64,000 nucleotides of DNA. Origin: Escherichia phage vB_EcoM_G4507. This document shows, piece by piece, positions 1 through 64,000 of this stretch. The notes beneath the pieces were generated by a model. The model did no database searches and was not told the origin of the DNA. It saw only the letters and a program-made list of their open reading frames with translations. The stretch is taken from sequence record NC_054919.1. One strand, written 5' to 3'. Positions within the stretch are counted from its first letter, which is position 1, and every line of letters starts with the position of its first letter. The position numbers were made by a program, and so were the translations under genes.

Positions 1-2178
1 TTAGGCCGCAAGGGCCTTCATAGTTTTAGCGATTTGGGAAACTTCATCATCACTTAAAGAACTGCGATATCCGATGAAGTCGGAAACAATACGGAATTTC
101 TTGGTAAACTCAGCAACCATTTTATCACTGTTTTTTGAAGCATTATTTGATAATACATCAAAAAGATTAGTTACTGTCCAGATGTCATGACCGATGGTAT
201 CTTTTCCACCATTGAAATATACGCCCCGTAATGAACTAACTATATTAGCGAGTCGTGTATATTCTTCAGAAACTTCATCTGTACTGAAGTACTTCATCAT
301 AAAATCTAGTTCAGGATACTTGATAATTTTATCAATATATCGTTGAGCTGAACTTGAATAACCTACGTACTTATCATAATCTACATCATCAAAAGCATCT
401 ACATATAAATCACGCAGAGTTTCAAAAATACATTGGCACTGACCGAGTTCTTTTACCTTTTTCTGTAAAAGCGGACGAATAACATAAAATTCATTAATGC
501 CAATAAGATTAGCCATACGAATCAAAATATTCATAGATGGATGACAAAGAGATGTAGTACCATCCATAGAGAAAATATCAGAACGATGCATATACGCTAC
601 ATACCCAGTAATTTCATCTGCTTCTGATGTGAGCGTAAATAATTCCTCTTTTTCCCAGCGCCCGTCTTTAATTTCAAACTTAAATGCTGTAGCAGCTTTA
701 GGACGAGGAGCTTTACTTTTAACTACCTTTGGAATATAGCTTTTAACTAAAGCTTCAATTTCTGACAAATAATGAATGTTAACTTCATCACTTTCAAACA
801 TCGCCATAATATCAGGGAGTAAATCAATCTGCGATTCTACTTCTGGATTAATAAACAGAAGACGCTCATTGTGATGAATATTCAAAGTGTTATTAAATTC
901 ACTATCATCTAACGCATGTGCTAATCCACGAACAATATTAACACGATTTTTAATATCATCAATAACGATATTAATTTTTGTTGTATTAATACCAAACAGA
1001 CGATAACTTGATGCAACGGCTGAAGTTTCATGACTTTGCTTAATGCGCTTCAGTCGAGGGTCAAGATTTACTTCATACACAACTCCTGCATTGCATAACT
1101 TACTGTCAGGTTCAAACATGCTCTGCATCTTTTTATATGACAGATTTTTAGTCGTGAATTTGACTGAATTACTAATCATATAATCTCGAGCAGAATACCC
1201 CATCTTCATCAATTCACGATATGTGTGACGAGGAGATGTAGATTCTTTAAATCGTTTTACATCTTCATTAAATGCTTTCTCACTGAGTTCTTTAACTCGT
1301 TCAATAATATTTTTACGAGTACGATCATCCAGCGAAAGAGCCTCGCGTGATGGAGCAATATCAAGTGAACCCATTGGAAACTTAATGTAATTCACTTCAT
1401 TGCGAATGCTTAGCCAGTTACGGTCTCTAATAACACCATCGATAGGATAAACAATACCGCCATAGATAGCATATAATCCACCACGATCAGGCCAGTATCT
1501 TTCTGGATTTACGCCATAATAATCATCGAAATCCGGAAAATAATCAATTTCGCGGTCAAGACCATTAATGATAGCCAAATCTTTGAACGGTCGCATGATA
1601 TAAGAAACTTCATAAGCAAAGTTTCTAAAGTCTTTTTCTTCAACTGGAACTACGATTTCAATACCAGTTTTATCATCTGGACCCATTTCTTTTACGAATG
1701 TAGGTTTAATCTGTGGACCATCACCATCCATGTAAGCTACATAACCACGAATTTCACCTTTATGGTATGAAGTAATACTAAATGTATCAGTATAACTAAA
1801 CGGAGATTTAGAACCTAAACCAAATCCGCCAATGAAATCGTTAGATTCGGCTTTAGATGAACTGAAGTATGAATTATACAGACCAGGAGAATTATCATCA
1901 CCCTGAATATCAAAATCACTCATACCCGGACCAAAATCTCGACAAACAAATCGTGGATCTAATCGTCCTGGAACTTGAATGATAAATTTTTCAGGATTTC
2001 CATTGAGAGCATGAGCATCAATCATGTTAGTAATCAATTCACGAACTACTGCGCGAATCTTGTTTGTATACAAATCAGATGACAGAATTTTAAATACTTT
2101 AGGAGATGCTGTGATGCTAAATGCTTTTGATTTAGAACCATTACCAAGAATTGTTTCTTTTTCAGTGGTGATAATCAT
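1..2178 (-). CDS. rIIA: rIIA protein
   Basis: 725-aa ORF; N-terminus [12 protein letters not shown] and length match T4 rIIA as recalled; stop codon at window positions 1-3. Confidence 0.93.
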
Positions 2179-2188
2179 AATTTCCTCA

Positions 2189-2392
2189 TTAATTCATATT
2201 ACGCTTAATAACTTCAGCAACTTCTAGTAGTTCATCTTTAGTTGCGGTGTCGGATTGAATTTTATCTCTAATATCTTTAAAGCGGTTTTTAAATTCTTCG
2301 GCTTCTCCCATATCGAAAAAGCGTTGAATGATTCTATATTCTCGATGAACTGCTTTATCAAAAAGTTCTAAATTTACTTTATATGATTTCAT
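2189..2392 (-). CDS. small hypothetical protein (rIIA.1-like)
   Basis: 67-aa ORF directly upstream of rIIA on same strand; T-even synteny. Confidence 0.6.
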
Positions 2393-2417
2393 TTCAATAT
2401 CCTCATTTGCCCAATTA

Positions 2418-2447
2418 ATTATACCACATCCTTGTGGTAAAGTAAAC
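2418..2447 (-). promoter_or_regulatory. early-type promoter upstream of rIIA.1/rIIA (GTTTAC -35, TGgTATAAT -10)
   Basis: Minus strand reads GTTTACtttaccacaaggatgtggTATAAT. Confidence 0.6.
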
Positions 2448-4264
2448 TATTGGCTCATCCATTCTTTACGAAGGTCAGCATTATCTCCCATGAGCATTTC
2501 AAAAAGCTCTTTCCAGTTCTCAGGAAGTTTAACAACATCATATACTGGGTTTTGAATCATCTCACGATATTCAGATTTTTCCAAAGAGCCAAGTCCCTTA
2601 ATATAACGGATGCTATGTTTAGGTAGAGCATCTTTGGCACTCTCATATTCAGCGACTGTATAAAACCATTCTTGTTTTTTACCGACCTGAGCGATGATTA
2701 CAGGAGTTTTGACAAAGCGAATTCTTCCTTGTTCAAACAGTTCTGGCCAATTACTAAAAAATCCGAGCAGAGAAGGATAAATGCTTCCTAAACCATCATG
2801 GTCAGCATCGGTCATAATAGCAATATTATGATAATTCAAGTTTTCAGCTTTTTCACCAAGAACTAATCCAGTGATTGCGCAAATATCAAATAGTTCTTTG
2901 TTTTTAAGCATATCAGCATATGACATACCCCAACTGTTGAGAACTTTACCACGCAATGGATAACCACCATGAAGTTCTTTATCACGAACATCAATAAGAT
3001 ATCCGATAGCAGAATCACCCTCAGTCAAGAAAAGAGTAGTGTCAGCATCTTTACCACAAAGATTCGCTTTGATATGTTTATGAACCTTAGCTTTAGAAGC
3101 CTTTTTAGCTGCTTTAGTTTCTGCTGCTTTTTCTGCTGCCAATTTACGTGCTAAAGCAGCTTCAATAATCGGCATTAAAATTGCTTCATTATTTAGAATA
3201 GCGCGTGAAATCTTTTTAGCATCAAGTTGAATATGACTACGAATTTCACCAAAAGGAGAAGTAAGTCGTTCTTTAGTTTGAGAATCAAATCGCATGTTTT
3301 TCATATCACGGACAAACATAACGATAGTCAAACATTCTTTGACACGCGCTTTAGTTACATCAATTTTGAACTTACGTTTGATTTGTGGAATAAGGTCTTC
3401 ACAAATATCATCCATAACACAGTCAATGTGATGGCCACCATTCTTAGTGTGAATGTTATTCACATAAGTTAATTGACGAAAACCATCCGGTGAACGACCA
3501 ACCGCAATAGAACAATTTTCTTGTTCTTGAACAATAGCATGTTCATCATACTGTCGTGCATATTTCTTAAAATTGCCCTGAACCTTTTTACCATTAAAGG
3601 TAAATTGAATATCAGGATAAACAACAGCAAGTGTCTGGAGACGATCTAGTGTAATGTCAAGATAAACTTGAGACAGCTCATTAGTTTCAAATGACATAAA
3701 ATCTGGAATGAAAGTAACACGAGTTCCTTTCCATTTTCCAGGAATAGTTTCCCATGATTTATTTTCCATGCCATTTGAACAACGAACTACAATATTATTT
3801 TGACCATCGCCAGTTTCACCGACAAACATCACAGAAAAAATGTTAGTTAAACTAGAACCAACACCATTCATACCACCGGTGACACGTTCTTTATCATCAC
3901 CAAAGTTACCACCTGCTTTTGGAATAGTCCATGCAGCAACAGGACCAGGAATTTCTTCACCGGTAGGTGTTTTAACCATCGCCTGCGGAATACCACGACC
4001 GTTATCTTCAACTGTTACTTGATTGTTTTTAATAGTAACATTAATTTTATTTGCGAATTTAAACTTAGTACGAATACCTTCATCTACTGAGTTATCGATA
4101 ATTTCATCAATAAGCTTAACAAGACCAGGTACATACTGAACACTTTCCCATTTACCAAACAGAAAGCGCTCATGCATTTCATTAGCAGAAGAGCCAATGT
4201 ACATGCCACTACGCTTTTTGATATGTTCAATATCGCTCAGAATTTTAATTTCATTCTTAATCAT
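2447..4264 (-). CDS. 39: DNA topoisomerase II large subunit (GyrB-like ATPase plus C-terminal part that is separate gene 60 in T4)
   Basis: 605 aa from ATG (track ORF begins one codon earlier at GTG); TOPRIM-type motifs EGDSA and IMTDADHDG; GAGGA RBS. Confidence 0.93.
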   Translation of the reverse strand: MIKNEIKILSDIEHIKKRSGMYIGSSANEMHERFLFGKWESVQYVPGLVKLIDEIIDNSVDEGIRTKFKFANKINVTIKNNQVTVEDNGRGIPQAMVKTPTGEEIPGPVAAWTIPKAGGNFGDDKERVTGGMNGVGSSLTNIFSVMFVGETGDGQNNIVVRCSNGMENKSWETIPGKWKGTRVTFIPDFMSFETNELSQVYLDITLDRLQTLAVVYPDIQFTFNGKKVQGNFKKYARQYDEHAIVQEQENCSIAVGRSPDGFRQLTYVNNIHTKNGGHHIDCVMDDICEDLIPQIKRKFKIDVTKARVKECLTIVMFVRDMKNMRFDSQTKERLTSPFGEIRSHIQLDAKKISRAILNNEAILMPIIEAALARKLAAEKAAETKAAKKASKAKVHKHIKANLCGKDADTTLFLTEGDSAIGYLIDVRDKELHGGYPLRGKVLNSWGMSYADMLKNKELFDICAITGLVLGEKAENLNYHNIAIMTDADHDGLGSIYPSLLGFFSNWPELFEQGRIRFVKTPVIIAQVGKKQEWFYTVAEYESAKDALPKHSIRYIKGLGSLEKSEYREMIQNPVYDVVKLPENWKELFEMLMGDNADLRKEWMSQ

Positions 4265-4316
4265 CACTTATCCTCGTTTGGTTTCGGGAATATTATACTC
4301 CGGCAATTATAAAGCT

Positions 4317-4331
4317 AAAGGCCCGAAGGCC
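4317..4331 (-). terminator. hairpin GGCC-ttcg-GGCC flanked by T-runs on both strands
   Basis: Between lipoprotein gene and gene 39 start. Confidence 0.55.
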
Positions 4332-4333
4332 TT

Positions 4334-4603
4334 TTATTTAAAACGAATAGTTGAATCCTTAAAGAACAGCCCAGAACATACTGTTCCTTCTACTTTCTGC
4401 CCGGTAGGTCCAACAGCACGAAATCCAGTATGTTGGAAATCATTTTCAGAGCAACCGAACCAGTTATATCCAGTGATTTCAATATTCGTAAAACCACTTG
4501 ATGATAAAATTTTAGTTGCATTATCAGCATCAGTACATCCTACTAAAGATACTGCTAATACTAATGCTGCGATAGAACGATTAACATATTTCATAATTTT
4601 CAC
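4334..4603 (-). CDS. putative lipoprotein
   Basis: 89 aa; signal peptide with lipobox LVGC; terminator hairpin just downstream. Confidence 0.6.
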   Translation of the reverse strand: MKIMKYVNRSIAALVLAVSLVGCTDADNATKILSSSGFTNIEITGYNWFGCSENDFQHTGFRAVGPTGQKVEGTVCSGLFFKDSTIRFK

Positions 4604-4968
4604 TTAAATTTAATGGCTTGAAGAAGACTAATAATTCTCAAACGGCTTCTTTCATCTTTAACTGTAAAAGAAAGAGGGTCGCCAGATTTCATAGTAATAG
4701 TGCATTCAAAATCTTCTGTGACTTCTTCGAAGAAGTCAAATTCTTCATCATAAATTAGAACACTACTTTGCAGACTGTGAAGAGTTTTTCCAGCATTTCT
4801 GCTAACTGCTGTACTAATCATTGTAACATTATGACCTTTCATATCTTCAACGATAAATTCACTAGTCAATATTACAGCATTAATAGAACTATTCCTATTA
4901 CTAGCAGAAAGTAGAAATTTCTTTTCTTCGCCTTCGCGAATACGATACTTCTTACCAATTTTAAACAT
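4600..4968 (-). CDS. hypothetical protein
   Basis: 122-aa ORF, 4-nt overlap with downstream gene. Confidence 0.55.
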   Translation of the reverse strand: MFKIGKKYRIREGEEKKFLLSASNRNSSINAVILTSEFIVEDMKGHNVTMISTAVSRNAGKTLHSLQSSVLIYDEEFDFFEEVTEDFECTITMKSGDPLSFTVKDERSRLRIISLLQAIKFK

Positions 4969-4970
4969 AA

Positions 4971-5147
4971 TTACCCTTTAAGTAAGTCGTAAAATCCACC
5001 ATTCACATGCTTAGGAGCAGAAGGCCGACGAGTAGACAAACGATGACATTTAGGACAAACATCATTTTCTCGTTCAGAAATCTTTTTAATTTTTTCATAT
5101 TCATGCCCGCAATCTTCGGATTGGCATTTATAATCATACATTGGCAT
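4971..5147 (-). CDS. small zinc-ribbon protein (two CxxC pairs)
   Basis: 58-aa ORF found by hand (below track cutoff): MPMYDYKCQSEDCGHEYE...CPKCH; AAGGA RBS 7 nt upstream; fills gap between flanking genes. Confidence 0.45.
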   Translation of the reverse strand: MPMYDYKCQSEDCGHEYEKIKKISERENDVCPKCHRLSTRRPSAPKHVNGGFYDLLKG

Positions 5148-5149
5148 AA

Positions 5150-5575
5150 TTATTCCTTAAAATGTGCTTTCAGCATCTGATACAAAGACCATGCCTGTTC
5201 ATTATTTTCAATAGTAACTTTCATGACCGGGAATTCTGTGAAATCTTCTATTTGTTCTTGCTCTTTCTCTTCCTGCTCTTGCTCTTCGGCTGCCTGGTAT
5301 GGATTTTCCACTTCATCAAAGAACGCAGCTTCGCTCGTTGAAAGCCAGATAAAATCTTCATCCAAAATATCTTTACCAGAAGATAACGCCAATTTTCCAC
5401 TAGATGTCACAATTTTAGTAGGACGACCAAGATAGTCAATATCTGTAACTCTAAAAGGTTCCATACCAAGACGACGTGCATAAATTCCATTTTCAGTATG
5501 GTCCTTGATAAAATTTTCTTGAGCTTGTTTATTTTTAAATTGATACCATTTATTAACTTCAAATTTAGTAGCCAT
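5150..5575 (-). CDS. hypothetical acidic protein (position and 141-aa size fit T4 goF, not verified)
   Basis: 141-aa ORF with acidic [12 protein letters not shown] tract. Confidence 0.6.
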
Positions 5576-5790
5576 TAATAAGTTTCCTTCCAGTAAGTTG
5601 TGCCATCTTCAGTAATTTCACGGAATACACCATAAATCGGTTGTTTATCACCGACTTTCTCATACACATAAACCGAAGTCAAGTGAGTAAACTTAACGGT
5701 ATGTTCCTTTTGAACCACTACCAAATCTGGATCAAATAATACATCTTCAAATTCGTCATTAGTGCAATTCTGAACAATTTTACGTTTCAT
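5575..5790 (-). CDS. hypothetical protein (size fits T4 cef, not verified)
   Basis: 71-aa ORF, 1-nt overlap with downstream gene. Confidence 0.55.
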
Positions 5791-5803
5791 TACAATTTCC
5801 TCA

Positions 5804-6073
5804 TTAATTGAACAGTGGAGCGATGCGTTTCAGAAGAGTAGCAGCACCTTTAGCGAATTTTACATCATGAAAAACAGTTTCTTCTTCCGTTACAACACGA
5901 GCTTTAATGTTTTCACAATCCCAATTTTTGCGAACAATCTTCAAAAGCTGCAGTAAATCTTTACATTCAGCAATATCGATAACACATCCACGAGAATCTT
6001 CCATTATCGCACGATAACCGTAAGCCATACCATAATCGTTGAAAGATTGCTCGATGATAATTAAGTTTTCCAT
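5804..6073 (-). CDS. hypothetical protein
   Basis: Track ORF starts at TTG; ATG at codon 5 preceded by TTGGAG RBS; leader shared with two other genes. Confidence 0.55.
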   Translation of the reverse strand: MENLIIIEQSFNDYGMAYGYRAIMEDSRGCVIDIAECKDLLQLLKIVRKNWDCENIKARVVTEEETVFHDVKFAKGAATLLKRIAPLFN

Positions 6074-6097
6074 TTTATTCTCCAAGTTATTTTCTGT

Positions 6098-6140
6098 ATC
6101 AGTAGTTGATATTGATATAGTACCATAATCAACTACTGAT
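6098..6140 (-). repeat. perfect 13-bp inverted repeat (atcagtagttgat / atcaactactgat) with 17-nt spacer
   Basis: Read directly from sequence; intergenic. Confidence 0.7.
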
Positions 6141-6170
6141 GTATATAGTTTTATGAAAAAATTTTAAACT

Positions 6171-6668
6171 TTATGCATAGCGAGCTTTGCTATAGTGTTT
6201 AATCCAACTTTCAGGAATGACTTTGTATGTTCCTAAATATACCGCGTTGTACAGCTTAACACCGTCTTCTACCCACTGATCAGTAATATATGCGCACATA
6301 GCACGAGTACGGTGTTTTTGAACAACCCCTTCCTCATCTTCAGTAAATTCGAATTCATAAGGAGCAACGAACTTAATAGCTTGACCGAGTTTCCACTTAA
6401 AGTCTACGCCTACATGCGAAGTATCAATCGTTTCAATTCCTTTAGCAGGAACAGCTTTCAAAAACGCAGATTCAAGAAATTTCGCACGAACATAGCCAAA
6501 CTGAGGTTTAGACTTTCCATCTTTAGGAATGATACGCACTTTTACTTCAGAATCTTCATCTTTAACACCGTGTTTAAGCTGAATGCTTACAATTTCGACC
6601 AATTTTCCTGCTGCTTTAGAACGGGATTTATCAGATACACGAGCAATTTCACCAATATTAATAATCAT
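6171..6668 (-). CDS. hypothetical protein, paralog of 6745..7287
   Basis: 165 aa; C-terminal ITDQWVEDGVKLYNAVY resembles VTDQWIEDGVELLNVVH in neighbour. Confidence 0.65.
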   Translation of the reverse strand: MIINIGEIARVSDKSRSKAAGKLVEIVSIQLKHGVKDEDSEVKVRIIPKDGKSKPQFGYVRAKFLESAFLKAVPAKGIETIDTSHVGVDFKWKLGQAIKFVAPYEFEFTEDEEGVVQKHRTRAMCAYITDQWVEDGVKLYNAVYLGTYKVIPESWIKHYSKARYA

Positions 6669-6744
6669 AGTTATCTCTCACTTGTTAAAAAGATTTTATA
6701 CTCCACGGGACCAGAGTATAATGGTCCCAAGAGTTTGTAAACTA

Positions 6745-7287
6745 TTAATTTAAAATAGCTACCACCGCACTACGAGGTACTACACTAAAATCACCTGCAT
6801 GAACAACGTTCAGAAGTTCAACACCATCTTCAATCCACTGGTCTGTTACCCAACCACAAACCGAAATAAATGGGGTCTTGATAGCTACCGCACGAGTTAA
6901 AAGGTCAGTAGGATCGCATTCTTGAAAAAGGATGAACTCTGCTTCAAAAACTATAGTTTTAATTACTTCATCATTATCTAAACGTTGTACTCGAATCACG
7001 TAAGCTTTATTCTTATCATACCAGTTACTTTTTGAAAAGCTTTTAACCACAAACTCGCCTTCACCAAAAACATCAGTCAATGCTTTATAACCCAAATTTA
7101 GTTCAGTAGTTTTAATTTCAGTTTCAACTAATTTGTAGATTTTGCCAATTTCGATGGTCCGAGCAGTCATAAATGTTTCCTTAATTTCTAATGGTTTAAC
7201 GAGGGTGCCGTACATGCTTGCTATATCCATATCGAACGGTTTATCTACAGGATTCGGTGTATATTCAGGATTATAATTAAATTTCAT
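6745..7287 (-). CDS. hypothetical protein, paralog of 6171..6668
   Basis: 180-aa ORF; shared C-terminal motif with neighbour. Confidence 0.65.
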   Translation of the reverse strand: MKFNYNPEYTPNPVDKPFDMDIASMYGTLVKPLEIKETFMTARTIEIGKIYKLVETEIKTTELNLGYKALTDVFGEGEFVVKSFSKSNWYDKNKAYVIRVQRLDNDEVIKTIVFEAEFILFQECDPTDLLTRAVAIKTPFISVCGWVTDQWIEDGVELLNVVHAGDFSVVPRSAVVAILN

Positions 7288-7289
7288 AA

Positions 7290-7802
7290 TTATCTCATTT
7301 CAATAAAATCTACGAGTTCAGCATGCGATTTGCGGAACATTACTTGGTGCCCACCAATGATAACTTCATCTTCAGGAACTTCATAAATCGCAATGTACAT
7401 TCCACGATCTTTTAAGTCTTCACGCTCTTCTTGGGTGAACCATCTCATCATATCATATTCACTAGCGAAAGCAAAATGATATAATGCAATAAGCCACAAT
7501 GGAATATAATTTTCAAATTGTGAATAATCTTTATTCCATTTAGTTTTAATAGCATCATTAGCATTTTCAACTAATAACTTATCATCGTGTGGAATAGGAA
7601 TACTTTCATGGCTTTCATAATTATCGCTATGATGATGAAATGACGATGAATTAATACCGCAAAATTTTAGCCAAGTTCGAGTTTTCATAGAATCAAATCC
7701 ACGATAAGGAGTTGATTGAACACATAACTCTTGCCTAATTTTCACTATACCACTATCATCATTTAATGCGCTAAACGATGATTCAACACGATAAATTTTC
7801 AT
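7290..7802 (-). CDS. hypothetical protein
   Basis: Track ORF start lies inside promoter -10; ATG at codon 14 (MKIYRVESS) with GAGGA RBS. Confidence 0.55.
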   Translation of the reverse strand: MKIYRVESSFSALNDDSGIVKIRQELCVQSTPYRGFDSMKTRTWLKFCGINSSSFHHHSDNYESHESIPIPHDDKLLVENANDAIKTKWNKDYSQFENYIPLWLIALYHFAFASEYDMMRWFTQEEREDLKDRGMYIAIYEVPEDEVIIGGHQVMFRKSHAELVDFIEMR

Positions 7803-7829
7803 TTTATTATCCTCAGTAGCTATGGTGTT

Positions 7830-7859
7830 ATAGTACCACAACTAACCGAGGAAGTAAAC
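7830..7859 (-). promoter_or_regulatory. T4 early-type promoter (GTTTAC -35, ~18-nt spacer, TACTAT -10)
   Basis: Motif read on minus strand upstream of 7290..7802. Confidence 0.55.
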
Positions 7860-7865
7860 AACTTT

Positions 7866-8549
7866 TTATCGTTTTGTTGGAAGAGACAAAGGATCGCACT
7901 CTTCCTCTGACGGAGCATCTTCAAGACCCATAGCATACCGCAAAGCATACTTCATCATCAGGATGTCTTTCGCGCAGTCATGAATAGAATCATGTGCAAC
8001 GAATCCATCTAAAGTTCCCTTTGGAAGAGGACACGTGGTCATATCACGAACAAGCAGAAGTGCTTCAATTCTGGTACGAATATCACGCTGATTCCAGAAT
8101 TTACATGGTTCTAACTTAAATGTATCAAGCTCATTCTCGGAAACGCCATTAAGACGTTGAATATCGCGAATGAGATCGACTAAAATTGGAAAATCAAACG
8201 ACATTCCACGGCACCAGCCTTGAGATTTCCAAGGATCGATATTATGTGCATTGATGTAATCGTTGAATTTTGCAATACCATCAATGGTGCTTACATCTTC
8301 ATCGGATGGTGCAATATTTTTTCGAGCTTCAGGAGACTGATTTTTCCACCATTCGATAGTGCTTTTAGTAAAAAGACGATGTCCTTTTTGGCTTTTTAAA
8401 TCAAATTTGATTTTAATGCCACGTGAAACTAGTTCATCGAATGATTCAACTACTTCTGGGTTAGGGTCAAAAGCAATTACAGCCAAATCAATAACAGCTG
8501 CTTTTTCACCGCTTCCCATTGTTTCAAAATCTATAATAAAATCAAACAT
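7866..8549 (-). CDS. dexA: exonuclease A
   Basis: 227 aa; N-terminus MFDFIIDFETMGSGEKAAVIDLA, 3'-5' exonuclease-like; size matches T4 DexA. Confidence 0.88.
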   Translation of the reverse strand: MFDFIIDFETMGSGEKAAVIDLAVIAFDPNPEVVESFDELVSRGIKIKFDLKSQKGHRLFTKSTIEWWKNQSPEARKNIAPSDEDVSTIDGIAKFNDYINAHNIDPWKSQGWCRGMSFDFPILVDLIRDIQRLNGVSENELDTFKLEPCKFWNQRDIRTRIEALLLVRDMTTCPLPKGTLDGFVAHDSIHDCAKDILMMKYALRYAMGLEDAPSEEECDPLSLPTKR

Positions 8550-8806
8550 TAAATTTTCCTCGCTAAATCACGAATTTGACCTACAGTATAGTCTTGAATA
8601 TAAACTTTATTGATAGGCTCATCAATAAATTTTGCCATAGATTCAATGTCTTTTTGTATTTCTTCAAGACTGTATACTATCTTTAAAGCTTTTTCGCGAA
8701 TAGTAATATTTTCAGGACCCTGATTTTCTTCAATGACAGCTTTAACATTTGTCATAAGAGATTTAAATTGGTACCAACTTAATTCAATCATTAATAATCG
8801 CCTCAT
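8549..8806 (-). CDS. hypothetical protein (dexA.x-like)
   Basis: 85 aa; LEEI..D motif shared with 8784..9044. Confidence 0.5.
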   Translation of the reverse strand: MRRLLMIELSWYQFKSLMTNVKAVIEENQGPENITIREKALKIVYSLEEIQKDIESMAKFIDEPINKVYIQDYTVGQIRDLARKI

Positions 8807-9044
8807 AAAGATAGCTAATTTCGCCTAAAACATAATCATTAATTGTAACAGTTTTCACTTCACCACAAAAGAATTCTAACGCAATTAAATCTCGTTCAAT
8901 TTCTTCTAATTGAAGCATCAACTTACTAGATTCAATTTTTACAGTTTCACGATTTTTACCATGAGCAATTTCATAAATTTCGCTAACTTTATCCTGAAGA
9001 AGATAAAACTGATCTTTAGTTATTTCCACGAATAGCTTCCTCAA
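8784..9044 (-). CDS. hypothetical protein (dexA.x-like)
   Basis: 86-aa ORF, paralog-like to 8549..8806. Confidence 0.5.
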   Translation of the reverse strand: MRKLFVEITKDQFYLLQDKVSEIYEIAHGKNRETVKIESSKLMLQLEEIERDLIALEFFCGEVKTVTINDYVLGEISYLYEAIIND

Positions 9045-9276
9045 ATTTAATTAGTAATTTACAGACACTTTCATCTAGTGTAATTACCGTATCTGTATTA
9101 CTGTGATATGATTGTTTTTCAATTCGTTTAATTGCTAATATAGTATCACTTATAAGATAAAGCTTATGAAGGAGCTCAGCTCCTGTTACCATAACATTAA
9201 GATTATCTTGCTTATTAGTATGCTTCCTTATACCATCTATTAGACGATTTAAATATTTTGAATTGATGTTAATCAT
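9016..9276 (-). CDS. hypothetical protein
   Basis: 86-aa ORF between dexA block and dda. Confidence 0.5.
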   Translation of the reverse strand: MININSKYLNRLIDGIRKHTNKQDNLNVMVTGAELLHKLYLISDTILAIKRIEKQSYHSNTDTVITLDESVCKLLIKFEEAIRGNN

Positions 9277-9282
9277 ATATCC

Positions 9283-10602
9283 TCACACATAAAACACATC
9301 ATAACGACCACGAGTGACACCAACATAAAGAAGCTGCTGAGCTAATTCAGCATCTGCATAATGAATACAAGGCGTATAAATGAAAGCACGGTCTACAGAC
9401 ATACCCTGAGCTTTATGGAATGTTGATGCAGGAAGTGCTTTCACTTTACTAAACTGTGATTTAGCATCCCAAAAATCACTCCACGGAGCTTTTCCGCCTT
9501 TGTTCCAATTTTTATAAGTTTCTGCTGTTTTACCTAAAAATAGGTTAAACTTATACAATTCTTCATCAGATGAAATTATTTTAATCTTTTCACGATAATA
9601 TTCATCATCGCCATAAGTTTCTACTGTTAAATCCCAATGACGAATTAAGTATTCCCCAGAAACACCACGAGCTTTAACAAACGTTGATGTATACTCTGCT
9701 TCTATAATACGAACTAATTGTCCGTTATTAAAAATAATTTCTGACACAGGCTTTCCATCAATTTTATATGTTTTAATTAATGGTTCCTGCATTACAATAA
9801 TTTCACCGACAATAAAATCTTTATCAGTTTCAAAAATCTTTTTACGAATGATGTTATTTAACTTGTCAACAGATTTATTCGTAAATGCCATTACGCGATT
9901 TTCAAACAAATCATCTAGTGATTTTACGATTGAAAAATAATTTACCATAAAATCGCGTAAAGCAGTATCACCAGTAAATCCACGTACTCCATGCCCGTCA
10001 ACAACTTTGTCATAAATCCACTTACCGTTGCGAACGTCAGTAGCTACATCAATAATAGGAGCATTACTGCGTTTAACTTCAGTGAGTTCACACTGATAAA
10101 AATCTTTATGTGTAAAGAATGGACTGATATAAGCAGTATTTTCTCCTAGGTCAACAGGTCTAATTTGCTTATTATCACCTATTCCAATTATAGTACACCA
10201 CGGCGGGATAGTTGAAAGCAGAATTTTAAATAGCTTTCTATCATACATTGACACTTCATCGCAGATTAATACCCTGCATTTAGCTAAATCTGGTACTTCC
10301 TTCTGCTCAAAAAGAACGTTTTCTTCATATGTTACTGGGTTAATTTTAAGAATACTATGAATAGTACTCGCTTCTTTCCCTGATAGTTTTGAAAGAATCT
10401 TTTTAGCCGCATGCGTAGGAGCTGCTAAAATAATACCAGTTTCACCCGTAGATATTAAAGCTTCAATGATGAATTTGGTAAGAGTAGTCTTACCGGTGCC
10501 AGCAGGTCCATTAATAGTTACATGATGTTTCTTTTCTTTAATAGCCTTCATAACAATGTTAAAGGCATTTTTCTGGCCTTCGGTCAAATCATCAAATGTC
10601 AT
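9283..10602 (-). CDS. dda: Dda DNA helicase (SF1)
   Basis: 439 aa; Walker A GPAGTGKTT; size and N-terminus match T4 Dda. Confidence 0.92.
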   Translation of the reverse strand: MTFDDLTEGQKNAFNIVMKAIKEKKHHVTINGPAGTGKTTLTKFIIEALISTGETGIILAAPTHAAKKILSKLSGKEASTIHSILKINPVTYEENVLFEQKEVPDLAKCRVLICDEVSMYDRKLFKILLSTIPPWCTIIGIGDNKQIRPVDLGENTAYISPFFTHKDFYQCELTEVKRSNAPIIDVATDVRNGKWIYDKVVDGHGVRGFTGDTALRDFMVNYFSIVKSLDDLFENRVMAFTNKSVDKLNNIIRKKIFETDKDFIVGEIIVMQEPLIKTYKIDGKPVSEIIFNNGQLVRIIEAEYTSTFVKARGVSGEYLIRHWDLTVETYGDDEYYREKIKIISSDEELYKFNLFLGKTAETYKNWNKGGKAPWSDFWDAKSQFSKVKALPASTFHKAQGMSVDRAFIYTPCIHYADAELAQQLLYVGVTRGRYDVFYV

Positions 10603-10910
10603 TGCAAATTCCCTGCAATTGGTATACTAACAATACGCCCAGTATCTAAAATTCGCTGATATAATCTTTGTGTGTCTACGTCAGGCTTAACATGTTTAAC
10701 TTCTATTTTATTAAACCAAAACTTACGTGGAGTCTCAACTAATCTTGGAATTCCCTTACCTAAAGCTAGTCGATACTGTTCTTTAAGAGTAGTAAATACT
10801 TTATCAGCAATCTTCCATTCAAAAAATACAGCAGGACGATGTTCATCAAGCGGAACTGGCGCCGTAAATCCGTCTTTGTCTCGGTAAACTATCGCATATA
10901 CATAAACCAT
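10599..10910 (-). CDS. hypothetical protein (dda.1-like)
   Basis: 103-aa ORF, 4-nt overlap with dda. Confidence 0.6.
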   Translation of the reverse strand: MVYVYAIVYRDKDGFTAPVPLDEHRPAVFFEWKIADKVFTTLKEQYRLALGKGIPRLVETPRKFWFNKIEVKHVKPDVDTQRLYQRILDTGRIVSIPIAGNLQ

Positions 10911-10911
10911 A

Positions 10912-11658
10912 TTATCCTCGGATAAGTTTAAAAATTGAACAATTTAGCGGATATCCTCTTTTCAGTTTAAGTTTATCAATAAAAGACAAATTTTGATACC
11001 GCTCTACACCTTGAATAATTTTATCACACATATCATATTGCATTTCTGCTTCTGACAACTTTTTCACAATTTTCCAATCCGAACCTTTAAGAAGAACGTT
11101 CAGTTTAACAACTTCAGCGCCTTCTGCTATGCGAGAACCATCAATACGTGCTTTAAGTGCTATAATCCTCAGCTTAATGTCAGAGGTCTGTTTTGATTTA
11201 GAAAGCTGAGAAATATGTTCAATTCGGTTTTCACGTTTTTTCTGTATAGCTTTAATTTGATTATAAGTCTTTTTGATTTTAGCCCATTTCTTTTCATCTA
11301 AATTTAGTTTATGAACTTTTTTCGCAGATGAACGACCAATTCGCAAAGCAAATAAATCGCGCTTTTCAATCAACTCTTCTAAAGTATAATCAGAACGAAA
11401 TGTATTATACTTTTTCTTTACTGCAATAACATTCCCTTTAATGTATCCAACGTTATTATCAAAACGTTCTAATGATAATTTCTCTCCTTCAATACGATTA
11501 TCAAAAGGTTCTCCCGAGTAAGCACAAACTTTCTGATCTAAAATGTTCTTAATGTAATTGAAGTCTAAGTTAAAATCTTTAGAACGTCTTTTTGCAGATG
11601 CCTGAGTATGCTCTAAACGACGTTTAATTTTACGAATTTGGTTATTAGACAGCTTCAT
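10912..11658 (-). CDS. srd: Srd host-takeover regulator
   Basis: 248-aa basic protein at T4 srd position between modA and dda.1. Confidence 0.75.
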   Translation of the reverse strand: MKLSNNQIRKIKRRLEHTQASAKRRSKDFNLDFNYIKNILDQKVCAYSGEPFDNRIEGEKLSLERFDNNVGYIKGNVIAVKKKYNTFRSDYTLEELIEKRDLFALRIGRSSAKKVHKLNLDEKKWAKIKKTYNQIKAIQKKRENRIEHISQLSKSKQTSDIKLRIIALKARIDGSRIAEGAEVVKLNVLLKGSDWKIVKKLSEAEMQYDMCDKIIQGVERYQNLSFIDKLKLKRGYPLNCSIFKLIRG

Positions 11659-11781
11659 ATTTTTCTCACATCTTACGGACGGTTAACTACTTATACTATA
11701 ACATTTTTACCTTAACTTGTAAACAACTTTATGTAAAAATGCTTTAAAAATTTCATGGTATAATGAATCTAAGTCCTTCCA

Positions 11782-12384
11782 TTATAGATTAAATCCTTCA
11801 AAATCAAGAGTATAGATAGTGTATGTTGAATACTTTTTGTACTCATATCTATCTGCAATTCTAAATACGCTTCCAGCTGGTATCATTACTTCTTGTTCAT
11901 CTGAAACTAATTCCATATTACGATAACGATGACTATCCGGAAACTTAAAGTTTGGATTGTATTCTTTGCACCGTAAAGCTTTTATAGCATACTCCTGGAA
12001 ATTGAATACCATAGGAGCTTTGAATTCAAAAATAACTTGTGTGTTATACTCTAAACCGGAAGCAAAATGTAGAGCTATATTTTTATCATATGAAGCTGAT
12101 ACTACTTTATCAAATGTAATAATATCAATTCCTTGATTTAATACTTGTTTAGTCTCAGCTGGAACACCTCTCCAAAGAGGTTTATCGTTTGGAACCAAAC
12201 GAGATTTGATTATTTCATTTAACCAAGTATGGTCATCTGGTTTATTAGTAATACAATGAATTAAAAGTTCAATTTCAGATAAATTAAACCCTTCAGAAAG
12301 TAATTCTTCACGAATAGAAGCACGCACCGATGCATCCATTGATTTTATTTTAAAATCTTTTAGTTGCATTACTGAGTATTTCAT
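11782..12384 (-). CDS. modA: ADP-ribosyltransferase ModA
   Basis: 200 aa; adjacent paralogous pair matching T4 modA/modB sizes and order. Confidence 0.8.
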   Translation of the reverse strand: MKYSVMQLKDFKIKSMDASVRASIREELLSEGFNLSEIELLIHCITNKPDDHTWLNEIIKSRLVPNDKPLWRGVPAETKQVLNQGIDIITFDKVVSASYDKNIALHFASGLEYNTQVIFEFKAPMVFNFQEYAIKALRCKEYNPNFKFPDSHRYRNMELVSDEQEVMIPAGSVFRIADRYEYKKYSTYTIYTLDFEGFNL

Positions 12385-13004
12385 TCAACTACCTCAATAT
12401 CATAAACTTTAAATGTTCCAAATGAATCGTGTAATTTTTCTTTTGAAATAGAAGTTATTTTGTACTTTCCAATTGGAATCATCCATTCTTGTTCATGCAC
12501 AATCATCATTAAGTTATCAGTACGCTCTGAATCTAATCCATCAGTATCTTCATATGTATACTTAAACTCAGTATTAGGAGAAGAAAGTATAATATCGCTG
12601 ATATGGTCAGAGTAATTAAAAGCTTTATCAGTTTTTAAACGAAGTATTGTTTCAGTGAAATATTCAGCATAAGAAAAAGAACACGCTGTATGCAAACTAG
12701 TAGTAAATGAATCTACCCTGTTCGTTGAAAACACTTCTCCAACTTGTAAATCTTTAATAAGTTCTTTTGTCGATTTTGATATACCACGATATAATTGATA
12801 AGGCGATTTAGTTAAATGCTTTTTAATGATTTTATTCAACTGTCTGTGAAGAGCTTCATTCTTTTTGGCTTCCATACATTGCCAAAGAACTGACTGCTCA
12901 AAGTCAGTAAATTTTTCACAGACCTTTTTATACATATCATATTGAAAATCAACGCTTTCAGCTTTTATAGATAACTGTTCAACATCTGCAAGATTAATAA
13001 TCAT
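12381..13004 (-). CDS. modB: ADP-ribosyltransferase ModB
   Basis: 207 aa; 4-nt overlap with modA. Confidence 0.8.
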   Translation of the reverse strand: MIINLADVEQLSIKAESVDFQYDMYKKVCEKFTDFEQSVLWQCMEAKKNEALHRQLNKIIKKHLTKSPYQLYRGISKSTKELIKDLQVGEVFSTNRVDSFTTSLHTACSFSYAEYFTETILRLKTDKAFNYSDHISDIILSSPNTEFKYTYEDTDGLDSERTDNLMMIVHEQEWMIPIGKYKITSISKEKLHDSFGTFKVYDIEVVE

Positions 13005-13030
13005 GATAGCCTCCGTATACTTCAGAAGCT

Positions 13031-13060
13031 ATCATATCATTGTTAGAAAGGAAAGTAAAC
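13031..13060 (-). promoter_or_regulatory. early-type promoter (GTTTAC -35, TATGAT -10)
   Basis: Motif on minus strand upstream of modB. Confidence 0.5.
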
Positions 13061-13071
13061 AACTTTTTGAA

Positions 13072-13254
13072 TTATTTTGCCCAGGGAGCCCAAGGCGGAG
13101 GGTCAAGATGGTATGAAGCCAGTTCTTCTAGAAGAGCATCTGGGGCTTCAATTCCATAATTCTGTAATACTATACGGTATTCTTTCTTATAATCACTAGA
13201 ATCATTCTGGATATTCGTAGAATGATTATCTTCTAACATCTCAAATAAATCCAT
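13072..13254 (-). CDS. hypothetical protein
   Basis: 60-aa acidic ORF. Confidence 0.45.
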   Translation of the reverse strand: MDLFEMLEDNHSTNIQNDSSDYKKEYRIVLQNYGIEAPDALLEELASYHLDPPPWAPWAK

Positions 13255-13262
13255 ACTAATTC

Positions 13263-13733
13263 CTAGCGATAAAAACCAAATTGACGATTAGCTTCAATAA
13301 TCTTTCTTTCTTCTTCGGACATTCTCCAACGTAGTCCAACATCAAAATGAGCCCAGACCATCTTAACAAATGCATTTATATCTTTAATATCTTCAATAAT
13401 GAATGTTTTACTTTTAAAAGGCTGACTCGCTAATTTAACTTTATCGTCTTCAAACATGTCAAAAAGACCATATTCATGAGCTCTTTTATAGCCTTTAATA
13501 GTTAAAGCTTCGGAAGAAGAAAATGGTGAATCAGTATTCTGCAAAATATCTTCAGTATGCTTTATAATTAGAATAACATTTTCTGGATATTTTCTTTCTT
13601 TTATATCTTTAATTAAAAAATCCGGATTTTCTGCTAAAGGAATAATTAATGAGCATTTTTTATCAAGTGTATTTACTGATTTACCTTCTTTAGACATAAA
13701 TTCTATTGAATATAATTTTGCTACTTCAATCAT
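13263..13733 (-). CDS. hypothetical protein
   Basis: 156-aa ORF. Confidence 0.6.
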   Translation of the reverse strand: MIEVAKLYSIEFMSKEGKSVNTLDKKCSLIIPLAENPDFLIKDIKERKYPENVILIIKHTEDILQNTDSPFSSSEALTIKGYKRAHEYGLFDMFEDDKVKLASQPFKSKTFIIEDIKDINAFVKMVWAHFDVGLRWRMSEEERKIIEANRQFGFYR

Positions 13734-13886
13734 GTGATTTCCTTTTGCCTACTAATGGACCGTCAGGAACTTTGTTTTCCTAAATGTATTTCTCATTTTC
13801 TTCCATCATTTTACTGCCAATTTTAAGAAGCAAATCCAGTGCTTCATTTGCTTTAGCTTTAGCCTCTTCCAGCGTCATATCTTTGT

Positions 13887-14090
13887 TCACGATTTATCCC
13901 CATAGATGTCTCTCATCAATTTAAGCGCTGAGCGTTCTAATTTCTTTTCTTTCTCAGCACTAATCATTGATTTCATCCATTCTTCCGATTCGTTCTGCAT
14001 TTCTTTATTTGCTTGTTCAACCCAACCATCATCAATGTACATTGAGTTTGGTCTATTGAACCATTCAAGAATCTTCTTGAGAGCTTTCAT
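13887..14090 (-). CDS. hypothetical protein
   Basis: 67-aa ORF; antisense 13906..14103 judged spurious. Confidence 0.5.
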
Positions 14091-14562
14091 TTATTTTACC
14101 TAAAACAATAGTAGGAGCATTGTCAAATTTATGAATTTTTAGCAAATTTGGATTTAAATTATTCCATAAAGAGGTAATAAAATATGATAGCGCACTTTCG
14201 TCCGTAATTATAAATTTATTTCCTTTATCTATTTTCCAATCATATATTGAATCATATGAATAGAAGGATAACGGTTTATTATTATAATATGCTTCAGCAA
14301 CATCAATATAGTTAGATTTAGTAAATGCTTGAATTGCCATAAATGGAGAATTTTGTACAGTTTCAATAATTCCGATCTTTTTAAGTTTTATTTCAACATC
14401 TTCTGGAATTGGCATTGAAATAAAATCTTCTACTAGATACATGTTATTGTCATATCTTTTATCAATCATTACTGCTACGGTAATTGGAACATCCTTGACA
14501 AACGCCATACTAATGCTATTGATAGACATTTCAAACAAAATTGCTTCCATAATTTTCCTCAA
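14065..14562 (-). CDS. hypothetical protein
   Basis: 165-aa ORF. Confidence 0.6.
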
Positions 14563-14900
14563 TCACAAGATGTAGATGAACAACTAGAATCACAAGAACT
14601 TCCACATGAATCGCCCGTCCATACATGAACAGGAACATTTGTATCATATGAATCAGAACTAGACTGTGTTTTCTGTGCATTAGATGATGTAGTAGGTGTT
14701 GACCAGCGCCAAGGATTTTTATAATATTCTTGGGCTTCTTCATAAGTCATAGTAACTGCTTCTACTGTTCCATCTCCCATATAAACATACTCAACTACAG
14801 TTAAAGGAAGGTAGTCATTTGAAATAGGAACTACACCTTCTCCGGGAGTTGTAGAGAAAAAATCTGTAAAGAAACTTTTAAACCAATTAAAGATAAACAT
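14559..14900 (-). CDS. hypothetical protein with Cys/Ser-rich C-terminal tail
   Basis: 113 aa; tail [18 protein letters not shown]. Confidence 0.55.
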
Positions 14901-15106
14901 TACAAAAAGCCTCTCTTGAATTCGACTTGCTTTTCGCCATAATCATATCGAATTTCTGCATTAAATTCGACAGAACCATCTGCGTACATCATAAATGAAT
15001 GAACAACAACTTCTGTAGACCATGGTTGCAGTTCATATTTCTTCATTACATGCCGTGAAATGATAATATCTAAATCTTCATTTGGTTTAATCCAACGATT
15101 TAACAT
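14900..15106 (-). CDS. hypothetical protein
   Basis: 68-aa ORF, 1-nt overlap with upstream gene. Confidence 0.5.
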   Translation of the reverse strand: MLNRWIKPNEDLDIIISRHVMKKYELQPWSTEVVVHSFMMYADGSVEFNAEIRYDYGEKQVEFKRGFL

Positions 15107-15159
15107 AGTGCTCTCCTCTATAAGATAATTCTATTATACCATACTCATTTTGATATGTA

Positions 15160-15198
15160 AACTGCAAAAACGAAAAAAGGAACCCCGAAGGATTCCTT
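15160..15198 (-). terminator. intrinsic terminator after soc
   Basis: Hairpin AAGGAAcCCCGAAGGaTTCCTT followed by U-rich tract on minus strand. Confidence 0.6.
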
Positions 15199-15203
15199 AA
15201 ATT

Positions 15204-15461
15204 TTAACCACCAATACCTGGAGTTGTCGTAACAGTCCAAAGACCTTCATTAGCAGTGATCCATTCAGTACGCTGATTTTCTTCATATACTGTAGAATAT
15301 GCTGCTTTTTCAGAAGGGAATGTCTGATAATGAGCACCAGAAATTTTGTGAACATCAGAATAAAGAGGGAAAGCTACAGAAATTTCTTTACCCTGAATTG
15401 TACCACCATCAACTGCTTGGTCAAATGTTTTGATATTAACATAACCGCGAGTACTAGCCAT
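15204..15461 (-). CDS. soc: small outer capsid protein Soc
   Basis: MASTRGYVNIKTF...ISVAFPLYSDVHKISGAHYQTFPSEKAAYSTVYEENQRTEW matches T4 Soc. Confidence 0.93.
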   Translation of the reverse strand: MASTRGYVNIKTFDQAVDGGTIQGKEISVAFPLYSDVHKISGAHYQTFPSEKAAYSTVYEENQRTEWITANEGLWTVTTTPGIGG

Positions 15462-15477
15462 GTAATTCTCCTTTTAT

Positions 15478-15687
15478 TTAAATTACATGATTATTTATAA
15501 TAAATTCTCGCGGAACGTTAAAATATCCGATTTTAGTTAATATAACAACATCACCGTTAATAATTACCGGAGAATAATCTTCTGGAGCATTAAATTTCCA
15601 ATGGGCTCTAATATTATATCCATCAGAACCAAATGCTCGAGTAGCCGGTCTCCCGGCTTTTTGCCACGCGTAGAAATCAAATTTCAT
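15478..15687 (-). CDS. hypothetical protein
   Basis: 69-aa ORF in the soc-56 interval (T4 segF slot as recalled; no endonuclease here). Confidence 0.5.
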   Translation of the reverse strand: MKFDFYAWQKAGRPATRAFGSDGYNIRAHWKFNAPEDYSPVIINGDVVILTKIGYFNVPREFIINNHVI

Positions 15688-15884
15688 TTTGAATGCTCTA
15701 TAATTAATTTTAAGGCTTCTTCGCTGACAAAAATTTCGTCAGGACCTTCTTCTATAACCCAATCAACCATACGAAGTTGATTAGTTAAGAGCTCACATAC
15801 GAGCTCCTTGTTATAATCTTTAAATAGCTGGTCAATACGTTTCTTATGGGCTTTCTTAAGCTGACGCTTATTTAAACGAGCCAT
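15684..15884 (-). CDS. hypothetical protein
   Basis: 66-aa ORF, overlaps flanking genes by 1-4 nt. Confidence 0.5.
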   Translation of the reverse strand: MARLNKRQLKKAHKKRIDQLFKDYNKELVCELLTNQLRMVDWVIEEGPDEIFVSEEALKLIIEHSK

Positions 15885-16402
15885 TAATAACCTCGGTCTT
15901 GACGAGCGAAGTTTTCAGCATTTTTCAGGTAATAAAGTTTAAAGATTTCTTCAGCTGACATTCCAAGAGCAATAAATTTATTCATGAAAAAGTGAAATTG
16001 GTCAATCAGTTCAAATTTAATTTCAAGCTGATCTTCGGGAGATAAATCTTGAATTTTCTTGGATTGCATTTCAGAATAACGTTTCTTCCAAGGTTTCCAT
16101 ACAGCAGAAGCTTCTTTTTCACCATTACTCATACCACCAAGAGAAGTATATAGTTCGCGAGTTTCATCTGCGATATAATCGTCTTGGTTTCGCAACCAAG
16201 CAAGAACTTCTCCTGCGGTTTCAAGTGAATCAGGATGACGATTTGTTTCTGGTTTATCATTAGCCAAACGAATCTGTAAATGCCGCTGCATATCAAGCAT
16301 AACCTGCAGTGGGTCAATATTGTGCATAATATTCTCAGCATATGCACGATTTGCTTTATCAACACCTTCGATCAAATGAGCACATTCATTAAAGTAAGCC
16401 AT
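15884..16402 (-). CDS. 56: dCTP pyrophosphatase (dCTPase/dUTPase)
   Basis: Track ORF extended upstream; ATG at MAYFNECAHLIEGVDKA preceded by AAAGGA RBS gives ~172 aa, matching T4 gp56. Confidence 0.88.
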   Translation of the reverse strand: MAYFNECAHLIEGVDKANRAYAENIMHNIDPLQVMLDMQRHLQIRLANDKPETNRHPDSLETAGEVLAWLRNQDDYIADETRELYTSLGGMSNGEKEASAVWKPWKKRYSEMQSKKIQDLSPEDQLEIKFELIDQFHFFMNKFIALGMSAEEIFKLYYLKNAENFARQDRGY

Positions 16403-16473
16403 TATTTTTCCTTTCAATTCATGGGTTAGTAGATTAATTATACAATAAATATATAAAGCAATAAGGAGGACAT

Positions 16474-16674
16474 ATGGTACAAAAATTAATGGCACTTGTT
16501 AATGCCATAAAAGGTAATAAAAAACGTATAGCTTTTACTATTTCTGCTATTGTAGGAATTTTACTCTGGAACTTTATTCTATCACCTGTTGCAATTGCGC
16601 ATGGTATTAATATTCCAGTAGTTACTCTTGATACATTTGTAGATTTAGCATTTGCTTTAGTTGGGTTGATTTAA
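16474..16674 (+). CDS. small hydrophobic membrane protein (two predicted TM segments)
   Basis: 66-aa plus-strand ORF with TAAGGAGG RBS 4-5 nt before ATG; sits in 268-nt gap between 56 and 61. Confidence 0.5.
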   Translation: MVQKLMALVNAIKGNKKRIAFTISAIVGILLWNFILSPVAIAHGINIPVVTLDTFVDLAFALVGLI

Positions 16675-17699
16675 ATCTTAGCATATTTAGATAGCCGCAT
16701 TTTAGCCATCAACCCCTGGGCAATATTATTTTTCATATATTCCATAATTTGTTCAGGGGTTGCACCTTCCTTTCTAATCATATCATTGACATCTTTTGAT
16801 TTCCAGGGAGATTTATCCCAAAACATAACCCTTTCTCCTGCATCAACTAATTTAGTCATTCGTTTGATAGTGTCAGGGTGACGAGGTTCATTATCTAAAA
16901 CCCACACTCGTCTATCTTTAAATGGAACAACTTCTAGGTCTAATTGACCACCTGTAATAGCTATACCATTTTCAATAAAAAGTGAATCTATAGGTCCTTC
17001 TAGAACATATACATCACCATCTTTAACTCGTTCAACACCGTAAATTTTTGTTGCCTCAGGATAAGCTTTAATGGTGATATATTTTTGAGGAGCATCTTTC
17101 TTTAATGCACGTCCTTGAAAAGACTCAGCTTTTCCATTAGCATTATAAATTGGAATAACAAGACGAGGCTCAGAAATTTCCTTTTTGTATGTTCCCGGTG
17201 CTATGCTATTAACTAATTTAGGCCATTCGGTTGTAAACCAAAGATATTTCCATTTATCCTTTGGAATACAACGAGCTTTTACATATTTTATAATTGGATG
17301 GTCTTCCGCCAGTTTATCTAATCTAACACATGACGGAAGAGATTTAATTATTTTCTTCTCAGGTTGCTTAGGAAGTTCTTTAGGTTTTTCTACTGGACGA
17401 CTTTTACCTTTTTCTTTTCTTATTTCAAAGATATACTCACGATATAAATCAGGTTCAAACTCCTTTAAATATATTCCGATTGGTGCATGATAATTACAGT
17501 TATAACAATGAATATTTCCTTCATTATTATCACCATAATACCATCCACGAGCTTTATTCTGGTCGGTTTTTGAATCTCCACAAACAGGACATCTAAACCG
17601 CAATTTAAAAGTTGAACTATTATTTACTTGTGTGAATTTAGGTAAATGAGCCAATGCACGATACGCAAACTCATTATCAATCCAAGGTATTGATGACAT
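16671..17699 (-). CDS. 61: DNA primase
   Basis: 342 aa; zinc-ribbon CPVCGDS...CYNC and TOPRIM-like core; matches T4 gp61. Confidence 0.93.
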   Translation of the reverse strand: MSSIPWIDNEFAYRALAHLPKFTQVNNSSTFKLRFRCPVCGDSKTDQNKARGWYYGDNNEGNIHCYNCNYHAPIGIYLKEFEPDLYREYIFEIRKEKGKSRPVEKPKELPKQPEKKIIKSLPSCVRLDKLAEDHPIIKYVKARCIPKDKWKYLWFTTEWPKLVNSIAPGTYKKEISEPRLVIPIYNANGKAESFQGRALKKDAPQKYITIKAYPEATKIYGVERVKDGDVYVLEGPIDSLFIENGIAITGGQLDLEVVPFKDRRVWVLDNEPRHPDTIKRMTKLVDAGERVMFWDKSPWKSKDVNDMIRKEGATPEQIMEYMKNNIAQGLMAKMRLSKYAKI

Positions 17700-17701
17700 T
17701 T

Positions 17702-17866
17702 TTACTCTTCTTTTTCTTTAGATTCCTCTTTTTTCTTTTTAGGAATCTGTTCAGGACCTTTATTTACTACAGCACCTGATGTTGTTCCAGTAGAGATATT
17801 TTCAGGATTACCACCTGAATCTCCAGCGACCATATCTTCTTTAATAAATTCTTTATATGTTTTCAT
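17702..17866 (-). CDS. small protein with capsid-targeting-sequence-like N-terminus (MKTYKEFIKE)
   Basis: 54-aa ORF found by hand; GAGG RBS; TAAtATG junction with upstream gene. Confidence 0.45.
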   Translation of the reverse strand: MKTYKEFIKEDMVAGDSGGNPENISTGTTSGAVVNKGPEQIPKKKKEESKEKEE

Positions 17867-17914
17867 ATTAACCTCTATTCATAAAAGCATTAAAAATTTG
17901 GTCATCAATAGATG
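17866..17914 (-). repeat. direct repeat copy A (~46 bp) spanning gene 3' end and stop/start junction
   Basis: Near-identical to 18225..18270 (3 mismatches). Confidence 0.7.
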
Positions 17915-18224
17915 GCGCAGTAATATTTTCTGCATCATTTAGCAAATCATTAATTTCATCAGATAGCATAACACATGTACCTTTATTTCCTGTAATTGTT
18001 ACTGCACAATTACGAACGTTTTCTTTATCAAATTTTAGGTTAATATTTTCGTAGTGAAAATCCTTTAATGCCGAATATATCTTTAAAATGAAATTGTCTT
18101 TTACTACAATAAACCCAACCTCACTATTAAAACGCGGTTCATGGAAACTGTAATAAACCTTTTCATCTATAAAATCGTATGAAATTTTTTCCATTTTTAA
18201 ATATGAAAATTCAGAACTATACAT
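17868..18224 (-). CDS. hypothetical protein (61.1-like)
   Basis: 118 aa; C-terminus SIDDQIFNAFMNRG shared with next gene. Confidence 0.6.
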   Translation of the reverse strand: MYSSEFSYLKMEKISYDFIDEKVYYSFHEPRFNSEVGFIVVKDNFILKIYSALKDFHYENINLKFDKENVRNCAVTITGNKGTCVMLSDEINDLLNDAENITAPSIDDQIFNAFMNRG

Positions 18225-18270
18225 ATTAACCTTTATTCATAAAAGCATTAAAAATTTGATCGTCAATAGA
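18225..18270 (-). repeat. direct repeat copy B
   Basis: attaacctttattcataaaagcattaaaaatttgatcgtcaataga vs copy A. Confidence 0.7.
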
Positions 18271-18858
18271 AACTTTTACTTTAGGCTGTTCTTCAAACGG
18301 TAATTCATATCCACATATTACAATTTTGTGATCGATACCAAAATACACAGAAGCAATATTATTAATATTATTTTCAGTGAAATCTAAATCAACATCAATA
18401 TCTTTTTGACTAACGCTCAAAGGATAATTAATACGAATAATTCGATTATCTTTAACAAAGATTCCACCGACATACTCTGTGCTGCGTTTAAAGTTTACAC
18501 GTTTCCTAAATGAAAAATATTCAGGTTCTTTATGGGCTCGACTCATAGGGCTTAAAGTGTATTCCGAATATGAAATATCAAATCCTACACCTTCAATATG
18601 AGCCAAAGTGTCATGATTAAACCAATTATAATCGTATGCCAAATCCATTAAATTGTAATATGTGAAAGGCACCGGATTAACATCATATGTTGTACCTTTA
18701 AAATCTGCCCAGGCAACGATTTCGTTATCTTTAACAATTACAAAAATTGTGCCAATAAGATATCCACGGTTATTTTCATCAGGCGTTATATTATAACATT
18801 GTGCATCAGGAAATTTACCGTATTTAAACGGTGGATTTTTGTGCATATAATAAATCAT
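18226..18858 (-). CDS. hypothetical protein (61.2-like)
   Basis: 210 aa; C-terminus SIDDQIFNAFMNKG. Confidence 0.6.
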   Translation of the reverse strand: MIYYMHKNPPFKYGKFPDAQCYNITPDENNRGYLIGTIFVIVKDNEIVAWADFKGTTYDVNPVPFTYYNLMDLAYDYNWFNHDTLAHIEGVGFDISYSEYTLSPMSRAHKEPEYFSFRKRVNFKRSTEYVGGIFVKDNRIIRINYPLSVSQKDIDVDLDFTENNINNIASVYFGIDHKIVICGYELPFEEQPKVKVSIDDQIFNAFMNKG

Positions 18859-18859
18859 A

Positions 18860-19153
18860 TTATTCGCCTGTGATTTCGGTTACGATATTTTTGTTATTAA
18901 AGTTTTTATCGCAATAAAGAACATAATTATACTGCATTACACCACCAGACTTAAGTTGTTTTTGCACTTCAGCTTTCATTTCAGGACGATCGCGCTCAAC
19001 GATATTCATAATATCCGCTTCAATTTGAGTTTCAACTTCAGTCTGATCTGCAGTCATAGACCATTCACACAAATCTTTATCATATCCTGCCATAGCAGGC
19101 TGAGCAGCACAAGAAGCCAAAGTAAAAATTGTAGCAAAAATAAATTTTTTCAT
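18860..19153 (-). CDS. sp: Spackle periplasmic protein
   Basis: 97 aa; signal peptide MKKFIFATIFTLASCAAQPAMAG; matches T4 Sp. Confidence 0.88.
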   Translation of the reverse strand: MKKFIFATIFTLASCAAQPAMAGYDKDLCEWSMTADQTEVETQIEADIMNIVERDRPEMKAEVQKQLKSGGVMQYNYVLYCDKNFNNKNIVTEITGE

Positions 19154-19213
19154 GATAATCTCCTCAGTAGTTTATGTTTATATAGTATCTCAATTTCCAA
19201 CAAAAGTAAACAG

Positions 19214-19471
19214 CTATTTTAAAACTTCTGCGTAATCACATGTTACAAACTGTTTCTCTAGCTTAACGATTTTACGAAAATACCTTTTATACTGACGAAT
19301 CTGCCTCTTCGTAGGACGTACAGCAAACTTAATAAATTCCACTCGACCAAATGGAGGACTTTCTTCTGCTGGAATATCTAACACCAATTCCCACGTATCT
19401 GCAATAAGTGCTTTGAATTGAGTATTTTTCCTGACGTTATACGGAGTAGGTTTAAATAAAACAATATGCAT
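19214..19471 (-). CDS. hypothetical protein (61.4-like)
   Basis: Track ORF overlaps dmd; ATG at codon 19 with GAGGA RBS right after dmd stop. Confidence 0.5.
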   Translation of the reverse strand: MHIVLFKPTPYNVRKNTQFKALIADTWELVLDIPAEESPPFGRVEFIKFAVRPTKRQIRQYKRYFRKIVKLEKQFVTCDYAEVLK

Positions 19472-19472
19472 A

Positions 19473-19655
19473 TTATCCTCGGCAATCCACTTCGCACACT
19501 TTCTTGTCATCAATGAAAGCTTCAACTAATGCTTTATTAACTTCAGCATATTGAGTAGTAGCCCATTGAACGTCATCTTTCATCATTGTGATTTCTTTAG
19601 TAAACATGCTTTCATTCTTAAACCACCCCATAAAAACTACCTTTACCAATTCCAT
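19473..19655 (-). CDS. dmd: Dmd antitoxin (inhibitor of host RnlA/LsoA)
   Basis: 60 aa, MELVKVVFMGWFKNESMFTKEITMMKDDVQW matches T4 Dmd. Confidence 0.92.
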   Translation of the reverse strand: MELVKVVFMGWFKNESMFTKEITMMKDDVQWATTQYAEVNKALVEAFIDDKKVCEVDCRG

Positions 19656-19683
19656 AACAATCTCCTCATTTAACCAACAAGAC

Positions 19684-19714
19684 TACTATACCATAGTCTT
19701 GTCAGCTTGTAAAC
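19684..19714 (-). promoter_or_regulatory. early-type promoter upstream of dmd
   Basis: GTTTAC -35 and TATAGT -10 on minus strand. Confidence 0.5.
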
Positions 19715-21141
19715 TAAAATTTTAATTCATTTGCCAAAGCATCTAACTGAGCTCGAGCTGATTCGTTTCTTTGATAGCGATTCTGTTCAGCCTGAATCTG
19801 TTGTGAACCTGCTACTTCACTCACTTCAGTTGGAGTAGAATCTTGTTCAATTTCTACCCATTTCTGATTTCCCTTTTGAACACCCATTAAAAACTTATTC
19901 CACTTATTCTTATCGCCATATCGTGATTTGATTTGCTTAATGAGTTGTTGTTCAGCAGCTGCTAGCTCCTCGGTTTCAATGACCGCAAGCATAAAATCAG
20001 CTGTTGCTGGAAGACCAGCAGATTCTGCAATATCGCTCATGTTAACATCAGAAGAGTCCCAAGCTTGCTTACCAACCTGTGCTGCAGTCCAAAGAACAGT
20101 TTCGGTTTCAACAGCAAGAGCACGCAATTCCTCTGCAATAGCTTTAACAGTTGTGTAACTATTTTCTGAATAAACTCTAATGCGGCAAGATTTACAAATA
20201 CCTAGATAGTCGACAATAATGATTGTTGGAACAAAATTCTTCTTGAGCTTTAATTCGTTTAAAAGCGATCGAAATGTATTAGCGTCTGCTCCACCAGTAG
20301 GATACTGTTTAACGATTAAACGGCCGAGAGTAGATTTCTCACGCCATTTTTCCATTTTTCCTTTATACTCAGCGTAAGAAATATGCCCATCATCAATGTC
20401 ATCAAGAGAAACATCAAGCATATTAGCATCAATACGTTTAGCACAGACTTCTTCTGCCATTTCCATGGAAATATAAAGAACGTTATGACCAAGCTGCAAA
20501 TAATCTGCTGCTAATGAACAAAGTCCTAATGATTTACCAACGTTAACGCCAGCCATTAAAACGTTCAGTGTTCCTGTTTCAGCTCCGCCTTTAGTAATTT
20601 TATTTAGAATTTTGAGTCTAAATGGAACCTTACGAGCTTTATTCATATAAGATAGCCAGCGTGCTTCGTAGTCATCCATCCAATCATGACCAACGTAGCT
20701 ATCAAATGAAATTGATAATGCTTGACGCATGATGTCAGGAATAGCACCAACATCCGGCATTTTCTTATTTCGTTTTTCTGGAGGAAGCTCAGCATTAGTT
20801 TGAATTTCAATTATTTTAGACGTAGCATTAAACATCGCCCTTTGCTGAACATATTTTTCTGTTTCTTTTACTAACCAGCTGTGGTCTTCTGGAGAATCAG
20901 CCAGTTTTGAAATAAGTGTTTTTACACCAGAATATTCTGTTTCAGTAAATGAACTATTTTCTAATGCAACATTTAACGCATTAATAGATGGAACGCTATG
21001 GTACTCATTAACATGAGATTTAATTAATTTGAATGTATTTTTAGCTGGACCACTTTCAAAATATTCTGAATCCATATATGGCCAAACTTTTGAAAAATAA
21101 GCTTGATCAAATATAAGATGAGAAAGAATAATTTCTACCAC
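19714..21141 (-). CDS. 41: replicative DNA helicase
   Basis: 475 aa; DnaB-family Walker A GVNVGKS; matches T4 gp41. Confidence 0.93.
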   Translation of the reverse strand: MVEIILSHLIFDQAYFSKVWPYMDSEYFESGPAKNTFKLIKSHVNEYHSVPSINALNVALENSSFTETEYSGVKTLISKLADSPEDHSWLVKETEKYVQQRAMFNATSKIIEIQTNAELPPEKRNKKMPDVGAIPDIMRQALSISFDSYVGHDWMDDYEARWLSYMNKARKVPFRLKILNKITKGGAETGTLNVLMAGVNVGKSLGLCSLAADYLQLGHNVLYISMEMAEEVCAKRIDANMLDVSLDDIDDGHISYAEYKGKMEKWREKSTLGRLIVKQYPTGGADANTFRSLLNELKLKKNFVPTIIIVDYLGICKSCRIRVYSENSYTTVKAIAEELRALAVETETVLWTAAQVGKQAWDSSDVNMSDIAESAGLPATADFMLAVIETEELAAAEQQLIKQIKSRYGDKNKWNKFLMGVQKGNQKWVEIEQDSTPTEVSEVAGSQQIQAEQNRYQRNESARAQLDALANELKF

Positions 21142-21150
21142 ACTTACTCC

Positions 21151-21513
21151 TTAAAAGAATTTAAATTTTTTCTTTGACCTTTTATTAAATGCATCTTGTA
21201 GTTGCATTGTAATACATTTTTCTACATGAGGAGCTAACTCAGCTTTTCTTTCTTGGTCAAGAACAGCAAAGTCCATTACAACCTTTCCATCAACCCAATC
21301 TAATTTTGTCACATACACAATGTGTGTAGAACCATCTTCTAGTTTAATGACAATCTCCTGGATAACATTTTCCATGGCAGATTTAATTATCTTAAGAGAT
21401 TCATTAAAAAGACGTTCTTTTCTTTCTTCTTCCCCCTCTTCGGAGGGGGATTCATCGATAATTTCTAGATCTAAATCTAAATCATCTTTATTCATTAAAT
21501 TCTTCCATATCAC
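21151..21513 (-). CDS. hypothetical acidic protein at gene 40 position
   Basis: 120-aa ORF between uvsX and 41. Confidence 0.55.
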   Translation of the reverse strand: MIWKNLMNKDDLDLDLEIIDESPSEEGEEERKERLFNESLKIIKSAMENVIQEIVIKLEDGSTHIVYVTKLDWVDGKVVMDFAVLDQERKAELAPHVEKCITMQLQDAFNKRSKKKFKFF

Positions 21514-22669
21514 TTAACTGCTCGAGGTCAATTTCTAAATCAGCAGCTGATTTACTTTTACTTTCTGGAGATTTAAATTTTTCAACCTTTGAGTTAATCA
21601 ATTCATCAACTTCAGCTTCAACAATTTCATTACTATCAATAGCACCTAACTGATAAGCGCGTTTAATAGCATCTCGGAATGGTTGATGCTTAAATAAAGG
21701 ACCCCAGAATGTAGTGCAGTTAGTATCTTTTGCACGCCAAGATTTTTCTTCGCGAATCATCTCGCCGGTTTCTTCGTCAAGAAATTCACGAGCATACCAA
21801 CCATTTTTAGGTTTTACTACAAATCCTAATTCTAGAGCCATATCTAACAATCCAGAATAAGGATCGATACCCCCGTCAAATTTAACATCAATAAAGAATT
21901 TACTTTTTTCTTTAACGGTACGAGATTTTTCTACATTTAGAACAAATTGATACCCCTGAAGATCAGAACCATCTTTAATCTGACGCTTACCGATAATGAA
22001 TACAGTATCAGCCGAATACATTACGCCTGTACCGCCTGTCATCACGGTTTTACTAAACATTTCAATTGTTTCAATTGTATGGTTAACCGCAACGCATGGA
22101 ATGTTTTTAATGCTAAAGTAAGGAGTAACAATACGGAATAATGACTTCAGTGATTTAGCACGAGTCATATCTGCCACAGATTTTTCATTTAAGGCATCTT
22201 CCGTTTCTTTCTTAGAAGCCATATTACCAATTGAGTCGATGAATACAATAACCTTTTCACCACGCTCAATAGCTTCAAGCTGGTTCACCATATCAATTTT
22301 CAGCTGTTCAACTGACTGAATCGGCGTATGAATTACTCGTTCCGGGTCAACTCCCATGGATCGCAAATAAGCTGGAGTAATACCAAATTCACTATCATAG
22401 AATAGACAAACCGCGTCAGGATATTTGTTCAAATATGCCGCAACCATAGTCAAAGACATATTTGATTTAAAGTGTTTAGAAGGCCCTGCGAAAATAGTTA
22501 AACCAGACTGCATACCGCCATCAATCGCACCAGAAATAGCAATATTAAGCATTGGGATTTTTGTACGGATTACATCCTTTTCATTAAAGAATTTAGATGT
22601 AGTCAGTTCAGCAGTCATTTTAGAAGTGGAAGCTTTAATCAAACGGGATTTTAAATCTGCGATAGACAT
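21488..22669 (-). CDS. uvsX: RecA-like recombinase UvsX
   Basis: 393 aa; Walker A GPSKHFKS; near-identical to T4 UvsX. Confidence 0.95.
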   Translation of the reverse strand: MSIADLKSRLIKASTSKMTAELTTSKFFNEKDVIRTKIPMLNIAISGAIDGGMQSGLTIFAGPSKHFKSNMSLTMVAAYLNKYPDAVCLFYDSEFGITPAYLRSMGVDPERVIHTPIQSVEQLKIDMVNQLEAIERGEKVIVFIDSIGNMASKKETEDALNEKSVADMTRAKSLKSLFRIVTPYFSIKNIPCVAVNHTIETIEMFSKTVMTGGTGVMYSADTVFIIGKRQIKDGSDLQGYQFVLNVEKSRTVKEKSKFFIDVKFDGGIDPYSGLLDMALELGFVVKPKNGWYAREFLDEETGEMIREEKSWRAKDTNCTTFWGPLFKHQPFRDAIKRAYQLGAIDSNEIVEAEVDELINSKVEKFKSPESKSKSAADLEIDLEQLSDMEEFNE

Positions 22670-22746
22670 TCATTTTTTCCATAGGCATCATTATATTTTC
22701 CTCACTGGTTAAAGATAAAGTAATTATAACACAATAAATTTAGGCA

Positions 22747-23595
22747 TTAATCAACTGCTATCGGATGAATAGCATTAAACTTATGAAATGCTTCTGATTT
22801 TTCTTTACGTGAAACACACATGCGAAGAACCTTTAATGGCTCATCTTCTTCACCCAACGATTTTCGTTTTTCAATATTCGATGTTTTCCAACGAGCTTGT
22901 TCTGGAAACTCTCTATTGATTTGCTCAAGCGCTCTATTATGTTTAGAATTACTACGAATTGAACTGCACCCGCCAGGAGCTTGTGCTTTTCCAGATACAA
23001 CCAGATATTTGAACAAGGCCAAATGCGGATAACCTTGATTAATTAAATTGAGAAATGCATACATATCTTCGCACAAATCAATTTTTCCATACCCAATTTT
23101 TTCTGTCGTAAGTTTTCCGAGGTCATACCATGTATTCGTGAATCCATATGAATTTTCACGATAATTACCCCAAGATGAAGTAATTTTAAAAATAGGTAGA
23201 CGAGCATGACCATGATAATACCCGCAATCCATGGCATCCTCAACATATTGAATCAATTCATAGAACTGTTCACGAGTTAATTGATTAATTTTATCTACAC
23301 AACGACGATCATCTCTTTTTCGCATTGAACTCATACGAATAGTAGTATCATCGTCAATCATCCAGATTCGTTGACCTGCATACATATCAGTAATTGCTTT
23401 ACGAGTACCGGCAATTCCGTTTACATCATCAGGAATAGTTATAATTTTAGCTCTAGACCCATAAGCGTCATGATAAGCTTTTTCTTCATGTTCACGCACT
23501 ACAATATGGGGTTCATAATCAGTCGGAAACATATCAAGGGCAGAAACTGCCCCGACACGCTGATAACTTGGAATTACGAATTGAATCATTTCCAC
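22747..23595 (-). CDS. GT-A-like glycosyltransferase at the beta-gt locus
   Basis: 282 aa; DXD-type motif IWMIDDDTTI; between uvsX and 42. Confidence 0.65.
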   Translation of the reverse strand: MEMIQFVIPSYQRVGAVSALDMFPTDYEPHIVVREHEEKAYHDAYGSRAKIITIPDDVNGIAGTRKAITDMYAGQRIWMIDDDTTIRMSSMRKRDDRRCVDKINQLTREQFYELIQYVEDAMDCGYYHGHARLPIFKITSSWGNYRENSYGFTNTWYDLGKLTTEKIGYGKIDLCEDMYAFLNLINQGYPHLALFKYLVVSGKAQAPGGCSSIRSNSKHNRALEQINREFPEQARWKTSNIEKRKSLGEEDEPLKVLRMCVSRKEKSEAFHKFNAIHPIAVD

Positions 23596-24326
23596 TCACC
23601 GTTATAATCTTTTTTCACAATATGAGTTTCGCCAGTATTCCACCAATGATCAACCAAGTAAAAATGACGAGAATATACATGAAGACTTCCAACATTCCAT
23701 ATAATAGAACCTGCTTTATACTGACGAGTTGAATCGCCTGCATTCAAATCAGATACTAATTTATCTAATACGTATTTTTGCCATGCATAATCATTACGGA
23801 ATCCGAAGACCACGTCATTTGAGCGCATGCTTACTACTGCATTGACTTTCTTATCACGAATCAGATACTGTACTGTATTCGTACACATGAAATCTGACAT
23901 ACCATCTTTATTGTAGTCAAATTGCATGGATGGACGAGTATAAATCATGATACCACGTCGAGAATCAGGATTTTGACCAAGTTCAGCTAAACACATATCA
24001 TACTGGGCATAGTTATCTTCTGACCAAATAGCCCAACCATAATTCGAGTTAATTTCGCCTTTAGAAGATGCTACTTGTTGCCAAATCTTCGGTGTTTCAC
24101 CCGGAATATCTTTAACGAACAAGCTCTTAGATTTATACCATTCAAGTTCACGCTGAATGTATTCATCATTAAGAGCGCCAAAAATAAACGGTTCATCTGC
24201 TACAAATGATGCGCCAATAATTTCAATAGTTTTAACACCAGTTTTATCAACTACGAAATCTTTTTCTTTTAATGCAAGCCCCAAATGAAGACGGATTTCT
24301 TCAACTGTCATAGAGTCACTAATCAT
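23586..24326 (-). CDS. 42: dCMP hydroxymethylase
   Basis: 246 aa; thymidylate-synthase-like fold; matches T4 gp42. Confidence 0.93.
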   Translation of the reverse strand: MISDSMTVEEIRLHLGLALKEKDFVVDKTGVKTIEIIGASFVADEPFIFGALNDEYIQRELEWYKSKSLFVKDIPGETPKIWQQVASSKGEINSNYGWAIWSEDNYAQYDMCLAELGQNPDSRRGIMIYTRPSMQFDYNKDGMSDFMCTNTVQYLIRDKKVNAVVSMRSNDVVFGFRNDYAWQKYVLDKLVSDLNAGDSTRQYKAGSIIWNVGSLHVYSRHFYLVDHWWNTGETHIVKKDYNGEWK

Positions 24327-24476
24327 TTAAACCTCAATTGATACATTCATATTTAACTTGTAACAGTAATAAGCTCCAACCTAAAATAATAGTTGGAATC
24401 ATAAGAGGAACCGTTACACTATAGTATATACTTATAATCATCAAGATTAAAAGCAACACTGCTATAATTTTGCTTT

Positions 24477-24728
24477 TCATTCCTTCTCTCTGATGATAAT
24501 TACTTGATTTGGTTGTGCAGACTTTTTAGTTTCACCAGCAATTGACCAAATAAATGTAATAAACCAACCAATAATTGACCAGTTAAACAGTAAAGATGTG
24601 AAAAAGATTCCTACTGTCGATTTTGACCCACGCATCAAGGCAATAAACCATGGAAGCATGTATATAATAATAGCCAACACACCTGAAACTAAAACCATAA
24701 AAATTGAACCTGCTACTAAAGTTTCCAT
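24477..24728 (-). CDS. imm: superinfection immunity membrane protein Imm
   Basis: 83 aa, two TM segments; matches T4 Imm. Confidence 0.9.
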   Translation of the reverse strand: METLVAGSIFMVLVSGVLAIIIYMLPWFIALMRGSKSTVGIFFTSLLFNWSIIGWFITFIWSIAGETKKSAQPNQVIIIREKE

Positions 24729-24735
24729 GTTTTCC

Positions 24736-25116
24736 TCACTTAGTCAAATTTTTTACACATGAATTATAAGAATTCACTACATACTCCATCGGAGCATTTT
24801 TACCGGTACGCCATTGGTAATTATTAGCCCAATTTGCCCAAAGCTCGGCGCAGTAGTTTTCAATTTTTTCTTCGCGTGTAATTACATCCGAATTACGATA
24901 TACTTGAGCAGATTCATCTGGACGAATAGCTTCGTCAAAATTTGCCTGCATTTGTTCTACTGTTTGCTTTGGAGCTTCTTTATAACACTTGACATTAGGA
25001 TTATAAAATTTGCTTGAACAGTTTACAATTTTTCCTACATCAGACTGATTTACTACCGGTCCTTGAGCTACACAACCAGTAAGACCTAATGCAATAACCA
25101 AAATAGCGATTTTCAT
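24736..25116 (-). CDS. putative lipoprotein (imm.1-like)
   Basis: 126 aa; signal peptide with lipobox LTGC. Confidence 0.65.
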   Translation of the reverse strand: MKIAILVIALGLTGCVAQGPVVNQSDVGKIVNCSSKFYNPNVKCYKEAPKQTVEQMQANFDEAIRPDESAQVYRNSDVITREEKIENYCAELWANWANNYQWRTGKNAPMEYVVNSYNSCVKNLTK

Positions 25117-25126
25117 AATAATTTCC

Positions 25127-25363
25127 TCAAATGCAAGTAGTAATTACTCCAGTAGTGCTTATGCAGATATTACCCATTTGCACACCTAAAGACCCATTTG
25201 TATTCACATGAAGATTATCATCAATTTTAACTGATATTTTACCATTAGTGTGAATAACGGTGCTAGATTCAATCACAGGTTGAGTATCATTTTCAACACT
25301 AACAAATGGAACTGCTGCTAATGCAACTAAACAAACTGCTAAGCATCCCATAACAATTTTCAT
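25127..25363 (-). CDS. small secreted protein
   Basis: Track start is TTG; ATG at codon 5 after GGAG RBS; signal peptide. Confidence 0.55.
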   Translation of the reverse strand: MKIVMGCLAVCLVALAAVPFVSVENDTQPVIESSTVIHTNGKISVKIDDNLHVNTNGSLGVQMGNICISTTGVITTCI

Positions 25364-25400
25364 TTTATTCTCCAAATCTGTATCAGTAGTTGATAGTTGT

Positions 25401-25430
25401 ATAGTACCATGGAAGAACAGTCTTGTAAAC
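25401..25430 (-). promoter_or_regulatory. early-type promoter (GTTTAC -35, TACTAT -10)
   Basis: Upstream of 25127..25363; coordinates +/-1. Confidence 0.55.
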
Positions 25431-25508
25431 AGTTTTGTGAAAATTTTTTAGGGAATTCTAAAGGTCCAGAATCATCTGTTTTTCATAAGTATAGATTTAT
25501 ATTACTTG

Positions 25509-25533
25509 TATGAAAAAGGGACCCGGAGGTCCC
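25509..25533 (-). terminator. intrinsic terminator after gene 43
   Basis: Hairpin GGGACC-cgga-GGTCCC followed by U-tract. Confidence 0.6.
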
Positions 25534-25546
25534 TAGATTTATTCTA

Positions 25547-28243
25547 TCAGCCAAACAGGAAGTCTAACGAAGCTTTTTCTTCATAGTCCATACCAGCCGA
25601 TTCACACATGCCTGCAAGCGGTTTAACAAACGATTTTTGGAACAAAGTTGAGTAGTCAATCCAAGACAGTACGTCAGAACGAATTTCTTTTGGAAGTTCT
25701 GTGCCCGACGGCCAAGCAATGCACTTGTCACCAAATGGATTTCCCTCACGTAATGGAAGAACCATTACCTTATTTCCATCCAAAATTGGAGCTACACCTA
25801 AACCGTTAACAGCTCGACGATAAGTTAGCACCCCACGAATATGGAACGGGCATTTAAATCCTGGCCAACCTTTATCATCATATTTCGCTATATCGTTCGC
25901 AGTTTTTACTTCAGCAATAACTTTATAGTCAAGTTGACGATATTCTTTCTCGAAGTTCTTGTAATATTCTTGGACAGACTCTTCACCTTCCTGAAGAATA
26001 CGACGAATACTTTCTTCGAGAGCTTCTTGCACTGCCTTTGGTGTTGAACTCTGCTGAGTTTCCATACCCATGATTTTTAGATGCGGTTCAGCAAATCGCT
26101 TATCTTCCATATCATAAACGTTCAGAGCATAACGCTTTTTCGCTTTCCAAAATCCACCAACGCCCTTTGAACCAAGCGGAGGGCAAGAAATAGCTTCACG
26201 GTCCATATGCATCAGATGCTCGCGGTTATTCATATAATCACATAACTCACGATATGCAACATCAATCATAGGTTCCATCTTTTTCTTACCGAACTGATTC
26301 ATGAATTCAACTAAATCGTTCTGCTCTTTGAATCGGTCAAGACCAACTTTTTCAATAACTTTATCTACACAAACATATACCGAATCAGTATCACCTGCTG
26401 CAATGAAATCTTCACCATTAGTTCCGCATACTTTATTCAGATATTCATTAATTTTACGAGCAATCCACTGAATACCAACTTGGCCGAAAATTGTGATAGC
26501 AGTAGCATTTCGCAAATCATAGTAACGGAAATGAATATTACCAAGAGCACCATAAAGACTGTTAATAAGAATTTTACGGTTCAGCTGATTTGTGTTAGCA
26601 AGTGTAGCCGCTTTTTCGCATTCCTCAATCAGACTATTGAGAACAGATTCAGTATAATTCGATAGTTCATTTAAGAAATCATCACTGAACTTAACATATC
26701 GTTCAACTTCTGGTTTAGTTGAACAGGACCCTGCGCCTTTCATAATAATCTTTTTAATAGCTTCGGCATTCATTTCTTCAGCGAACATTTTCTTTTTCCA
26801 ATCTTTACGCTGGAAAAATACTTTAGCGATTTCCTTTGGAATGATACCTTCTTGATGCTTATCATACATCCATCCATTCGGAGAACAAGAATATTCATCA
26901 CTCGGTTTAGGAGCTGTTCCTGCGATATATTCATGAATTGGATGAACTTTAAACTGCCCACGAATAGTCTCAGGACTAATGTTAACCTGACGAATAATGC
27001 TCGGATACAGAGACGTCAAGTCAAAACTCATAATATATCGACGAGCAATTGGTTTAGGTTCAAATACAAATGCACCCGGAAAACTTTGTTTAACGTGCGA
27101 ACCTTGTTGAGGAATAACCTTGTGTTCACCTTTCAATGAGTTAAAAATAATAGCATCCCAAGTTTTAATAGGACTCATTACACCAGAAAAAGGCATTTTA
27201 GCGTAATAAGACATACTTAAAACTAGATCGATAAACCCGCGAATTTTATCAATTGCTTGAACTGATTCTACGTCAATGATGTTATAACTAATGTATCGTT
27301 GATGATTAGTCTCACGAAGTTTATTAATAGGACCGTCGTATGGTAATTTACCTTTTTTGGTTTCATGTTGAGCAACTGATTCCAAAGAGAATGACGGCAA
27401 ATTAGTAAAAGCGAATTTCTTGTACAAATCTAAATAATCAAGAATAGATACGCCATCAATAGAATAAATTTCTTTGCTACCGTACATATTTTGAATTAGT
27501 TTAGATTTTACTCGACCGATTGGAGAGAAGCGTTTCATACTGCGTTCACCTAGAATCATTTTAACACGATTCATGATATACGGAACGTCAAACCCCTCAA
27601 TATTCCAACCAGTAAAAATAGCAGGTCGTTTCTGTTCCCAGAGATTAATATATTCCATGAGCATATCACGCTCATTATCGAATGGCATATAAATTACTCG
27701 GTCAAGAATTTCTTGAGGAACTTCATCACCACCTTCACAGTCAAGCTTAGCAGCTAACTTTGCATCCCATTTTGATACTGAACCGTACATTGAATTCAAA
27801 AGGTCGAAAACATAAAAACGGTCATCAATTGAATCGTAATGAGTGATAGCATCAATTTCATATTCAGCTTTCATTGGGTCAGGAAATTTATCACCAGTAA
27901 CCTCAATGTCACAGTTAGCTACACGAACAAATTTTCGGTCATAAACAATTTCTGAACCATACGTATCACTGATATAAGCGAGTTTAAAATCGTTCATACC
28001 GAGAGCTTCGAGACCGATGTCTTCCATTCGCTTCATCCAATCTCGAGCATCTTTCATTGATGGAAATTTTTGAGGAGCGCAATTTTTACCATAAATGTCT
28101 TTGTATTTTGACTCTTCCTTACAATGCCTAAACATAGTCGGAAGATATTCTACTTCACGAGTACGTTCCTTTCCGTTTTCATCAATATAACGTTCAACAA
28201 TGTTATTTCCGACTGTTTCAATAGAGATATAAAATTCTTTCAT
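25547..28243 (-). CDS. 43: DNA polymerase (family B) with 3'-5' exonuclease
   Basis: 898 aa; polymerase motifs DxxSLYPS and GDTDS; matches T4 gp43. Confidence 0.96.
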   Translation of the reverse strand: MKEFYISIETVGNNIVERYIDENGKERTREVEYLPTMFRHCKEESKYKDIYGKNCAPQKFPSMKDARDWMKRMEDIGLEALGMNDFKLAYISDTYGSEIVYDRKFVRVANCDIEVTGDKFPDPMKAEYEIDAITHYDSIDDRFYVFDLLNSMYGSVSKWDAKLAAKLDCEGGDEVPQEILDRVIYMPFDNERDMLMEYINLWEQKRPAIFTGWNIEGFDVPYIMNRVKMILGERSMKRFSPIGRVKSKLIQNMYGSKEIYSIDGVSILDYLDLYKKFAFTNLPSFSLESVAQHETKKGKLPYDGPINKLRETNHQRYISYNIIDVESVQAIDKIRGFIDLVLSMSYYAKMPFSGVMSPIKTWDAIIFNSLKGEHKVIPQQGSHVKQSFPGAFVFEPKPIARRYIMSFDLTSLYPSIIRQVNISPETIRGQFKVHPIHEYIAGTAPKPSDEYSCSPNGWMYDKHQEGIIPKEIAKVFFQRKDWKKKMFAEEMNAEAIKKIIMKGAGSCSTKPEVERYVKFSDDFLNELSNYTESVLNSLIEECEKAATLANTNQLNRKILINSLYGALGNIHFRYYDLRNATAITIFGQVGIQWIARKINEYLNKVCGTNGEDFIAAGDTDSVYVCVDKVIEKVGLDRFKEQNDLVEFMNQFGKKKMEPMIDVAYRELCDYMNNREHLMHMDREAISCPPLGSKGVGGFWKAKKRYALNVYDMEDKRFAEPHLKIMGMETQQSSTPKAVQEALEESIRRILQEGEESVQEYYKNFEKEYRQLDYKVIAEVKTANDIAKYDDKGWPGFKCPFHIRGVLTYRRAVNGLGVAPILDGNKVMVLPLREGNPFGDKCIAWPSGTELPKEIRSDVLSWIDYSTLFQKSFVKPLAGMCESAGMDYEEKASLDFLFG

Positions 28244-28303
28244 AGATATTCCTTAGTTTATAGCCCGAGTTATTAGGCTCTTGATATATTATACTCCAAT
28301 TAA

Positions 28304-28317
28304 GGGGCCGAAGCCCC
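28304..28317 (-). terminator. GC hairpin (GGGGC-cgaa-GCCCC) between regA and 43, followed by TATAAT
   Basis: Read from sequence; weak U-tract. Confidence 0.45.
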
Positions 28318-28321
28318 TTGC

Positions 28322-28690
28322 TTAATTACCAATCGTATATTTAGGAACGAGTTTCCATTCATGTTTTTGTTTAAAAGAAATAACTCGGAAGTTATTAGTT
28401 AAATCTTTCATAAAAGTTCTTTGACCAGGAACGATTTCAATCAGTCCCCAATCTTCTAATAGCCATGCAATCGAATCACGACGAACTTCATCTTCTTCTG
28501 TCATTTCAACTTGGCGACCATCCATACGAAGCATTTCTTTAAAATGAACGATATAGTATAGTCCTTTTTTCTGAAGAATATGACAGGACTGATACAGAAC
28601 TTTATCTTTATTATTAGCAATTCCCATACGAGTCAAAGTTTCTTTTACTTTCAGAAAATCTTCAGGTTTTTTAAGAGTAATTTCAATCAT
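28322..28690 (-). CDS. regA: translational repressor RegA
   Basis: 122 aa, MIEITLKKPEDFLKVKETLTRMGIANN matches T4 RegA. Confidence 0.93.
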   Translation of the reverse strand: MIEITLKKPEDFLKVKETLTRMGIANNKDKVLYQSCHILQKKGLYYIVHFKEMLRMDGRQVEMTEEDEVRRDSIAWLLEDWGLIEIVPGQRTFMKDLTNNFRVISFKQKHEWKLVPKYTIGN

Positions 28691-28691
28691 T

Positions 28692-29255
28692 TTACCATTC
28701 CAATGCTAGTTTTTTGAGTTGTTTCTGTTCTTTTACGTTCTTAGTCACTTCTTTCAAAAAATCATCCGTGACTAATCCTTTAAGTTCTTTTAATACTAAA
28801 GGTAGTTTTCCATTTTTAGTAAGAATTGATTTATAGTTAATTGCATCATTTGTATTAACTTGATACCGCTTAGCAAGTAACTTAATAATCAATACTTCGG
28901 TGGAATCTTCAACCAGTTTTGCCCATTTACCATATCTTTTACCACGAGGAACTGCAGCCATTAGATAATTAAAATGAGCTTCATCACTTAAGCCTGATCC
29001 AATTAAATTCATAGCATATACAGCTGGCATGCACTCTGGAAATTGTGATAATGCATTTTCGACCATGAATTTTGAATAATCTTTTTGAGCAATAGAGCAT
29101 TTAGTTTTATTATTGATAGCTCCAATTATTTCAAAAAATTCATTTTCAGCTTTTTCTTTAAAAGAATCAGCAGCGGATTGGACAGCTGTCCAATCTTTTG
29201 AATACCAAGCAACTTGATGCTCGTTTAATTGAATATCATCTTCAAATAAGCTCAT
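28692..29255 (-). CDS. 62: clamp loader small subunit
   Basis: Start at [10 protein letters not shown] (track ORF 7 codons longer); 187 aa as in T4. Confidence 0.88.
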
Positions 29256-29256
29256 A

Positions 29257-30216
29257 TCACTTCCACTGCATTTCACATGCTAATTGAATGAAAAGATAAG
29301 CTAAATGTAATTCAGTGTTAGCTGCAATACCATGATACTGATTATTTTCGCCGACAATTTCGTACATACGAATAATACTCTGTGGAGTTACACGTGAATA
29401 GATTTCTTCGGCAAGTTTACCCACGAACCACGAATAATCGGCTGCATATTTTGGTGCTAAAGCTCTGAGTTGTTTAACATCTTTATTTTTGAGAGACTCA
29501 AGAACATCATCAATAGCGCCACGATCGTTAGTAACCAGTGATAAAATACCAGCATCCAAAACACCTTTAGATGAATAACTATCGAGCTCGCCAATAGTTT
29601 TACGAAAATCAGGAAAATTCTTTTTAACCAAAGCTGCTACAACTTTCATATCAGCTATAGCAATTCCTTCATGCTTACAGATTTCAGTCAATCGACGAAT
29701 CATCTGCTTCATCATTTCAATTTTATCTTCATCGGTCGGTTGACCGAATGTAATAACTCGGCAGCGTGACTGAAGCGGTTTAATAATACCATCAATATTG
29801 TTAGCAGTAATAATAATACTACAGTTTGAACTATAAGCTTCCATAAATGAACGAAGATGTCGCTGAGACTCTGCTAGCCCTGAACGGTCAAATTCATCAA
29901 TAACGATTACTTTTTGACGACCATCAAATGAAGCTGCACTGGCAAAATTAGTCAAAGGACCACGAACGAAATCAATTTTACAATCTGATCCATTCACAAA
30001 CATCATATCAGCATTTACATCATGACACAATGCTTTTGCTACAGTTGTTTTACCTGTTCCTGGAGAAGGAGAATGAAGAATAATATGTGGAATCTTACCT
30101 TTACTTGTAATAGATTTAAAGGTTTCTTTATCAAAGGCGGGAAGAATACATTCATCGATAGTAGATGGACGATATTTCTGTTCAAGAATGTGTTCTTTTT
30201 CATTTACGGTAATCAT
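29257..30216 (-). CDS. 44: clamp loader large subunit (AAA+)
   Basis: Start at MITVNEKEH after GAGGA RBS (track start is TTG); Walker A GTGKTT; 319 aa. Confidence 0.92.
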
Positions 30217-30251
30217 AATTTCCTCATTCAAGTTTTAGTGTAAATTATAAA

Positions 30252-30263
30252 GGGCCGAAGCCC
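30252..30263 (-). terminator. GC hairpin (GGGC-cgaa-GCCC) after gene 45
   Basis: Flanked by A/T runs on both strands. Confidence 0.5.
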
Positions 30264-30267
30264 TTTA

Positions 30268-30954
30268 TTAAAAATCGTGGGTAGAATCAGCTTCAAGAGC
30301 TACCACATAATTCGCGTGTTCACCTTCAAATTTAGCAGCACCTTGTTTACCTTTTGCCCAGAGCAGAAGTTTATAATTTCCTGGTTGCATTTTCATATTT
30401 GCCATATTGATAATGAAATTAAATGTATTTTCACCATCATAATCACCAAGAGTCAAAGAATATTTAACACGGGTCAGAGCAGAATCTTCTACTTTATTAA
30501 AACCGTTAATTACGATTTTACCTTCTTTTACCGTGATAGCAATTGTATCAATTTGCAGACCACGAGATACACGCAACAGTTGTTGAAGGTCTTCAGCTTT
30601 AATTTCAGTAACAACAGATGCTACCGGGAATGGAATTGGTTTATTAGGAGCAACTACTGTACTCGGATCGGCTGCTGGCCAAAAAATTGTTGAACGAGCA
30701 TCAGCAATTTTAATATTTCCATCTTCTGACTGGGAAATTTCTGCGTCATCATTAACTAGAGACAGAATACCGAGAAAACCGTTCAAATCGTAAATTGCTA
30801 CATCAAAATCAATAACGTCAGAAATATTTGCTTCCGCATAAGTTGTACCATTAACTGCGCGAGTCATAATAAATTGACCGGATTTAAGCATAATACCAGA
30901 GTTAATAGTAGCGAAATTTTTAAGCAGAGCAGTAGTATCTTTAGACAGTTTCAT
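30268..30954 (-). CDS. 45: sliding clamp
   Basis: 228 aa, matches T4 gp45. Confidence 0.93.
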   Translation of the reverse strand: MKLSKDTTALLKNFATINSGIMLKSGQFIMTRAVNGTTYAEANISDVIDFDVAIYDLNGFLGILSLVNDDAEISQSEDGNIKIADARSTIFWPAADPSTVVAPNKPIPFPVASVVTEIKAEDLQQLLRVSRGLQIDTIAITVKEGKIVINGFNKVEDSALTRVKYSLTLGDYDGENTFNFIINMANMKMQPGNYKLLLWAKGKQGAAKFEGEHANYVVALEADSTHDF

Positions 30955-31009
30955 GTAATTTCCTTCAATTCAAATGAGATTTAATTTTATAACTAATTAA
31001 ATAAAGCAA

Positions 31010-31399
31010 TTAACGATTAAAATCAGCTGCGATTGTTTCGGCAACAATTTGAGCAGCAACAATCAGACGTTCATCTGCATTGCCGCAATATTCATCTTCA
31101 AGGCGTTCACCACATGAAGTCATAATAAATTTAGCACCGGCGTTTAGAGATTCTGTAGTATGTTTGCGCATTAGTTCAATCCATTTATTACTTACTTCAC
31201 GATCGATAGCTTCATAATACGCATGACGAGCAGGTGCAGATTTAATTTTGTTCTGAATAACTTCCATTGCGTTATCAGAAAGAGACAAAACCCATGCTCG
31301 ACGAATTTTATTTTGGTTTTGTGGATTTGATTCAGAACGCACGTGTTTTGGCTGAATATCTTTTACATCAACAGTATAATTCACAGTAATTTTAGTCAT
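31010..31399 (-). CDS. rpbA: RNA polymerase-binding protein RpbA
   Basis: 129-aa ORF downstream of 45, T4 synteny. Confidence 0.75.
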
Positions 31400-31408
31400 A
31401 ATACACCT

Positions 31409-31597
31409 TTAGTCATAATAATCAGTAACAGTCCAAGCTTCATTTCTATTGGACATTATTTTTGTATATTCTGCTTTAAATGCATTCCTAAGCATAGATT
31501 CAGTAACTATATGCTCTTCATTAGAAAAATTATTTCTCAGAATATATCGTTTTATTTCAGGAAAAGTTAATAAATGCTGTCCAGTTGAATATTCCAT
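31409..31597 (-). CDS. hypothetical protein (45.2-like)
   Basis: 62-aa ORF. Confidence 0.5.
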   Translation of the reverse strand: MEYSTGQHLLTFPEIKRYILRNNFSNEEHIVTESMLRNAFKAEYTKIMSNRNEAWTVTDYYD

Positions 31598-31652
31598 GTT
31601 TTTCCTCCATAGAGATTATACTCTAATAAATTAAAGCATAATCTCTTATAAA

Positions 31653-33335
31653 TTAAACCATTACAGTAAATCGACCAACTTTCTTCATTTGAAGATGCTG
31701 ACCATATTCTTGCGGGTCATGGTCTTTATGCGAAATTATAAAAACATTAGTGTTTTTCATTGAATTTATAATATTAGCTACACCTTTAATACCTTCGGCA
31801 TCAAATGACCCATCAAACACTTCATCAAGAATTAATGTACTAATACTAACACCAGATACGATAGAAGCAATATCACGCCAAGTAAATAAAAGAGCAATAT
31901 CAATTCGTGCCTTTTCACCTTCACTAAATGAAGCATAACTAAAATCTTCACGACCACGGGATTTAATTGTCTCATTAAATTCTTCATCTAATGTAAACAC
32001 ATAATCCGCTTCCATTATTTTAAGATAATGGTTAATCTGCTTATTAAATAATGGAATGTACTTTTTAATAATAGCACCTTTAATACCAGAATCTTTGAGC
32101 ATATCAGTCAAAATTCCTCGGTGGTATTTTTCCATTACTAAATTAGTTTTTGTCTTAACAATTTTATCAAGTTCTTCTTGAAGCAATGCTATTTCATCAG
32201 CATGGTCAATAAACTCGGATGATGCTTTTTCTATAGCTGCTTTAACTTTTTTAGCTTTATCTACTGTCGTGATTAGAGATTGCTTTTTATTGCGAATATC
32301 ATTTGCCAACGACTGCTGGGTTTTAATATTATCTCGGTATTCATCAACAAGAACTTTTAAATTATCACGGTGTGTTGAAAGCTGTTCAAACGAATGCGTA
32401 CATTCAGAAACTTTATCTTTAATTTTAGAAACAACTTTATCACCGGAACTTAATTGTGACAAACAGGTTGGACATAATCCACCTTCGTGATACATATTAA
32501 TGACTTTATTATACGAGTCAATTTTTGATTTAATTAAAACTGCTTCTTGACCGATTTTATTAAATGCATCAGTCGGGTCTTCATCTAAAACAATATTAAC
32601 TAATCTTTCATTAGCTTCTTCTATTTCCGATTTTAGCGTTCTAGCTTCTTTTGCCAAATCATCATACATATTTTGAAGACGAGTAAGGTTGTCACCCGTT
32701 AATTTTTTCTGGCGTTCAACGTTATCATTATATATTTTAATTTGTTGGATAATACTATCTTTTTTAACATCAAGCACTTGGTTCTGTGAGTTTAATTCAC
32801 GTATTAGTGCTTTATTAAGCTTATCCATTTCAGCTAATGTTCCTACCTCAAGCAGGTCTTCCACAAGCTTTCTTCGCGCAGGGGTCGACAAACCCATGAA
32901 AGGGGTATACCCTGCTGTACCAAGGACAACAATCTGCTTGAAACTGGCATATGACATTCCGATAAGCTGTTCAAATTCTGCTTGGAAATCTTTACTGCTG
33001 GCAGATTCATTAAGACGTGTACCGTTAACGGTGATTTCAAAAACGTTCGGTTTTTGTCCTCTTTTGATATAGTACTTTTTCTCATCATATTCCATCCACA
33101 GTTCAACTAAAAGTTCTTTCTTATTTGTGCTGTTTATTAATTGACCTTTCTTTACATCACGAAATGGCTTGCCAAAAAGCCCAAATGTGATGGCTTCTAG
33201 CATAGTAGACTTACCACCGCCATTTCGTCCAGTAATAAGAGTTTTTTGAACCTTATCTAATTGAATGTCAATAGGATTTCCACCTACTGACATTATATTT
33301 TGATACCTAACTCGGTTTAGTTTAAAATTCTTCAC
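31653..33335 (-). CDS. 46: recombination endonuclease subunit (Rad50/SbcC-like ATPase)
   Basis: 560 aa; Walker A GRNGGGKST, coiled-coil with CPTC zinc hook, signature and Walker B at C-terminus. Confidence 0.93.
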   Translation of the reverse strand: MKNFKLNRVRYQNIMSVGGNPIDIQLDKVQKTLITGRNGGGKSTMLEAITFGLFGKPFRDVKKGQLINSTNKKELLVELWMEYDEKKYYIKRGQKPNVFEITVNGTRLNESASSKDFQAEFEQLIGMSYASFKQIVVLGTAGYTPFMGLSTPARRKLVEDLLEVGTLAEMDKLNKALIRELNSQNQVLDVKKDSIIQQIKIYNDNVERQKKLTGDNLTRLQNMYDDLAKEARTLKSEIEEANERLVNIVLDEDPTDAFNKIGQEAVLIKSKIDSYNKVINMYHEGGLCPTCLSQLSSGDKVVSKIKDKVSECTHSFEQLSTHRDNLKVLVDEYRDNIKTQQSLANDIRNKKQSLITTVDKAKKVKAAIEKASSEFIDHADEIALLQEELDKIVKTKTNLVMEKYHRGILTDMLKDSGIKGAIIKKYIPLFNKQINHYLKIMEADYVFTLDEEFNETIKSRGREDFSYASFSEGEKARIDIALLFTWRDIASIVSGVSISTLILDEVFDGSFDAEGIKGVANIINSMKNTNVFIISHKDHDPQEYGQHLQMKKVGRFTVMV

Positions 33336-33595
33336 AAAAGATTCCTTTTAATGTATCTTTTAGACCATTCTATCATATCATCATAATCTAAAAAGTATTC
33401 ATCAAATTCAGCCATGCAAACAACGCCTTGTGCTGTTTTTGATGTAATATAAATTATTCCAACATATCTAGAATCTTCTTCGGTGTAATCAATATTTGCT
33501 ATGAATTCATCATTAATGTCAAATGTCGAAAACTTCACAGTATGCATCCTTAATACAAGATACAGCCATATCTCGTAATGATTTAGGTGTGTCAT
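33332..33595 (-). CDS. hypothetical protein (46.1-like); start uncertain
   Basis: 87-aa track ORF; overlaps next ORF. Confidence 0.45.
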   Translation of the reverse strand: MTHLNHYEIWLYLVLRMHTVKFSTFDINDEFIANIDYTEEDSRYVGIIYITSKTAQGVVCMAEFDEYFLDYDDMIEWSKRYIKRNLL

Positions 33596-33782
33596 TATCT
33601 AAAATGTTGAAGTTAAAAGATACAGCCCAGTCAGTGCAGACCGTGACCTTTTTAATACAATTATCTTCAACCTCTAGCGGTTCAAACCAATATTCAATAA
33701 TTTCTTTATGACCAATATCATCTTTTACTTCGCATTCAAAATGCTGACTCATCATAACATTTTTAAATTCATCAAAAGTCAT
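33519..33782 (-). CDS. hypothetical protein (46.2-like)
   Basis: 87-aa ORF, 4-nt overlap with gene 47. Confidence 0.5.
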   Translation of the reverse strand: MTFDEFKNVMMSQHFECEVKDDIGHKEIIEYWFEPLEVEDNCIKKVTVCTDWAVSFNFNILDNDTPKSLRDMAVSCIKDAYCEVFDI

Positions 33783-34798
33783 TGTGTTGCCTCTACATAT
33801 AGCTGATTCGCATATTGAATAAGTGCTTCACGGTCAGAATCAGTGATGTCTGGAATTGCATTAATGTATTCTTCCATCAACGTCTGAAGAGATTGAACTT
33901 CAACTTCTTCACTGTCATCTGACTCGACAGAGTTATCAATCTTTGACACAACTCGTAATGAATGCACAACTTTTTCTAGTTCAGATTCGAACTTCGTTAG
34001 ATTTTTGTCTACTTCAGTTACTATAACACGTACTGATAGATTTGTAAAATCTTTATAGTCAATTTTTCCTTTAAATGGATAATGAATTCTACGATGCCAG
34101 GTAGTGTTGTTTGGAATAAATTCCATTCGTTCTGTTTCTGTATCAAACATCCAGAACCCACGAGGGTCATTCTCGTCACCTGCAGTTAGTGTCCATGGTG
34201 TCCCAATATATCTGACGTTAGCAGCCTCAGAGATAGTATGGAAGTGACCAGACCACACCTCTTTATAAGTCTTAAGGAAATCAGGTTCAAGACCGTGAGA
34301 TTTCATTCCTTTATAAAAATAAAATCCATTCAGTTCCCAGTGACCGACGCAAAAAGAAGCAGATGAAGTTTTGATGTGCTCAAGAATTTCACCAGTATTT
34401 TCTTCACACATCCAAGGAATTAAATCAATTAAACATCCGTCAAAATCTACTGTAGTAGGCTTATCATATACTTTAACATTAGGATATTTAGCCAAAAGCT
34501 CAGTAGAGGCATTTGGATGCATTACATTTTTGTAGTGGAGATCGTGATTTCCTACAATAGTATGTAATGTGATTCCAGCGTCATCAAGCATTTGAACTAT
34601 TTCACGGGCAAACTCCATAGTTTTATGCGTGATTGCTTTTCGCACATCAAAAATATCACCATATTGAATCCATACAGTAATTCCATTTTTCTTAGAATAT
34701 TCTATCGCTTGCTTAATTCCATCAATTTGAATACCGCGAATCCACTCATCATCAGCTTTAACGCCTAAATGCCAATCACCCAAGTTTAGTATTTTCAT
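33779..34798 (-). CDS. 47: recombination endonuclease subunit (Mre11/SbcD-like phosphoesterase)
   Basis: 339 aa; metallophosphoesterase motifs GDWHLG, GNHD, GHWE. Confidence 0.93.
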   Translation of the reverse strand: MKILNLGDWHLGVKADDEWIRGIQIDGIKQAIEYSKKNGITVWIQYGDIFDVRKAITHKTMEFAREIVQMLDDAGITLHTIVGNHDLHYKNVMHPNASTELLAKYPNVKVYDKPTTVDFDGCLIDLIPWMCEENTGEILEHIKTSSASFCVGHWELNGFYFYKGMKSHGLEPDFLKTYKEVWSGHFHTISEAANVRYIGTPWTLTAGDENDPRGFWMFDTETERMEFIPNNTTWHRRIHYPFKGKIDYKDFTNLSVRVIVTEVDKNLTKFESELEKVVHSLRVVSKIDNSVESDDSEEVEVQSLQTLMEEYINAIPDITDSDREALIQYANQLYVEATQ

Positions 34799-35399
34799 GG
34801 TGTCTTTTCCATCCTAATTTAGCTGCTTTTGAAACCAGTTCTTTAATTTTTCCTTTTGTCCATTCAGGACCAGGAGGTTCATGACATAACATTTGCTTAA
34901 CTCCGTTATTATACCATTTTTTACCTTTATTATGTGATGAAGCTTTAAATTTATTTGACCTTCCTTTTACATAACCTTCTGGAATATAAGGCAAAAAGGC
35001 AGATTTTCCTGTTAATGGATCATGTGAATGTATATTTCCTTTACAATTATGAGAACCATATAATGGATGATTTTGTCCTTTATTATCTCTTCCAAACGAA
35101 CCTTTTGGAGCAGCATATGACATATTAAAGAATAATGGATTTTTAACTGCATCATGCAATCGTTGATAATATAACTCGCATTTAATAGCTTCTTCACGCG
35201 TATCAAATTCAGCTAAAATGCATGAATCAAATAAGTGAGGATTATCTGAAAGCTCTTTATTATAAATTTTCTTATACTTTTTAGATAAAACTGAACCATG
35301 ATATCCAGCTAAATGCCTATCTAAAGACGTAGATCCAATATAAAAAGGAGGAAGTTTATCTCCACTATATATTGTTAAATAAGTTATATATTTTTTCAT
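34776..35399 (-). CDS. GIY-YIG homing-endonuclease-like protein
   Basis: 207 aa; YITYL...FYIGST...R...GYHG...E pattern; K/G-rich C-terminal half; overlaps start of gene 47. Confidence 0.6.
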   Translation of the reverse strand: MKKYITYLTIYSGDKLPPFYIGSTSLDRHLAGYHGSVLSKKYKKIYNKELSDNPHLFDSCILAEFDTREEAIKCELYYQRLHDAVKNPLFFNMSYAAPKGSFGRDNKGQNHPLYGSHNCKGNIHSHDPLTGKSAFLPYIPEGYVKGRSNKFKASSHNKGKKWYNNGVKQMLCHEPPGPEWTKGKIKELVSKAAKLGWKRHHENTKLG

Positions 35400-35562
35400 A
35401 TATCAAGAACCGTCATTGAAATGCAAAATAAAATTATTGAAATAAATCCATCTGGAGTGCTAAAGAACCCAATCCAACATGCTCTAGTGAATAAATAAAA
35501 TGCAAGAAAAAGTATCACATATCCAAGAAATATCATTATATCAAACTCCGTATAAAGCTAAA

Positions 35563-35574
35563 GGGCCGAAGCCC
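35563..35574 (-). terminator. GC hairpin (GGGC-cgaa-GCCC) after alpha-gt
   Basis: Immediately downstream of alpha-gt stop. Confidence 0.55.
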
Positions 35575-35575
35575 T

Positions 35576-36778
35576 TTATTTTGTAATAATGTCAAACTGT
35601 TCTTTAAAGCAGAAGCTTGAATCTTGGTGCTGATATAAAAATTCATATGCTTTTTCTCGCTCACGGTCATAAAGAGCTCGGTCAGATGACAGTTCTTTAA
35701 TACGTTCAAATGTTGATTCCATATCATTTTCATCAAACCAAATGATACCGCTATCATGCGAGGTCAAAGGAGTATTATCAACACGGAATTTTAAATTTTC
35801 GCCAGTAGATTTCCAAAATACCGGAATTGTTCCACATGCACCAAGCTCGAGATGAGTATATTCTAAAGAACGTTGTAGATATTTTTTGTCCAACTTACTC
35901 AGCTGATAACCAAATCCGGATTTACTCATGCGTTCAAGCATTTCGCTATTTACATAACGGTCAAGAATTTGCGTTGGCAAATTAGGAGCAATTTTAATTT
36001 GGTCTACTTGATGAAGACGATAATACTCGTATGGAATTCCTTTTTCTTTAATAGGAATGAACGCTGGAGAACGTTCCAGACCTTCCATAATAGTACTTAG
36101 TCCTGCAGGTTTAAGATGTTTTTCATGAAAATCAAACATCTGATAAAAGCCTTTCCATGTAGTCGTACGACCAATCCAACGGTTGATATTCATGTTAATT
36201 TCAGAAACATCTTTCCAGTAGGTTGACCGAACCTTCGCAATATCCATAGGAGGCTGAAAGTTATATACGGTCGGCGCTTCTTCAATATCATCAAACAGAG
36301 AAACTGTTTCTGGATACCATTCTTTCATCAAAACTTTATTAAAGTCACCATTATCAGAATGGCTAAAAATAACATCAGCTCGACGAACAGTTTCTTCTAA
36401 TCCCAAATTTCGGCGCAAAGAAAGAGAAGAATGGTCATGTTGATAAACTACAACACGAACCGAAGGTTTAATGTTATCAATAATTTTTTTATAGTTATTA
36501 ATAGTGTCTTCTTCAACCGAAGTAGCAGGAACTGAATTAATAATTAGAATATCACAATCATTTACCAGCTTAAGTGTTTTATCATATTCTTTTGCCAATA
36601 AAACCGGAATTGAAAATGATTTATAATCATGCGCGCAATTACGAGTAAATGATTTATCTTTAGCATAAACCAAAGTTACTTCATGACCATTTTTAATAAA
36701 CCAATCACGTTGCTCGAGTGAGAATTTTGTTACACCACAACCTTCAAGACCTCGAGCCATAAAAATACATACTTTCAT
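35576..36778 (-). CDS. a-gt: DNA alpha-glucosyltransferase
   Basis: 400 aa, CIFMARGLEGCGVTKFSLEQRDWFIKNGHEVTLVYAKDKSF matches T4 alpha-gt. Confidence 0.93.
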   Translation of the reverse strand: MKVCIFMARGLEGCGVTKFSLEQRDWFIKNGHEVTLVYAKDKSFTRNCAHDYKSFSIPVLLAKEYDKTLKLVNDCDILIINSVPATSVEEDTINNYKKIIDNIKPSVRVVVYQHDHSSLSLRRNLGLEETVRRADVIFSHSDNGDFNKVLMKEWYPETVSLFDDIEEAPTVYNFQPPMDIAKVRSTYWKDVSEINMNINRWIGRTTTWKGFYQMFDFHEKHLKPAGLSTIMEGLERSPAFIPIKEKGIPYEYYRLHQVDQIKIAPNLPTQILDRYVNSEMLERMSKSGFGYQLSKLDKKYLQRSLEYTHLELGACGTIPVFWKSTGENLKFRVDNTPLTSHDSGIIWFDENDMESTFERIKELSSDRALYDREREKAYEFLYQHQDSSFCFKEQFDIITK

Positions 36779-36844
36779 TTAATATCCTCTTTGTTTTGGT
36801 TTATTTTACCAAAAATTTATAAAGCAATATAGGAGCCGAAGCTC

Positions 36845-37036
36845 CTATCCACATAATACGCCATACAGAGGCTCGTTAGAACTTTTAAATTTTATGCGCT
36901 TATATTTTATAGTTCCTTCTGCTTTAGCTTTATCATGAGACTCTTTAAAGCGTCTCATCATTTCCTCTTGAGAGGAACGAATTTTATTATAATCTATTTC
37001 AGAAGTCTGGTGTTCATCTTTCATAACTGCCACCAT
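36845..37036 (-). CDS. hypothetical protein
   Basis: 63-aa ORF. Confidence 0.5.
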   Translation of the reverse strand: MVAVMKDEHQTSEIDYNKIRSSQEEMMRRFKESHDKAKAEGTIKYKRIKFKSSNEPLYGVLCG

Positions 37037-37227
37037 TTTTTGACTTGATAAGAATCAACCCACACTTTCATATTAGGGTCTGCTCTTACAATAGGAGGAT
37101 TAACTTCTTTAATTGAACTATCATGGTATTCTTTTTCAGAAATTTTCACACAAAGATGACCATTCAAAGATTCAGTAAATCCTGCATTAATTTTAAGACG
37201 CTTGAATTTTACGTGTGTAAGCATCAA
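37021..37227 (-). CDS. hypothetical protein
   Basis: 68-aa ORF. Confidence 0.45.
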   Translation of the reverse strand: MMLTHVKFKRLKINAGFTESLNGHLCVKISEKEYHDSSIKEVNPPIVRADPNMKVWVDSYQVKKWWQL

Positions 37228-37510
37228 TCATATCCTCAATCTGCGATCTAGTAGTCTTCCAAAGAATACTGATGAGTTCATCGTTATATGGCTGTTTCAG
37301 AATATCCCGACTTTTCTTGATAGCATATTCGTATTGAGCAAAATTATTGTTTTCAGCTGCGATCTGAGCGTGCTTATAAAGACGATTCAGTTCGCGTTTG
37401 TTTTTAGACAATAACTTATTTGCTTTTCTTTCTGCTTCAAGACGGTTCTTTTCTTCAATAGAAGAAATAAGCTTTTCCACTTCATCATTAATTTCGGGTT
37501 TATCAGTCAT
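37193..37510 (-). CDS. hypothetical protein
   Basis: 105-aa ORF. Confidence 0.55.
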   Translation of the reverse strand: MTDKPEINDEVEKLISSIEEKNRLEAERKANKLLSKNKRELNRLYKHAQIAAENNNFAQYEYAIKKSRDILKQPYNDELISILWKTTRSQIEDMIDAYTRKIQAS

Positions 37511-37511
37511 A

Positions 37512-37730
37512 TTATTTCTCTAATATAAAATAAAAATCATCATCTGTTAAATGATACCGATAGTTTAATTCTACACCATTAGATTTAAAAGCGGTATCAT
37601 ACGGATTTTCTGGATCAATATCAATGTCAAGAGCTAAAACTTCCCTGAGATACATTTTAAGTAAATAGGGAATAGCTTCAACTTCAGGTATTTCTTCCAA
37701 GAATCCGGAGAGGTTAATCGTTAGCCTCAT
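37512..37730 (-). CDS. hypothetical protein
   Basis: 72-aa ORF. Confidence 0.5.
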
Positions 37731-38271
37731 ATAAAAAATCCAAACTAGGAGAATCGTCTACAACACTTTTCTTTTCAGCCCCCGGTGTTCTATAGGTTGA
37801 TTCTTCGTAATGCGTCATTTTATCGTAGATGTCTTGAATAAAAGTTTCATCTACTAACGCAACCATATCGTCGTCACGACTGTCATAGACATTGTGAACG
37901 AAGTAACTGTATTTCTTTGCAACTTCCTTACGTTCTTTTTTAATACGTTGGACGAATGCATTAAAACAAGCTTGAGTTATATATGCATGCGGGTTTTTAT
38001 ATTTCGTTTCATCAAAATTGTGAAGCCCCTTAATAGAAGCTTCTATACCATCTGCAATCATTTCTTGTTTCCAAGACTGGGTGTATCCTGAAAAGTTGAA
38101 ACGTTTAGATAAGCCTTCTGCAATAAGCATAATGGCTAATCCGATAGTATCATTCTGACGAACTACTTTATTTGGGTCTTTATTATTTGCTAATTCTGTT
38201 TTCCAATCAATAATAGCTTGTAAAAGCTCTTTATTGTTTACGTAATTATATTTAGGCTTAGTTTCTGACAT
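37714..38271 (-). CDS. 55: late-transcription sigma factor
   Basis: Start at [23 protein letters not shown] (third codon of track ORF); 185 aa as in T4 gp55. Confidence 0.93.
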
Positions 38272-38349
38272 TTTCACCTCTTAGCTCAATTCATAGATCT
38301 ATTATATCATAATATTTGAAGATCTATCTTAAAGCATAGAGGATATCAG

Positions 38350-38619
38350 TTATCTAAGTAAGCAGTATGCTTGGAACACTTTCTCCATCATCTTTTTAAA
38401 TTCATGAATATCTATATAATGACTAGTTAAATCAGCATGATATAAAAAGTCTAAAAACTTTTCATGTGTGCTAACATATTCACTTTCATTTAATTCAGAA
38501 ACATGACTTTCCCAATATCCAACACCAGTCTTATTTGGGAAAAATGAAATTTTCATGTATTGGTCAACATAGAAAATGCCATAATTTTCAATAGTAATAG
38601 AAATATTAATAAATTTCAT
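38350..38619 (-). CDS. hypothetical protein
   Basis: 89-aa ORF. Confidence 0.5.
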   Translation of the reverse strand: MKFINISITIENYGIFYVDQYMKISFFPNKTGVGYWESHVSELNESEYVSTHEKFLDFLYHADLTSHYIDIHEFKKMMEKVFQAYCLLR

Positions 38620-38831
38620 TCATTCATCAACTTAGCCGCTTCAAGAGCTGCATCTAGTGAATCAAATTGGTCAACATATTCAATCAATTCGCCATAATTG
38701 GCATATAACCACCATTGGCTAAATTCATACTCAAGGATGAATCCATTTCCTTCAATTTGAGTTAAACCATTGCCGTTTGTATTTACTTCATATCCGGCAA
38801 GACGCAAATCGTTAATAAGAGCTTCGTTCAT
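38616..38831 (-). CDS. hypothetical protein
   Basis: 71-aa ORF. Confidence 0.5.
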   Translation of the reverse strand: MNEALINDLRLAGYEVNTNGNGLTQIEGNGFILEYEFSQWWLYANYGELIEYVDQFDSLDAALEAAKLMNE

Positions 38832-38833
38832 AA

Positions 38834-39160
38834 TTATACCTTAGTAATTTTCAGGTCTGCAAATTTTTTCTTACGTTGATTTTTCATGCGACGAATAGTT
38901 TTATCGGAAATTTCATGCTTTTGATAAGCTTTAGATTCTACACCAAAAGCTTTAACATCAAATTCTGACAAGATATATTGAACCAACAATTCACGGACAG
39001 TATTGCGTCCAATCTTCTGATCATTCTGTTTCATCGTCTGATGAAGCTCTTTTTCCCATTTATCCAAAATTTGAGGAGTTACAATATCGCCTTTTTCTAG
39101 CAAAGAAACTACTTTATCATATGCGTAAGAATTGATGGCGTTTTTAATTTGAATAGTCAT
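38834..39160 (-). CDS. hypothetical protein
   Basis: 108-aa ORF. Confidence 0.55.
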   Translation of the reverse strand: MTIQIKNAINSYAYDKVVSLLEKGDIVTPQILDKWEKELHQTMKQNDQKIGRNTVRELLVQYILSEFDVKAFGVESKAYQKHEISDKTIRRMKNQRKKKFADLKITKV

Positions 39161-39195
39161 ACATTATCCTCAATTACGTTAAAATTTTATTATCC

Positions 39196-39212
39196 AAAAA
39201 GGGCCGAAGCCC
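39196..39212 (-). terminator. intrinsic terminator
   Basis: Hairpin GGGC-cgaa-GCCC followed by UUUUU on minus strand. Confidence 0.65.
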
Positions 39213-39413
39213 TTAGCTAAACTTTTTGGCACCCTTCCAGCCTTCGTACATCATTGCGACTGACAATGACAAAGCTCCTTCACATGCTGCATACTTATTA
39301 TTCCAGAACCAATTTAGAAAAACTTCATCCTCAATACCATTGTGTTTCATGTTCTGGAAAAATTTGGCGCGTTCTTCAGCAATTCGCTGCGATAATTTAG
39401 ATTCAGGATTCAT
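39213..39413 (-). CDS. hypothetical protein
   Basis: 66-aa ORF; antisense 39226..39417 judged spurious. Confidence 0.5.
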   Translation of the reverse strand: MNPESKLSQRIAEERAKFFQNMKHNGIEDEVFLNWFWNNKYAACEGALSLSVAMMYEGWKGAKKFS

Positions 39414-39545
39414 TTAAATTTCCCAATTACCATTTTCATCAATAAATTTAATCCAGTCATTTACTGACCACTTAGTTGTATCACCTTTTGGGGTAACATT
39501 TAAAATATATAGCCCTTGCTTAAAAAGCATTCGTTTGATATTCAT
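39414..39545 (-). CDS. small hypothetical protein; start uncertain
   Basis: Internal ATG with GAGGA RBS chosen to avoid 77-nt overlap. Confidence 0.35.
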   Translation of the reverse strand: MNIKRMLFKQGLYILNVTPKGDTTKWSVNDWIKFIDENGNWEI

Positions 39546-39552
39546 ATTTTCC

Positions 39553-39846
39553 TCAGCTGTAACGATAGCACTCGTTTGATTTACGTTTAGCAACTCGTTG
39601 AGAAATATTATAATCAAAATCATCGTCAATGTAAACTGATTTTTTCAACTTTCTTACTTCACCACGTAATTGACGATTCAATTCATTCTTAACCTCTGAA
39701 TCAACACCTCGCATACGTCGCCATTTATCTGAGCGAAAAATGTTTTCAACCATATCTTTATGACTTACACCATCAGGAGCTTTACGCTTTCCGAAATAGT
39801 CATAATCACGCACTTTTAAGTCTTTACGACGATACGTTTTACCCAT
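39553..39846 (-). CDS. basic hypothetical protein
   Basis: Start moved to MGKTYRRKDLK to limit overlap. Confidence 0.45.
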   Translation of the reverse strand: MGKTYRRKDLKVRDYDYFGKRKAPDGVSHKDMVENIFRSDKWRRMRGVDSEVKNELNRQLRGEVRKLKKSVYIDDDFDYNISQRVAKRKSNECYRYS

Positions 39847-40021
39847 GGATTTTAATTTCCTTAGCAACTGAACTAAATGCAGCACGATCGCAAATCATGC
39901 GTTTATGTAACTTGAGTATAATATAGCAAACTTCAAAACTATTTACATGAGTAACACGAACAGCATTACCATTAATGAGATAATACTGTCCCTTTTTAAT
40001 TTCTTTATCAACCATAACCAT
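39839..40021 (-). CDS. hypothetical protein
   Basis: 60-aa ORF with early-type promoter upstream. Confidence 0.45.
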   Translation of the reverse strand: MVMVDKEIKKGQYYLINGNAVRVTHVNSFEVCYIILKLHKRMICDRAAFSSVAKEIKIHG

Positions 40022-40051
40022 ATCAATTCCTCAAAGGCAATTCATATGTTA

Positions 40052-40081
40052 ATAATACCACAGTTTGAGCTCGTTGTAAAC
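40052..40081 (-). promoter_or_regulatory. early-type promoter (GTTTAC -35, TATTAT -10)
   Basis: Minus-strand motif upstream of 39839..40021. Confidence 0.45.
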
Positions 40082-40179
40082 AACTTTGTGAAAATTATTT
40101 TAGGGAATGATAAGAAGGGAACGATAGCTTAGAATGGTAATATACAGAATGTGAGAAAGAAGGACCCAGAGGGCCCGTC

Positions 40180-40503
40180 TTAGTCTTCTATGATATCTCT
40201 ATCATATCCAAGTGAAATGAGAGTTTCTTTGAAGTGTTTAATGTTCTTTTGTCTAGAATCATTAATGAAAATGACTGGATAACGAATGTTAAGAGATGTG
40301 AATCCAGCGCGTTTAGCAAGAGATACAATCAGCGGACGATCATACTCAATCTTACCGTTATTTGTAAGAACTTTATAGAAAGTAAAAGGAGCATTGAGCT
40401 CCTTTAGAAGTTTTGTAACTGATTGACATCCAGGACAACGACCTACTTCTTCGGGGATGCCATAGATTTCAATCTTATTCTTTAAGTTCGAGTTTTGTTC
40501 CAC
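40180..40503 (-). CDS. nrdH: glutaredoxin-like protein (NrdH-like); start uncertain
   Basis: CPGC redox motif; track ORF runs far upstream; GTG at codon 44 is first in-frame start. Confidence 0.55.
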   Translation of the reverse strand: MEQNSNLKNKIEIYGIPEEVGRCPGCQSVTKLLKELNAPFTFYKVLTNNGKIEYDRPLIVSLAKRAGFTSLNIRYPVIFINDSRQKNIKHFKETLISLGYDRDIIED

Positions 40504-40786
40504 GAGAAATAATTCCTTGATAAGCCCAGTATGGCGGGTTAACAGAATCCTCACCAGAGTTTTCTTCAGGAAAATAAACCTGGATAACGAAGCCGGATTC
40601 ATCAAAGGTGAAATAAGTAGTAGGCAGTTCACCTAACAAATCGGCACGAGCGTTGATTTCTTCGAGGTCTTGTTCACGTCCAGCCCAGAAGCTTGGGTTC
40701 AGACTACATTCATAGAAATAATAGTCATTACCGAACATATCAAAACCATTCCAACTCTCTACTACATACCGCTCAAAACTAATCAT
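40475..40786 (-). CDS. hypothetical protein
   Basis: 103-aa ORF. Confidence 0.55.
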   Translation of the reverse strand: MISFERYVVESWNGFDMFGNDYYFYECSLNPSFWAGREQDLEEINARADLLGELPTTYFTFDESGFVIQVYFPEENSGEDSVNPPYWAYQGIISRGTKLELKE

Positions 40787-40788
40787 AA

Positions 40789-41004
40789 TTAAGCCTTTTT
40801 ATCAAGAACAGCATTCAGCTTGTTAGTAATTTTATCCAGACGCTCATTAAACTCACTAGAAGATAATCCCTTTTCTGGAGAAATTAAACTAATCACGAAA
40901 AATACAACAATAAAAGGAATAAGAAAAATAGCTCCAACTGCCATAAACAGAAAGAACGTTACAGTTGTAAGAAAATCAGCTAAACCTTTACGAAATTTAT
41001 ACAT
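40789..41004 (-). CDS. small membrane protein
   Basis: 71 aa with one long hydrophobic segment. Confidence 0.5.
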   Translation of the reverse strand: MYKFRKGLADFLTTVTFFLFMAVGAIFLIPFIVVFFVISLISPEKGLSSSEFNERLDKITNKLNAVLDKKA

Positions 41005-41119
41005 ATTTTACCCTTAATTGATTAACCAAGCATTGATAAGCACTAAACTATATTGCGAATAAAATTCTGGACCAAAATGAAAAATCATATCATTTATAGT
41101 ATCCATAATGTAATTCAGT

Positions 41120-41590
41120 TTAATCATGTTTCCACACCCCATCGGTATTTGACCAAAGTCGCTGATTATCTGATCCTCGCCACAGCTTTTTAGTCGGAAG
41201 ATTTTTCTCATACTTCCCATCAATAATAACATCAACATATTTAAGCATTTCTAGCTGTTTAATATCTTCAAACTTATATCCTGTCCACAACCAAATGCTT
41301 TTATTGGGATAAAGATTTTTTACTGTTTGAACCACAGAGTGAATCACGTCTCTGTTATCAGGATAAAGAGGGTCACCTCCGGTTATAGTTAATCCTTCTA
41401 TATAATCATTATTCAAACATTCAATTAATTGTTCTAGTGTTTCACCAGTGAATGGAATACCATTTCTAGCATTCCATGTTGATTTATTATAACACCCTTC
41501 GCATTTATGCAAACAACCTGTAACGAAAAGAACGACCCTGCAACCAGGGCCATTAACAAAATCGCAAGGATAAAATCTATCATAATTCAT
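41120..41590 (-). CDS. nrdG: anaerobic ribonucleotide reductase activating protein (radical SAM)
   Basis: 156 aa; cysteine cluster GCLHKCEGC. Confidence 0.92.
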   Translation of the reverse strand: MNYDRFYPCDFVNGPGCRVVLFVTGCLHKCEGCYNKSTWNARNGIPFTGETLEQLIECLNNDYIEGLTITGGDPLYPDNRDVIHSVVQTVKNLYPNKSIWLWTGYKFEDIKQLEMLKYVDVIIDGKYEKNLPTKKLWRGSDNQRLWSNTDGVWKHD

Positions 41591-43404
41591 TGGTGTTTAA
41601 CCCTATGCATGATTTCTTTATTTTTACCGAGATTAAATCCGCGTTCGTTTGGATTTCCCAAATAACCACATGTTCTTCTTATGGTGTTCATCTTTTTAGG
41701 ATCAGTTTCTCCACAAATAGAACAAACAAATCCGTTTTCAGTAGGAGTCATTTCATGGGTACTTCCACATGTAAAACATTTATCTACTGGCATATTAACA
41801 CCAAAATAATCTAAATGTTGTGCAGCATAATCCCATACGGCCTCAAGGCCTTTCAAGTTATTTTTCATATCAGGAAGTTCAACATAAGAAATGTGACCAC
41901 CTGTCGCAATGAAATGATATGGCGCTTCACGAGAAATCTTTTCAAACGGAGTAATATTTTCTTCTACTGAAACGTGGAAACTGTTAGTGTACCAGCCTTT
42001 ATCGGTAACATCTTTTACACTTCCATATTTTTCTGTATCAAGTTTACAGAAGCGATAACAAAGGTTTTCAGCAGGAGTAGAATACAAACTAAAAGCAAAC
42101 CCAGTTCTTTCAGTCCACTGTTTAAGACGAGCATTCATTTTAGTTAAAATTTCTCGTCCAATATCACGACCGACAAGAATATTCAATTCGTGAATACCAA
42201 TGTATCCTAGAGACACTGAACTTCTGCCATTTTTAAATAACTCAATTATATCGTCATCAGGTTTAAGACGAACCCCGAATGCACCTTCTTGGTAAAGAAT
42301 AGGAGCAACAGTTGCTTTAACTCCTTTTAAGGAACTAATTCTACACATCAAAGCTTCAAAACACAAATCCATTCGCTCATTGAACAATTCGATAAATTTC
42401 TGTTCATTGAACTGTGTTCCAATATAAGAATCTAATGCGATACGAGGAAGATTCAGTGTTACAACACCGAGATTATTACGTCCATCAAGAATTTCATTAC
42501 CGGTTGAATCTTTCCACACACTCAAAAAACTGCGGCAACCCATTGGAGAAACAGGAATAGATGAGCCGGTGATAGCTTTATTGTTCTTAGCTGAAATAAT
42601 ATCAGGATACATTCTTTTGCTTGCGCACTCTAAAGCAAGCTGTTTAATATCATAGTTCGGATCGTCTTTATAAAGATTAACACCTTCTTCAACAAACATA
42701 ACAAGCTTAGGGAAAATAGGAGTTATCCCATCACGACCAAGACCTTTAATACGATTTTTCAGAATTGCTTTCTGAATCATTCGTTCAGTCCAGTCAGTTC
42801 CTGTACCAAATGTAATTGTTACAAAAGGTGTTTGTCCGTTTGAACTAAAGAGAGTATTTACTTCATATTCATAAGCTTGGAATGCATCGTATACGTCTTT
42901 TTCTGTTTTAGACTGGGCATAATTCAACGCATCAGTGATTTGCCATTTTTCTGCATCCTCAATATGTTTTGCATAGGTGCGTTTAACATAAGGAGAAAGT
43001 ACTTTATCTACATTCGCAAAAGTCGTTCCGCCATATTGATGGGAAGCAACCTGTGCAGTAATTTGCGCCATAATTGCAGTAGCAACTCCAATTGATTTAG
43101 GAGTTTCAATCTGTGCATTACCTAGCTTAAATCCGTTTTCAAGCATTCCTTTTAAATCTACTAAACAACAATTAGTAAATGGAAGAGCAGGGGAATAATC
43201 AATATCGTGGAAATGGATAATTCCGCTTTCATGCGCTTTCATAATAAAAGACGGGACCATATTTTTGGCAATGTGTTTAGACACAATACCAGCCATAAGG
43301 TCCCGTTGAGTTGGAAAAACACGAGAATCTTTATTAGCATTCTCGTTTAAAAGGTCTTTATTAGTTTTATGAATCAATCCTTCAATTTCTTTTTCAATTG
43401 TCAT
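41587..43404 (-). CDS. nrdD: anaerobic ribonucleoside-triphosphate reductase (continuous ORF)
   Basis: 605 aa; C-terminal glycyl-radical motif RRTCGYLGN; zinc ribbon CFTCGS...CSICG. Confidence 0.93.
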   Translation of the reverse strand: MTIEKEIEGLIHKTNKDLLNENANKDSRVFPTQRDLMAGIVSKHIAKNMVPSFIMKAHESGIIHFHDIDYSPALPFTNCCLVDLKGMLENGFKLGNAQIETPKSIGVATAIMAQITAQVASHQYGGTTFANVDKVLSPYVKRTYAKHIEDAEKWQITDALNYAQSKTEKDVYDAFQAYEYEVNTLFSSNGQTPFVTITFGTGTDWTERMIQKAILKNRIKGLGRDGITPIFPKLVMFVEEGVNLYKDDPNYDIKQLALECASKRMYPDIISAKNNKAITGSSIPVSPMGCRSFLSVWKDSTGNEILDGRNNLGVVTLNLPRIALDSYIGTQFNEQKFIELFNERMDLCFEALMCRISSLKGVKATVAPILYQEGAFGVRLKPDDDIIELFKNGRSSVSLGYIGIHELNILVGRDIGREILTKMNARLKQWTERTGFAFSLYSTPAENLCYRFCKLDTEKYGSVKDVTDKGWYTNSFHVSVEENITPFEKISREAPYHFIATGGHISYVELPDMKNNLKGLEAVWDYAAQHLDYFGVNMPVDKCFTCGSTHEMTPTENGFVCSICGETDPKKMNTIRRTCGYLGNPNERGFNLGKNKEIMHRVKHQ

Positions 43405-43874
43405 TTTAAACTCTTTCTAAGCTGCTTCTTAAATGAAGCTATTAACTGTGTTTTAGTGTCAGATTCATTATATTCAAATCCTCTTTGAAGCATCTCAGCC
43501 ATCATTTCCTCTTTTCCTAAACGAGAAAATTCCTTTGATTTATCTCCAACGAAGTTAGGGTGAATATTATTTTGGGTGTAATCGGATTTTAAATAAGTAA
43601 GTAAATTTTCTAACCATTCAAGATAATCAACACCTTGTCCCTTTAAGCCAGAACGATTAAATTTATGCTTCATTTGACCTTCTGCGGCATTGCAGAGATT
43701 ACAAAGCAATCCACGCACCTTTCCTGCTTTTGGTCCATTTAATTCATGGTCATGGTCGAGGTGATTAGCTTGAACGTCAGGATTTAGTTCTCGTTGGCAA
43801 ATTAAGCATTTACCATTTTGTGCATCATAAAATTTCTGTTTTTCTTCTTTATATAATTTGCCAGTCAATAACAT
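43401..43874 (-). CDS. 49: endonuclease VII (Holliday junction resolvase)
   Basis: 157 aa, matches T4 gp49. Confidence 0.92.
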   Translation of the reverse strand: MLLTGKLYKEEKQKFYDAQNGKCLICQRELNPDVQANHLDHDHELNGPKAGKVRGLLCNLCNAAEGQMKHKFNRSGLKGQGVDYLEWLENLLTYLKSDYTQNNIHPNFVGDKSKEFSRLGKEEMMAEMLQRGFEYNESDTKTQLIASFKKQLRKSLK

Positions 43875-43916
43875 AATAAAACCCTTACCTTAAATAGATA
43901 AGGGTATTTATTATTT

Positions 43917-44402
43917 TCAAGTATTGTAAAACATTTGATGCAATCGCTTATATTGCTGAATCATTCGGTCAGAAAAAGAAATTTGAGTTTCAAGCCATTC
44001 AATGTATTCTGCGGCAGCTTGCATCAGGTTACCTTCATAGCCATCGTTATTTTCTTGCGCAGCTAATTTAGCTAATGCGTATGAAATACGTTCACCTTGA
44101 AAATCGGCTTTAGGCTTCTGAACAACTTGATTAGTTCGCTCTACAACTTCTTCAATTTCGCCATTTTCAACGGATTCAGTATTCCATAAGCACCAATACG
44201 TAATTGGCTTATCGTAGATGTTAATAATCTTTCCATCAGAAAGTTCAATTTCAATAATTCCAGTATCAGGCTCTATATCATCTTCACATTCTTTTGCAAG
44301 TTCACGAACTTTAAAGACAGTACCTGCACTAAGTTCCGGCCAGTAATTACACAGCCCTGTATCAGCACGATTAATTCTAAACCACTTATCTACTGTAATC
44401 AT
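43917..44402 (-). CDS. pin: Pin, inhibitor of host Lon protease
   Basis: 161 aa from MITVDKWFRINRAD (track ORF 6 codons longer); position after 49. Confidence 0.7.
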   Translation of the reverse strand: MITVDKWFRINRADTGLCNYWPELSAGTVFKVRELAKECEDDIEPDTGIIEIELSDGKIINIYDKPITYWCLWNTESVENGEIEEVVERTNQVVQKPKADFQGERISYALAKLAAQENNDGYEGNLMQAAAEYIEWLETQISFSDRMIQQYKRLHQMFYNT

Positions 44403-44525
44403 GTCCCATCTCCATATCAATTAAGTCATTTATCGTTGGTTCATTATATACTGTTTCTTCATCAGTGTAAACCGGTTCTTCCGGCTCTGGCTCTACAGTT
44501 TCCCATCTAGCCGCCCACCAAGGTT

Positions 44526-44846
44526 TTATAGCGTAATCCATTCTCTTACTGTCTGAGTTACTACACGTTCTCGAAGCTCAACCAGTTCAACGGTAGGAAC
44601 TGCATAATACCAGTCAGAATGGTAAGAACCTGAGCGAGATTCATTTACGGAAACATATACGTAGTGTTTTGGGCTAAAGTAAATTACTCGACGATATTGG
44701 CATTTGCCTTGTTGAGTCCATTCTTCGGATTCAATCGGAATAAGATAGTCGGAAAAATCGAAATCATAGTTTTCCGAAAATGCATCATGGTCTTCAATAA
44801 TTTCGCTCAGAACTGCATCAACATCTAATTTATTTTCAGTATTCAT
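44526..44846 (-). CDS. hypothetical protein
   Basis: 106-aa ORF. Confidence 0.55.
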   Translation of the reverse strand: MNTENKLDVDAVLSEIIEDHDAFSENYDFDFSDYLIPIESEEWTQQGKCQYRRVIYFSPKHYVYVSVNESRSGSYHSDWYYAVPTVELVELRERVVTQTVREWITL

Positions 44847-44854
44847 TTTTTCAC

Positions 44855-45028
44855 CAATTAATTTCGCAATTTATTAAGTTCTTCATAATCAATCCAGGAT
44901 TCTAATCCTGATGGCAAATCAGATTCAATTTCCCAAAGAAGTTCTTCAATTTTATGAAGACGATCTAGTTCTTCAGCAGGAATAGTAACCATTGACGGAG
45001 CTCTTGCTACATTAATATCGTAAATCAT
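44855..45028 (-). CDS. small acidic hypothetical protein
   Basis: 57-aa ORF found by hand in gap. Confidence 0.35.
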
Positions 45029-45030
45029 AT

Positions 45031-45246
45031 TTACCCCAGTTTAACCATGCAATCGCCGTATTTCCATTTAGAAATAGACTTTTCGCCATTAGAATAATAA
45101 ACTTCGAGTTTAGCACGATTATTTTTAATTTGAATAACCTTGGCTGTCATCAAAGTTCCATACCCATAGTAAACTGCAACTTCATCACCTACATATACCG
45201 CGTTTCCACGGTAGTCATGGATATAATCAGTTCCTTCGAGCATCAT
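45031..45246 (-). CDS. hypothetical protein
   Basis: 71-aa ORF, 4-nt overlap with nrdC. Confidence 0.55.
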   Translation of the reverse strand: MMLEGTDYIHDYRGNAVYVGDEVAVYYGYGTLMTAKVIQIKNNRAKLEVYYSNGEKSISKWKYGDCMVKLG

Positions 45247-45506
45247 TTAAAATATTCTCGCAGTTGGTCAAATCCACCAATATGACTTCCATCAGGAGCA
45301 AATACTTGTGGCATTGTCAAACCAATTTGAGTATCACGACCTAGTTTAGCCAGAAGCTCAGCGATTTTCTCATCATCAAAAACACCTTTTTCCGGCATAA
45401 TGTTGATAAATTCAAACGGCTGTTTCTTCACGGTCAAAAGACGTTTTGCATTATCGCAATACACACATTTATGAATGTTGCTATCATAACCATATACTTT
45501 AAACAT
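45243..45506 (-). CDS. nrdC: thioredoxin/glutaredoxin
   Basis: 87 aa, MFKVYGYDSNIHKCVYCDNAKRLL with CVYC site matches T4 thioredoxin. Confidence 0.93.
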   Translation of the reverse strand: MFKVYGYDSNIHKCVYCDNAKRLLTVKKQPFEFINIMPEKGVFDDEKIAELLAKLGRDTQIGLTMPQVFAPDGSHIGGFDQLREYFK

Positions 45507-45507
45507 A

Positions 45508-45750
45508 TTATTCCTTAATTCCTAGTACTCGTTTAAAAGTCTCGTCGTAATCAAGACTTTGGCCCGTTTGTTCTTTATGTTTGTATATAATATCACTTAC
45601 TTCTGATAGCATATTTTTATATGAACGAGTTAAAGCAGATTTAAGCACGCTGTATCTATCAGGAAATTTACCATGTTCATTATAATACGCTATTGCTAAT
45701 TCACGGACTGCCTTTTCAGCAGTCTCCATATATTCTTTACGCTTTGTCAT
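45508..45750 (-). CDS. hypothetical protein
   Basis: 80-aa ORF. Confidence 0.55.
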
Positions 45751-45752
45751 TT

Positions 45753-46142
45753 TTAATCCAAAATATTATTAGGCATTGGTTGAACACTCACAAGTTCTTT
45801 AAAGAACTCAGTAGAATCAGGCAATTTAACCATTTCCGGAGCATGCTTACTGAATTTATGTTTACATTGACGGCATTTATATTCAAGCTCTGGTTTACGC
45901 CAGTTAATCAATTGAACTTGTTCAGTACCGCATTCAGGGCAATTAGGAACGTTTTTAGAAGCTCTTTCACGTCGTTCAACCATAGCCATAATAGCATCCC
46001 ATGCTGGAGGTTTAAAATCTAAATCGTCGCAGCCGTGAATCTTTCCACGCATTTCCATATCATCTTCCTCACCAGCCATAATAATTTTAATTAAACTGGA
46101 ATTACTTGAAGCTGCAATGTCTTCTAATAAACGCTTTTTCAT
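45753..46142 (-). CDS. hypothetical protein with zinc-ribbon motif
   Basis: 129 aa; CPECG...CRQCKHKF. Confidence 0.55.
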
Positions 46143-47068
46143 TTCAATACCTCAATAGCATTACGTAAACCATTTGCTTTGGCGGTTAAAGCCTTAAGAA
46201 CTTTAGTATGCTCTTCAATTTGTTTTTCAACTTCAGTCAAACGGGCATTGAGATATTCACGTTCTTCACCCAGATTATCAACCTTTTCTACTTTAGGCTC
46301 TTTTACAACTGTCTTATATGTATTAGGGTTCTTCAGTTTAATTAGAATGCGTGAACTGTATAACATTGAACCATTATCTTCGGTTTCGTCATACATTTCC
46401 ACTACGTCCATAATTTTTAACATCATGCGGAGTTTATAAGACAACGAACGAATAGTTTTGTTGTGCTTATTAATTTCTTTAGCTGTCATGGTGCCGAGAT
46501 TACGTGAGTAATAATAAGGAACCTGGATATTAATTAATACTGATGAACCACCTGGCTTGTGTGTTACTTCATCAGCAATAACCCAGTCCTTAACATGAAC
46601 TGTATTTGTACGGTCATTGCCCGCGGTAAATAGTTTGCGAGCATGCTTAAAAAGCATATTCACTTGGGTATTGAATTGACAAGCAAATTTATCAGCAAAT
46701 TTAGTTTCAGGAATGGTAGATAACCAATCAGCCAAATGGGTCTTTTTAACATCGTTAACAATAGTAAATTGAACCAAATCGGTTATAGATGTCTCAGATT
46801 TAATAAAGCTCGGCTTCATAAAGTTTTTAATGTTATCGCGAGCTACAGTAGAAGATAACATACGAGAACGTTTAAACCATTCAAGCAAATTGCCTAACGA
46901 ATGAGAATAAGCGTTTTGAGTATCTTTACAGATATGATTTTCCTGGCCAACATATTGAAGGAAATCACGAAGAATATTATTGATTACTGCTCTGTGTCCG
47001 ATCTGATAATTACGATGTTTAGTAATAAGACTGTCAAAATAATCAATATAATGTTTACGAGTTTTCAT
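46139..47068 (-). CDS. hypothetical protein with C-terminal coiled coil (family member 1 of 4)
   Basis: 309-aa ORF. Confidence 0.6.
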   Translation of the reverse strand: MKTRKHYIDYFDSLITKHRNYQIGHRAVINNILRDFLQYVGQENHICKDTQNAYSHSLGNLLEWFKRSRMLSSTVARDNIKNFMKPSFIKSETSITDLVQFTIVNDVKKTHLADWLSTIPETKFADKFACQFNTQVNMLFKHARKLFTAGNDRTNTVHVKDWVIADEVTHKPGGSSVLINIQVPYYYSRNLGTMTAKEINKHNKTIRSLSYKLRMMLKIMDVVEMYDETEDNGSMLYSSRILIKLKNPNTYKTVVKEPKVEKVDNLGEEREYLNARLTEVEKQIEEHTKVLKALTAKANGLRNAIEVLK

Positions 47069-47119
47069 GTTCTTCTCACTTGTTAATGATTTATACTCCG
47101 AGCCATCCTTGGCTTTAAA

Positions 47120-48121
47120 TTACTTAATTAACTGTAAAGCTTGTTCAAGACGATCCAAGCGATTAACAGATTCTTCCCAAATCTTTTTAGCCTTCTCATA
47201 TTCTTTCTGCGCTTTATTAGAAATTTCTAGAACTTCTTTATAAGCTTTTTCTAGTGCAACAACTTCTGGACGAATTTCTACCGGTTCAAGTGAATCGTCA
47301 AGATTATCCATTAGTTCCTCAAGGGTAGTTTCTTCTTTAGGAGTATTCACAATTTCTTCGCATTTTTGTTGGTAAATTTCTTTATCAGTTAGTGAATAAG
47401 CACATTTCACTTCACGAAGACTAATTACAATTTTATATCCTTCCCAACCACCAATATTTTTGAAAGGATATGTATGAATACTTTTTACAGTTTCCATACA
47501 ATCCAAAGCCGTCTCTAATTGATGAGTTATAGTGCTAGCAATTGAGAAAAATTTATTAATATTCTTTTGGTTAGCTTCTGGTGTAAAAAATTCATAATTC
47601 ACAAAAATAGCTACTTTATTTTTATCAAGCTCATATTCTTTTACGATAATCATATCAGAAGCCAAAGGATGAATTTGACGATAATCGCCATAACATAATT
47701 TAGAAGCTGATTTTAGAATTTGTCCTTTAAAAAGTCTGAAATTACTAATCCAACGACGAGTAAAAATATTCTTAGGGTCTTCTTTGATATTAAGATGATA
47801 AGAATTAACATCACCGAACCAATTGTATCCTATTACACCTTTAGTTCGTTTAATTTCTTTCCCAAAATTACCAAGAATATCCCGATTAACTAAATATGAA
47901 AGAAGACGAGACCCTTTAAAGATTATCTTAATATCATCTTTATCTACACGGCTAGAAATTTCACGAACTTCATGAATAAATTTACTGGAAGAAACAATAC
48001 TTGCATCAATACTGCTGAGCCATTGATTGATAATAGAAAGAACAGCGTTCTGACTAGACATGGGTTTAACTTTATCATCAATAACCCCATTGAATGATTT
48101 GATATATTCGTTACGAGTCAT
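47120..48121 (-). CDS. hypothetical protein with C-terminal coiled coil (member 2)
   Basis: Start moved to MTRNEYIKSF (GAGGAG RBS); track start overlaps promoter. Confidence 0.6.
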   Translation of the reverse strand: MTRNEYIKSFNGVIDDKVKPMSSQNAVLSIINQWLSSIDASIVSSSKFIHEVREISSRVDKDDIKIIFKGSRLLSYLVNRDILGNFGKEIKRTKGVIGYNWFGDVNSYHLNIKEDPKNIFTRRWISNFRLFKGQILKSASKLCYGDYRQIHPLASDMIIVKEYELDKNKVAIFVNYEFFTPEANQKNINKFFSIASTITHQLETALDCMETVKSIHTYPFKNIGGWEGYKIVISLREVKCAYSLTDKEIYQQKCEEIVNTPKEETTLEELMDNLDDSLEPVEIRPEVVALEKAYKEVLEISNKAQKEYEKAKKIWEESVNRLDRLEQALQLIK

Positions 48122-48149
48122 ATTAATCTCCTCAGTAGAAAGTAAGAAC

Positions 48150-48179
48150 ATTATACCACATCCTTGTGGCAAAGTAAAC
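48150..48179 (-). promoter_or_regulatory. early-type promoter (GTTTAC -35, TGgTATAAT -10)
   Basis: Near-identical to promoter at 2418..2447. Confidence 0.55.
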
Positions 48180-49198
48180 TAGTTCAGTGCATTTAATGCA
48201 TTGTTCAGTTTAGAACGTTGCTTTGTCAGATTTTGAACCCTTGACTGAGCTTGTTCTAACACCTTTTCAGCTTCTAGCACTTCATTGGTCGCTTTAACGA
48301 GTTCAGCATCTACTGCCTTAAGAGACTTCTCAATCGCGTCAGCGTGCCATTTTTCTACAGGTTTAAAATTTGAATTTTCAGTAGGAAGAAAACTCACTTT
48401 ATTAAGTTTACATGCATCATTATTACCTGAACTATACATCCAAAATTTAGGATCGTTTGATAAGTAATTGGATAAATTTAAGTTATCTTGTACTTCTTGC
48501 TTTTTCTCTTGCGTGACTTCGTCCTTTCTCAAAAAATCATATTTAAATGAAACGATCATATCAAGTTCATATGATGTTGTATCTAACTTAAATCGTTCAA
48601 AACGAGGTAAAATCTTAGATTGAACAGCAGCAACAACATCCATATACTTAAATGCTTCTATCAGCTGTGATTTAAGGCATTCACAAATTGAAAGAGAATT
48701 TTTAGTATTAGGCTTAAAGCTAATTCGTGCAGTTCTATTATTTTCTTTTAACGGTCTTACTTCCATCTGAAGAGTATAACCATCAAATTTCAGGTTCTTT
48801 AAGTTAATGTCAGAACCTTTTAATCGACTAGCCGTCGACAAAATTTGCTTTAATTGTTTACGGAATAGAGCAATAAATCTCCATTCAATACGATAATGAT
48901 TTGGATTGAAAAATCCAGATGATAAATCGACCTTACTTTGACCAACGCCTTGAACAAATAGAGGATTTTTATAATCAATAGTTTTACAGAAATCGGTGAG
49001 CTGCTCACGAGCAGTCATTTGTGTAATATACCCTGCTTCATTAAAATTACGCACCCATTCACTGCTATTCATATATTTAAAGTGAATATCACGATTAACT
49101 TTATCAGGGTCTAAATTATTTTGGCACAAAAATGTCATAACATCACGAGTATAGCTGGCATTACGAACCATATCTTCAATTTGAGAACGAGTTTTCAT
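48179..49198 (-). CDS. hypothetical protein with C-terminal coiled coil (member 3)
   Basis: 339-aa ORF. Confidence 0.6.
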   Translation of the reverse strand: MKTRSQIEDMVRNASYTRDVMTFLCQNNLDPDKVNRDIHFKYMNSSEWVRNFNEAGYITQMTAREQLTDFCKTIDYKNPLFVQGVGQSKVDLSSGFFNPNHYRIEWRFIALFRKQLKQILSTASRLKGSDINLKNLKFDGYTLQMEVRPLKENNRTARISFKPNTKNSLSICECLKSQLIEAFKYMDVVAAVQSKILPRFERFKLDTTSYELDMIVSFKYDFLRKDEVTQEKKQEVQDNLNLSNYLSNDPKFWMYSSGNNDACKLNKVSFLPTENSNFKPVEKWHADAIEKSLKAVDAELVKATNEVLEAEKVLEQAQSRVQNLTKQRSKLNNALNALN

Positions 49199-49206
49199 GG
49201 TGTTCC

Positions 49207-50094
49207 TTAAGATTTAAGTAAATCAACAATTTTAATTAATTTTTCACGTTCAGATTTAGCTTTACTACTCAGTCCAGATAGTCTGAAAATTTCATCGTCA
49301 TATTGTTGAATAGAAATATTCAGCTCTTCAATCTGTTTATTAAAATAATCAATTTGTTCAGAATGTTTTTCGTTACTACGAACTGGTACAGGGTTTGTAG
49401 GCAATTTAGTTGAACTGGATTCATCCGGGCGATAAATTAAAATACAACTTGAACCAATCGGGCATTTTGCACCAGATGAATATTCTAATGTTCCGGCTTC
49501 TTTTAAAACTTCAAAAGCTAAACAGAGATGATGCCCCATATTAACATAATCTGTAGAGCGAGCTCTGACGTAATAATCATCGCCGCGAATACTAAATTTA
49601 AAGCATTTAAGGTCTTCTGTGTTATTGGTCTTAAAAATCATTTGTTTATCTAGACCTTTAGCTAATCGAGCGCCTAATGCTAATAATCGTCGTTGATTTT
49701 CCCACAAATCTGCGATCATTTGGTCAAATGATAATTTCGGCATTAGTCGACCATAAAGGTCATATCCTTTATTATAATTACGAAGGATTTCACTCGCGTT
49801 AATACGAGACAATGCTCCAATTTTATTAAGGGCTTTCATAATGCGATTAGATAAACCCATTCCAGACCCGTTTGTTCGCTGCAAATGTTTTTCTAATCCA
49901 AATCCAATATCAACTTTAAACTTATCTAAAATTTCTGCATGAACATCTCTGTCAATAACATTCAAATCCAAAGTTGGGTTAAATCTATGAAAAAATTTAT
50001 CTGGCTCTCCACGACGAAGTACAGTCCATTCATTCATTTTTTTATTAACTAAAGATTTAATTACTGTATTGACATTATTAATTACTACTGACAT
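49207..50094 (-). CDS. hypothetical protein with C-terminal coiled coil (member 4)
   Basis: Start at MSVVINNVNT (GAGGA RBS); track start overlaps upstream gene. Confidence 0.6.
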   Translation of the reverse strand: MSVVINNVNTVIKSLVNKKMNEWTVLRRGEPDKFFHRFNPTLDLNVIDRDVHAEILDKFKVDIGFGLEKHLQRTNGSGMGLSNRIMKALNKIGALSRINASEILRNYNKGYDLYGRLMPKLSFDQMIADLWENQRRLLALGARLAKGLDKQMIFKTNNTEDLKCFKFSIRGDDYYVRARSTDYVNMGHHLCLAFEVLKEAGTLEYSSGAKCPIGSSCILIYRPDESSSTKLPTNPVPVRSNEKHSEQIDYFNKQIEELNISIQQYDDEIFRLSGLSSKAKSEREKLIKIVDLLKS

Positions 50095-50101
50095 ATTTTC
50101 C

Positions 50102-50509
50102 TCACTCAATTTCAATTTTACTAAATACACAGAATATGATGGAAAAGACTATATAAGCACCGCATATAGATTGAACTAATACCATTCCAAAGAACCAAAC
50201 GATATTATCAAACAATGTCTGTTTTACGTCGAAAGGACGTAAACTTACAGTAATATTATCACCTTTTTCTATTGAAGAATACATCTCTGGGGAAATATAT
50301 TCACTAAATCTATAACCGTCTTTGAGTTCATATACAGCAATAAACGATAAACTAGACCCCTTTCCTTGGGTTCCTGTGATAGTATTAACTACAGTAACAT
50401 CATAATCTTTATAGTGCATATAATCATTAATAGCATAATAACTATATGCAACTACTATACATAAACAACATATCAATAAATTCAATCTTTTAATTATCAA
50501 CTGTTTCAT
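50102..50509 (-). CDS. membrane protein
   Basis: 135 aa; N- and C-terminal hydrophobic segments. Confidence 0.55.
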   Translation of the reverse strand: MKQLIIKRLNLLICCLCIVVAYSYYAINDYMHYKDYDVTVVNTITGTQGKGSSLSFIAVYELKDGYRFSEYISPEMYSSIEKGDNITVSLRPFDVKQTLFDNIVWFFGMVLVQSICGAYIVFSIIFCVFSKIEIE

Positions 50510-50564
50510 AATAATCTCAATTAAAAGGGCTTAGAACCATTATACCATCCTTGGTATAAAGCGG

Positions 50565-51092
50565 TTATGCGAGTACCGTCTTTAACCGTTCTTCAAACTT
50601 CCGAAGAGTATTCTGGCGTTCAGCTCTTTGCTTTTTGTAAGTTTCAATACGCTCTGAAATGAGAGTGTATCGTTCATTTACTGATTCTTTCATAAAATCA
50701 GGAATTTCACGAGAAGCTTTAATCTCGTCAAATTTATCAATAACAGCTTGCTCTTCAGCAATTAAGTTATCATACATCAAAATATCTTTCTTGATGAACT
50801 CAATATCTTCTTGAGTTACACGAGATAATTTAGATGCTTTATCCTTTTTGTACTGTTCGTTAGTATCACGAGACCAGTGTAATGTACGATTTTTATTCGT
50901 ATTTTTGTAAATTTCTACAATACCAATCTCATCAATAATAACGATCCAATTCCAACGGGATTTGTAAATTTGTCCTCCATCAACTGTGATTTCACCTCCG
51001 ATTGAGATGTCATTAAAGAACTTGCTTTGTGCTTCAGATTTAAATTTACCATCGTTGTAATTTACCAAGTTGAAAATATCTTTAGCGTTCAT
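50565..51092 (-). CDS. hypothetical protein
   Basis: Start at MNAKDIFNLV with GGAGG RBS; track ORF extends into promoter. Confidence 0.55.
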   Translation of the reverse strand: MNAKDIFNLVNYNDGKFKSEAQSKFFNDISIGGEITVDGGQIYKSRWNWIVIIDEIGIVEIYKNTNKNRTLHWSRDTNEQYKKDKASKLSRVTQEDIEFIKKDILMYDNLIAEEQAVIDKFDEIKASREIPDFMKESVNERYTLISERIETYKKQRAERQNTLRKFEERLKTVLA

Positions 51093-51119
51093 TTTCTGTT
51101 CCTCCGTAGTTGATATGGT

Positions 51120-51149
51120 AATAGTACCACAGAGGAACAGTCTTGTAAA
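51120..51149 (-). promoter_or_regulatory. early-type promoter (GTTTAC -35, TACTAT -10)
   Basis: Minus-strand motif upstream of 50565..51092. Confidence 0.55.
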
Positions 51150-51152
51150 CAA

Positions 51153-51467
51153 CTAAAAGAAACTTCTTTCACAATTTTTTCCACTGAACCACGCGCTCAC
51201 TGCTTTCTTAGTCTCAGGAGCAGTGTTATCCATAAACCATTCAAAGGCAGCCTTTTTATGATTCTGGAGGGCTTCTCGGGCTTTAATCTGCTCACGGTCT
51301 ATTAACACTAACATATGAGCCTTTCTTGTCACCATGGGCTTCTTATGATTTTTTGAATATTCCCAATCATTTGTCCATCGCATCGTTGTTGCGAATTGAA
51401 GTACAGCTTCTTTAATTTTAGTTTCGTAAATTTCACGAGCCTTTGAGTATAACATTACTACCTCCAT
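51153..51467 (-). CDS. hypothetical protein
   Basis: 104-aa ORF. Confidence 0.55.
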   Translation of the reverse strand: MEVVMLYSKAREIYETKIKEAVLQFATTMRWTNDWEYSKNHKKPMVTRKAHMLVLIDREQIKAREALQNHKKAAFEWFMDNTAPETKKAVSAWFSGKNCERSFF

Positions 51468-51556
51468 TTACCAGTTTAATTCTAGTCATCTTTTTGATGG
51501 CAGTCCATATAATCTATTTCTGAACTGCCTTTTTATCTTAGAAGGCCTCTTATGAA

Positions 51557-52525
51557 TTATTTCAGAAGAGTAACCTCAGCGATTTCTTCCCAACCGTTTT
51601 TGTCGGTCATAATAAAGTCAGCAAGATAAAGAGCAGTACGCAGTGAAACATTGCGTAAACGATTAACATTGACTTTCATCCATGATAATGCTTTATAAGT
51701 TTCTTCATCAGAAAGACCGCGCTTTTGCATCATGTCAGTTGAAAGAATAACATCTTCAACCCTGACCATAATTTCTTCATTAGTGTGAACACCCAAATCC
51801 AAATAAACTGAGCGGGACACTAATGCTTGTAAATGTGGAGCAAGTTTAGTACCACGGTCTAATTCGCGGTCAATGTCAACGTTTGTGATAAAAACAATCG
51901 TTCCTTTAAATTCAAACTCACGCTCAATGCCTTTTTCTTCTAAGTAAGAAGATGCAGTGCTCCAGCAGACTTTACGGGTCTCTCCAGTGTCCAGAGCAGC
52001 TTTCAGAAGATTAAGAATGTCCATATCAGAGAAAACATCCACATCATCAATCAAAAGGACAGAATTCTCTTCACGATTATTCCAAAGCTGCTCATAAAGA
52101 CCAATACCAGAGATTTTACCATTAATGCTTTTATATTCAATGTATCCAATATCATTTGCTTTATTTAAAGCTTTATCTAAAGAATACGTTTTACCAATAC
52201 CCGCCGCACCAGAGATAATTAATGAACGAATGTTTCCGTTAATAATACCATTCGTCATCATTCCCATAACATTAAATCTTTTATTAATGCGGGTTTTCAT
52301 ATCTTCATATGATTCTTTAACTTCTTCAACTTTTACACCATCATATGAAATGTCTGATTTGTAAACCCAAACACCGCGACGTTTACCGTCAATTTCAACA
52401 AAAACTTTACCATCTCCTTGTGCATCTACCGGAGCATTATCTGGGAACCATTCACCTAAGAGCTCAAAAGTTCCAGAGATTTCTTTACCGAAGTAGATAC
52501 CCTTATTGATAGTTACAGTTTTCAT
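51557..52525 (-). CDS. P-loop AAA-type ATPase
   Basis: 322 aa from MKTVTINKG; Walker A GAAGIGKT, Walker B VLLIDDVD; leader shared with two other genes. Confidence 0.65.
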   Translation of the reverse strand: MKTVTINKGIYFGKEISGTFELLGEWFPDNAPVDAQGDGKVFVEIDGKRRGVWVYKSDISYDGVKVEEVKESYEDMKTRINKRFNVMGMMTNGIINGNIRSLIISGAAGIGKTYSLDKALNKANDIGYIEYKSINGKISGIGLYEQLWNNREENSVLLIDDVDVFSDMDILNLLKAALDTGETRKVCWSTASSYLEEKGIEREFEFKGTIVFITNVDIDRELDRGTKLAPHLQALVSRSVYLDLGVHTNEEIMVRVEDVILSTDMMQKRGLSDEETYKALSWMKVNVNRLRNVSLRTALYLADFIMTDKNGWEEIAEVTLLK

Positions 52526-52559
52526 TTTATTCTCCAAATCCGTATCAGTTGATAGTTGT

Positions 52560-52589
52560 ATAGTACCATAAAGCTTTATGCTTGTAAAC
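52560..52589 (-). promoter_or_regulatory. early-type promoter (GTTTAC -35, TACTAT -10)
   Basis: Upstream of AAA ATPase gene. Confidence 0.55.
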
Positions 52590-52605
52590 TGTTTTGTGAA
52601 AAAAT

Positions 52606-52628
52606 TTTTTGAAATAAAAAGGGAGCCC
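52606..52628 (-). terminator. intrinsic terminator
   Basis: Hairpin GGGAGCC-cgaa-GGCTCCC followed by UUUUU. Confidence 0.65.
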
Positions 52629-52640
52629 GAAGGCTCCCTA

Positions 52641-53654
52641 TCATTTATAATAACTTCGGTGGTTTTCAAGATAAACCCTCTCAAGGAAGTCATCCCAGAA
52701 ACCCATGTCTACTTTTTGCTGCATACCGTTCTTAGAAGCTTCAGTAGATGCTGCTTCTACTTGATCGACCACATCTTCCAAAAACTCTTGAACTATTTTA
52801 AATGGATGTTTACCCAACTTCACGTCGAGAATAAATGGAGCATCTTGAAGTGGATAAATCAAGTCACCAGTTTTGTAAATTTCCAATAGTTGAAGTCCAC
52901 CACGACAAGCATGACTCAGAGCTTTCCAGTCAATGCCTTCATTGGCTTCGGCCTTACGAGCACGTTCACCATATTCAGCATCTAATTTGTTCAGTGACTG
53001 CTTAAGCTCAATAAGAGAAAGCGTTGTCTGATATTTACGACCCAACACAGTGTAGAACGTTTGAGGACCTGTTTTCTCGTGGTTATGGAATACCCATTCA
53101 CAGAATTCGTTCTCTGGAAGACGATGCTTAATATCTTCAACTTTAGTACGACGATGCTTAATGGAACCGTCTTCTTGGTAATCAACCCACTGATCGGGGA
53201 TTTGATTAACGACTTTCAATACATCGCGTAATGCAGCCAAACGAGAACCTTTAACACCATATTTAGAGGCTTGTTTACGAACATATCCTAAATAAGATTT
53301 CATGTTCGTCGTATAAAAACGAGAACGGTTGTCTTGAATAAACTTCCACACATCAGGCAAATCAGATTTAACCACTAGTTCAGGTGGAGTGTGAAGCATA
53401 TCCAATGCTACAGTTTCACCATCTGCTGCTAATTTAAAGAAATACTTAAGACTATACAATTCATGGTCAATATCATCTTTAGTGTTTTTAGATGATGTGT
53501 TGTTGGTATTTTTACTCATATGCTCTTTAACATTTCCGATAAGAATATCACGAGCAGGAGGAACAAAAATTTCTTTAAAATCTACATCAGATTCTGGAGT
53601 AGAAGTTCCATAAAGATGACTACCAAAATAGCTTTTCATTACTGTTTTCATCAT
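52641..53654 (-). CDS. predicted nucleotidyltransferase (Pol-beta superfamily-like)
   Basis: 337 aa; N-terminal GSHLYGTSTPESDVDF (GS...DxD). Confidence 0.6.
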   Translation of the reverse strand: MMKTVMKSYFGSHLYGTSTPESDVDFKEIFVPPARDILIGNVKEHMSKNTNNTSSKNTKDDIDHELYSLKYFFKLAADGETVALDMLHTPPELVVKSDLPDVWKFIQDNRSRFYTTNMKSYLGYVRKQASKYGVKGSRLAALRDVLKVVNQIPDQWVDYQEDGSIKHRRTKVEDIKHRLPENEFCEWVFHNHEKTGPQTFYTVLGRKYQTTLSLIELKQSLNKLDAEYGERARKAEANEGIDWKALSHACRGGLQLLEIYKTGDLIYPLQDAPFILDVKLGKHPFKIVQEFLEDVVDQVEAASTEASKNGMQQKVDMGFWDDFLERVYLENHRSYYK

Positions 53655-54112
53655 TCAGCCTTATATTCAATAACAGGACATACTTTAGCTTTACGAGCTT
53701 TTAAAAATTCAACGATAATCGATTTCTTGGATTGAATAGGAGTTAAACCTTTATACGCCCTATCAATATTTTCTACGTGTAAAGCATAATCCTTTTTCCA
53801 TTTATAATCTTTATATTTTTCACGCAAATGTGCAGGAATAACAAATGAACTGATAATAAGTAAAACAACCAAAAGCGCAAGTATAAATGCCGATGGAAGA
53901 AGAGTCCATAAACTGCCAAAAATAAACCAACGCTGTAGGCTTTCTGCACAAATAATTGTTAGTCCTACGAGTATAGCACATCCAAAAATAGAAACGAAAA
54001 ATGTAGGAATAACAATAGACCAAAAATACGCGCATAGTGTCTTAGGTCGTTGCCATTCATCGTTAAACAATTTGAATAATTTATAGTGCCAAGAGTTTTC
54101 ATTAATAATCAT
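53651..54112 (-). CDS. integral membrane protein
   Basis: 153 aa with about three hydrophobic helices. Confidence 0.6.
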   Translation of the reverse strand: MIINENSWHYKLFKLFNDEWQRPKTLCAYFWSIVIPTFFVSIFGCAILVGLTIICAESLQRWFIFGSLWTLLPSAFILALLVVLLIISSFVIPAHLREKYKDYKWKKDYALHVENIDRAYKGLTPIQSKKSIIVEFLKARKAKVCPVIEYKAE

Positions 54113-54114
54113 AA

Positions 54115-54636
54115 TTATCCTTTCATTGAAGGCGTAACGGTTGTTAAATACTTAATCATAGCTTCAGCTTCTGATTTTGATAATGAAATTTCTCCATTGT
54201 TTTGACGAATAGAAATAAAATCCGGATGACGGTCACCACCAGCTTTTAAAACGCACATATAAGTATCAACTTCGCCTTCAATATTTGAAATGATTGAAGC
54301 AGTTCCACATGAATGTGGTTTTTGATAAATCAATACAGCTTTTCTTCCACCGTTTGACTGTTCATAGGCTTTTAATACATCAAGCAAATCAGTTCTTTTA
54401 TCAATAGCTAAAATGTTATTTTCATCTTCAATGTTAAATCCTTCGGATACTTCATAAAGTGTTACCCATAAATCACCGATGTCAATAACAGCATTTACTT
54501 TTCCACGACTTTCAAGAGTATGACAAATTTTCTTGATTTCGTCATAACTCATTTTAATAATATCATCTCCTTGACTAAGGAAGATGTCATTTTTAAATTC
54601 AACACGAATTAAACCGCTTCCACTTGAAATAAACAT
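54115..54636 (-). CDS. hypothetical protein, paralog of 54643..55197
   Basis: 173 aa; C-terminus EAEAMIKYLTTVTPSM resembles neighbour. Confidence 0.6.
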   Translation of the reverse strand: MFISSGSGLIRVEFKNDIFLSQGDDIIKMSYDEIKKICHTLESRGKVNAVIDIGDLWVTLYEVSEGFNIEDENNILAIDKRTDLLDVLKAYEQSNGGRKAVLIYQKPHSCGTASIISNIEGEVDTYMCVLKAGGDRHPDFISIRQNNGEISLSKSEAEAMIKYLTTVTPSMKG

Positions 54637-54642
54637 ATTTCC

Positions 54643-55197
54643 TCACTTTGAAATCATAGTTGGAATAACAGAATCAAGATAAGTCTTTAGTGCAATAGCT
54701 TCGTCTTTGGTAAATGTGACAATATGTGCTCGAGAATCATCAATTTGGCGAACAAGTACGACATCGCCATCTTCATAAGAAGTCTTGACATCCAAAGTCG
54801 TAGTATAATTTGCAGCTACTGGATTAATAATGCTAGCACCGCGATCTTTAGCCCATTGAAGTTTAGCCTTTTCGGGTGTTTCGATTGTTTCAGATTCCAA
54901 GAATTCTTTCACCTTGGTAACGAATGTTGCCCAATTGTTGATAGAAAGACACATAAATTCAGTTTCAATATTACCGCCGTAAAGGCCACGATAAAAACGA
55001 ACTTGGAGGTCGCCTGTAATATTAGTTACACCGGTAACTCCTGAGGGAGCATAAGATAAAATCGCAGCCAGTTCCATAGGAAGAATAGTAATACTATCGT
55101 CTTCCTGCGTCAGAACGTATACATTATCACGTTTTTCGATAACCAGGTCACCTAACAAATCAGTTGTTTCAATTACAGCTTTCATATTATTTACCAA
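54643..55197 (-). CDS. hypothetical protein, paralog of 54115..54636
   Basis: 184 aa; C-terminus DEAIALKTYLDSVIPTM. Confidence 0.6.
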   Translation of the reverse strand: MVNNMKAVIETTDLLGDLVIEKRDNVYVLTQEDDSITILPMELAAILSYAPSGVTGVTNITGDLQVRFYRGLYGGNIETEFMCLSINNWATFVTKVKEFLESETIETPEKAKLQWAKDRGASIINPVAANYTTTLDVKTSYEDGDVVLVRQIDDSRAHIVTFTKDEAIALKTYLDSVIPTMISK

Positions 55198-55372
55198 TTA
55201 AAGTTTCAATATAAGAATCAAGATTTACTTTAGCTTCTTCCATAAGAGTTTTGTATTTAATCTTGTTAGCATGTCCGGAGAAAGCTGATTCATCAATAAT
55301 TGTTGATGTATGAACAGCTCTACTATACGTCTCAATTAATTCTCTTAATTTAAAAGCCTGCTCACTTGTCAT
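55187..55372 (-). CDS. hypothetical protein
   Basis: 61-aa ORF with AAGGAG RBS. Confidence 0.5.
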   Translation of the reverse strand: MTSEQAFKLRELIETYSRAVHTSTIIDESAFSGHANKIKYKTLMEEAKVNLDSYIETLIGK

Positions 55373-55530
55373 TACATACTCCTTTGAATAATATCAATAA
55401 TGTTGTTCACCAAATTATACGTAAACATTGGGTAATTATATTGAATCATCACATACACAACAAACAAAACTTTCATTCTCTTCTCCTTGGCAGTTGACAA
55501 GATTACTATACCATAACCTTGCCAACTTGT

Positions 55531-55710
55531 AAACCATTAAATGACGTTTTCGATAAAATTCTGAAGCTTTGTATGAGCATCAACCATGATTTTCATTTCT
55601 TCCTTTGCGAAAGCTGTGCCTCTTTCACGAGAAGAACATTCATAGTCAGAAACTGCATTAGCATATTCTTCAATTAGCTTCATTAAAAACATCTGCTTTT
55701 CAGTTTTCAT
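55531..55710 (-). CDS. small hypothetical protein
   Basis: 59-aa ORF found by hand; AGGTGG RBS. Confidence 0.35.
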
Positions 55711-55894
55711 TATTCCACCTAATCATTTCAAGATATTGAACTAACTTAGCTTTGGATTTATCCAAATCCTTTTTAGCTGTTTCTATACCGTCGTATGAAT
55801 ATCCTTCACAATGCTCAACTGCTAATTGATATGAATCTATTTCAACATCACGTGCTAATTTAATGATTTTTTCAAACTGTTCGTGTGTTAACAT
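55700..55894 (-). CDS. hypothetical protein
   Basis: 64-aa ORF. Confidence 0.5.
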   Translation of the reverse strand: MLTHEQFEKIIKLARDVEIDSYQLAVEHCEGYSYDGIETAKKDLDKSKAKLVQYLEMIRWNNEN

Positions 55895-55896
55895 AA

Positions 55897-56136
55897 TTAA
55901 ACTCTCATATTATGATCGATAATTTCATCAAGAAACATATCTAACGCTTCTATAGCATTATCCACTTTAGTTTCAAAGTCTTTAATGCCTTTATTCGAAA
56001 TACCCGATGAATACCAAGCAAAGTCAATCAGCTCTTCATCTGCTTTGCGAATTGAAGCCACTAATTCCTTGATTTTATCTGCTTGCTCTACGCTAATCAT
56101 TATTCCACCACATATGACAGAGAGAATATTGCACAC
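55897..56136 (-). CDS. hypothetical protein
   Basis: 79-aa ORF. Confidence 0.5.
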
Positions 56137-56333
56137 GCCATGTGAGTTGCAACTTCATCACACATATTATAACGTTTCTTAAGAAGTTCTACAAGTTCTT
56201 CACTAGTAACTTCATCCATGTCGACGAAAAAATCACCATTAATGATGACGTAGATATTTCCTTCTTGATTAAGTGCTTCAATTTTCATGATGTTCTCCTC
56301 TTTATCCGATGGTTGTATAGTATCACAGCTCAA
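56100..56333 (-). CDS. hypothetical protein
   Basis: 77-aa ORF with promoter upstream. Confidence 0.5.
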
Positions 56334-56346
56334 ACGGAAAGTAAAC
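56317..56346 (-). promoter_or_regulatory. early-type promoter (GTTTAC -35, TACTAT -10)
   Basis: Minus-strand motif. Confidence 0.55.
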
Positions 56347-56356
56347 CGGTAAAATG

Positions 56357-56378
56357 AAAAAAGTCTCCCGAAGGAGAC
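56357..56378 (-). terminator. intrinsic terminator
   Basis: Hairpin GTCTCC-cgaa-GGAGAC followed by UUUUUU. Confidence 0.65.
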
Positions 56379-56383
56379 TAATG

Positions 56384-56770
56384 TTATTCGAGGGAAAGAA
56401 GATACTTACTCTGGTAAAACATTCCAGTAATATCATCTATCGTGCTTTGAATGGCTGGAGGCATTTCTTTATAAATGCTGTTAGATTGGTCTAGTATGCG
56501 ATCAATCATTTTAATTGTGTCGGTAGGAAGTTTACTGGCATCTGGAATTGAAGGCGTGTATTTTCTACCAGAATACCCCAAATATTGCTCACCAAATTTA
56601 TCAATCAAATCTGGCAATTCGGAGAAAATAAAATCGTATGCTTTGTGTCTAGCATAACTTTTAGTTTCAAAATGCGCAGAATGAAAATAAGCTTGTGCAG
56701 CCATTAATAAACCTAAGTATTCATCTGCCTTTGAAGGTTTTCCACTTTGTGAAAAGTCGCTGAATTTCAT
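56384..56770 (-). CDS. hypothetical protein
   Basis: 128-aa ORF. Confidence 0.55.
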
Positions 56771-57060
56771 TCAGTCTCCAATTTAATGTTCATAATTCTA
56801 GTGTATGATTGTGCCATCTCCGCGCCTCGTTCTATACATTCGAAATCAGAAGAGCACGGGTCATTTTTATAGGTCGTTCTCATAAAACTATAGAACTGTT
56901 CAGATGATTCTACGCTTTTATTTTCAAAAAGCATATAAACATGTCTAATACCAGATTCCATAAATTTATCAAAATGAGGATCGACATTCGCTTCAATTGG
57001 TGGAGATAAAGCAAATGACAATCCTAGCATGGCAAATAGTGCCGTTGCTTTTAAGGCCAT
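56767..57060 (-). CDS. rI: lysis inhibition regulator (antiholin) rI
   Basis: 97 aa with signal anchor; MALKATALFAMLGLSF...DPHFDKFMESGIRHVYMLFENKSVE matches T4 RI. Confidence 0.9.
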   Translation of the reverse strand: MALKATALFAMLGLSFALSPPIEANVDPHFDKFMESGIRHVYMLFENKSVESSEQFYSFMRTTYKNDPCSSDFECIERGAEMAQSYTRIMNIKLETE

Positions 57061-57072
57061 AAAGGCCTCCTA

Positions 57073-57285
57073 TCATTTTTGTCCTGTATTTACTTTATGC
57101 CGATGCACGGCCTTAACTTTATCAAGGTATTTTTCAAAATTTCGCAATCTAGTATAGTCTGCCGGAGATTGGTTGAGTGATACTTCTCGACGCAAAGCTG
57201 AAATGATATTTCCAACTTCCCTACGAATTTCATCTAATTGAAGCACAGTAAGATTGCGAAGTTGCTTTTCAGTTAATTGTAGCAT
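57073..57285 (-). CDS. hypothetical protein
   Basis: 70-aa ORF. Confidence 0.5.
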
Positions 57286-57327
57286 ATATACCCCTTTAGT
57301 TAGATAAACCTATTTATAACTTTTGCA

Positions 57328-57909
57328 CTAACCGAGCTTTTTAGTTAATTCGTTCCAGTGTTTTCTACACAAAGAAACATAAATTTCATCACCAATACAG
57401 ATTTGATTACCTTCTTTAACTGGTGTTCCATCTTCCATTAATCGAGCTGTCATAATCGCTTTTTTGCCGCAATGACAAACTGCCTTTAGTTCAATAAGTT
57501 TATCTGCAATCGCTAAAAGTTCTTTAGAACCTTCAAACAATTTTCCAGCGAAATCAGTCCTTAACCCATAAGCCATAACAGGAACATTATATGTATCAAC
57601 AATTCGACTCAATTGATGCACTTGTTCAGTTTTTAAAAACTGGGCTTCATCTACAAATACGCAATGAATATCTTTTTGTGCTTCAGCCCATTTATAGAAC
57701 TCGAAAATATCCATATCATCTGTAATAATATTCGCTTCCTGTTTAATTCCAATGCGAGAAACAACTTCACAGACAGAATCACGAGTATCAATAGCAGGCT
57801 TAAGAACTAATACACTCATTCCACGTTCTTTATAATTATGTGCAGCAGTCAAAAGAGAAGCAGATTTTCCAGCATTCATTGCTGCATAAGTAAAAATTAA
57901 ACTCGCCAT
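57328..57909 (-). CDS. tk: thymidine kinase
   Basis: 193 aa; P-loop AAMNAGKS; zinc ribbon CHCGKK...CRKH. Confidence 0.93.
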   Translation of the reverse strand: MASLIFTYAAMNAGKSASLLTAAHNYKERGMSVLVLKPAIDTRDSVCEVVSRIGIKQEANIITDDMDIFEFYKWAEAQKDIHCVFVDEAQFLKTEQVHQLSRIVDTYNVPVMAYGLRTDFAGKLFEGSKELLAIADKLIELKAVCHCGKKAIMTARLMEDGTPVKEGNQICIGDEIYVSLCRKHWNELTKKLG

Positions 57910-57910
57910 C

Positions 57911-58099
57911 TTAGTCCTTAGTTAAATTTTCTAAATATGTTTCTAAATCATTTTCAGCTTTATCGATAGATTTTACTAATTCGTAATATGTTTCGGCATC
58001 TCCATATTCAGAAGATATTTCAAAAGACAAATCCTTTTCTAAACTAATAATTTCACCAACTAAAAATAATATTTCGTTCTTTTGTTCGCGAGTAATCAT
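57911..58099 (-). CDS. hypothetical protein
   Basis: 62-aa ORF. Confidence 0.5.
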   Translation of the reverse strand: MITREQKNEILFLVGEIISLEKDLSFEISSEYGDAETYYELVKSIDKAENDLETYLENLTKD

Positions 58100-58281
58100 A
58101 AGGAATTTATATAATCAATGAGTTCTTGTTCTTTATTATCAAATTCTTTGGAAAGTTCTTCATATTCATTTGCGCTAAAAGGACCGCATTCATTACAAAC
58201 TTTTTCCAATTCACTATTTTTATCCATAATTTCGTGGATAAGAGAAAAGAGTTTGTCTTTTTGTTCTTTGCTTAGGCTCAT
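58096..58281 (-). CDS. hypothetical protein
   Basis: 61-aa ORF. Confidence 0.5.
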   Translation of the reverse strand: MSLSKEQKDKLFSLIHEIMDKNSELEKVCNECGPFSANEYEELSKEFDNKEQELIDYINSL

Positions 58282-58447
58282 ATATTAATTTCCAGAAGTT
58301 TTAAAATAATTCGCTTTTGCTTAAATATTTCCACAGTTAAATGATCAGTATCTTTTTGACCAATTCCAATGGCAAAACCTTTATTAACAGCGAGTTCAAT
58401 TAAATTATCAAGTTCACGTAACACTTCATATTGTAACTCAGAACTAT

Positions 58448-58675
58448 TCATTTCGGTTTACCTTCTTTAACGAAATCTGGATAAGGATAAAATCCCGAAT
58501 AAAATCCTTCACCTTTATGATTGATGCATCCTTTATTAGAACAATAGCACCAATAATCGAAATCACAAGCCATTTCATCGTTACATAAAGCAAAAACAAC
58601 CGGCCACTTACACTTTTCACAGTGGGCATTTTTAAGAATACTAGTTTGGCTCATAACCATGTAACCTTTAAGCAA
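58448..58675 (-). CDS. cysteine-rich small protein
   Basis: 75 aa, 8 Cys; overlapping 58444..58629 in other frame rejected. Confidence 0.5.
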   Translation of the reverse strand: MLKGYMVMSQTSILKNAHCEKCKWPVVFALCNDEMACDFDYWCYCSNKGCINHKGEGFYSGFYPYPDFVKEGKPK

Positions 58676-58863
58676 TATTCTTCTACATGTTGTTTACGAC
58701 CTTTCTTATCAATAAAGGTATATTCAACGAATGTTCCAATGTAGTCTTTATCTACATCATGTGGACTATTAATTGGGCATTTAGTACGGCAAATGCGTTC
58801 CCATTGACGAATAATTACTGCTTTGTTTTTAGGATCAAACGGATGTGGGTAATGTACTTTCAT
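58651..58863 (-). CDS. hypothetical protein
   Basis: 70-aa ORF. Confidence 0.5.
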   Translation of the reverse strand: MKVHYPHPFDPKNKAVIIRQWERICRTKCPINSPHDVDKDYIGTFVEYTFIDKKGRKQHVEEYCLKVTWL

Positions 58864-59314
58864 AATCCACCACTATTAAATCAATATCAGGAGTAAACAT
58901 GTCGATTAATTTAGAAACCTTATCCCAATCGCCGCCAGCAATACCACAACCTATACGTGGAATGTAAATTACTGGTTTAAACAAAAGGGTTTCTGCCTGT
59001 AGATTTAATTCTATCATGCAGTTTACTAAAGCACCATAATCAAGATTAGGACCTGGTTCGTATTGCGTATACAAGTTATAACATATGCCAAACCCATTAG
59101 GTTTATGTTTAAAAACAATAGACATATCGCCTAATTTATCACGAGAACCGTACTCAGTAGTGGTTTTATCTATTTCTAAAATTTTGGGATAGGCTCTTGC
59201 TAATTGACCAGCTACACCACTGCCCATTGTATGAAAACAGTTACACCCGTGCGCAATAATATTACCTTCAAGAAAGAGGGCGACAATATCGCCCTTGATA
59301 TATTTTACAATCAT
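58835..59314 (-). CDS. macro-domain protein (predicted ADP-ribose binding/processing)
   Basis: 159 aa; GDI...IAHGCNCFHTMGSGVAGQ and IPRIGCGIAGGDWD resemble macro-domain motifs. Confidence 0.6.
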   Translation of the reverse strand: MIVKYIKGDIVALFLEGNIIAHGCNCFHTMGSGVAGQLARAYPKILEIDKTTTEYGSRDKLGDMSIVFKHKPNGFGICYNLYTQYEPGPNLDYGALVNCMIELNLQAETLLFKPVIYIPRIGCGIAGGDWDKVSKLIDMFTPDIDLIVVDYESTLPTSV

Positions 59315-59658
59315 CTAGTACTCAATCCTCGATTATAAGAATCTACTAAACGGTCAACCATTGAATGACAAGCGGCTTTATCTTTTTCCTCCGCAACTGA
59401 ACATTCTAGGGTATTCCACTTTTTAGCATATCGTTTTAATAATGTATCGTTTTTGTATCTGCTTGATTTATCTCTTTCTCCGTCTTTATATGCATATATT
59501 AATTTCTGCGCAAATTCAGCTTGGCATGCTTTATTTTTCCCGCAATAATCTGCCGCAGTGCGGTTCACATACTCCCTAATTTCAGTATATGATGTATCTG
59601 CTGACGCATAAGCAGAAAATGAAATTAATCCTATACATAAAACCAAAATTTTAGTCAT
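59311..59658 (-). CDS. secreted hypothetical protein
   Basis: 115 aa with signal peptide MTKILVLCIGLISFSAYASA. Confidence 0.6.
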   Translation of the reverse strand: MTKILVLCIGLISFSAYASADTSYTEIREYVNRTAADYCGKNKACQAEFAQKLIYAYKDGERDKSSRYKNDTLLKRYAKKWNTLECSVAEEKDKAACHSMVDRLVDSYNRGLSTR

Positions 59659-60196
59659 TTACTATTTCCAAAAGTTTATTATTTTTAAGGTAATTAGCCT
59701 TTTCTAGGACTTCAGAAGCATATTTAGAACCTGCTTTAACATTCCATCCCGAATTATAAGAGGATATTGCTTTTCTTATATCGCCCTTATGTATATTTAA
59801 CCAATAAGAAAGTTCAATGTACGCCCAGGAAGCTGAATTGGATCGTTTATTCAACATTCTTTTTATTTCAGCATCGGTCATATTATAACCAAGTTCCTTA
59901 ACTCTCGCTCGCATAGTAGGCAAATAATTTTGGAACATTCCGTAAGCATGATGTTTTGGTTTAGATTTTAAATTAACTCCGCCAGAGCTTTCTTGCCATA
60001 AAATAGCAGCCATTATATGACCTAATCCGCTCTTGTGGATATTTTTGTGTGTTTTATATTTTCCATCCTTAGAAAATTGTTCCCCGAATTGATACGCGTA
60101 ACGCATGTTATCGAGTTGGACATTACTGAAAGTATGCTCGGAGCTATGTGCCATCATTGAAATGGCCAATAGACCAGCGAGTAGTGCTTTTCTCAT
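59651..60196 (-). CDS. secreted lytic-transglycosylase-like protein
   Basis: 181 aa; signal peptide; SLT-like motifs LWQESSGG and YGMFQ. Confidence 0.6.
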   Translation of the reverse strand: MRKALLAGLLAISMMAHSSEHTFSNVQLDNMRYAYQFGEQFSKDGKYKTHKNIHKSGLGHIMAAILWQESSGGVNLKSKPKHHAYGMFQNYLPTMRARVKELGYNMTDAEIKRMLNKRSNSASWAYIELSYWLNIHKGDIRKAISSYNSGWNVKAGSKYASEVLEKANYLKNNKLLEIVND

Positions 60197-60203
60197 GTTT
60201 ACC

Positions 60204-60665
60204 TCATTGAGTTTTAATTACTGCTTTAGAAGCCTTTCCTGGTAAACGACGACTGTTGATAATTGCCATCCTACATTGAAGTGACGGGTCTTTGAACTTC
60301 TCATTAGGTTTACAAACTGTAAATCCAAGCCAAAGATTTCCATCTGTAATTTCTAAACGTCCAGGACGATATTCAACTCCATCAATAAAATCCTCATCAA
60401 TGTCAGGACGCGGAGGCATACTCAGGAATTCATTAACTTCTAAAACATGGTCTTTTATTTTATGGAATAATTCAAAAACATATGTCTCATCAATCTCCCG
60501 TTGAATTGCACGATCAAGAAGATGTTGAGAATATTTTAGATGAAACGATGAGACCCCTGCTGCTTTTGATGCCTCACGAATCTCATTGTTAATTTGACGA
60601 AACTCCGACTCAAAGTGACGACGAAGCTTATTTCGACGGATAAAAACTTCTGTATTGATAGTCAT
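60204..60665 (-). CDS. regB: endoribonuclease RegB
   Basis: 153 aa; size and position match T4 RegB. Confidence 0.85.
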   Translation of the reverse strand: MTINTEVFIRRNKLRRHFESEFRQINNEIREASKAAGVSSFHLKYSQHLLDRAIQREIDETYVFELFHKIKDHVLEVNEFLSMPPRPDIDEDFIDGVEYRPGRLEITDGNLWLGFTVCKPNEKFKDPSLQCRMAIINSRRLPGKASKAVIKTQ

Positions 60666-60692
60666 GTTATTCTCCTCTTAACTGATAGAAAA

Positions 60693-60722
60693 ATTATACC
60701 ACAGTCAAGAGGAAAAGTAAAC
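60693..60722 (-). promoter_or_regulatory. early-type promoter upstream of regB (GTTTAC -35, TATAAT -10)
   Basis: Minus-strand motif. Confidence 0.55.
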
Positions 60723-60796
60723 AGTTATTCTTTAAATCTAATCAATTTATTCATAGACTTTGAAACTTCTGCACGAACCTCATGTAAGTTTTTAAG

Positions 60797-61045
60797 CTAT
60801 TCAAGACGCTGCGTATAGTAAGCAATTTCATCTTCTTCGAGACAGTCCTGTGAATCTTCTTTAAGATAACGTGCATAGTCCTGAAAAGCTTTACGGACTA
60901 CTTCCTGGAAGTCATCAAGACTTTGAATTTTCTTAGGAGCGGCAGATACACGACGAGGTGCAGTATAATACTCATAACCAAACCCTGCACTTAATTGAGC
61001 CATTAGTATTTTTCCTCTGGTTGGAACACTGCACGACAAGCCCAC
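60797..61045 (-). CDS. hypothetical protein (vs.3-like)
   Basis: 82-aa ORF. Confidence 0.5.
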
Positions 61046-61305
61046 ATACTGGCTTCTTTGAGTTTCGTTTTAGCAATAGTTAACTGATCGAGGCTTTCAG
61101 CATAATTCTTCGCGAGTTCATCATCTTCACAGCTATCAAATGCTTCCCAAAATTCATCGTATAAAGCATCAAAGATAAGTCCTAAACGAACTTCAGCGTC
61201 TTTGATAGCATTCACTTTACTGATTTTCTCTTCGGTATGCGGCTTATAACCCTTAATATCTTCAATCATATTTGACTTCCTCACCAGTACATAAATCATA
61301 TTCAA
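61003..61305 (-). CDS. hypothetical helical protein (vs.4-like); start uncertain
   Basis: 100-aa track ORF overlapping upstream gene. Confidence 0.5.
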
Positions 61306-61483
61306 CTAAACGAATAGGTTCATGAATGCCATATCCCTGAACAGAAATTTCTGTCGTGGGATAAATTCCATCAATATCACCCATATTCCAGGCTTCATTA
61401 AATTGCTGTTCGCCTGAATTACTAAACCACTCGGCGAAAGCATTTAGCACATCTTCAGAACCTTCAATAATTATCTTTGCCAT
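61262..61483 (-). CDS. hypothetical protein (vs.5-like)
   Basis: 73-aa ORF. Confidence 0.5.
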   Translation of the reverse strand: MAKIIIEGSEDVLNAFAEWFSNSGEQQFNEAWNMGDIDGIYPTTEISVQGYGIHEPIRLVEYDLCTGEEVKYD

Positions 61484-61845
61484 TACAAACTCTCGGTGAA
61501 GGTACGAGCGATAACGTCGCGCTGCTGTTCCGGAGTCAGAGAGTTAAAGCGAACTGCATAACCGGATACACGGATGGTCAGCTGCGGATATTTTTCCGGA
61601 TGCTTAACTGCATCTTCCAGAGTTTCACGACGCAGAACGTTAACGTTCAGGTGTTGACCACCTTCAATTTTAACTGTAGGTTGTGTTTCAATTTCAATTT
61701 CACGGGCATGCAAACCGTAGAAAATTTCCGGGTCTACAAAAGAGTCCTCTTTAAAGGTTTTAGAGACAATAATTCGTGCTTGAATACCATCTTCAAAATA
61801 AATAGTACCTTTATGTGTGCCTTCAAGAATTTGATATGCTTTCAT
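61483..61845 (-). CDS. autonomous glycyl-radical cofactor (GrcA/YfiD-like; T4 Y06I-like)
   Basis: 120 aa; C-terminal ~60 aa including [31 protein letters not shown] match E. coli GrcA as recalled; 3' half markedly GC-richer than flanks. Confidence 0.8.
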
Positions 61846-61852
61846 ATAAACC

Positions 61853-62182
61853 TCAATTAGAAAATAAATTTATCCAAGATTGTTCTTTAATTAAAAACGG
61901 CTCAGAATCATATGCCATTAAACTTTGCGTAATTAATCCTTTAAAAGGTCCATCAATAAATTCCATGGTAAAATATGGAATTTTATTCATTAGCCGTGCA
62001 TTAGGAGCAGTACATAAAACTCTGCATCCTTTGAATACACCTTTTTGTAATTTGTATTGCTTGGGATAAAATTCGCTCAAAATGTTATTATTTGCTAAAA
62101 TTTCAAAATGATTCACCAATTTATTTTTAATAGTTTTTGGCGAAAAATAAAGATATTCGAAAAGTTGCGTATCTGTCATCAT
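61853..62182 (-). CDS. hypothetical protein
   Basis: Start at MMTDTQ giving ATGA overlap with upstream gene. Confidence 0.5.
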
Positions 62183-62721
62183 TGCATTCCAATTACGAAA
62201 AACTGCGGACGAGTAATACCACCAATACAGCATTTACTATTGCAGCAATATTGCACAGTTTCAATATGAATATCGTAAATTTTATCCATATCAGGAGATT
62301 TAACAGGCTCATCGATTATATACAAAATTCGAGAAAGCGATAAACCTCTGAACTTGCTACCTCTATTACCAACAAAACTACGGACAGAATCAGTAAATAA
62401 ACGGAATCGAATATCATCGCTAGAATAACGAGAAAATTCTTTTTTAATGCGGCCCACAGAAATTTTAGCGTAAGCTGAAGTATTAGAAAGAACAATAACT
62501 GTTCCACCATCATACAACCAATTAGCGGCAAAATTAGTTGCTGCAGTTGATTTACCGGATTGTCTGCCACCATCTAAACGAAGTGTACAATATTCTTTAA
62601 ATAAATACGACGAATCAGGTACATAAAATCCACTATTACAAATTTCTTCTACTCTAGCGTCAGAATGGTGTGTAAAAGCATTCATCAGGGATAGATAAGG
62701 ACCAGTTAAAAATGTTCTCAT
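62179..62721 (-). CDS. small P-loop NTPase
   Basis: ~180 aa from MRTFLTGPY; Walker A GGRQSGKST, Walker B ILYIIDEP; Cys-rich C-terminus. Confidence 0.55.
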   Translation of the reverse strand: MRTFLTGPYLSLMNAFTHHSDARVEEICNSGFYVPDSSYLFKEYCTLRLDGGRQSGKSTAATNFAANWLYDGGTVIVLSNTSAYAKISVGRIKKEFSRYSSDDIRFRLFTDSVRSFVGNRGSKFRGLSLSRILYIIDEPVKSPDMDKIYDIHIETVQYCCNSKCCIGGITRPQFFVIGMQ

Positions 62722-62865
62722 GTTATTTCTCTTAAGGTTTTTGGGCCATTCCGTGGCGCATGAATTGTCCATTTCTGTATTTACCCATTACCGCACTTGG
62801 GCTCGACCTTATTACAGGTTGGCGGGAATCCCTCATAGAATCATGAGGTCCAGGTTGTTCCCATA

Positions 62866-63340
62866 TTATTTGAACGATTTAACGTACTGAATAGAACCTT
62901 TACTATTTACAAAGGCAATTTTACCATTTTTATTATACATGGTAGCAGTACGCTGATAGCCATAAGTTTGCTTACCAGATTGATAACCAACTAATGCAAA
63001 ATTATCTTCACCCATTTTATTCTGTTTAGCGCGAATGCGTTCATGACCATGTGCCATAAGAACCTTAGCATCACCAGTTACAATGGATCGACGAGTTTTT
63101 TCATCTTCAACTGTATTAACAAAGTCGTCAAATGAATCAAATTTAGCATGAGATTTATTATACAGTTTTCCATCTACTGCATAATTATATCCCTGTACAT
63201 CCATCTCAACTTCTGTACCATCATCCAATACAGCAGTAATTTTCTGTCCTTTTTTTAAATTTCAAAAGATCAGTAAAAGATTCAGCAATAATTTGAGAAT
63301 TAATAGCTGCTTCAGTGATAAATTCTTGATATGTTTTCAT
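62866..63340 (-). pseudogene. internal-protein (ip)-like gene interrupted by +1 frameshift at an A7 tract
   Basis: ATG at 63340 encodes MKTYQEFITEAAINSQIIAESFTDLLKFKK then hits a stop after the A7 run (63250..63256); remaining 120 codons continue in +1 frame; A6 would give one ~158-aa ORF. Confidence 0.55.
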
Positions 63341-63394
63341 GTGTTTCCTTTAAATATTTTAATTAGTAATTTGTCTCTTCAAGCAACTGTGAAT

Positions 63395-63424
63395 ATACTA
63401 TCACAATTCTAGGAGAAAGTAAAC
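63395..63424 (-). promoter_or_regulatory. early-type promoter upstream of ip-like gene (GTTTAC -35, TAGTAT -10)
   Basis: Minus-strand motif. Confidence 0.5.
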
Positions 63425-63428
63425 AACT

Positions 63429-63959
<531 letters not shown>

Positions 63960-64000
63960 TTAAAAGAGGCTGTTCATTATTCGGTAAAGTGAAGGACCCA

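Follow-up and report, generated by a model that had tools for sequence, protein, structure and literature searches.

Introduction

Holins are small phage proteins with at least one transmembrane (TM) domain, which carry a hydrophilic, highly charged C-terminal tail and whose genes lie in or near a lysis cassette together with those for endolysin and spanins. Once triggered, they open a lethal hole in the membrane through which endolysin is released. In phage T4, lysis is genetically covered by t, e, rI, rIII and the spanins, with RI and RIII acting as antiholins. Other small envelope proteins of the T-even phages, Imm and Spackle (Sp), are the products of early genes. A further small protein relevant to lysis is ORF52 of phage BSPM4, which is 64 aa long, has a single TM segment, is encoded outside the lysis cassette and tunes holin timing (PMC11657625).

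The window, by which we mean the whole stretch of 64,000 nt from Escherichia phage vB_EcoM_G4507 (NC_054919.1) that was analysed here, with positions counted from its first letter, contains a small plus-strand open reading frame (ORF) between genes 56 and 61. As set out below, this ORF corresponds almost certainly to the gene that is called dam.1 in phage T4. Set beside the systems just described, its product shares with holins the small size and the presence of a TM-competent segment, of which it has one, but it is missing the charged hydrophilic tail, and its gene is not located in or near a lysis cassette in T4-like phages. No known RI or RIII domain was detected in the product either (no Pfam match). 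With BSPM4 ORF52, it has in common that both are small one-TM proteins encoded away from the lysis cassette; no homology between the two was seen, and BSPM4 is missing among the tblastn matches listed for dam.1. Like Imm and Spackle, the dam.1 product would be a small T-even envelope protein, and the Spackle gene is found about 2 kb from dam.1 in the same early gene cluster. In contrast to dam.1, whose sole promoter signal is late-type, Imm and Sp are encoded by early genes on the other strand, and there is no sequence match between them and the dam.1 product.

Results

A small plus-strand gene between genes 56 and 61

Gene 56 (dCTPase; 15884-16402, minus strand, start MAYFNE...) and gene 61 (DNA primase; 16671-17699, minus strand) are separated by a gap of 268 nt (16403-16670), which houses a plus-strand ORF of 66 aa with an ATG start (16474-16674, stop included). 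The translation of 16474-16674 (plus strand) is MVQKLMALVNAIKGNKKRIAFTISAIVGILLWNFILSPVAIAHGINIPVVTLDTFVDLAFALVGLI. The ORF is divergent from gene 56 and convergent with gene 61, with which it overlaps tail to tail by 4 nt: the stop codon TAA of the ORF (16672-16674, plus strand) and that of gene 61 (16671-16673, minus strand) share the palindrome TTTAAA. Upstream of the ATG, a Shine-Dalgarno (SD) sequence, TAAGGAGG, is located at 16462-16469 (plus strand), followed by a 4-nt spacer (ACAT). A preliminary description of this DNA, made from the letters alone, had pointed out the 66-aa ORF in the 268-nt gap, a ribosome-binding site (RBS) 4-5 nt ahead of its ATG and a 4-nt overlap with the gene 61 stop, and all three observations hold.

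In a genome with a G+C content of 34%, the length of an ORF is by itself weak evidence of a gene. However, TAAGGAGG occurs only once in the 64-kb window when both strands are counted, and among the 95 ORFs that start with ATG on its plus strand and reach 40 aa or more, only 16474-16674 is preceded by a strong SD sequence, which together place this ORF beyond chance. Moreover, AGGAGG or AAGGAG is kept at the equivalent spot in all orthologous loci compared.

The ORF is almost certainly the ortholog of phage T4 dam.1 and a real protein-coding gene. Its product is 97% identical to Dam.1 of T4T (ADJ39749.1), which is likewise 66 aa long and from which it differs by two conservative substitutions (I26M, I45V), and 55% identical to RB69ORF029w (NP_861719.1, 65 aa). 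It also matches phrog_2024 over the full length of the profile (E=6.4e-31; residues 2-66 aligned with all 65 profile positions), a PHROG family that is labelled 'unknown function'. A region of 2 kb around the ORF (15800-17800) is 100% identical to the Tequatrovirus phages 303Ecol101PP and vB-Eco-KMB22, and the KMB22 record annotates an ORF at exactly these coordinates as a hypothetical protein. Counting these two phages, hundreds of genome records already list the ORF as encoding a hypothetical protein. In T4T (HM137666), dam.1 is annotated (Dam.1, hypothetical protein) on the strand opposite to dam and 61, which enclose it, and with the same 4-nt overlap. The RefSeq record of T4, NC_000866.4, has no feature between dam (which ends at 17625) and 61 (which starts at 17935), and this explains why the preliminary description knew of no T4 gene at this site. 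T4 does have one, and it is missing only from the RefSeq annotation. The literature searched contained no mention of dam.1 or RB69ORF029w, and nothing relevant on T4 ribosome profiling or transcription start mapping.

Conservation of position and reading frame

Using tblastn, we detected the protein in 691 phage records, in 686 of them as one uninterrupted piece. In at least six genera of the Tevenvirinae (Tequatro-, Mosig-, Gapriver-, Moon-, Jiaoda- and Dhakavirus), the gene is identically placed and oriented, and an ortholog at the same position and in the same orientation is also present in other enterobacterial T4-like phages and in metagenomic T4-like contigs. Identities to the product of the window ORF are 55% for the Mosigvirus ortholog, 49% for Gaprivervirus, 32% for Moonvirus CF1 and 30% for Jiaodavirus JD18, the lowest value for an ortholog at the syntenic site being 28%. 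In the window as well as in T4T, RB69, DK-13, CF1, JD18 and Kpn6N, the gene is found on the opposite strand, convergent with gene 61 and on the downstream side of 56/dam.

Around this constant ORF, the neighbours vary. They include dam in T4 and small ORFs in CF1, and in DK-13 a homing endonuclease separates the ORF from gene 61. Genes 56 and dam.1 of T4 are separated by dam; the phage studied here has no dam, so that gene 56 directly flanks dam.1. Its difference from T4 is the absence of dam and segF, and not a gained ORF. When 1.84 billion representative proteins were searched with a profile of the family, only 15 clusters were returned at E<=0.001, all of 45-70 aa, and those whose genomic context was looked up came mostly from T4-like phages, at the syntenic site. 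Scans of IMG/VR with the single protein added only close relatives.

The pattern of substitutions is that of a translated gene. Variable sites at codon positions 1, 2 and 3 number 11, 2 and 15 in Tequatrovirus, with a mean dN/dS of about 0.15, and 5, 0 and 11 in Mosigvirus, with dN/dS values of 0.06-0.25. Across the five genera compared, the +1 frame alone contains no stops; the five other frames have 1-9. Seven residues (W32, N33, P38, G44, P48, L52 and G64) are invariant in an alignment of seven sequences that extends to 28% identity (A1), and the same residues with the exception of L52 are invariant or nearly so in an alignment of 20 sequences (A2). The widest alignment (A3) retains W-N-[FY]-x3-P-x-A-x2-x-G-x2-L-P-P-x2-L-[DE], and across the three alignments the conserved residues are still present at about 25% identity. 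The window protein has the family motif W-N-[FY]-x3-P-x-A-x-A-[HY]-G-x3-P...L-[DE] at W32, N33, P38, G44, P48 and L52. These comparisons indicate that the ORF is frame-conserved and under purifying selection. Frame conservation in relatives had been named beforehand as a test of the gene, and the outcome is a frame that is kept, with selection acting on it. An Rfam scan of 16300-16800 matched no family and gave one chance miRNA hit only.

Predicted topology of the product

AlphaFold2, run with the 20-sequence alignment, predicts helices at residues 2-12, 16-42 and 52-63 with a mean pLDDT of 80. A single segment, residues 19-37/42, is TM-competent; on the Hessa scale, its summed dG is about 0 and its best 19-residue window (19-37) has a dG of about -0.1 kcal/mol, and on the same scale the C-terminal stretch (47-66), which contains two Asp residues, has a dG of about +6.5 in the window protein and of +5 to +11 across the family. 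The C-terminal hydrophobic stretch is not an independent transmembrane helix. Of the two hydrophobic helices initially read from the sequence, the first thus stands as a TM segment and the second, on its own, does not. The C-terminus itself (...DLAFALVGLI) is hydrophobic with a net charge of -2, and the basic cluster is N-terminal.

Flank charges are +5 on the N-terminal and -2 on the C-terminal side of the segment, and the N-flank is at least as positive as the C-flank in 20 of 20 family members, which by the positive-inside rule predicts an N-in/C-out orientation. The 66-aa product is therefore very likely, to judge from its sequence and the structural model, a single-pass inner-membrane protein with its N-terminus in the cytoplasm and its C-terminus out. 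We envision a protein whose basic amphipathic N-terminal helix (+5) would remain cytoplasmic, whose one transmembrane helix would comprise approximately residues 19-42, and whose tail of about 24 residues, made up of the conserved G-x-x-L-P-P-x-x-L-[DE] loop and a short acidic helix, would be placed in the periplasm or on the membrane surface. In membranes, the association of helices is driven by features of the following type: an Asn that adjoins a Trp halfway along the span, with a Pro and a Gly further on. The invariant mid-helix Trp-Asn pair and the Pro and Gly that follow it suggest such an association as the mode of action, either of the protein with itself or with another membrane protein. 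Taken together, frame conservation, selection and predicted topology bear out the early suggestion that the plus strand encodes a small membrane protein at this site.

A late-promoter-like box ahead of the ORF

A box that resembles T4 late promoters, AATAAATA, is located at 16444-16451 on the plus strand, 22 nt ahead of the ATG. It represents the variant of TATAAATA with an A at position -13, which is the commonest deviation among T4 late promoters (9 of 50 sites listed in the review by Geiduschek and Kassavetis; PMC2988020). In T4 late genes, which depend on gp55, gp33 and gp45, the box is placed roughly one helical turn ahead of the transcription start (-13 to -6). In 10 of 11 T4-like orthologous loci, xATAAATA is found 12-22 nt ahead of the ATG within surrounding sequence that has diverged. 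Position -13 is A, G or C in most orthologs; a perfect TATAAATA is present at one ortholog locus (L034), and Moonvirus CF1 has ATTAAATA. The xATAAATA box is absent ahead of the three homologs from phages outside the T4 group, which lack gp55.

Within the window, WATAAATA is depleted: 8 copies were found against 25.2 +/- 4.5 expected, and all of 100 shuffled sequences had at least 8. The copies on the minus strand are followed by an RBS and an ATG in 4 of 4 cases, two of them belonging to the late genes soc and e. On the plus strand, only one copy in four is followed by an SD sequence and an ATG, and this is the copy ahead of the dam.1 ORF. With soc and e, and with plus-strand late genes that are embedded in early regions of T4, dam.1 shares the layout of box, short leader, SD sequence and ATG; it differs from T4 late genes of the TATAAATA type, which have T at -13, in having an A there. 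As a side observation, the plus strand also carries an AAGGAGG at 35345 and a further AATAAATA at 35490, neither of which is followed by a gene.

Given the depletion of the word in the window, the copies that precede an SD sequence and an ATG, and the placement of the box in the orthologs, AATAAATA appears to be more than a chance AT-rich word. We consider it probable, on the strength of these motifs, that dam.1 is transcribed late by gp55-RNA polymerase from this box, in which case the transcript would start near 16457 and would have a leader of about 17 nt. Late transcripts of either polarity are known in T4, where several sites are transcribed on both strands (PMC2988020). Neither a sigma-70-like promoter nor a terminator-like site was found on the plus strand between 16200 and 17000, and since no plus-strand terminator was found, the late transcript may continue in antisense direction into the 3' end of gene 61.

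Searches for function and homologs in temperate phages

The window protein matched nothing in Pfam, NCBIfam or PADLOC. Foldseek returned no hits in the PDB, and in BFVD it returned only members of the family, among them one that is labelled 'Holin' in an unreviewed entry. A sequence profile search of the PDB gave chance matches to TM helices only, such as M4 of the nicotinic receptor (E ~0.07), and none of the 15 clusters from the 1.84 billion representatives has a known function. No protein with a Pfam domain was found by the alignment-based search at E<=10.

Weak signals from holin families were obtained with individual family members. Three diverged members out of 20 align in one common register with the C-terminal part of PF11351 (GTA_holin_3TM; positions 66-117 of the 123 in the profile), at sub-threshold scores of 13.6-15.3 bits (E=0.03-0.1) against a cutoff of 24.8; because these three members are homologous to one another, the matches amount to about one weak observation on the hydrophobic segment. 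One distant member, P0091, matches the holin family phrog_3427 (E=5e-4), and 2 of 20 members match phrog_11161, also a holin family (E ~0.01). As far as the sequences go, the apparent resemblance to holins is a lead and not a family membership. Ldr_toxin is touched by 1 of 20 family members (E=0.1), and the window protein itself matches no type I toxin family such as Hok, Ldr or TisB.

In a group of temperate phages, the homologous gene comes after the tail-tip gene at the distal end of the late operon, and a TM-coiled-coil protein, which has the RefSeq name DUF2730 in E. coli prophages, is encoded close by. In E. coli prophages that reside in yegD or beside yliH, the homolog is about 1.5-2 kb from a Phage_lysozyme gene, and the products of the neighbouring prophage genes (179/196 aa and 105/106 aa) are neither endolysin nor recognisable spanins. 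On one further contig, the homolog is directly upstream of the gene for a RelA_SpoT-domain protein. In the window, the lysozyme gene e is about 47 kb from dam.1, whose neighbours are 56 and 61.

Discussion

It is highly likely that the ORF is a dam.1 ortholog and a vertically inherited gene of the Tevenvirinae, which did not arrive by insertion and which probably encodes a late membrane protein. It is an ordinary, already annotated hypothetical gene of the T-even phages and no new kind of element. What makes it of interest is that dam.1 encodes one of the few membrane proteins which T-even phages keep at a fixed position, and that the reference annotation of T4 omits this conserved and apparently late gene, whose translation signals look strong. 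One T4 study that quantified transcripts and proteins counted nothing beyond the features of NC_000866.4. The gene is consequently invisible there, and any other work keyed to this record would overlook it as well. To include dam.1 in the reference annotation would be cheap and could help to assign a function.

What might such a protein do? A role in lysis timing or in exclusion, both of which were raised in the preliminary description, is possible. We tentatively propose, from the features of its sequence, that dam.1 may act as a modulator of a late event at the envelope, most likely of the timing or the extent of holin-mediated membrane permeabilisation. The product would then be an accessory factor and not the holin proper. 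Late-type signals, the predicted membrane location and a motif of the oligomerisation type are in line with this proposal, as are the proximity of temperate homologs to a lysis gene (Phage_lysozyme at about 1.5-2 kb in the E. coli prophages), the weak same-register matches to GTA_holin_3TM together with the one PHROG holin match at E=5e-4, and the precedent of BSPM4 ORF52 (PMC11657625). Against it stand the sub-threshold nature of all holin matches, the absence of a charged C-terminal tail of the holin type, the distance from the lysis genes in T4-like phages and a prophage context that would suit a superinfection-exclusion moron equally well. Moreover, as T4 lysis is already accounted for by its known genes, any contribution of dam.1 to it would have to be accessory. 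A more specific scenario, in which the dam.1 product would be a late, single-pass and widely conserved but unrecognised component of T-even lysis control that descends from the last helix of a 3-TM holin and, by binding to the TM region of holin T or by forming small pores of its own, helps to determine lysis timing or lysis inhibition, strikes us as unlikely; if true, it would mean that such a component has been overlooked for decades because the reference T4 annotation omits the gene. That the product is itself a true holin or pinholin, which would give the T-even phages a second protein that forms holes, with remote kinship to the last helix of 3-TM holins, is a decidedly doubtful reading. 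The 'Holin' tag that UniProt and BFVD give to one ortholog would agree with it, as would the matches to PF11351 (3 of 20 members, best E=0.03), to phrog_3427 (P0091) and to phrog_11161 (2 of 20), and the size and inferred late expression of the protein suit it. Yet all of these matches remain below gathering thresholds and the label is unreviewed, the 15 proteins returned by the profile search (45-70 aa) fall far short of the 123-position GTA_holin_3TM model, and a single TM-competent helix is accompanied neither by a charged C-terminal tail nor, in T4-like phages, by an adjoining endolysin gene. T4 t mutants do not lyse, which implies that dam.1 is insufficient as a holin.

Two further functions have to be set beside a modulation of permeabilisation. 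As an agent of superinfection exclusion, dam.1 would be an inner-membrane protein that hinders the entry of DNA from a secondary phage, in the manner of T4 Imm or HK97 gp15. The small bitopic architecture fits such a role, and in E. coli prophages the homologs are located at the very end of the late operon beside the attachment site, which is a typical location of exclusion morons. We nevertheless regard it as unlikely: imm and sp are early genes, whereas the only promoter signal of dam.1 in T4-like phages is of the late type, with no sigma-70 promoter found on the plus strand, and the protein has no Pfam match, hence none to Imm or Spackle, and no match to a defence model. Alternatively, dam.1 might serve as a membrane helper in late assembly, for instance in membrane-associated initiation of the prohead or in another process bound to the envelope. 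This reading, to which we give little credence, could draw on the apparently late expression, the membrane-embedded product and its strict conservation in T-even-type phages, and also on temperate homologs that adjoin genes matching a 'minor tail protein' PHROG; but tail-like neighbours occur with non-T4 homologs only, and no link in sequence or structure to any assembly factor was found. The remaining alternatives concern the origin and the nature of the ORF itself. A recent insertion of a moron or toxin between 56 and 61, as first suspected, might be read from the strand, which is opposite to that of all neighbours, and from the hotspot character of a region in which dam, homing endonucleases and small ORFs vary. 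This can hardly be correct, because it is precisely the ORF that forms the constant element of the region, unchanged in place and direction across six genera or more, while the flanking dam, homing endonuclease and small ORFs come and go. Relative to T4, this phage lacks dam and has not gained the ORF. Nor does the idea of a toxin find support, as no type I toxin, defence or Pfam match was obtained.

Finally, the ORF could be fortuitous, and the stretch might function as an intercistronic spacer between 61 and 56, with a terminator and a promoter, or as the template of a late antisense RNA. Minus-strand signals of this kind do exist, and a late transcript without a plus-strand terminator would run antisense into gene 61. 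We consider a purely non-protein function very improbable nonetheless, given in-frame purifying selection that leaves codon position 2 nearly invariant, a frame that is open in five genera in which the other five are closed, residues that are conserved down to about 25% identity, a strong SD sequence that is conserved as well, and the lack of an Rfam match. The signals themselves consist of a terminator-like hairpin and a middle-promoter-like site. The hairpin, ATGGCATTAACAAGTGCCAT followed by a T-run (16479-16508, minus strand), comes after gene 61 on that strand and falls within codons 2-12 of the ORF; a terminator scan found this one where 0.4 were expected, and the SA20RB record annotates the equivalent hairpin as a rho-independent terminator. 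It is retained in both Tequatrovirus sequences folded (window and T4T) and absent in other genera, and being confined to Tequatrovirus it leaves the conservation of the ORF unexplained. By its motifs, then, the stretch also appears to serve the minus-strand early and middle transcription unit. The middle-promoter-like site for gene 56, which we assign by consensus, has the sequence TTGCTTTA-N11-TATAAT (16437-16461, minus strand) and is annotated as a T4-type middle promoter in the SA20RB record, and the plus-strand late box of dam.1 is located within its spacer.

Putative transcription signals at the dam.1 locus

The late-promoter word WATAAATA, one copy of which precedes the membrane-protein gene dam.1, is about 3-fold depleted on the two strands of the whole window (8 copies observed, 25.2 expected). 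A ribosome-binding site and an ATG come after five of these copies: four on the minus strand, at 15499 (soc), 63957 (e) and, before two further genes, 57318 and 43912, and one on the plus strand, that of dam.1. No such pair follows the three plus-strand copies at 35490, 61797 and 62600.

The putative late box of dam.1 (16444-16451, plus strand) is interleaved with a middle-promoter-like site of gene 56 on the minus strand (16437-16461), and in some relatives (locus L037) the C of CATAAATA belongs to the divergent neighbour's start codon. A terminator-like minus-strand hairpin downstream of gene 61 lies at 16479-16508, inside dam.1 codons 2-12 (MALVNAI), so that this stretch serves two uses. 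The hairpin is present in both Tequatrovirus sequences folded, the window and T4T, and is not kept in other genera.

Gene content and annotation of the 56-61 region

Compared with T4T and RefSeq T4 over 15884-16674, this Tequatrovirus is missing two genes: dam, which encodes a methyltransferase and lies between 56 and 61, and segF, downstream of 56. The 56-soc interval instead holds two small ORFs (15684-15884 and 15478-15687). Gaprivervirus DK-13 (locus L006, 2872-3621) has acquired a homing endonuclease gene that separates its dam.1 ortholog from gene 61 and breaks the usual 4-nt overlap of their convergent stop codons.

T4T has dam.1 annotated in an interval that is featureless in RefSeq T4 (NC_000866.4 17626-17934; positions 2627-2935 of our locus L004). 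The RNA-seq and proteomics counts of a major T4 study were confined to NC_000866.4 features (PMC9697503), so that dam.1 is invisible there. Database labels within the family are inconsistent: the OE5505 ortholog (63 aa, with a 3-residue deletion) is a 'Holin' in UniProt, and the member from Klebsiella phage SAKp28 is labelled 'DNA packaging ATPase'. In several genomes the family ORF carries no annotation.

Other family members

A distant dam.1-family gene (67-70 aa) ends the late operon in E. coli prophages (L038, 19778-22214; L033, L039 and L040), which are integrated within yegD or adjoining yliH. The three loci with enough sequence (L033, L038 and L039) share, upstream of it, genes for a DUF2730 TM-coiled-coil protein, a T4-type lysozyme (antisense) and a GIY-YIG nuclease, together with a 57-aa ORF whose product is hydrophobic at the N-terminus and very charged in the tail. 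The prophage block with this gene occurs in about 25 of 5426 complete E. coli genomes.

Another distant member, P0091 (59 aa), is encoded on a 2.2-kb metagenomic contig (L032, 129-1383), where 17 nt separate its gene from that of a 352-aa RelA_SpoT-domain protein downstream; the pair is possibly a two-gene module. The 61-aa representative P0088 resembles Tequatrovirus Dam.1 with many replacements of hydrophobic residues by V, F or I, and probably reflects low assembly quality, not genuine variation.

What the first reader, a model, noticed from the sequence alone, without database searches (positions are those of the whole stretch)
17702..17866. Unannotated 54-aa ORF with capsid-targeting-like N-terminus between gene 61 and the 61.1-like gene
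Hand translation of the 168-nt gap gives MKTYKEFIKEDMVAGDSGGNPENISTGTTSGAVVNKGPEQIPKKKKEESKEKEE with a GAGG RBS and a TAAtATG junction. The first ten residues match the internal-protein capsid-targeting sequence at 8 of 10 positions and end in an I-K-E site that fits the prohead protease rule. That suggests a small, packaged and injected peptide encoded in the early anti-defence neighbourhood that also holds sp and dmd.
Basis: partly seen in the sequence, partly recalled or inferred. Interest (0 to 1): 0.6.

Follow-up and report, generated by a model that had tools for sequence, protein, structure and literature searches.

The report
T4 gene 61.1: mini capsid-protein copy
The 54-codon reading frame is real but is the long-annotated phage T4 gene 61.1, and it encodes a free-standing copy of the short piece of the major capsid protein that the head protease cuts, which makes "a small protein taken into the phage head and trimmed there" a plausible, cheaply testable but unproven function.

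Summary
The ORF (window 17702..17866, minus strand, 54 aa) exists exactly as described: the translation, GAGG ribosome site, TAAtATG junction and the 8/10 match to the T4 IPII/IPIII capsid-targeting sequence (CTS) all check. It is not unannotated. It is T4 gene 61.1 (NP_049649, 52/54 identical), annotated in hundreds of relatives.

New here: residues 2-48 are homologous to major capsid protein gp23 residues 57-103 (hhalign 98.5%, E 3e-15; gp23 is the only PDB hit). I-K-E10|D11 aligns with the gp23 maturation site L-T-E65|A66, and the following ~26 residues align with the gp23* "N-fist".

The family occurs across Straboviridae, always just upstream of primase gene 61, in short (~55 aa) and long (~155 aa) forms. 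A hydrophobic-x-Glu motif precedes the core in 152/154 members, and dN/dS is 0.09-0.25.

Best reading (confidence 0.4): a prohead-targeted, gp21-cleaved accessory peptide. Packaging is untested. No protein-level temporal class was assigned in one T4 infected-cell proteome, and knockdown gave no fitness defect. Universal conservation argues against a host-specific anti-defence role.

The parts
17702..17866 (-). Gene 61.1 (54 aa, 5.9 kDa), stop codon included
   Evidence: ORF and translation. It is 52/54 identical to T4 gp61.1, NP_049649. It matches PHROG 1823 at E 7e-34. dN/dS is 0.09-0.25.
17837..17866 (-). Codons 1-10, MKTYKEFIKE: CTS-like N-terminus ending in the predicted gp21 site I-K-E10|D11
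   Evidence: 8/10 identical to the T4 IPII/IPIII CTS, and 26/30 nt identical to their first ten codons. It aligns with gp23 Q57-E65, the last residues of the gp23 propeptide. Cleavage is inferred, not shown.
17756..17836 (-). Codons 11-37, DMVAGDSGGNPENISTGTTSGAVVNKG: conserved core homologous to the gp23* N-fist (gp23 residues 66-91/92)
   Evidence: BLASTP gives 16/37 identical to T4 gp23 57-93. A family profile hits only gp23 chains in the PDB, E 1.2e-5. hhalign gives 98.5%, E 3e-15. The N-fist is defined as residues 66-91 in PMC7136217.
17705..17755 (-). Codons 38-54, PEQIPKKKKEESKEKEE: charged tail. The Lys run aligns with the basic start of the gp23 N-arm; the tail is K/R-rich in other family members.
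   Evidence: Alignments A2, A3 and A5. hhalign extends the match to gp23 residue 103.
17871..17874 (-). GAGG Shine-Dalgarno sequence, 5 nt upstream of the ATG, inside the end of the upstream ORF
   Evidence: Read directly from the sequence.
16671..17699 (-). Gene 61 (DNA primase), starting 2 nt after the 61.1 stop codon: the invariant downstream neighbour
   Evidence: ORF list and annotation of relatives. A primase gene lies downstream on the same strand in all 36 related loci examined.
17868..18224 (-). 118-aa ORF, the upstream neighbour. It is a paralogue of the C-terminal half of AdfA, not a 61.1 relative, and is not part of the feature.
   Evidence: Pfam PF23813 AdfA, residues 22-118 against profile positions 113-211. 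Absent from T4.

Best explanation
[quoted passage not shown] It has three parts: a short N-terminal segment equivalent to the last nine residues of the gp23 propeptide (in T-even phages almost identical to the internal-protein CTS), a prohead-protease (gp21) site I-K-E10|D11, and a ~26-residue copy of the gp23* N-fist followed by a charged tail.

Proposed mechanism (inferred, not shown): the protein is made from the early dmd-to-61 transcript. Through its N-terminal segment it binds the scaffolding core of the assembling prohead, as the internal proteins and the gp23 N-terminus do. gp21 then cuts it after Glu10, leaving a 44-residue, 4.6 kDa peptide. That peptide either stays in the head as a minor internal peptide or docks where a gp23 N-fist would dock.

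It is an accessory factor, not an essential assembly factor.

Shown: the ORF, its selection, its homology to gp23 57-103, the CTS match and the family-wide hydrophobic-x-Glu motif. Inferred: targeting, cleavage and the fate of the peptide.
For: - CTS identity: 8/10 to T4 IPII/IPIII, and T4's own gp61.1 shares MKTFKEF with IPI. All four functionally mapped CTS positions (4, 7, 8, 10) are conserved. Q5K and A9K both occur in JS98 IP-type CTS-bearing ORFs.
- CTS-like N-termini are rare: in the sequence scanned they occur only in IP genes and 61.1.
- Homology to gp23 57-103 places E10|D11 exactly on the known gp23 site E65|A66. BLASTP E 1e-8; gp23 chains are the only hits in the PDB, E 1.2e-5; hhalign 98.5%, E 3e-15.
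- The cleavage-type motif is nearly universal: 152/154 distinct family members have Glu 4-5 residues before the G-D. P3 is Leu or Ile in 120 and Met, Phe or Val in 28. Some members even read L-T-E-A-E-V-A-G-D, like gp23 itself.
- Diverse short forms keep an M-K-x-F-x-E-F-hydrophobic start.
- gp23 residues 66-105 lie inside the unexpanded head in contact with the scaffold (PMC9546572), so a copy of this segment plausibly has the same partners.
- Dispensability matches the internal proteins and Alt. [quoted passage not shown]
- ipII and ipIII RNAs are also classed 'early', so early transcription does not exclude packaging.
Against: - No experimental evidence of gp61.1 in proheads or virions was found. 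The T4 virion mass-spectrometry text I could read does not mention it.
- T4 gp61.1 received no protein-level temporal class (NA) in the infected-cell proteome, although Dmd (60 aa) and gp61.4 did.
- No TATAAATA late promoter and no strict MotA-box promoter serve the gene.
- The CTS-like part is the least conserved part. Long forms carry an unrelated ~110-residue helical domain instead. JS98 gp61.1 differs from that phage's IP CTSs at the key positions 7 and 8.
- The invariant position next to the primase gene is unexplained by a head function.
- The published T4 capsid papers I searched by keyword (N-fist, N-arm, extra or unassigned density) did not mention unassigned N-fist-like density.
Confidence: 0.4

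Rival explanations
1. Cytoplasmic mimic of the gp23 N-terminus. gp61.1 is never packaged. Made early, it occupies a partner that otherwise binds the gp23 junction/N-fist segment: gp21, the scaffold protein, N-fist docking sites on unassembled gp23, or a host factor that senses gp23. It would thereby tune assembly fidelity or head length, or blunt a capsid-sensing host response.
For: - Strong, ancient homology to gp23 57-103, kept at 42-53% identity over 38 residues in five lineages.
- Early transcription with no late promoter.
- The neighbourhood holds dmd, sp and adfA.
- Head-length mutations A66D, A94V and G97S map to this gp23 segment (PMC9546572).
- The conserved part is the N-fist copy, not the CTS.
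Against: - A host-specific decoy would not be expected to stay nearly invariant across phages of Escherichia, Klebsiella, Acinetobacter, Aeromonas and Vibrio.
- It does not explain why the Glu and the P3 hydrophobic residue of a protease-type site are kept in almost every member.
- It does not explain why T-even forms carry a near-exact IP CTS.
- Knockdown gave no fitness defect in the laboratory host.
- No partner is known.
Confidence: 0.25
2. Primase-linked function. The ORF matters because of gene 61. Either it is an upstream coupling ORF that sets primase translation, or it encodes a small charged protein acting with the primase-helicase on DNA. The resemblance to gp23 would be an evolutionary leftover.
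For: - The gene lies just upstream of primase gene 61 on the same strand in all 36 loci examined, usually within about 0-60 nt. In Aeromonas phage SW69-9 it is the only gene between 41 and 61.
- Its stop codon lies 2 nt from the gene 61 ATG in this window.
- K/R-rich tails are common in the family.
Against: - Selection acts on the amino-acid sequence of the N-fist-like core (dN/dS 0.09-0.25; 18 invariant columns among 14 short forms). A pure coupling ORF would not need this.
- RB49 and KP15 have one or two other small ORFs between it and gene 61.
- A replication role does not explain retention of 42-53% identity to gp23, and about 70% by eye in some members.
- CRISPRi-ART reported no polar effects and scored both 61.1 and 61 'Not Fit', so that screen is uninformative on this point.
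Confidence: 0.15
3. External capsid patch. After cleavage, or without it, the peptide binds the outside of the expanded capsid at N-fist docking sites that lack a gp23 N-fist, for example next to gp24 pentons. It would act as a minor cementing peptide.
For: - The N-fist (gp23 residues 66-91) contacts four subunits and ends up on the outer surface after expansion (PMC9958956; PMC9546572).
- gp24* has no N-fist.
- The gp61.1 core covers the whole N-fist.
Against: - Neither the 2020 portal-vertex paper nor the 2022 capsid-expansion paper mentions unassigned density in the passages I read.
- gp24* residues 11-20 already extend onto neighbouring hexamers.
- At the portal the problem is unbound N-fists, not empty sites.
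- A CTS would place the protein inside the shell, not outside.
Confidence: 0.08

Closest known systems
T4 internal proteins IPI, IPII and IPIII (CTS-bearing, gp21-processed ejection proteins)
   Same: The N-terminus MKT(Y/F)KEFIKE against MKTYQEFIAE (IPII/III) and MKTFKEF... (IPI). It ends in an (L/I)-x-E site. The protein is small, dispensable in the laboratory, and its RNA is classed early.
   Different: - The mature part is not a diversifying, host-specific protein. It is a conserved copy of a capsid-protein segment.
- The gene is not in the variable IP loci. It sits at a fixed position upstream of primase.
- Related genera replace the CTS-like start with a ~110-aa domain.
- Packaging has never been shown.
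T4 major capsid protein gp23, residues 57-103 (end of the propeptide, E65|A66 maturation site, N-fist 66-91, start of the N-arm)
   Same: Demonstrable sequence homology over about 47 residues with the cleavage site in register. 16/37 identical in T4, about 70% by eye in some family members.
   Different: - It has no HK97-fold body, so it cannot be a shell subunit.
- Nucleotide identity is only 52%, with third positions near random, so this is an ancient paralogue and not a recent fragment.
- The 'major capsid protein' labels in GenBank for this ORF are mislabels.
PHROG 1823 and PHROG 2086 (unknown function): the short and long gp61.1 families
   Same: The window protein matches PHROG 1823 end to end (E 7e-34). 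It also matches the C-terminal 46 positions of PHROG 2086 (E 2.6e-16).
   Different: Neither family has an assigned function. Long forms add a conserved helical N-domain with no Pfam or PDB fold match.
T4 head internal peptides derived from gp67/gp68/gp22 cleavage, and the Alt propeptides
   Same: Small products of gp21 cleavage at x-x-E sites. Alt is cut at ITE-6 and LTE-619.
   Different: Those derive from late-expressed essential core proteins or from a large enzyme. gp61.1 would be a separately encoded, early-transcribed, non-essential substrate.

Membership tests
T4-type CTS-bearing internal/ejection proteins | N-terminal 10-19-residue propeptide matching the CTS (MKTYQEFIAE type) | tested here: met
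   8/10 identical to T4 IPII/IPIII. Both differences occur in JS98 IP-type CTSs, MKTYKEFIAE and MKTYQEFIKE. 26/30 nt identical to the first ten codons of ipII/ipIII.
T4-type CTS-bearing internal/ejection proteins | The residues that mutagenesis found important: positions 4 and 7 for targeting, 8 and 10 for processing | tested here: met
   Y4 (F4 in T4), F7, I8 and E10 are present. The positions are taken from PMC9026906, citing Mullaney and Black 1996. This is met by sequence only. JS98 gp61.1 has V7 and M8.
T4-type CTS-bearing internal/ejection proteins | Cleavage by prohead protease gp21 after Glu in (L/I)-x-E | not testable with these tools
   The I-K-E10|D11 motif is present and aligns with gp23 L-T-E65|A66. 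A hydrophobic-x-E is present in 152/154 family members. Actual cleavage needs protein work.
T4-type CTS-bearing internal/ejection proteins | Physical presence in proheads and virions, and ejection into the host | not testable with these tools
   No report was found. gp61.1 is absent from the texts and supplements searched. No protein-level temporal class was assigned in the T4 infected-cell proteome.
T4-type CTS-bearing internal/ejection proteins | Protein available when proheads assemble (late or persistent expression) | tested here: inconclusive
   No TATAAATA and no strict MotA-box promoter in the 41-61 cluster. The RNA class is 'early', but so are ipII and ipIII.
T4-type CTS-bearing internal/ejection proteins | Variable, lineage-specific mature domain encoded in the hyperplastic IP loci | tested here: not met
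   The mature part is the most conserved part of the protein. The gene holds a fixed position upstream of primase in 36/36 loci.
Major capsid protein gp23 family (HK97 fold) | Sequence homology to gp23 | tested here: met
   Homology covers gp23 residues 57-103 only: BLASTP E 1e-8, profile against PDB E 1.2e-5, hhalign 98.5%.
Major capsid protein gp23 family (HK97 fold) | HK97-fold body (A and P domains, E-loop) able to form capsomers | tested here: not met
   The protein has only 54 residues. There is no Pfam Gp23 hit. This segment is modelled as disordered in the long form. It is not a capsid protein.
gp61.1 family (PHROG 1823 / 2086) | Core motif E-(D/E/A)-M-V-A-G-D-x-G-G-x(4)-I-A-x-G-x-T-x-G-x(5)-G-P plus a charged tail, encoded upstream of gene 61 | tested here: met
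   PHROG 1823 E 7e-34. 52/54 identical to T4 gp61.1. Synteny.

The most novel reading that the evidence does not exclude
gp61.1 is a conserved, separately encoded 'free N-fist'. This would be a previously unrecognised minor component of T4-like heads, recruited through the same propeptide-end/CTS signal as gp23 and the internal proteins and trimmed by gp21. Its peptide would complete or modulate the capsid lattice, or mimic gp23 towards a host sensor. It would also imply that the internal-protein CTS is evolutionarily the tail end of the gp23 propeptide, turned into a portable packaging tag.
Probability: 0.15. Interest if true: 0.7.

Novelty: new member of a known kind. Interest (0 to 1): 0.42.

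Why it matters
T4 head assembly is one of the best-studied assembly pathways, and its CTS is used as an engineering tag to load foreign proteins into capsids.

Gene 61.1 was still listed as 'unknown function' in a 2025 genome-wide T4 screen. If it is a conserved extra substrate of the targeting and cleavage machinery built from a copy of the capsid protein's own maturation junction, three things follow:
- It would add a component to the T4-like head.
- It would suggest where the CTS came from.
- It would give a natural minimal substrate (54 aa) for studying gp21 specificity and scaffold binding.

If the mimic reading is right instead, it would be a phage-encoded copy of a capsid epitope, relevant to capsid-sensing bacterial immunity.

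More mundanely, the result corrects many database entries that call this 54-aa or ~155-aa protein a 'major capsid protein'.

Tried and rejected
- Pfam scans of the 54-aa protein and of two long forms found nothing.
- The word-indexed protein search with the short form returned only 17 close relatives. Distant members came from tblastn, viral contigs and the full HMM search.
- In the 1.84-billion-protein library the short-form profile found 50 representative clusters but no capsid proteins above threshold. The gp23 link needs pairwise or profile-profile comparison.
- The AlphaFold2 model of the long form was only moderate (pLDDT 63.5; helical N-domain, disordered C-terminus). Foldseek against the PDB gave nothing below E = 3.8, so the N-domain stays unexplained.
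- tblastn of that N-domain against the window found no T-even counterpart.
- A test for co-variation between each phage's gp61.1 core and its own gp23 N-fist showed only a weak diagonal excess: 16-20 of 38 identities everywhere. I do not claim co-evolution.
- A near-MotA box (TGCTTTTA) overlaps the 61.1 start, but it fails the strict middle-promoter pattern. Sigma-70-like hits in the region are no more frequent than in shuffled sequence.
- Literature searches for gp61.1 found no functional study. Miller et al. 2003 and Kai et al. 1996 are not held. My recollection that Kai et al. mutated the 61.x ORFs and saw a phenotype only for 61.5 could not be checked, so I do not use it.
- I rejected a recent gene-23 fragment insertion: 52% nucleotide identity, with third positions 13/37 identical.
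- I rejected a chance ORF on conservation and dN/dS.

Full report

- On the coding strand the context is GAGGTTAATATG. GAGG lies 5 nt from the start codon, and the TAA of the upstream ORF is one base from the ATG.
- The ORF's own TAA is 2 nt from the ATG of primase gene 61 at 17699.
- T4 IPII and IPIII both begin MKTYQEFIAE, and IPI begins MKTFKEFTST. The 8/10 match and the terminal I-K-E are therefore correct.

The description 'unannotated ORF in a gap' is not correct.
- The region is 99-100% identical to many Tequatrovirus genomes in which this ORF is annotated.
- In T4 itself it is gene 61.1 (18966..19130, NP_049649), 52/54 identical to the window protein.
It is absent from T4.

**2. Is it a real gene?**

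Yes.
- tblastn finds the frame in more than 1,400 phage records from Escherichia, Klebsiella, Acinetobacter, Aeromonas, Vibrio and other hosts.
- An exhaustive HMM search of 1.84 billion proteins finds 50 representative clusters.
- Between genera, synonymous sites are saturated while dN/dS is 0.09-0.25.
- The protein matches PHROG 1823 (unknown function) end to end.

**3. What is it related to?**

Several GenBank records call this tiny protein 'major capsid (domain-containing) protein'. That led me to compare it with gp23.
- BLASTP aligns residues 2-38 with T4 gp23 residues 57-93, 16/37 identical, E 1e-8 for the pair.
- A profile of 14 short-form sequences searched against every PDB chain sequence hits only T4 gp23 entries (E 1.2e-5).
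- A profile-profile comparison of 21 diverse short forms against 12 gp23 N-termini gives 98.5% probability, E 3e-15, aligning gp61.1 2-48 with gp23 57-103.

In this alignment I-K-E10|D11 falls exactly on L-T-E65|A66. That is the site where gp21 removes the 65-residue propeptide of gp23 (PMC9546572).
- The next ~26 residues correspond to the gp23* 'N-fist', residues 66-91 (PMC7136217). The N-fist contacts four subunits in the mature shell (PMC9958956).
- Before expansion this segment is disordered, lies inside the shell, and is thought to touch the scaffolding core. Head-length mutations A66D, A94V and G97S map there.
- Nucleotide identity between T4 61.1 and the matching part of gene 23 is only 52%, with third codon positions 13/37 identical. 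The relationship is old, not a recent fragment insertion.
- Some family members are much closer to gp23 in this stretch, reading for example ...LLGEAEVAGDSGYNAQNIASGLTSGAVTNKGP.

**4. Anatomy of the family**

In all 36 related viral-contig loci examined, the gene lies just upstream of primase gene 61 on the same strand.
- The gap to gene 61 is usually about 0-60 nt.
- In Aeromonas phage SW69-9 it is the only gene between helicase 41 and primase 61.

Two architectures exist.
- Short forms (50-70 aa): T4, JS98, RB49, SW69-9 and many metagenomic sequences.
- Long forms (~155 aa, PHROG 2086): KP15, Acinetobacter phages, Salmonella phages Melville and CGG4-1, Yersinia TG1 and Serratia phages. The gp23-like segment is C-terminal and is preceded by a conserved helical domain with no Pfam or PDB match.

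The invariant part is E-(D/E/A)-M-V-A-G-D-x-G-G-...-I-A-x-G-x-T-x-G-...-G-P followed by a charged, usually K/R-rich, tail.

Immediately before that core, 152 of 154 distinct sequences have a Glu 4-5 residues upstream of the G-D.
- Two residues before that Glu, Leu or Ile occurs in 120 sequences and Met, Phe or Val in 28.
- The two exceptions conform on inspection.
- This is the (L/I)-x-E pattern of T4 gp21 sites: IAE in IPII/III, LTE in gp23, and ITE-6 and LTE-619 in Alt.

Diverse short forms also keep an M-K-x-F-x-E-F-hydrophobic start. The CTS-like N-terminus is therefore a trait of the short family, not an accident of this phage.

**5. How good is the CTS match?**

- Mutagenesis summarised in PMC9026906 places targeting mainly at CTS residues 4 and 7 and processing at residues 8 and 10. 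Y/F4, F7, I8 and E10 are all present in the window and T4 proteins.
- In phage JS98, five IP-type ORFs begin MKTYKEFIAE, MKTYNEFIAE, MKTYQEFITE, MKTYNEFLNE and MKTYQEFIKE. Both differences from the T4 CTS therefore occur in IP-type CTSs.
- Against this, JS98's own gp61.1 begins MKSFKEVMNE, which changes positions 7 and 8 conservatively. Long forms have no CTS-like start at all.
- A scan of this window plus about two thirds of the T4 genome found CTS-like starts (at least 6/10) only in T4 IPII, T4 IPIII, an IP-locus ORF of this window, and gp61.1.

**6. Expression and phenotype**

- There is no TATAAATA late promoter and no strict MotA-box promoter in the 41-61 cluster.
- A good early-type promoter lies upstream of dmd, and no terminator-like site lies before gene 61.
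- In T4, 61.1 RNA is classed 'early' and the protein has no assigned temporal class (NA). ipII and ipIII RNAs are also 'early', with 'late' protein (PMC9697503 supplement).
- In the CRISPRi-ART genome-wide T4 screen, 61.1 is annotated 'unknown function' and scored 'Not Fit', score -0.84 (PMC11879866 supplements). It is dispensable in the laboratory host, as the IPs and Alt are for assembly.

**7. Interpretation**

The sequence evidence shows that gp61.1 is a stand-alone copy of the gp23 maturation junction: propeptide end, protease site, N-fist and basic stretch. In T-even phages its start is almost an internal-protein CTS.

The most economical mechanism is that it uses the same partners as that part of gp23 and as the IPs. 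It would bind the scaffolding core, be cut by gp21 after Glu10, and leave a 44-residue, 4.6 kDa peptide. I give this 0.4. Every step after 'has the motifs' is inference.

The rivals are:
- a never-packaged cytoplasmic mimic of the gp23 N-terminus (0.25);
- a primase-linked role suggested by the invariant synteny (0.15);
- an external lattice patch (0.08).

Host-specific counter-defence genes in this cluster (dmd, sp, adfA) come and go between genera, whereas 61.1 is the one small gene that is always there.

**8. Novelty**

The ORF itself is already known and annotated. Its function is not.
- I found no publication that discusses its CTS-like start or its gp23 homology. Automated 'major capsid domain' labels show that pipelines have noticed the similarity.
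- If the main model holds, it is a new member of the known class of CTS-tagged, gp21-processed head proteins. It would be unusual in having a conserved, capsid-derived mature part.
- Interest is moderate. The work is a tidy re-identification plus a testable hypothesis, not a new kind of system.

Noticed in passing
window 62866..63340 (-): Just downstream of lysozyme e there is a 39-aa ORF starting MKTYQEFITE (9/10 to the CTS). It is followed, out of frame, by a 120-aa ORF. Together they look like one internal-protein gene broken by an extra A in an A-run near 63250. Intact 'internal virion protein' genes in fPS-2, ACG-C40 and KIT03 align 534 nt to 535 nt of the window at 99.3-99.8% identity. 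This is either a real frameshift or a sequencing error.
   Followed up: partly
window 17868..18224 (-): This 118-aa ORF between adfA (61.2) and 61.1 is a paralogue of only the C-terminal half of AdfA (PF23813 positions 113-211). It is absent from T4. One related contig (L013) has it, with only a weak partial match (~33%) to AdfA overlapping it, so it may lack a full-length adfA. It may be a variant anti-DarT factor.
   Followed up: partly
window 16474..16674 (+): A 66-aa hydrophobic ORF lies on the opposite strand between genes 56 and 61. It is annotated as hypothetical in relatives (NR1, teqhal). It occupies the place where T4 carries dam, and this phage also lacks segF here.
   Followed up: no
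L063 (JS98, EF469154.1) about 22261..22554 (-): An unannotated 97-aa ORF starting MKTYQEFIKE lies in the gap between trna.4 and 57B, the ipI position. JS98 thus has five CTS-type ORFs, of which only one is annotated as an internal protein.
   Followed up: no
public records for the 61.1 family (for example PEC04, Roth77, BL02, EcS1, fHyAci03): The 54-aa or ~155-aa proteins are labelled 'major capsid protein' or 'major capsid domain-containing protein'. This is a propagated mislabel that comes from the N-fist similarity.
   Followed up: yes
window 19685..19713 (-): A strong early-type promoter (TTTACA, 17-nt spacer, TG-TATAGT) lies upstream of dmd. No terminator-like structure lies between it and gene 61, which suggests one early transcript dmd-61.4-sp-adfA-orf118-61.1-61.
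   Followed up: no
long-form 61.1 proteins (for example L029 2183..2647, KP15_24): A conserved ~110-residue helical N-domain (motifs YAYKFIRLMQK, W.A, IID.KG.VLKRP, YTPFHA.VR..KR) has no Pfam, PDB-sequence or Foldseek match and no counterpart in the window. Its function is unknown.
   Followed up: partly

Follow-up and report, generated by a model that had tools for sequence, protein, structure and literature searches.

In bacteriophage T4, P61 is an identified middle promoter with its start site at position 19122 (Hinton, 2010, Table 1; PMC2988021), and the MotA box of such promoters has the consensus (a/t)(a/t)(a/t)TGCTTtA and lies 12±1 bp from the −10 element (PMC2988021). In phage RB69 the C-terminal half of anti-DarT factor A (AdfA) holds a DarT1-binding determinant, R164H being the change that enables DarT1 binding, and T2 was treated in the same DarTG counter-defence work as naturally lacking an adfA homologue (PMC11257639). 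PeSL elements, described in 2010 (PMC2839356), are mobile regulatory cassettes found in RB49/phi1 that combine an early promoter with a stem-loop terminator. The homology needed for T4 recombination is given as less than 50 bp (Singer, 1982, as cited in PMC2839356). P61 and AdfA are already known, as is the paralogy described below, the GenBank record of RB32 annotating ORF033c as 'similar to gp61.2'. That P61 lies across the conserved AdfA tail and the stop/start junction, that it is duplicated, and that a polymorphism of three haplotypes is bounded by the repeat are points that appear not to have been spelled out before.

The window, which is the whole 64,000-nt stretch of record NC_054919.1 that was analysed, covers the first part of a T4-like (Tequatrovirus) genome. 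The region of interest is its primase–helicase block, in which every gene lies on the minus strand in the order gene 41 helicase, dmd, 61.4 (DUF7279), sp (spackle), a 210-aa gene, a 118-aa gene, 61.1 (54 aa), gene 61 primase and gene 56 dCTPase. Many Tequatrovirus genomes were 99–100% identical to the window over the 1.7 kb in which the repeat lies. The genes concerned are:

16671..17699, minus strand: gene 61 (DNA primase)
17702..17866, minus strand: gene 61.1, 54 aa, with its start codon and ribosome-binding site within repeat copy 1
17868..18224, minus strand: 118-aa gene of the RB32ORF033c type, a one-domain paralogue of the AdfA C-terminal half
18226..18858, minus strand: adfA (T4 gene 61.2, anti-DarT factor A), 210 aa, with an RB69-like N-terminal third

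The gap between genes 56 and 61 contained a 66-aa hydrophobic ORF similar to RB69ORF029w (window 16474–16674, plus strand), which lies on the opposite strand and overlaps the primase stop; at the same place T4 (L005, 847–1935) has the dam methyltransferase gene and a spacer of ~300 bp. A distant T4-like metagenomic phage (L021, 371–991) carried an HNH endonuclease gene between gene 41 and the dmd block. The window adfA was sharply mosaic when its 5′ third (18600–18858) was compared with T4 (L005) and Mosigvirus (L002): the first ~250 nt were highly diverged from T4 and encode an N-terminus (MIYYMHKNPPFKYGKFPDAQ) resembling that of the RB69-group allele, and the remainder was ~95% identical to T4. 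Tequatrovirus adfA has at least three types of N-terminal allele, of 210, 208 and 206 aa. In phage Elenatom (L017, 1168–1790), adfA appeared to be split into ORFs of 98 and 64 aa and is a probable pseudogene, although the DNA of its 3′ tail is intact, as is the 119-aa paralogue that follows.

A repeat search and a mismatch search identified two direct-repeat copies of 49 nt each, identical at 46 of the 49 positions and separated by 358 bp from start to start. Two repeat matches were obtained in none of 100 dinucleotide-preserving shuffles of the window. The copies are:

17864..17912, minus strand: repeat copy 1, running from the 14 last codons of the 118-aa gene through TAA and T to the 61.1 ATG
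18222..18270, minus strand: repeat copy 2, running from the 14 last codons of adfA through TAA and T to the start codon (ATG) of the 118-aa gene

Read on the minus (coding) strand, each copy thus joins the end of one gene to the start codon of the next, with 45 of the 49 nt being coding sequence. The 118-aa ORF ends in …SIDDQIFNAFMNRG and the 210-aa ORF in …SIDDQIFNAFMNKG, the tail common to both proteins being …SIDDQIFNAFMN[R/K]G, and the likeness between the copies ends abruptly at either edge. Copy 1 was identical at 49/49 positions to the T4 61.2/61.1 junction, which carries P61. Copy 2 departed from copy 1 at three positions: two Asp codons were altered synonymously, and the third change, AGA>AAA (R>K), would weaken the GAGG Shine–Dalgarno sequence. 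Junctions of the TAA-N-ATG form are an ordinary T4 type, with 53 on the minus strand. An earlier sequence-only reading had reported a near-identical direct repeat of ~46 bp with three mismatches, made up of a gene 3′ end, TAA, one nucleotide and ATG; the repeat and its content were both borne out, and the coordinates proposed for it (17866–17914 and 18225–18270) designate the same element with an offset of 2–3 nt.

The T4 gene 61.1 occupies positions 18966–19130 (minus strand), and position 19122 is an A located 8 nt inside it. In T4, TAATAT, whose TAA is the stop of 61.2, falls exactly at −12 to −7 of the P61 start, which is 7 nt beyond the −10 element, and TAATGCTTT (Asn-Ala-Phe codons) falls at −34 to −26, all within the repeat. 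Copy 1 matched the T4 P61 coordinates base for base, and the corresponding elements in the window are:

17865..17870, minus strand: −10 element TAATAT of copy 1, spanning the TAA stop, the intervening T and the first two bases of the 61.1 ATG, with a 12-bp spacer to the MotA box
17872..17876, minus strand: putative Shine–Dalgarno sequence AGAGG for 61.1, in the Arg-Gly codons of the tail, as read from the sequence
17883..17892, minus strand: MotA box of copy 1, TAATGCTTTT, matching WWWTGCTTtA at 9/10 positions, in codons F-N-A-F, at −34 to −25
18223..18228, minus strand: −10 element TAATAT of copy 2, with a 12-bp spacer to the box, as in copy 1
18241..18250, minus strand: MotA box of copy 2, the same as in copy 1 (TAATGCTTTT, 9/10)

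By its identity with T4, copy 1 can be taken as P61 with its mapped start, a promoter that the sequence-only reading had overlooked; its +1 is predicted at window 17858, which lies 8 nt within 61.1. As the resulting transcript would lack the 61.1 start codon, the primase gene would be the first complete ORF on it. Both copies possessed a MotA box and a σ70 −10 element (TAnnnT, 12±1 bp), and 27-nt promoter features are annotated on both in the Lutter record. Copy 2 is a candidate active promoter, although its predicted +1 near 18216 is a T, which speaks against activity. A strict MotA/−10 pattern gave 10 minus-strand matches in the window, including both copies, and two on the plus strand, against about two expected per strand. 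The other minus-strand matches had their 5′ bases at 145, 13835, 16463, 30893, 31011, 31641, 36829 and 41250. The motA and asiA genes are assumed to be present in the same genome, given its identity of about 98–99% to T4-group genomes. The T4 promoter Pdam starts at 17617 (PMC2988021, Table 1), 8 nt inside the dam ORF (ATG at 17625), which is the same offset as that of P61 in 61.1.

The 210-aa gene product matched Pfam PF23813 (AdfA) over its full length (E 3e-139). The 118-aa ORF matched profile positions 113–211 with 31.9 bits, above the curated cutoff of 27, and was 37% identical to AdfA residues 111–210 (BLASTP E 6e-11). Since these scores were possibly driven by the common tail, the last 14 residues were removed from both proteins and the comparison was redone; the tail-free sequences still aligned by Smith–Waterman (z = 6.0, 0/2000 shuffles), by BLASTP (E 1.4e-4) and in a profile–profile comparison with hhalign (E 2e-4). 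The two-domain AdfA architecture (~210 aa) was absent from the 118-aa ORF, which has the C-terminal half only. AF2 models of low to moderate confidence likewise gave one β-sheet-plus-helices domain for the 118-aa protein and two such halves for AdfA, the tail forming in both a separate short helix (pLDDT about 50) beyond a low-confidence linker. These comparisons indicate that the 118-aa protein is a truncated paralogue of the AdfA C-terminal half and not an AdfA orthologue. The two adjacent proteins had been described in the sequence-only reading as unrelated, which the PF23813 match and the homology outside the tail contradict; given the paralogy, the common peptide is inherited and conserved, and is no scar on foreign genes.

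The 118-aa gene was found in about 297 phage records and is absent from T4, and short-gene orthologues occupy the same position in Gaprivervirus (46% identity) and in more distant T4-like phages. In T2 (LC348380, L013, 2001–2357) the 118-aa paralogue directly follows sp, so that a half-size AdfA paralogue is present in a phage where it was left unconsidered in the DarTG counter-defence work. One T2 record labels this gene '61.2' and begins it at an internal Met. In LC348380 (L013, 1694–1972) sp itself ends early (…NKNNHR*, compared with …NKNIIAEVVGE* elsewhere), the probable cause being either an error in sequencing or a frameshift within a run of A. The residue matching R164 of RB69 AdfA is Asn in both the window AdfA and the 118-aa paralogue and His in T4, and binding or neutralization of DarT1 by the 118-aa protein cannot be deduced from this residue. 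Comparison of the predicted 118-aa fold (AF2) with PDB structures produced no significant hit (best E 0.07, an acetate kinase sub-domain), a search of the PDB with the AdfA sequence gave no match and word-indexed searches returned close relatives only. When 1.84 billion representatives were searched exhaustively with the profile, just eight proteins were recovered and no outside homologue hinting at function, indicating that the family is confined to T-even-like phages.

The C-terminal peptide S-I-D-D-Q-I-F-N-A-F-M-N-R/K-G was conserved more strongly than any other protein block in the family, being invariant even in two members whose bodies barely align (P0023 and P0025), and the third codon positions of the tail drift in distant family members. 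Mosigvirus had a degraded MotA box (TGCATT), as did one Gaprivervirus copy (TGCCTT), and the TAATATG junction was lost in one distant phage. The degraded boxes and the lost junction point to the peptide as the universal constraint, with the promoter as an overlay of the T4 group and not the reason for conservation. A gene of ~145 aa after sp in Gaprivervirus and Dhakavirus (L003, 1871–2308; L015, 1046–1483; L016, 1405–1845) has this tail at its end (…DDQIFNAFMKRD/NRG), on a body that was not detectably AdfA. The products matched the Pfam AdfA profile in the tail only and by hhalign in an eight-residue motif only (KNPNAQAY), and a tail-less AdfA HMM gave weak matches to them (E 0.005–0.04) at the core motif; the ~145-aa protein is either a member of the family that has diverged very far or an unlike body bearing the tail. 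In VR7 (L015, 1846–2067) and AnYang (L018, 1847–2068) a second DUF7279 (61.4-like) copy was present after the tail junction.

Alignment of the window with T4 and P922 revealed a gap of exactly 358 bp, one repeat period, which was bounded by the repeat; T4 and P922 retain one intact repeat copy with homologous flanks on either side. Three arrangements were common in the annotated phage collection:

Haplotype A, sp-adfA-118-61.1: the window, Lutter, RB32 and Bas39; ~156 records
Haplotype B, sp-adfA-61.1: T4 and P922; ~190 records
Haplotype C, sp-118-61.1: T2 and relatives, with adfA gone and only TAGAGGTTAGTATG left after sp; ~140 records

The number for haplotype A was obtained with junction-spanning queries. 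The numbers for B and C are approximate, as BLAST pieces from haplotype-A genomes were sometimes merged into one place: the query for B gave 271 records, with six of 21 sampled full-coverage rows being two-piece A matches, and the value for C is the 297 records with the 118-aa gene minus those of A, a value with which its own query agrees, having given 189 records that include some joined two-piece matches. The population analysis refers to this collection, IMG/VR contributing only seven loci. The repeat 49-mer occurred at 905 places in 708 records, with at most two per record among the matches listed, and among these 708 records the 118-aa gene with its repeats was not seen at unrelated loci or beside an endonuclease gene. 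T4-type adfA alleles occurred both with and without the 118-aa gene. The tail-TAA-N-ATG junction precedes four kinds of downstream gene in four genera, and accessory genes of the block are evidently reshuffled at the same junction. The recombination role suggested for the repeat in the sequence-only reading, which had proposed looking for deletions between the copies in relatives, was upheld in that the repeat marks the boundaries of the one-period indel and of three common haplotypes. Its description as a portable junction module agrees with the variety of downstream genes, but goes too far in that the module is confined to one locus and to AdfA-family or AdfA-like genes.

The reading that we favour, and consider probable, is that the repeat is a conserved, multifunctional 3′-terminal module of tandem paralogues which recombines by ordinary unequal homologous recombination. 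The 49 nt would have three jobs: to encode the invariant C-terminal peptide, a predicted short helix beyond a flexible linker; to supply the Shine–Dalgarno sequence and TAA-T-ATG junction for the next gene; and to carry the MotA-dependent P61, whose T4 start lies 8 nt within 61.1, so that it would serve primase gene 61. Kept nearly identical in both paralogues, the patch would offer homology to the T4 recombination system, and an unequal crossover between the copies would remove or add exactly one 358-bp unit. As the conserved peptide, ribosome-binding site, stop/start junction and mapped promoter occupy the same 49 bases, recombination inside them would always restore a working junction, leaving tail, promoter and ribosome-binding site intact before 61.1. 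The expected outcome is the polymorphism between adfA plus the 118-aa gene and adfA only, and the T2-type haplotype with the 118-aa gene only would have arisen by a separate deletion of adfA. In this way a common T-even gene-content polymorphism (adfA only, short paralogue only, or both) could be explained by compact anatomy with no new mechanism. The evidence for recombination between the copies is comparative and fits loss as well as gain. The K/R difference was ruled out as proof of direction, since RG is also the end of adfA in Mosigvirus, where the 118-aa gene is missing.

Codon-aligned comparison of the paralogue bodies gave 43% nucleotide identity, with the same codon at nine of 27 identical residues and saturation at synonymous sites. 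The tails were 93% identical and used the same codon at 10 of 12 identical residues (Fisher p = 0.006 compared with the body), an excess that rests on 12 codons only, with T-even codon bias raising the identity to be expected by chance. Inside single Tequatrovirus genomes the tails differed at 1–3 of 49 nt, compared with 5–9 nt between genera, and a two-site synonymous variant (GAC GAT; C..T) was carried by copy 2 in some phages but by copy 1 in others. This pattern suggests recent or ongoing exchange between the tail copies, and gene conversion would then homogenize the tails. The two tails within one Gaprivervirus genome differed at 7–9 of 49 nt, so homogenization is not general.

The copy before the 118-aa gene carried a G>A change in GAGG (window 18230–18234, with equivalents in L014, L024–L029, L003 and L015), at position 38 (R>K) or 41 (G>D), in all 11 haplotype-A loci examined, and the same position-41 change (G>D) occurred independently in the upstream Gaprivervirus copy. 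The copy before 61.1 was nearly invariant across 19 loci, and all B-haplotype copies were of the 61.1 type, which is consistent with crossovers in the first ~37 nt and equally with selection on the 61.1 ribosome-binding site. The GAGG change could mean that the paralogue is translated more weakly, or that a perfect repeat is avoided.

The tail peptide may be a docking helix. In a more far-reaching version of this idea, which we regard as rather unlikely, the invariant helix DDQIFNAFMNRG docks the AdfA family to one partner (a replisome component or a DarT class), the 118-aa protein is an anti-defence factor of different specificity and the module is a selected plug-and-play junction. If this were true, 'adfA-less' phages such as T2 would not really be without AdfA, and anti-defence genes could be swapped before the primase gene with its expression undisturbed.

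It is improbable, in our judgement, that the repeat is merely a passive by-product of purifying selection on the peptide (with the ribosome-binding site and promoter) in ancient paralogues, the differences in gene content having come from unrelated illegitimate deletions. The invariance of the peptide in very distant members while third positions drift between genera would fit such an origin, as would the unhomogenized tails of Gaprivervirus and the adfA-less haplotype of T2, which clearly did not come from recombination between the two copies. However, the adfA-only arrangement differs by exactly one period and retains one perfect copy, whereas an illegitimate deletion would rarely be in register on both sides. 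The synonymous identity of the tails far above that of the bodies, the occurrence of the same two-site polymorphism in either copy and the T4-type adfA alleles with and without the insert also argue against it.

An origin of the 118-aa gene as a foreign cassette, introduced by a mobile element or homing endonuclease with the repeat as target-site duplication or insertion scar, is very doubtful. The gene is accessory and patchily distributed with direct repeats on its flanks, and T-even genomes contain many homing endonucleases, one HNH gene lying nearby in L021. Nevertheless, the insert is a paralogue of its neighbour and has short-gene orthologues at the same position in Gaprivervirus and beyond, no endonuclease or transposase ORF was found in or beside the unit, and 49 bp over conserved codons are unlike a target-site duplication. 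Membership of the PeSL class is scarcely credible and was rejected: a short conserved regulatory sequence does flank a variable ORF at the boundaries of the one-period indel relative to T4, but it lies inside coding sequence and not in an intergenic region, neither copy gave a σ70 −35/−10 match in a promoter scan, a terminator match or a stable stem-loop on either strand (MFE z −1.1 to +1.8), and its promoter is of the MotA-dependent middle class, which leaves only the functional analogy of a homology patch for modular shuffling.

The conserved tail module with unequal recombination between its copies shares with PeSL elements (PMC2839356) the features of short, conserved, promoter-bearing repeats around an accessory ORF that act as patches for homologous recombination and produce precise gene-sized indels, whereas in the window element a middle promoter is embedded in a coding tail, and the element is restricted to one locus. 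With unequal crossing-over and gene conversion in tandem paralogues generally, it has in common two tandem paralogues, a conserved patch, a one-unit copy-number polymorphism and polymorphisms common to the copies. It differs in that the homology patch is just 49 bp, the rest being saturated (43% nucleotide identity), and in that the patch would be held constant by three overlapping functions and not by recent duplication. Within the AdfA/gp61.2 family (PF23813), the upstream gene of the window is a full-length member, whereas the 118-aa ORF has one domain where AdfA has two. Compared with T4 P61, copy 1 is the same in its MotA box, 12-bp spacer, −10 register and downstream genes 61.1 and 61, but in the window the promoter sequence is doubled, with the second, predicted copy 358 bp away before the 118-aa gene.

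Follow-up and report, generated by a model that had tools for sequence, protein, structure and literature searches.

A beta-alpha glucosyltransferase (ba-gt), which adds a second glucose to already glucosylated hydroxymethylcytosine (hmC), is known from phages T2 and T6, whose DNA differs strongly in its two glucosylated forms. Alpha-glucosyl-hmC accounts for 70% in T2 and 3% in T6, beta-1,6-glucosyl-alpha-glucosyl-hmC (gentiobiosyl-hmC) for 5% in T2 versus 72% in T6, and both phages have about 25% bare hmC and zero beta-glucosyl-hmC (PMC11078745; bioRxiv 10.64898/2026.02.25.707755, both citing Lehman & Pratt 1960, Kornberg et al. 1961 and Kuno & Lehman 1962 for the compositions). Deletion of ba-gt from T6 leaves DNA with alpha-glucosyl-hmC only, its gentiobiosyl-hmC being lost, and raises the sensitivity of the phage to the alpha-glucosyl-hmC glycosylase Brig1, by which wild-type T6 DNA is not degraded (PMC11078745). 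The deglucosylase BapA likewise releases no glucose from gentiobiosyl-hmC (bioRxiv 10.64898/2026.02.25.707755), and GmrSD acts against all glucosylated forms (PMC13216743).

A survey of 753 genomes found an alpha-GT paired with a beta-GT in just 6, T4 included, with most GT-encoding phages pairing either an alpha-GT or a beta-GT with a TET-associated glycosyltransferase (TAGT); in Tequatrovirus, the combination of alpha-GT and TAGT is the default, majority arrangement and the alpha plus beta pair of T4 the exception (PMC13216743). HPLC/MS of ten Tequatrovirus phages carrying an alpha-GT together with a TAGT syntenic to the T4 beta-GT detected hmdC, alpha-glucosyl-hmdC and alpha-gentiobiosyl-hmdC and no beta-glucosyl form (PMC13390438). 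In this Durham study, which separates two groups, the phages Solly, TB37, QOTSP, NR1, CP, Some and EH2 showed about one-third hmC and two-thirds gentiobiosyl-hmC, the alpha-glucosyl-hmC of Solly being no more than background; dam is carried by T4 and the EL/BGP/Geo group, and the Solly-type group is without it (PMC13390438).

The slot between gene 42 and uvsX

We analysed a window of 64 kb of Escherichia phage vB_EcoM_G4507 (NC_054919.1), for which an original prediction had placed a 282-aa glycosyltransferase between uvsX and gene 42, where T4 encodes a 351-aa beta-gt. The gene order in the window and in T4 agrees with this placement: the order 42, ba-gt, uvsX is common to the window, T2, T6, Solly, CP, EL and Geo, and T4 has 42, b-gt, segA and uvsX (Table 1). 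The predicted length needs a small correction. The minus-strand open reading frame 22747..23595 is real and gives 282 aa when translated from its first GTG, as in the list of open reading frames. This GTG at 23595 sits within gene 42, and two codons on stands an ATG (23587..23589) sharing bases with the gene 42 TGA in the form ATGA. We dropped the GTG start in view of this overlap and because T2, T6, Solly, CP, EL and Geo are all annotated from the equivalent ATG. On these grounds the true coding sequence is almost certainly 22747..23589, with 280 rather than 282 aa; the same length is annotated for T2, Solly, CP, EL and Geo, with one residue fewer (279 aa) in the T6 RefSeq gene.

The ATGA overlap suggests co-transcription of ba-gt with gene 42, possibly with translational coupling. 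In a consensus scan for a promoter or terminator of ba-gt's own, the sites were about as frequent as in shuffled sequence (11 versus 10.1 promoter-like and 2 versus 1.1 terminator-like), and because the counts did not exceed that background we draw no conclusion from them.

The flanks of the gene offer several further observations. The 77-bp spacer from the ba-gt stop to the uvsX start reads ...AATGCCTAAATTTATTGTGTTATAATTAC... and includes an extended -10 element, TGTTATAAT, with a MotA-box-like sequence about 12 bases upstream of it. These elements give the spacer the look of a T4-type middle promoter serving uvsX, a candidate not among the hits of the simple sigma-70 scan. A hydrophobic 48-aa open reading frame (MKSKIIAVLLLILMIISIYY...) is located between gene 42 and imm and has 96% identity to a 'Phage protein' of phage EL; it is missing from the T4 annotation of that interval and probably encodes a small membrane protein. 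Two genes of T4 have no homologue within the 64-kb window, namely segA, which T4 has between uvsX and b-gt, and mobB, which T4 has beside a-gt (the a-gt flank 36779..36900 was compared with T4). T2, T6 and the Durham phages are likewise without segA between uvsX and ba-gt.

Table 1. Features of the ba-gt locus and of its pathway partners in the 64-kb window
Feature	Position	Strand	Remarks
Gene 56, dCTPase/dUTPase	15884..16402	-	172 aa; 98.3% identity to phage EL dCTP pyrophosphatase
uvsX recombinase, downstream neighbour bounding the slot	21488..22669	-	Pfam T4_UVSX_C, E = 5e-39, and RecA
Spacer, ba-gt stop to uvsX start	22670..22746	-	77 bp; looks like a middle promoter for uvsX
ba-gt (g-gt / TAGT), beta-glucosyl-HMC-alpha-glucosyltransferase	22747..23589	-	280 aa and stop
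Asp175 codon, 'CEDMYAF' segment	23065..23067	-	Invariant in 81 homologues; candidate catalytic base
IWMIDDDTTI segment	23338..23367	-	D79-D80-D81 at nt 23347..23355, GT-A 'DXD'-type motif
Arg11 codon (CGT)	23557..23559	-	Invariant in 81 homologues; His in both T2 records
Gene 42, dCMP hydroxymethylase (to hm-dCMP), immediately upstream	23586..24326	-	Pfam Thymidylat_synt; 97.1% identity to T4 gp42
Hydrophobic open reading frame	24334..24480	-	48 aa; between gene 42 and imm
a-gt, DNA alpha-glucosyltransferase, intact	35576..36778	-	400 aa, no internal stop; tblastn full length

Identity, fold and proposed role of the gene product

Over its full 280 aa, the product is 98.2% identical to the T2 protein and 97.9% identical to that of the T6 RefSeq gene, and is hence the orthologue of the T2/T6 beta-alpha glucosyltransferase, as the predicted T2/T6-type modification pattern had implied. 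Cloning and sequencing of the T2 and T6 ba-gt genes were reportedly the work of Winkler and Rueger (1993); the enzyme is EC 2.4.1.28. The protein is matched by PHROG 842, 'beta-glucosyl-HMC-alpha-glucosyltransferase', at E = 3e-89 (residues 2-277 of the 282-aa translation). In Pfam, PF20691, TET-associated glycosyltransferase (TAGT), is the sole family matched, at 40 bits against a curated gathering cut-off of 27.5; neither a GT2-type model nor PF09198, the T4 beta-gt family, was among the matches. The exact 280-aa sequence is RefSeq YP_010070421.1, beta-glucosyl-HMC-alpha-glucosyltransferase of Escherichia phage vB_EcoM_G4507, and the T2 counterpart in LC348380 is annotated as b-gt: beta-glucosyl-HMC-alpha-glucosyl-transferase. 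The gene is therefore already known, and the unusualness ascribed to the locus in the original prediction was overrated: the public record already carries the ba-gt name and the arrangement is the majority one in Tequatrovirus.

Homologues are widespread in T4-like phages. A tblastn search recovered them in 687 of 50,697 phage records, about 470 of which, with at least 95% identity, belong to T4-like phages of Escherichia, Shigella, Yersinia, Salmonella and Citrobacter, and about 200, at 60-80% identity, to those of Klebsiella and Enterobacter. Among 1.84 billion cluster representatives, 342 relatives were detected at E <=0.001, the close alleles falling in a 485-member cluster. In an alignment of 81 full-length relatives reaching down to ~20% identity, R11, D80, D175 and G207 are invariant, and I6, P7, E35, R63, D79, D81, G186, G206, R212 and P229 are conserved in at least 90%. 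The DXD-type motif noted at the outset thus belongs to a conserved segment and, judged by this conservation, D79-D80-D81 is the signature motif of the TAGT family. A check by codon showed R11, D79-D81, D175, G206/G207 and R212 all to be intact in the window and the frame to be uninterrupted.

The predicted structure agrees with the original assignment to the GT-A type. A confident AlphaFold model of the protein has a single Rossmann-like alpha/beta/alpha domain similar to known GT-A enzymes; its structural matches are GT-A glycosyltransferases only, the 60 best including no GT-B enzyme, and D79-D80-D81 directly follows the strand formed by residues 74-78, as in GT-A enzymes. A phmmer search of PDB sequences for a solved relative returned noise only (E >=1), so the fold assignment draws on the predicted model. 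In keeping with it, the T6 TAGT modelled with AlphaFold3 has a GT-A fold and is sister to GT2, with alpha-GT and beta-GT being GT-B (PMC13216743, 2026).

We put at about 0.93 the probability that 22747..23589 encodes a T2/T6-type beta-alpha glucosyltransferase (ba-gt, g-gt or TAGT), which would add the second glucose to give gentiobiosyl-hmC. This identification draws on orthology, on the slot, on the intact family residues and on the intact alpha-gt, gp42 and gp56, and nothing argues against it; the function is assigned from the literature on orthologues of about 98% identity. The alpha-gt, which the original prediction had rightly taken as intact, is 91.5% identical to that of T4, 99.5% to that of T2, 92% to that of T6 and 100% (amino acid) to that of Solly.

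In the pathway that we propose, genes 42 and 56 would together yield phage DNA with hmC replacing C, gene 56 serving to exclude unmodified C. Alpha-gt would then add an alpha-linked glucose to most hmC, creating the acceptor onto which ba-gt, a GT-A enzyme, would transfer a beta-1,6 glucose from UDP-glucose. The passage from UDP-alpha-glucose to a beta linkage implies an inverting enzyme. Fold and conservation suggest that D79-D80-D81 would hold the divalent metal and the UDP-sugar, and Asp175 is the likely catalytic base, in view of the inverting chemistry, the GT2-like fold (PMC13216743) and its conservation. As a T4-type beta-gt is absent, the DNA would be expected to have no beta-glucosyl-hmC and to keep some bare hmC. 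The resulting sugar pattern would alter the range of host defences to which the DNA is exposed: gentiobiosyl-hmC is a poor substrate for Brig1 and for BapA but is still cut by GmrSD-type enzymes. The second beta-linked glucose and the altered sensitivity to glucose-specific defences, both anticipated in the original prediction, are supported by analogy with T6 and near-identical phages (PMC11078745, PMC13390438, PMC13216743, bioRxiv 10.64898/2026.02.25.707755).

Alleles and the expected extent of di-glucosylation

We next consider how far the DNA of vB_EcoM_G4507 would be di-glucosylated. We compiled a table of 23 full-length ba-gt sequences, and a survey of IMG/VR yielded 5 loci. From the window to T2 there are five substitutions, R11H, H40Y, I101V, K164Q and P251S; the window protein differs from that of Solly at 3 residues and from that of CP at 4. 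R11H and P251S are private to T2, being present in both T2 records (LC348380, positions 3001-3843 of the stretch compared; AP018813, positions 1283-2125) and absent from the other 22 alleles, so that R11 is found in 22 of the 23 and H11 only in T2. The window carries R11 and P251. H40 occurs in 4 of the 23 alleles, and K164 only in the window allele and its identical database copy.

The background of the gene is also of the Solly type. The 20-45 kb block of the window is 97.4% identical to phage Some. Neither the Dam DNA adenine methyltransferase (expected near 16400..17500, beside gene 56) nor the restriction-enzyme-like gene adjacent to dam in EL/Geo has a homologue in the 64-kb window (tblastn, E <=1e-3). 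These two genes mark the intermediate EL/Geo group, and the window is without both, as is the Solly-type group. The Durham phages Solly, CP and Some resemble the window in their ba-gt (near-identical in Solly and CP) and in the absence of dam and of the restriction-enzyme-like gene, the a-gt being that of Solly without a difference. Since the alleles match those of Solly-type phages, R11 and P251 are present and the dam group markers are absent, we expect with moderate confidence a high, T6/Solly-like level of gentiobiosyl-hmC (about two-thirds), with about one-third hmC, rather than the low level of T2. By this analogy, the DNA should contain hmC, little alpha-glucosyl-hmC, mainly gentiobiosyl-hmC and no beta-glucosyl-hmC.

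One reading of the allele table goes further, and we hold it only tentatively: the state of the ba-gt allele, not its mere presence, might set the extent of di-glucosylation, with R11H making the T2 enzyme hypomorphic and the R11/DDD/P251 allele of the window giving near-complete conversion. If true, the sequence could serve to predict the sugar pattern, and the 60-year-old difference between T2 and T6 would be explained, with the window still an ordinary member. Going by the sequences, R11H may account for the low gentiobiosyl level of T2, a point that concerns T2 and not the window. We did not find R11H stated as the cause of the T2/T6 difference in the cited literature on T2/T6 glucosylation, and as a possible cause it is the only mildly new lead from this analysis. 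A different explanation, that the high activity of T6 is due to DD in place of DDD, is ruled out, as Solly and CP, both with about two-thirds gentiobiosyl-hmC, and the second T6 record have DDD.

The T6 records themselves differ. In NC_054907 (3001-3840 of the stretch compared), ba-gt has lost one Asp of DDD in frame (IWMIDDTTI), leaving 279 aa, and in MH550421 (1138-1980 of the stretch compared) the gene keeps DDD yet is interrupted by a stop at codon 10, and is annotated from Met20 (261 aa). These differing lesions could reflect either mutations particular to the stocks or errors in sequencing. They are of consequence since YP_010067197.1, the NC_054907 protein with the one-Asp deletion, served as the TAGT query in PMC13216743, and is presumably also the T6 TAGT sequence modelled there. 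Both the one-Asp deletion and the codon-10 stop are absent from the window ba-gt.

It is unlikely, in our estimate, that the same enzyme has a weak, T2-like outcome here, with about 70% alpha-glucosyl-hmC and a few per cent gentiobiosyl-hmC, such that the gene would have little bearing on the phenotype. The near identity of the a-gt to that of T2, the marginally closer relationship of the ba-gt to T2 than to T6, the private K164 and the lack of an established cause for T2's low level in the literature on these phages could all be cited in its favor. However, the T2-specific R11H, at a position invariant across the 81 homologues, and P251S are absent here, and Solly, with an identical a-gt and a ba-gt only 3 residues away, was measured at about two-thirds gentiobiosyl-hmC and background alpha-glucosyl-hmC. 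With the high gentiobiosyl level that we favor, T6 and its relatives predict for this phage partial escape from Brig1 and resistance to deglucosylation by BapA, with sensitivity of the GmrSD/BrxU type remaining and about 25-33% bare hmC exposed to hmC-specific defences. Such predictions of the sugar pattern are useful for the choice of therapeutic phages and for host-range prediction. The gene itself matters for annotation: the assignment is correct but ordinary and adds nothing to existing knowledge.

Comparison with other glycosyltransferases

A TAGT-family enzyme with an acceptor or donor unlike that of T6, acting for instance directly on hmC or with another sugar, is a highly improbable alternative. 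Specificity does vary in the wider family, as TAGT homologues occur with an alpha-GT, with a beta-GT or alone (PMC13216743), but this variation concerns distant homologues, whereas the present protein has about 98% identity to the T2/T6 enzymes, occupies the slot that they occupy, is accompanied as they are by alpha-gt, and has near-identical counterparts in phages whose DNA carries gentiobiosyl-hmC and no other sugar adduct. Least probable, at a very small chance, is a diverged or degenerate T4 beta-gt or its inactive remnant: the frame holds the syntenic position of T4 beta-gt, but it lacks sequence similarity to that enzyme and has a GT-A model against the GT-B fold of T4 beta-gt (PMC13216743), and it is open over its full length with all invariant family residues intact and is kept at >=95% identity in ~470 phage records.

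The T2/T6-type beta-alpha glucosyltransferase that we identify here shares its slot with T4 beta-gt (GT63, PF09198, GT-B), and would also share with it the dependence on UDP-glucose, the inverting mechanism and the beta linkage made on phage DNA. The two differ in length (280 versus 351 aa), in fold class (GT-A in the model versus GT-B) and, by analogy with T2/T6, in the acceptor, which would be the glucose of alpha-glucosyl-hmC for ba-gt in contrast to the hydroxymethyl group of hmC for T4 beta-gt. The absence of any resemblance in sequence, as originally predicted, is borne out by BLASTP, which aligned only chance fragments (best E = 3.4), and a tblastn search with T4 beta-gt found no T4-type beta-gt in all 64 kb (best E = 1.3); with the GT-A fold of the model, these results exclude a divergent T4 beta-gt. 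The GT2-type inverting GT-A enzymes, such as the beta-1,3-glucosyltransferase AvpGT, TarS/TarP and SpsA, are only 8-15% identical to ba-gt, which differs from them in its predicted acceptor, a sugar on duplex DNA, and in its separate Pfam family (TAGT). Compared with the ba-gt of T2 and T6, finally, the version in the window has R11, the DDD motif, D175 and G207 intact, and no functional difference is implied.
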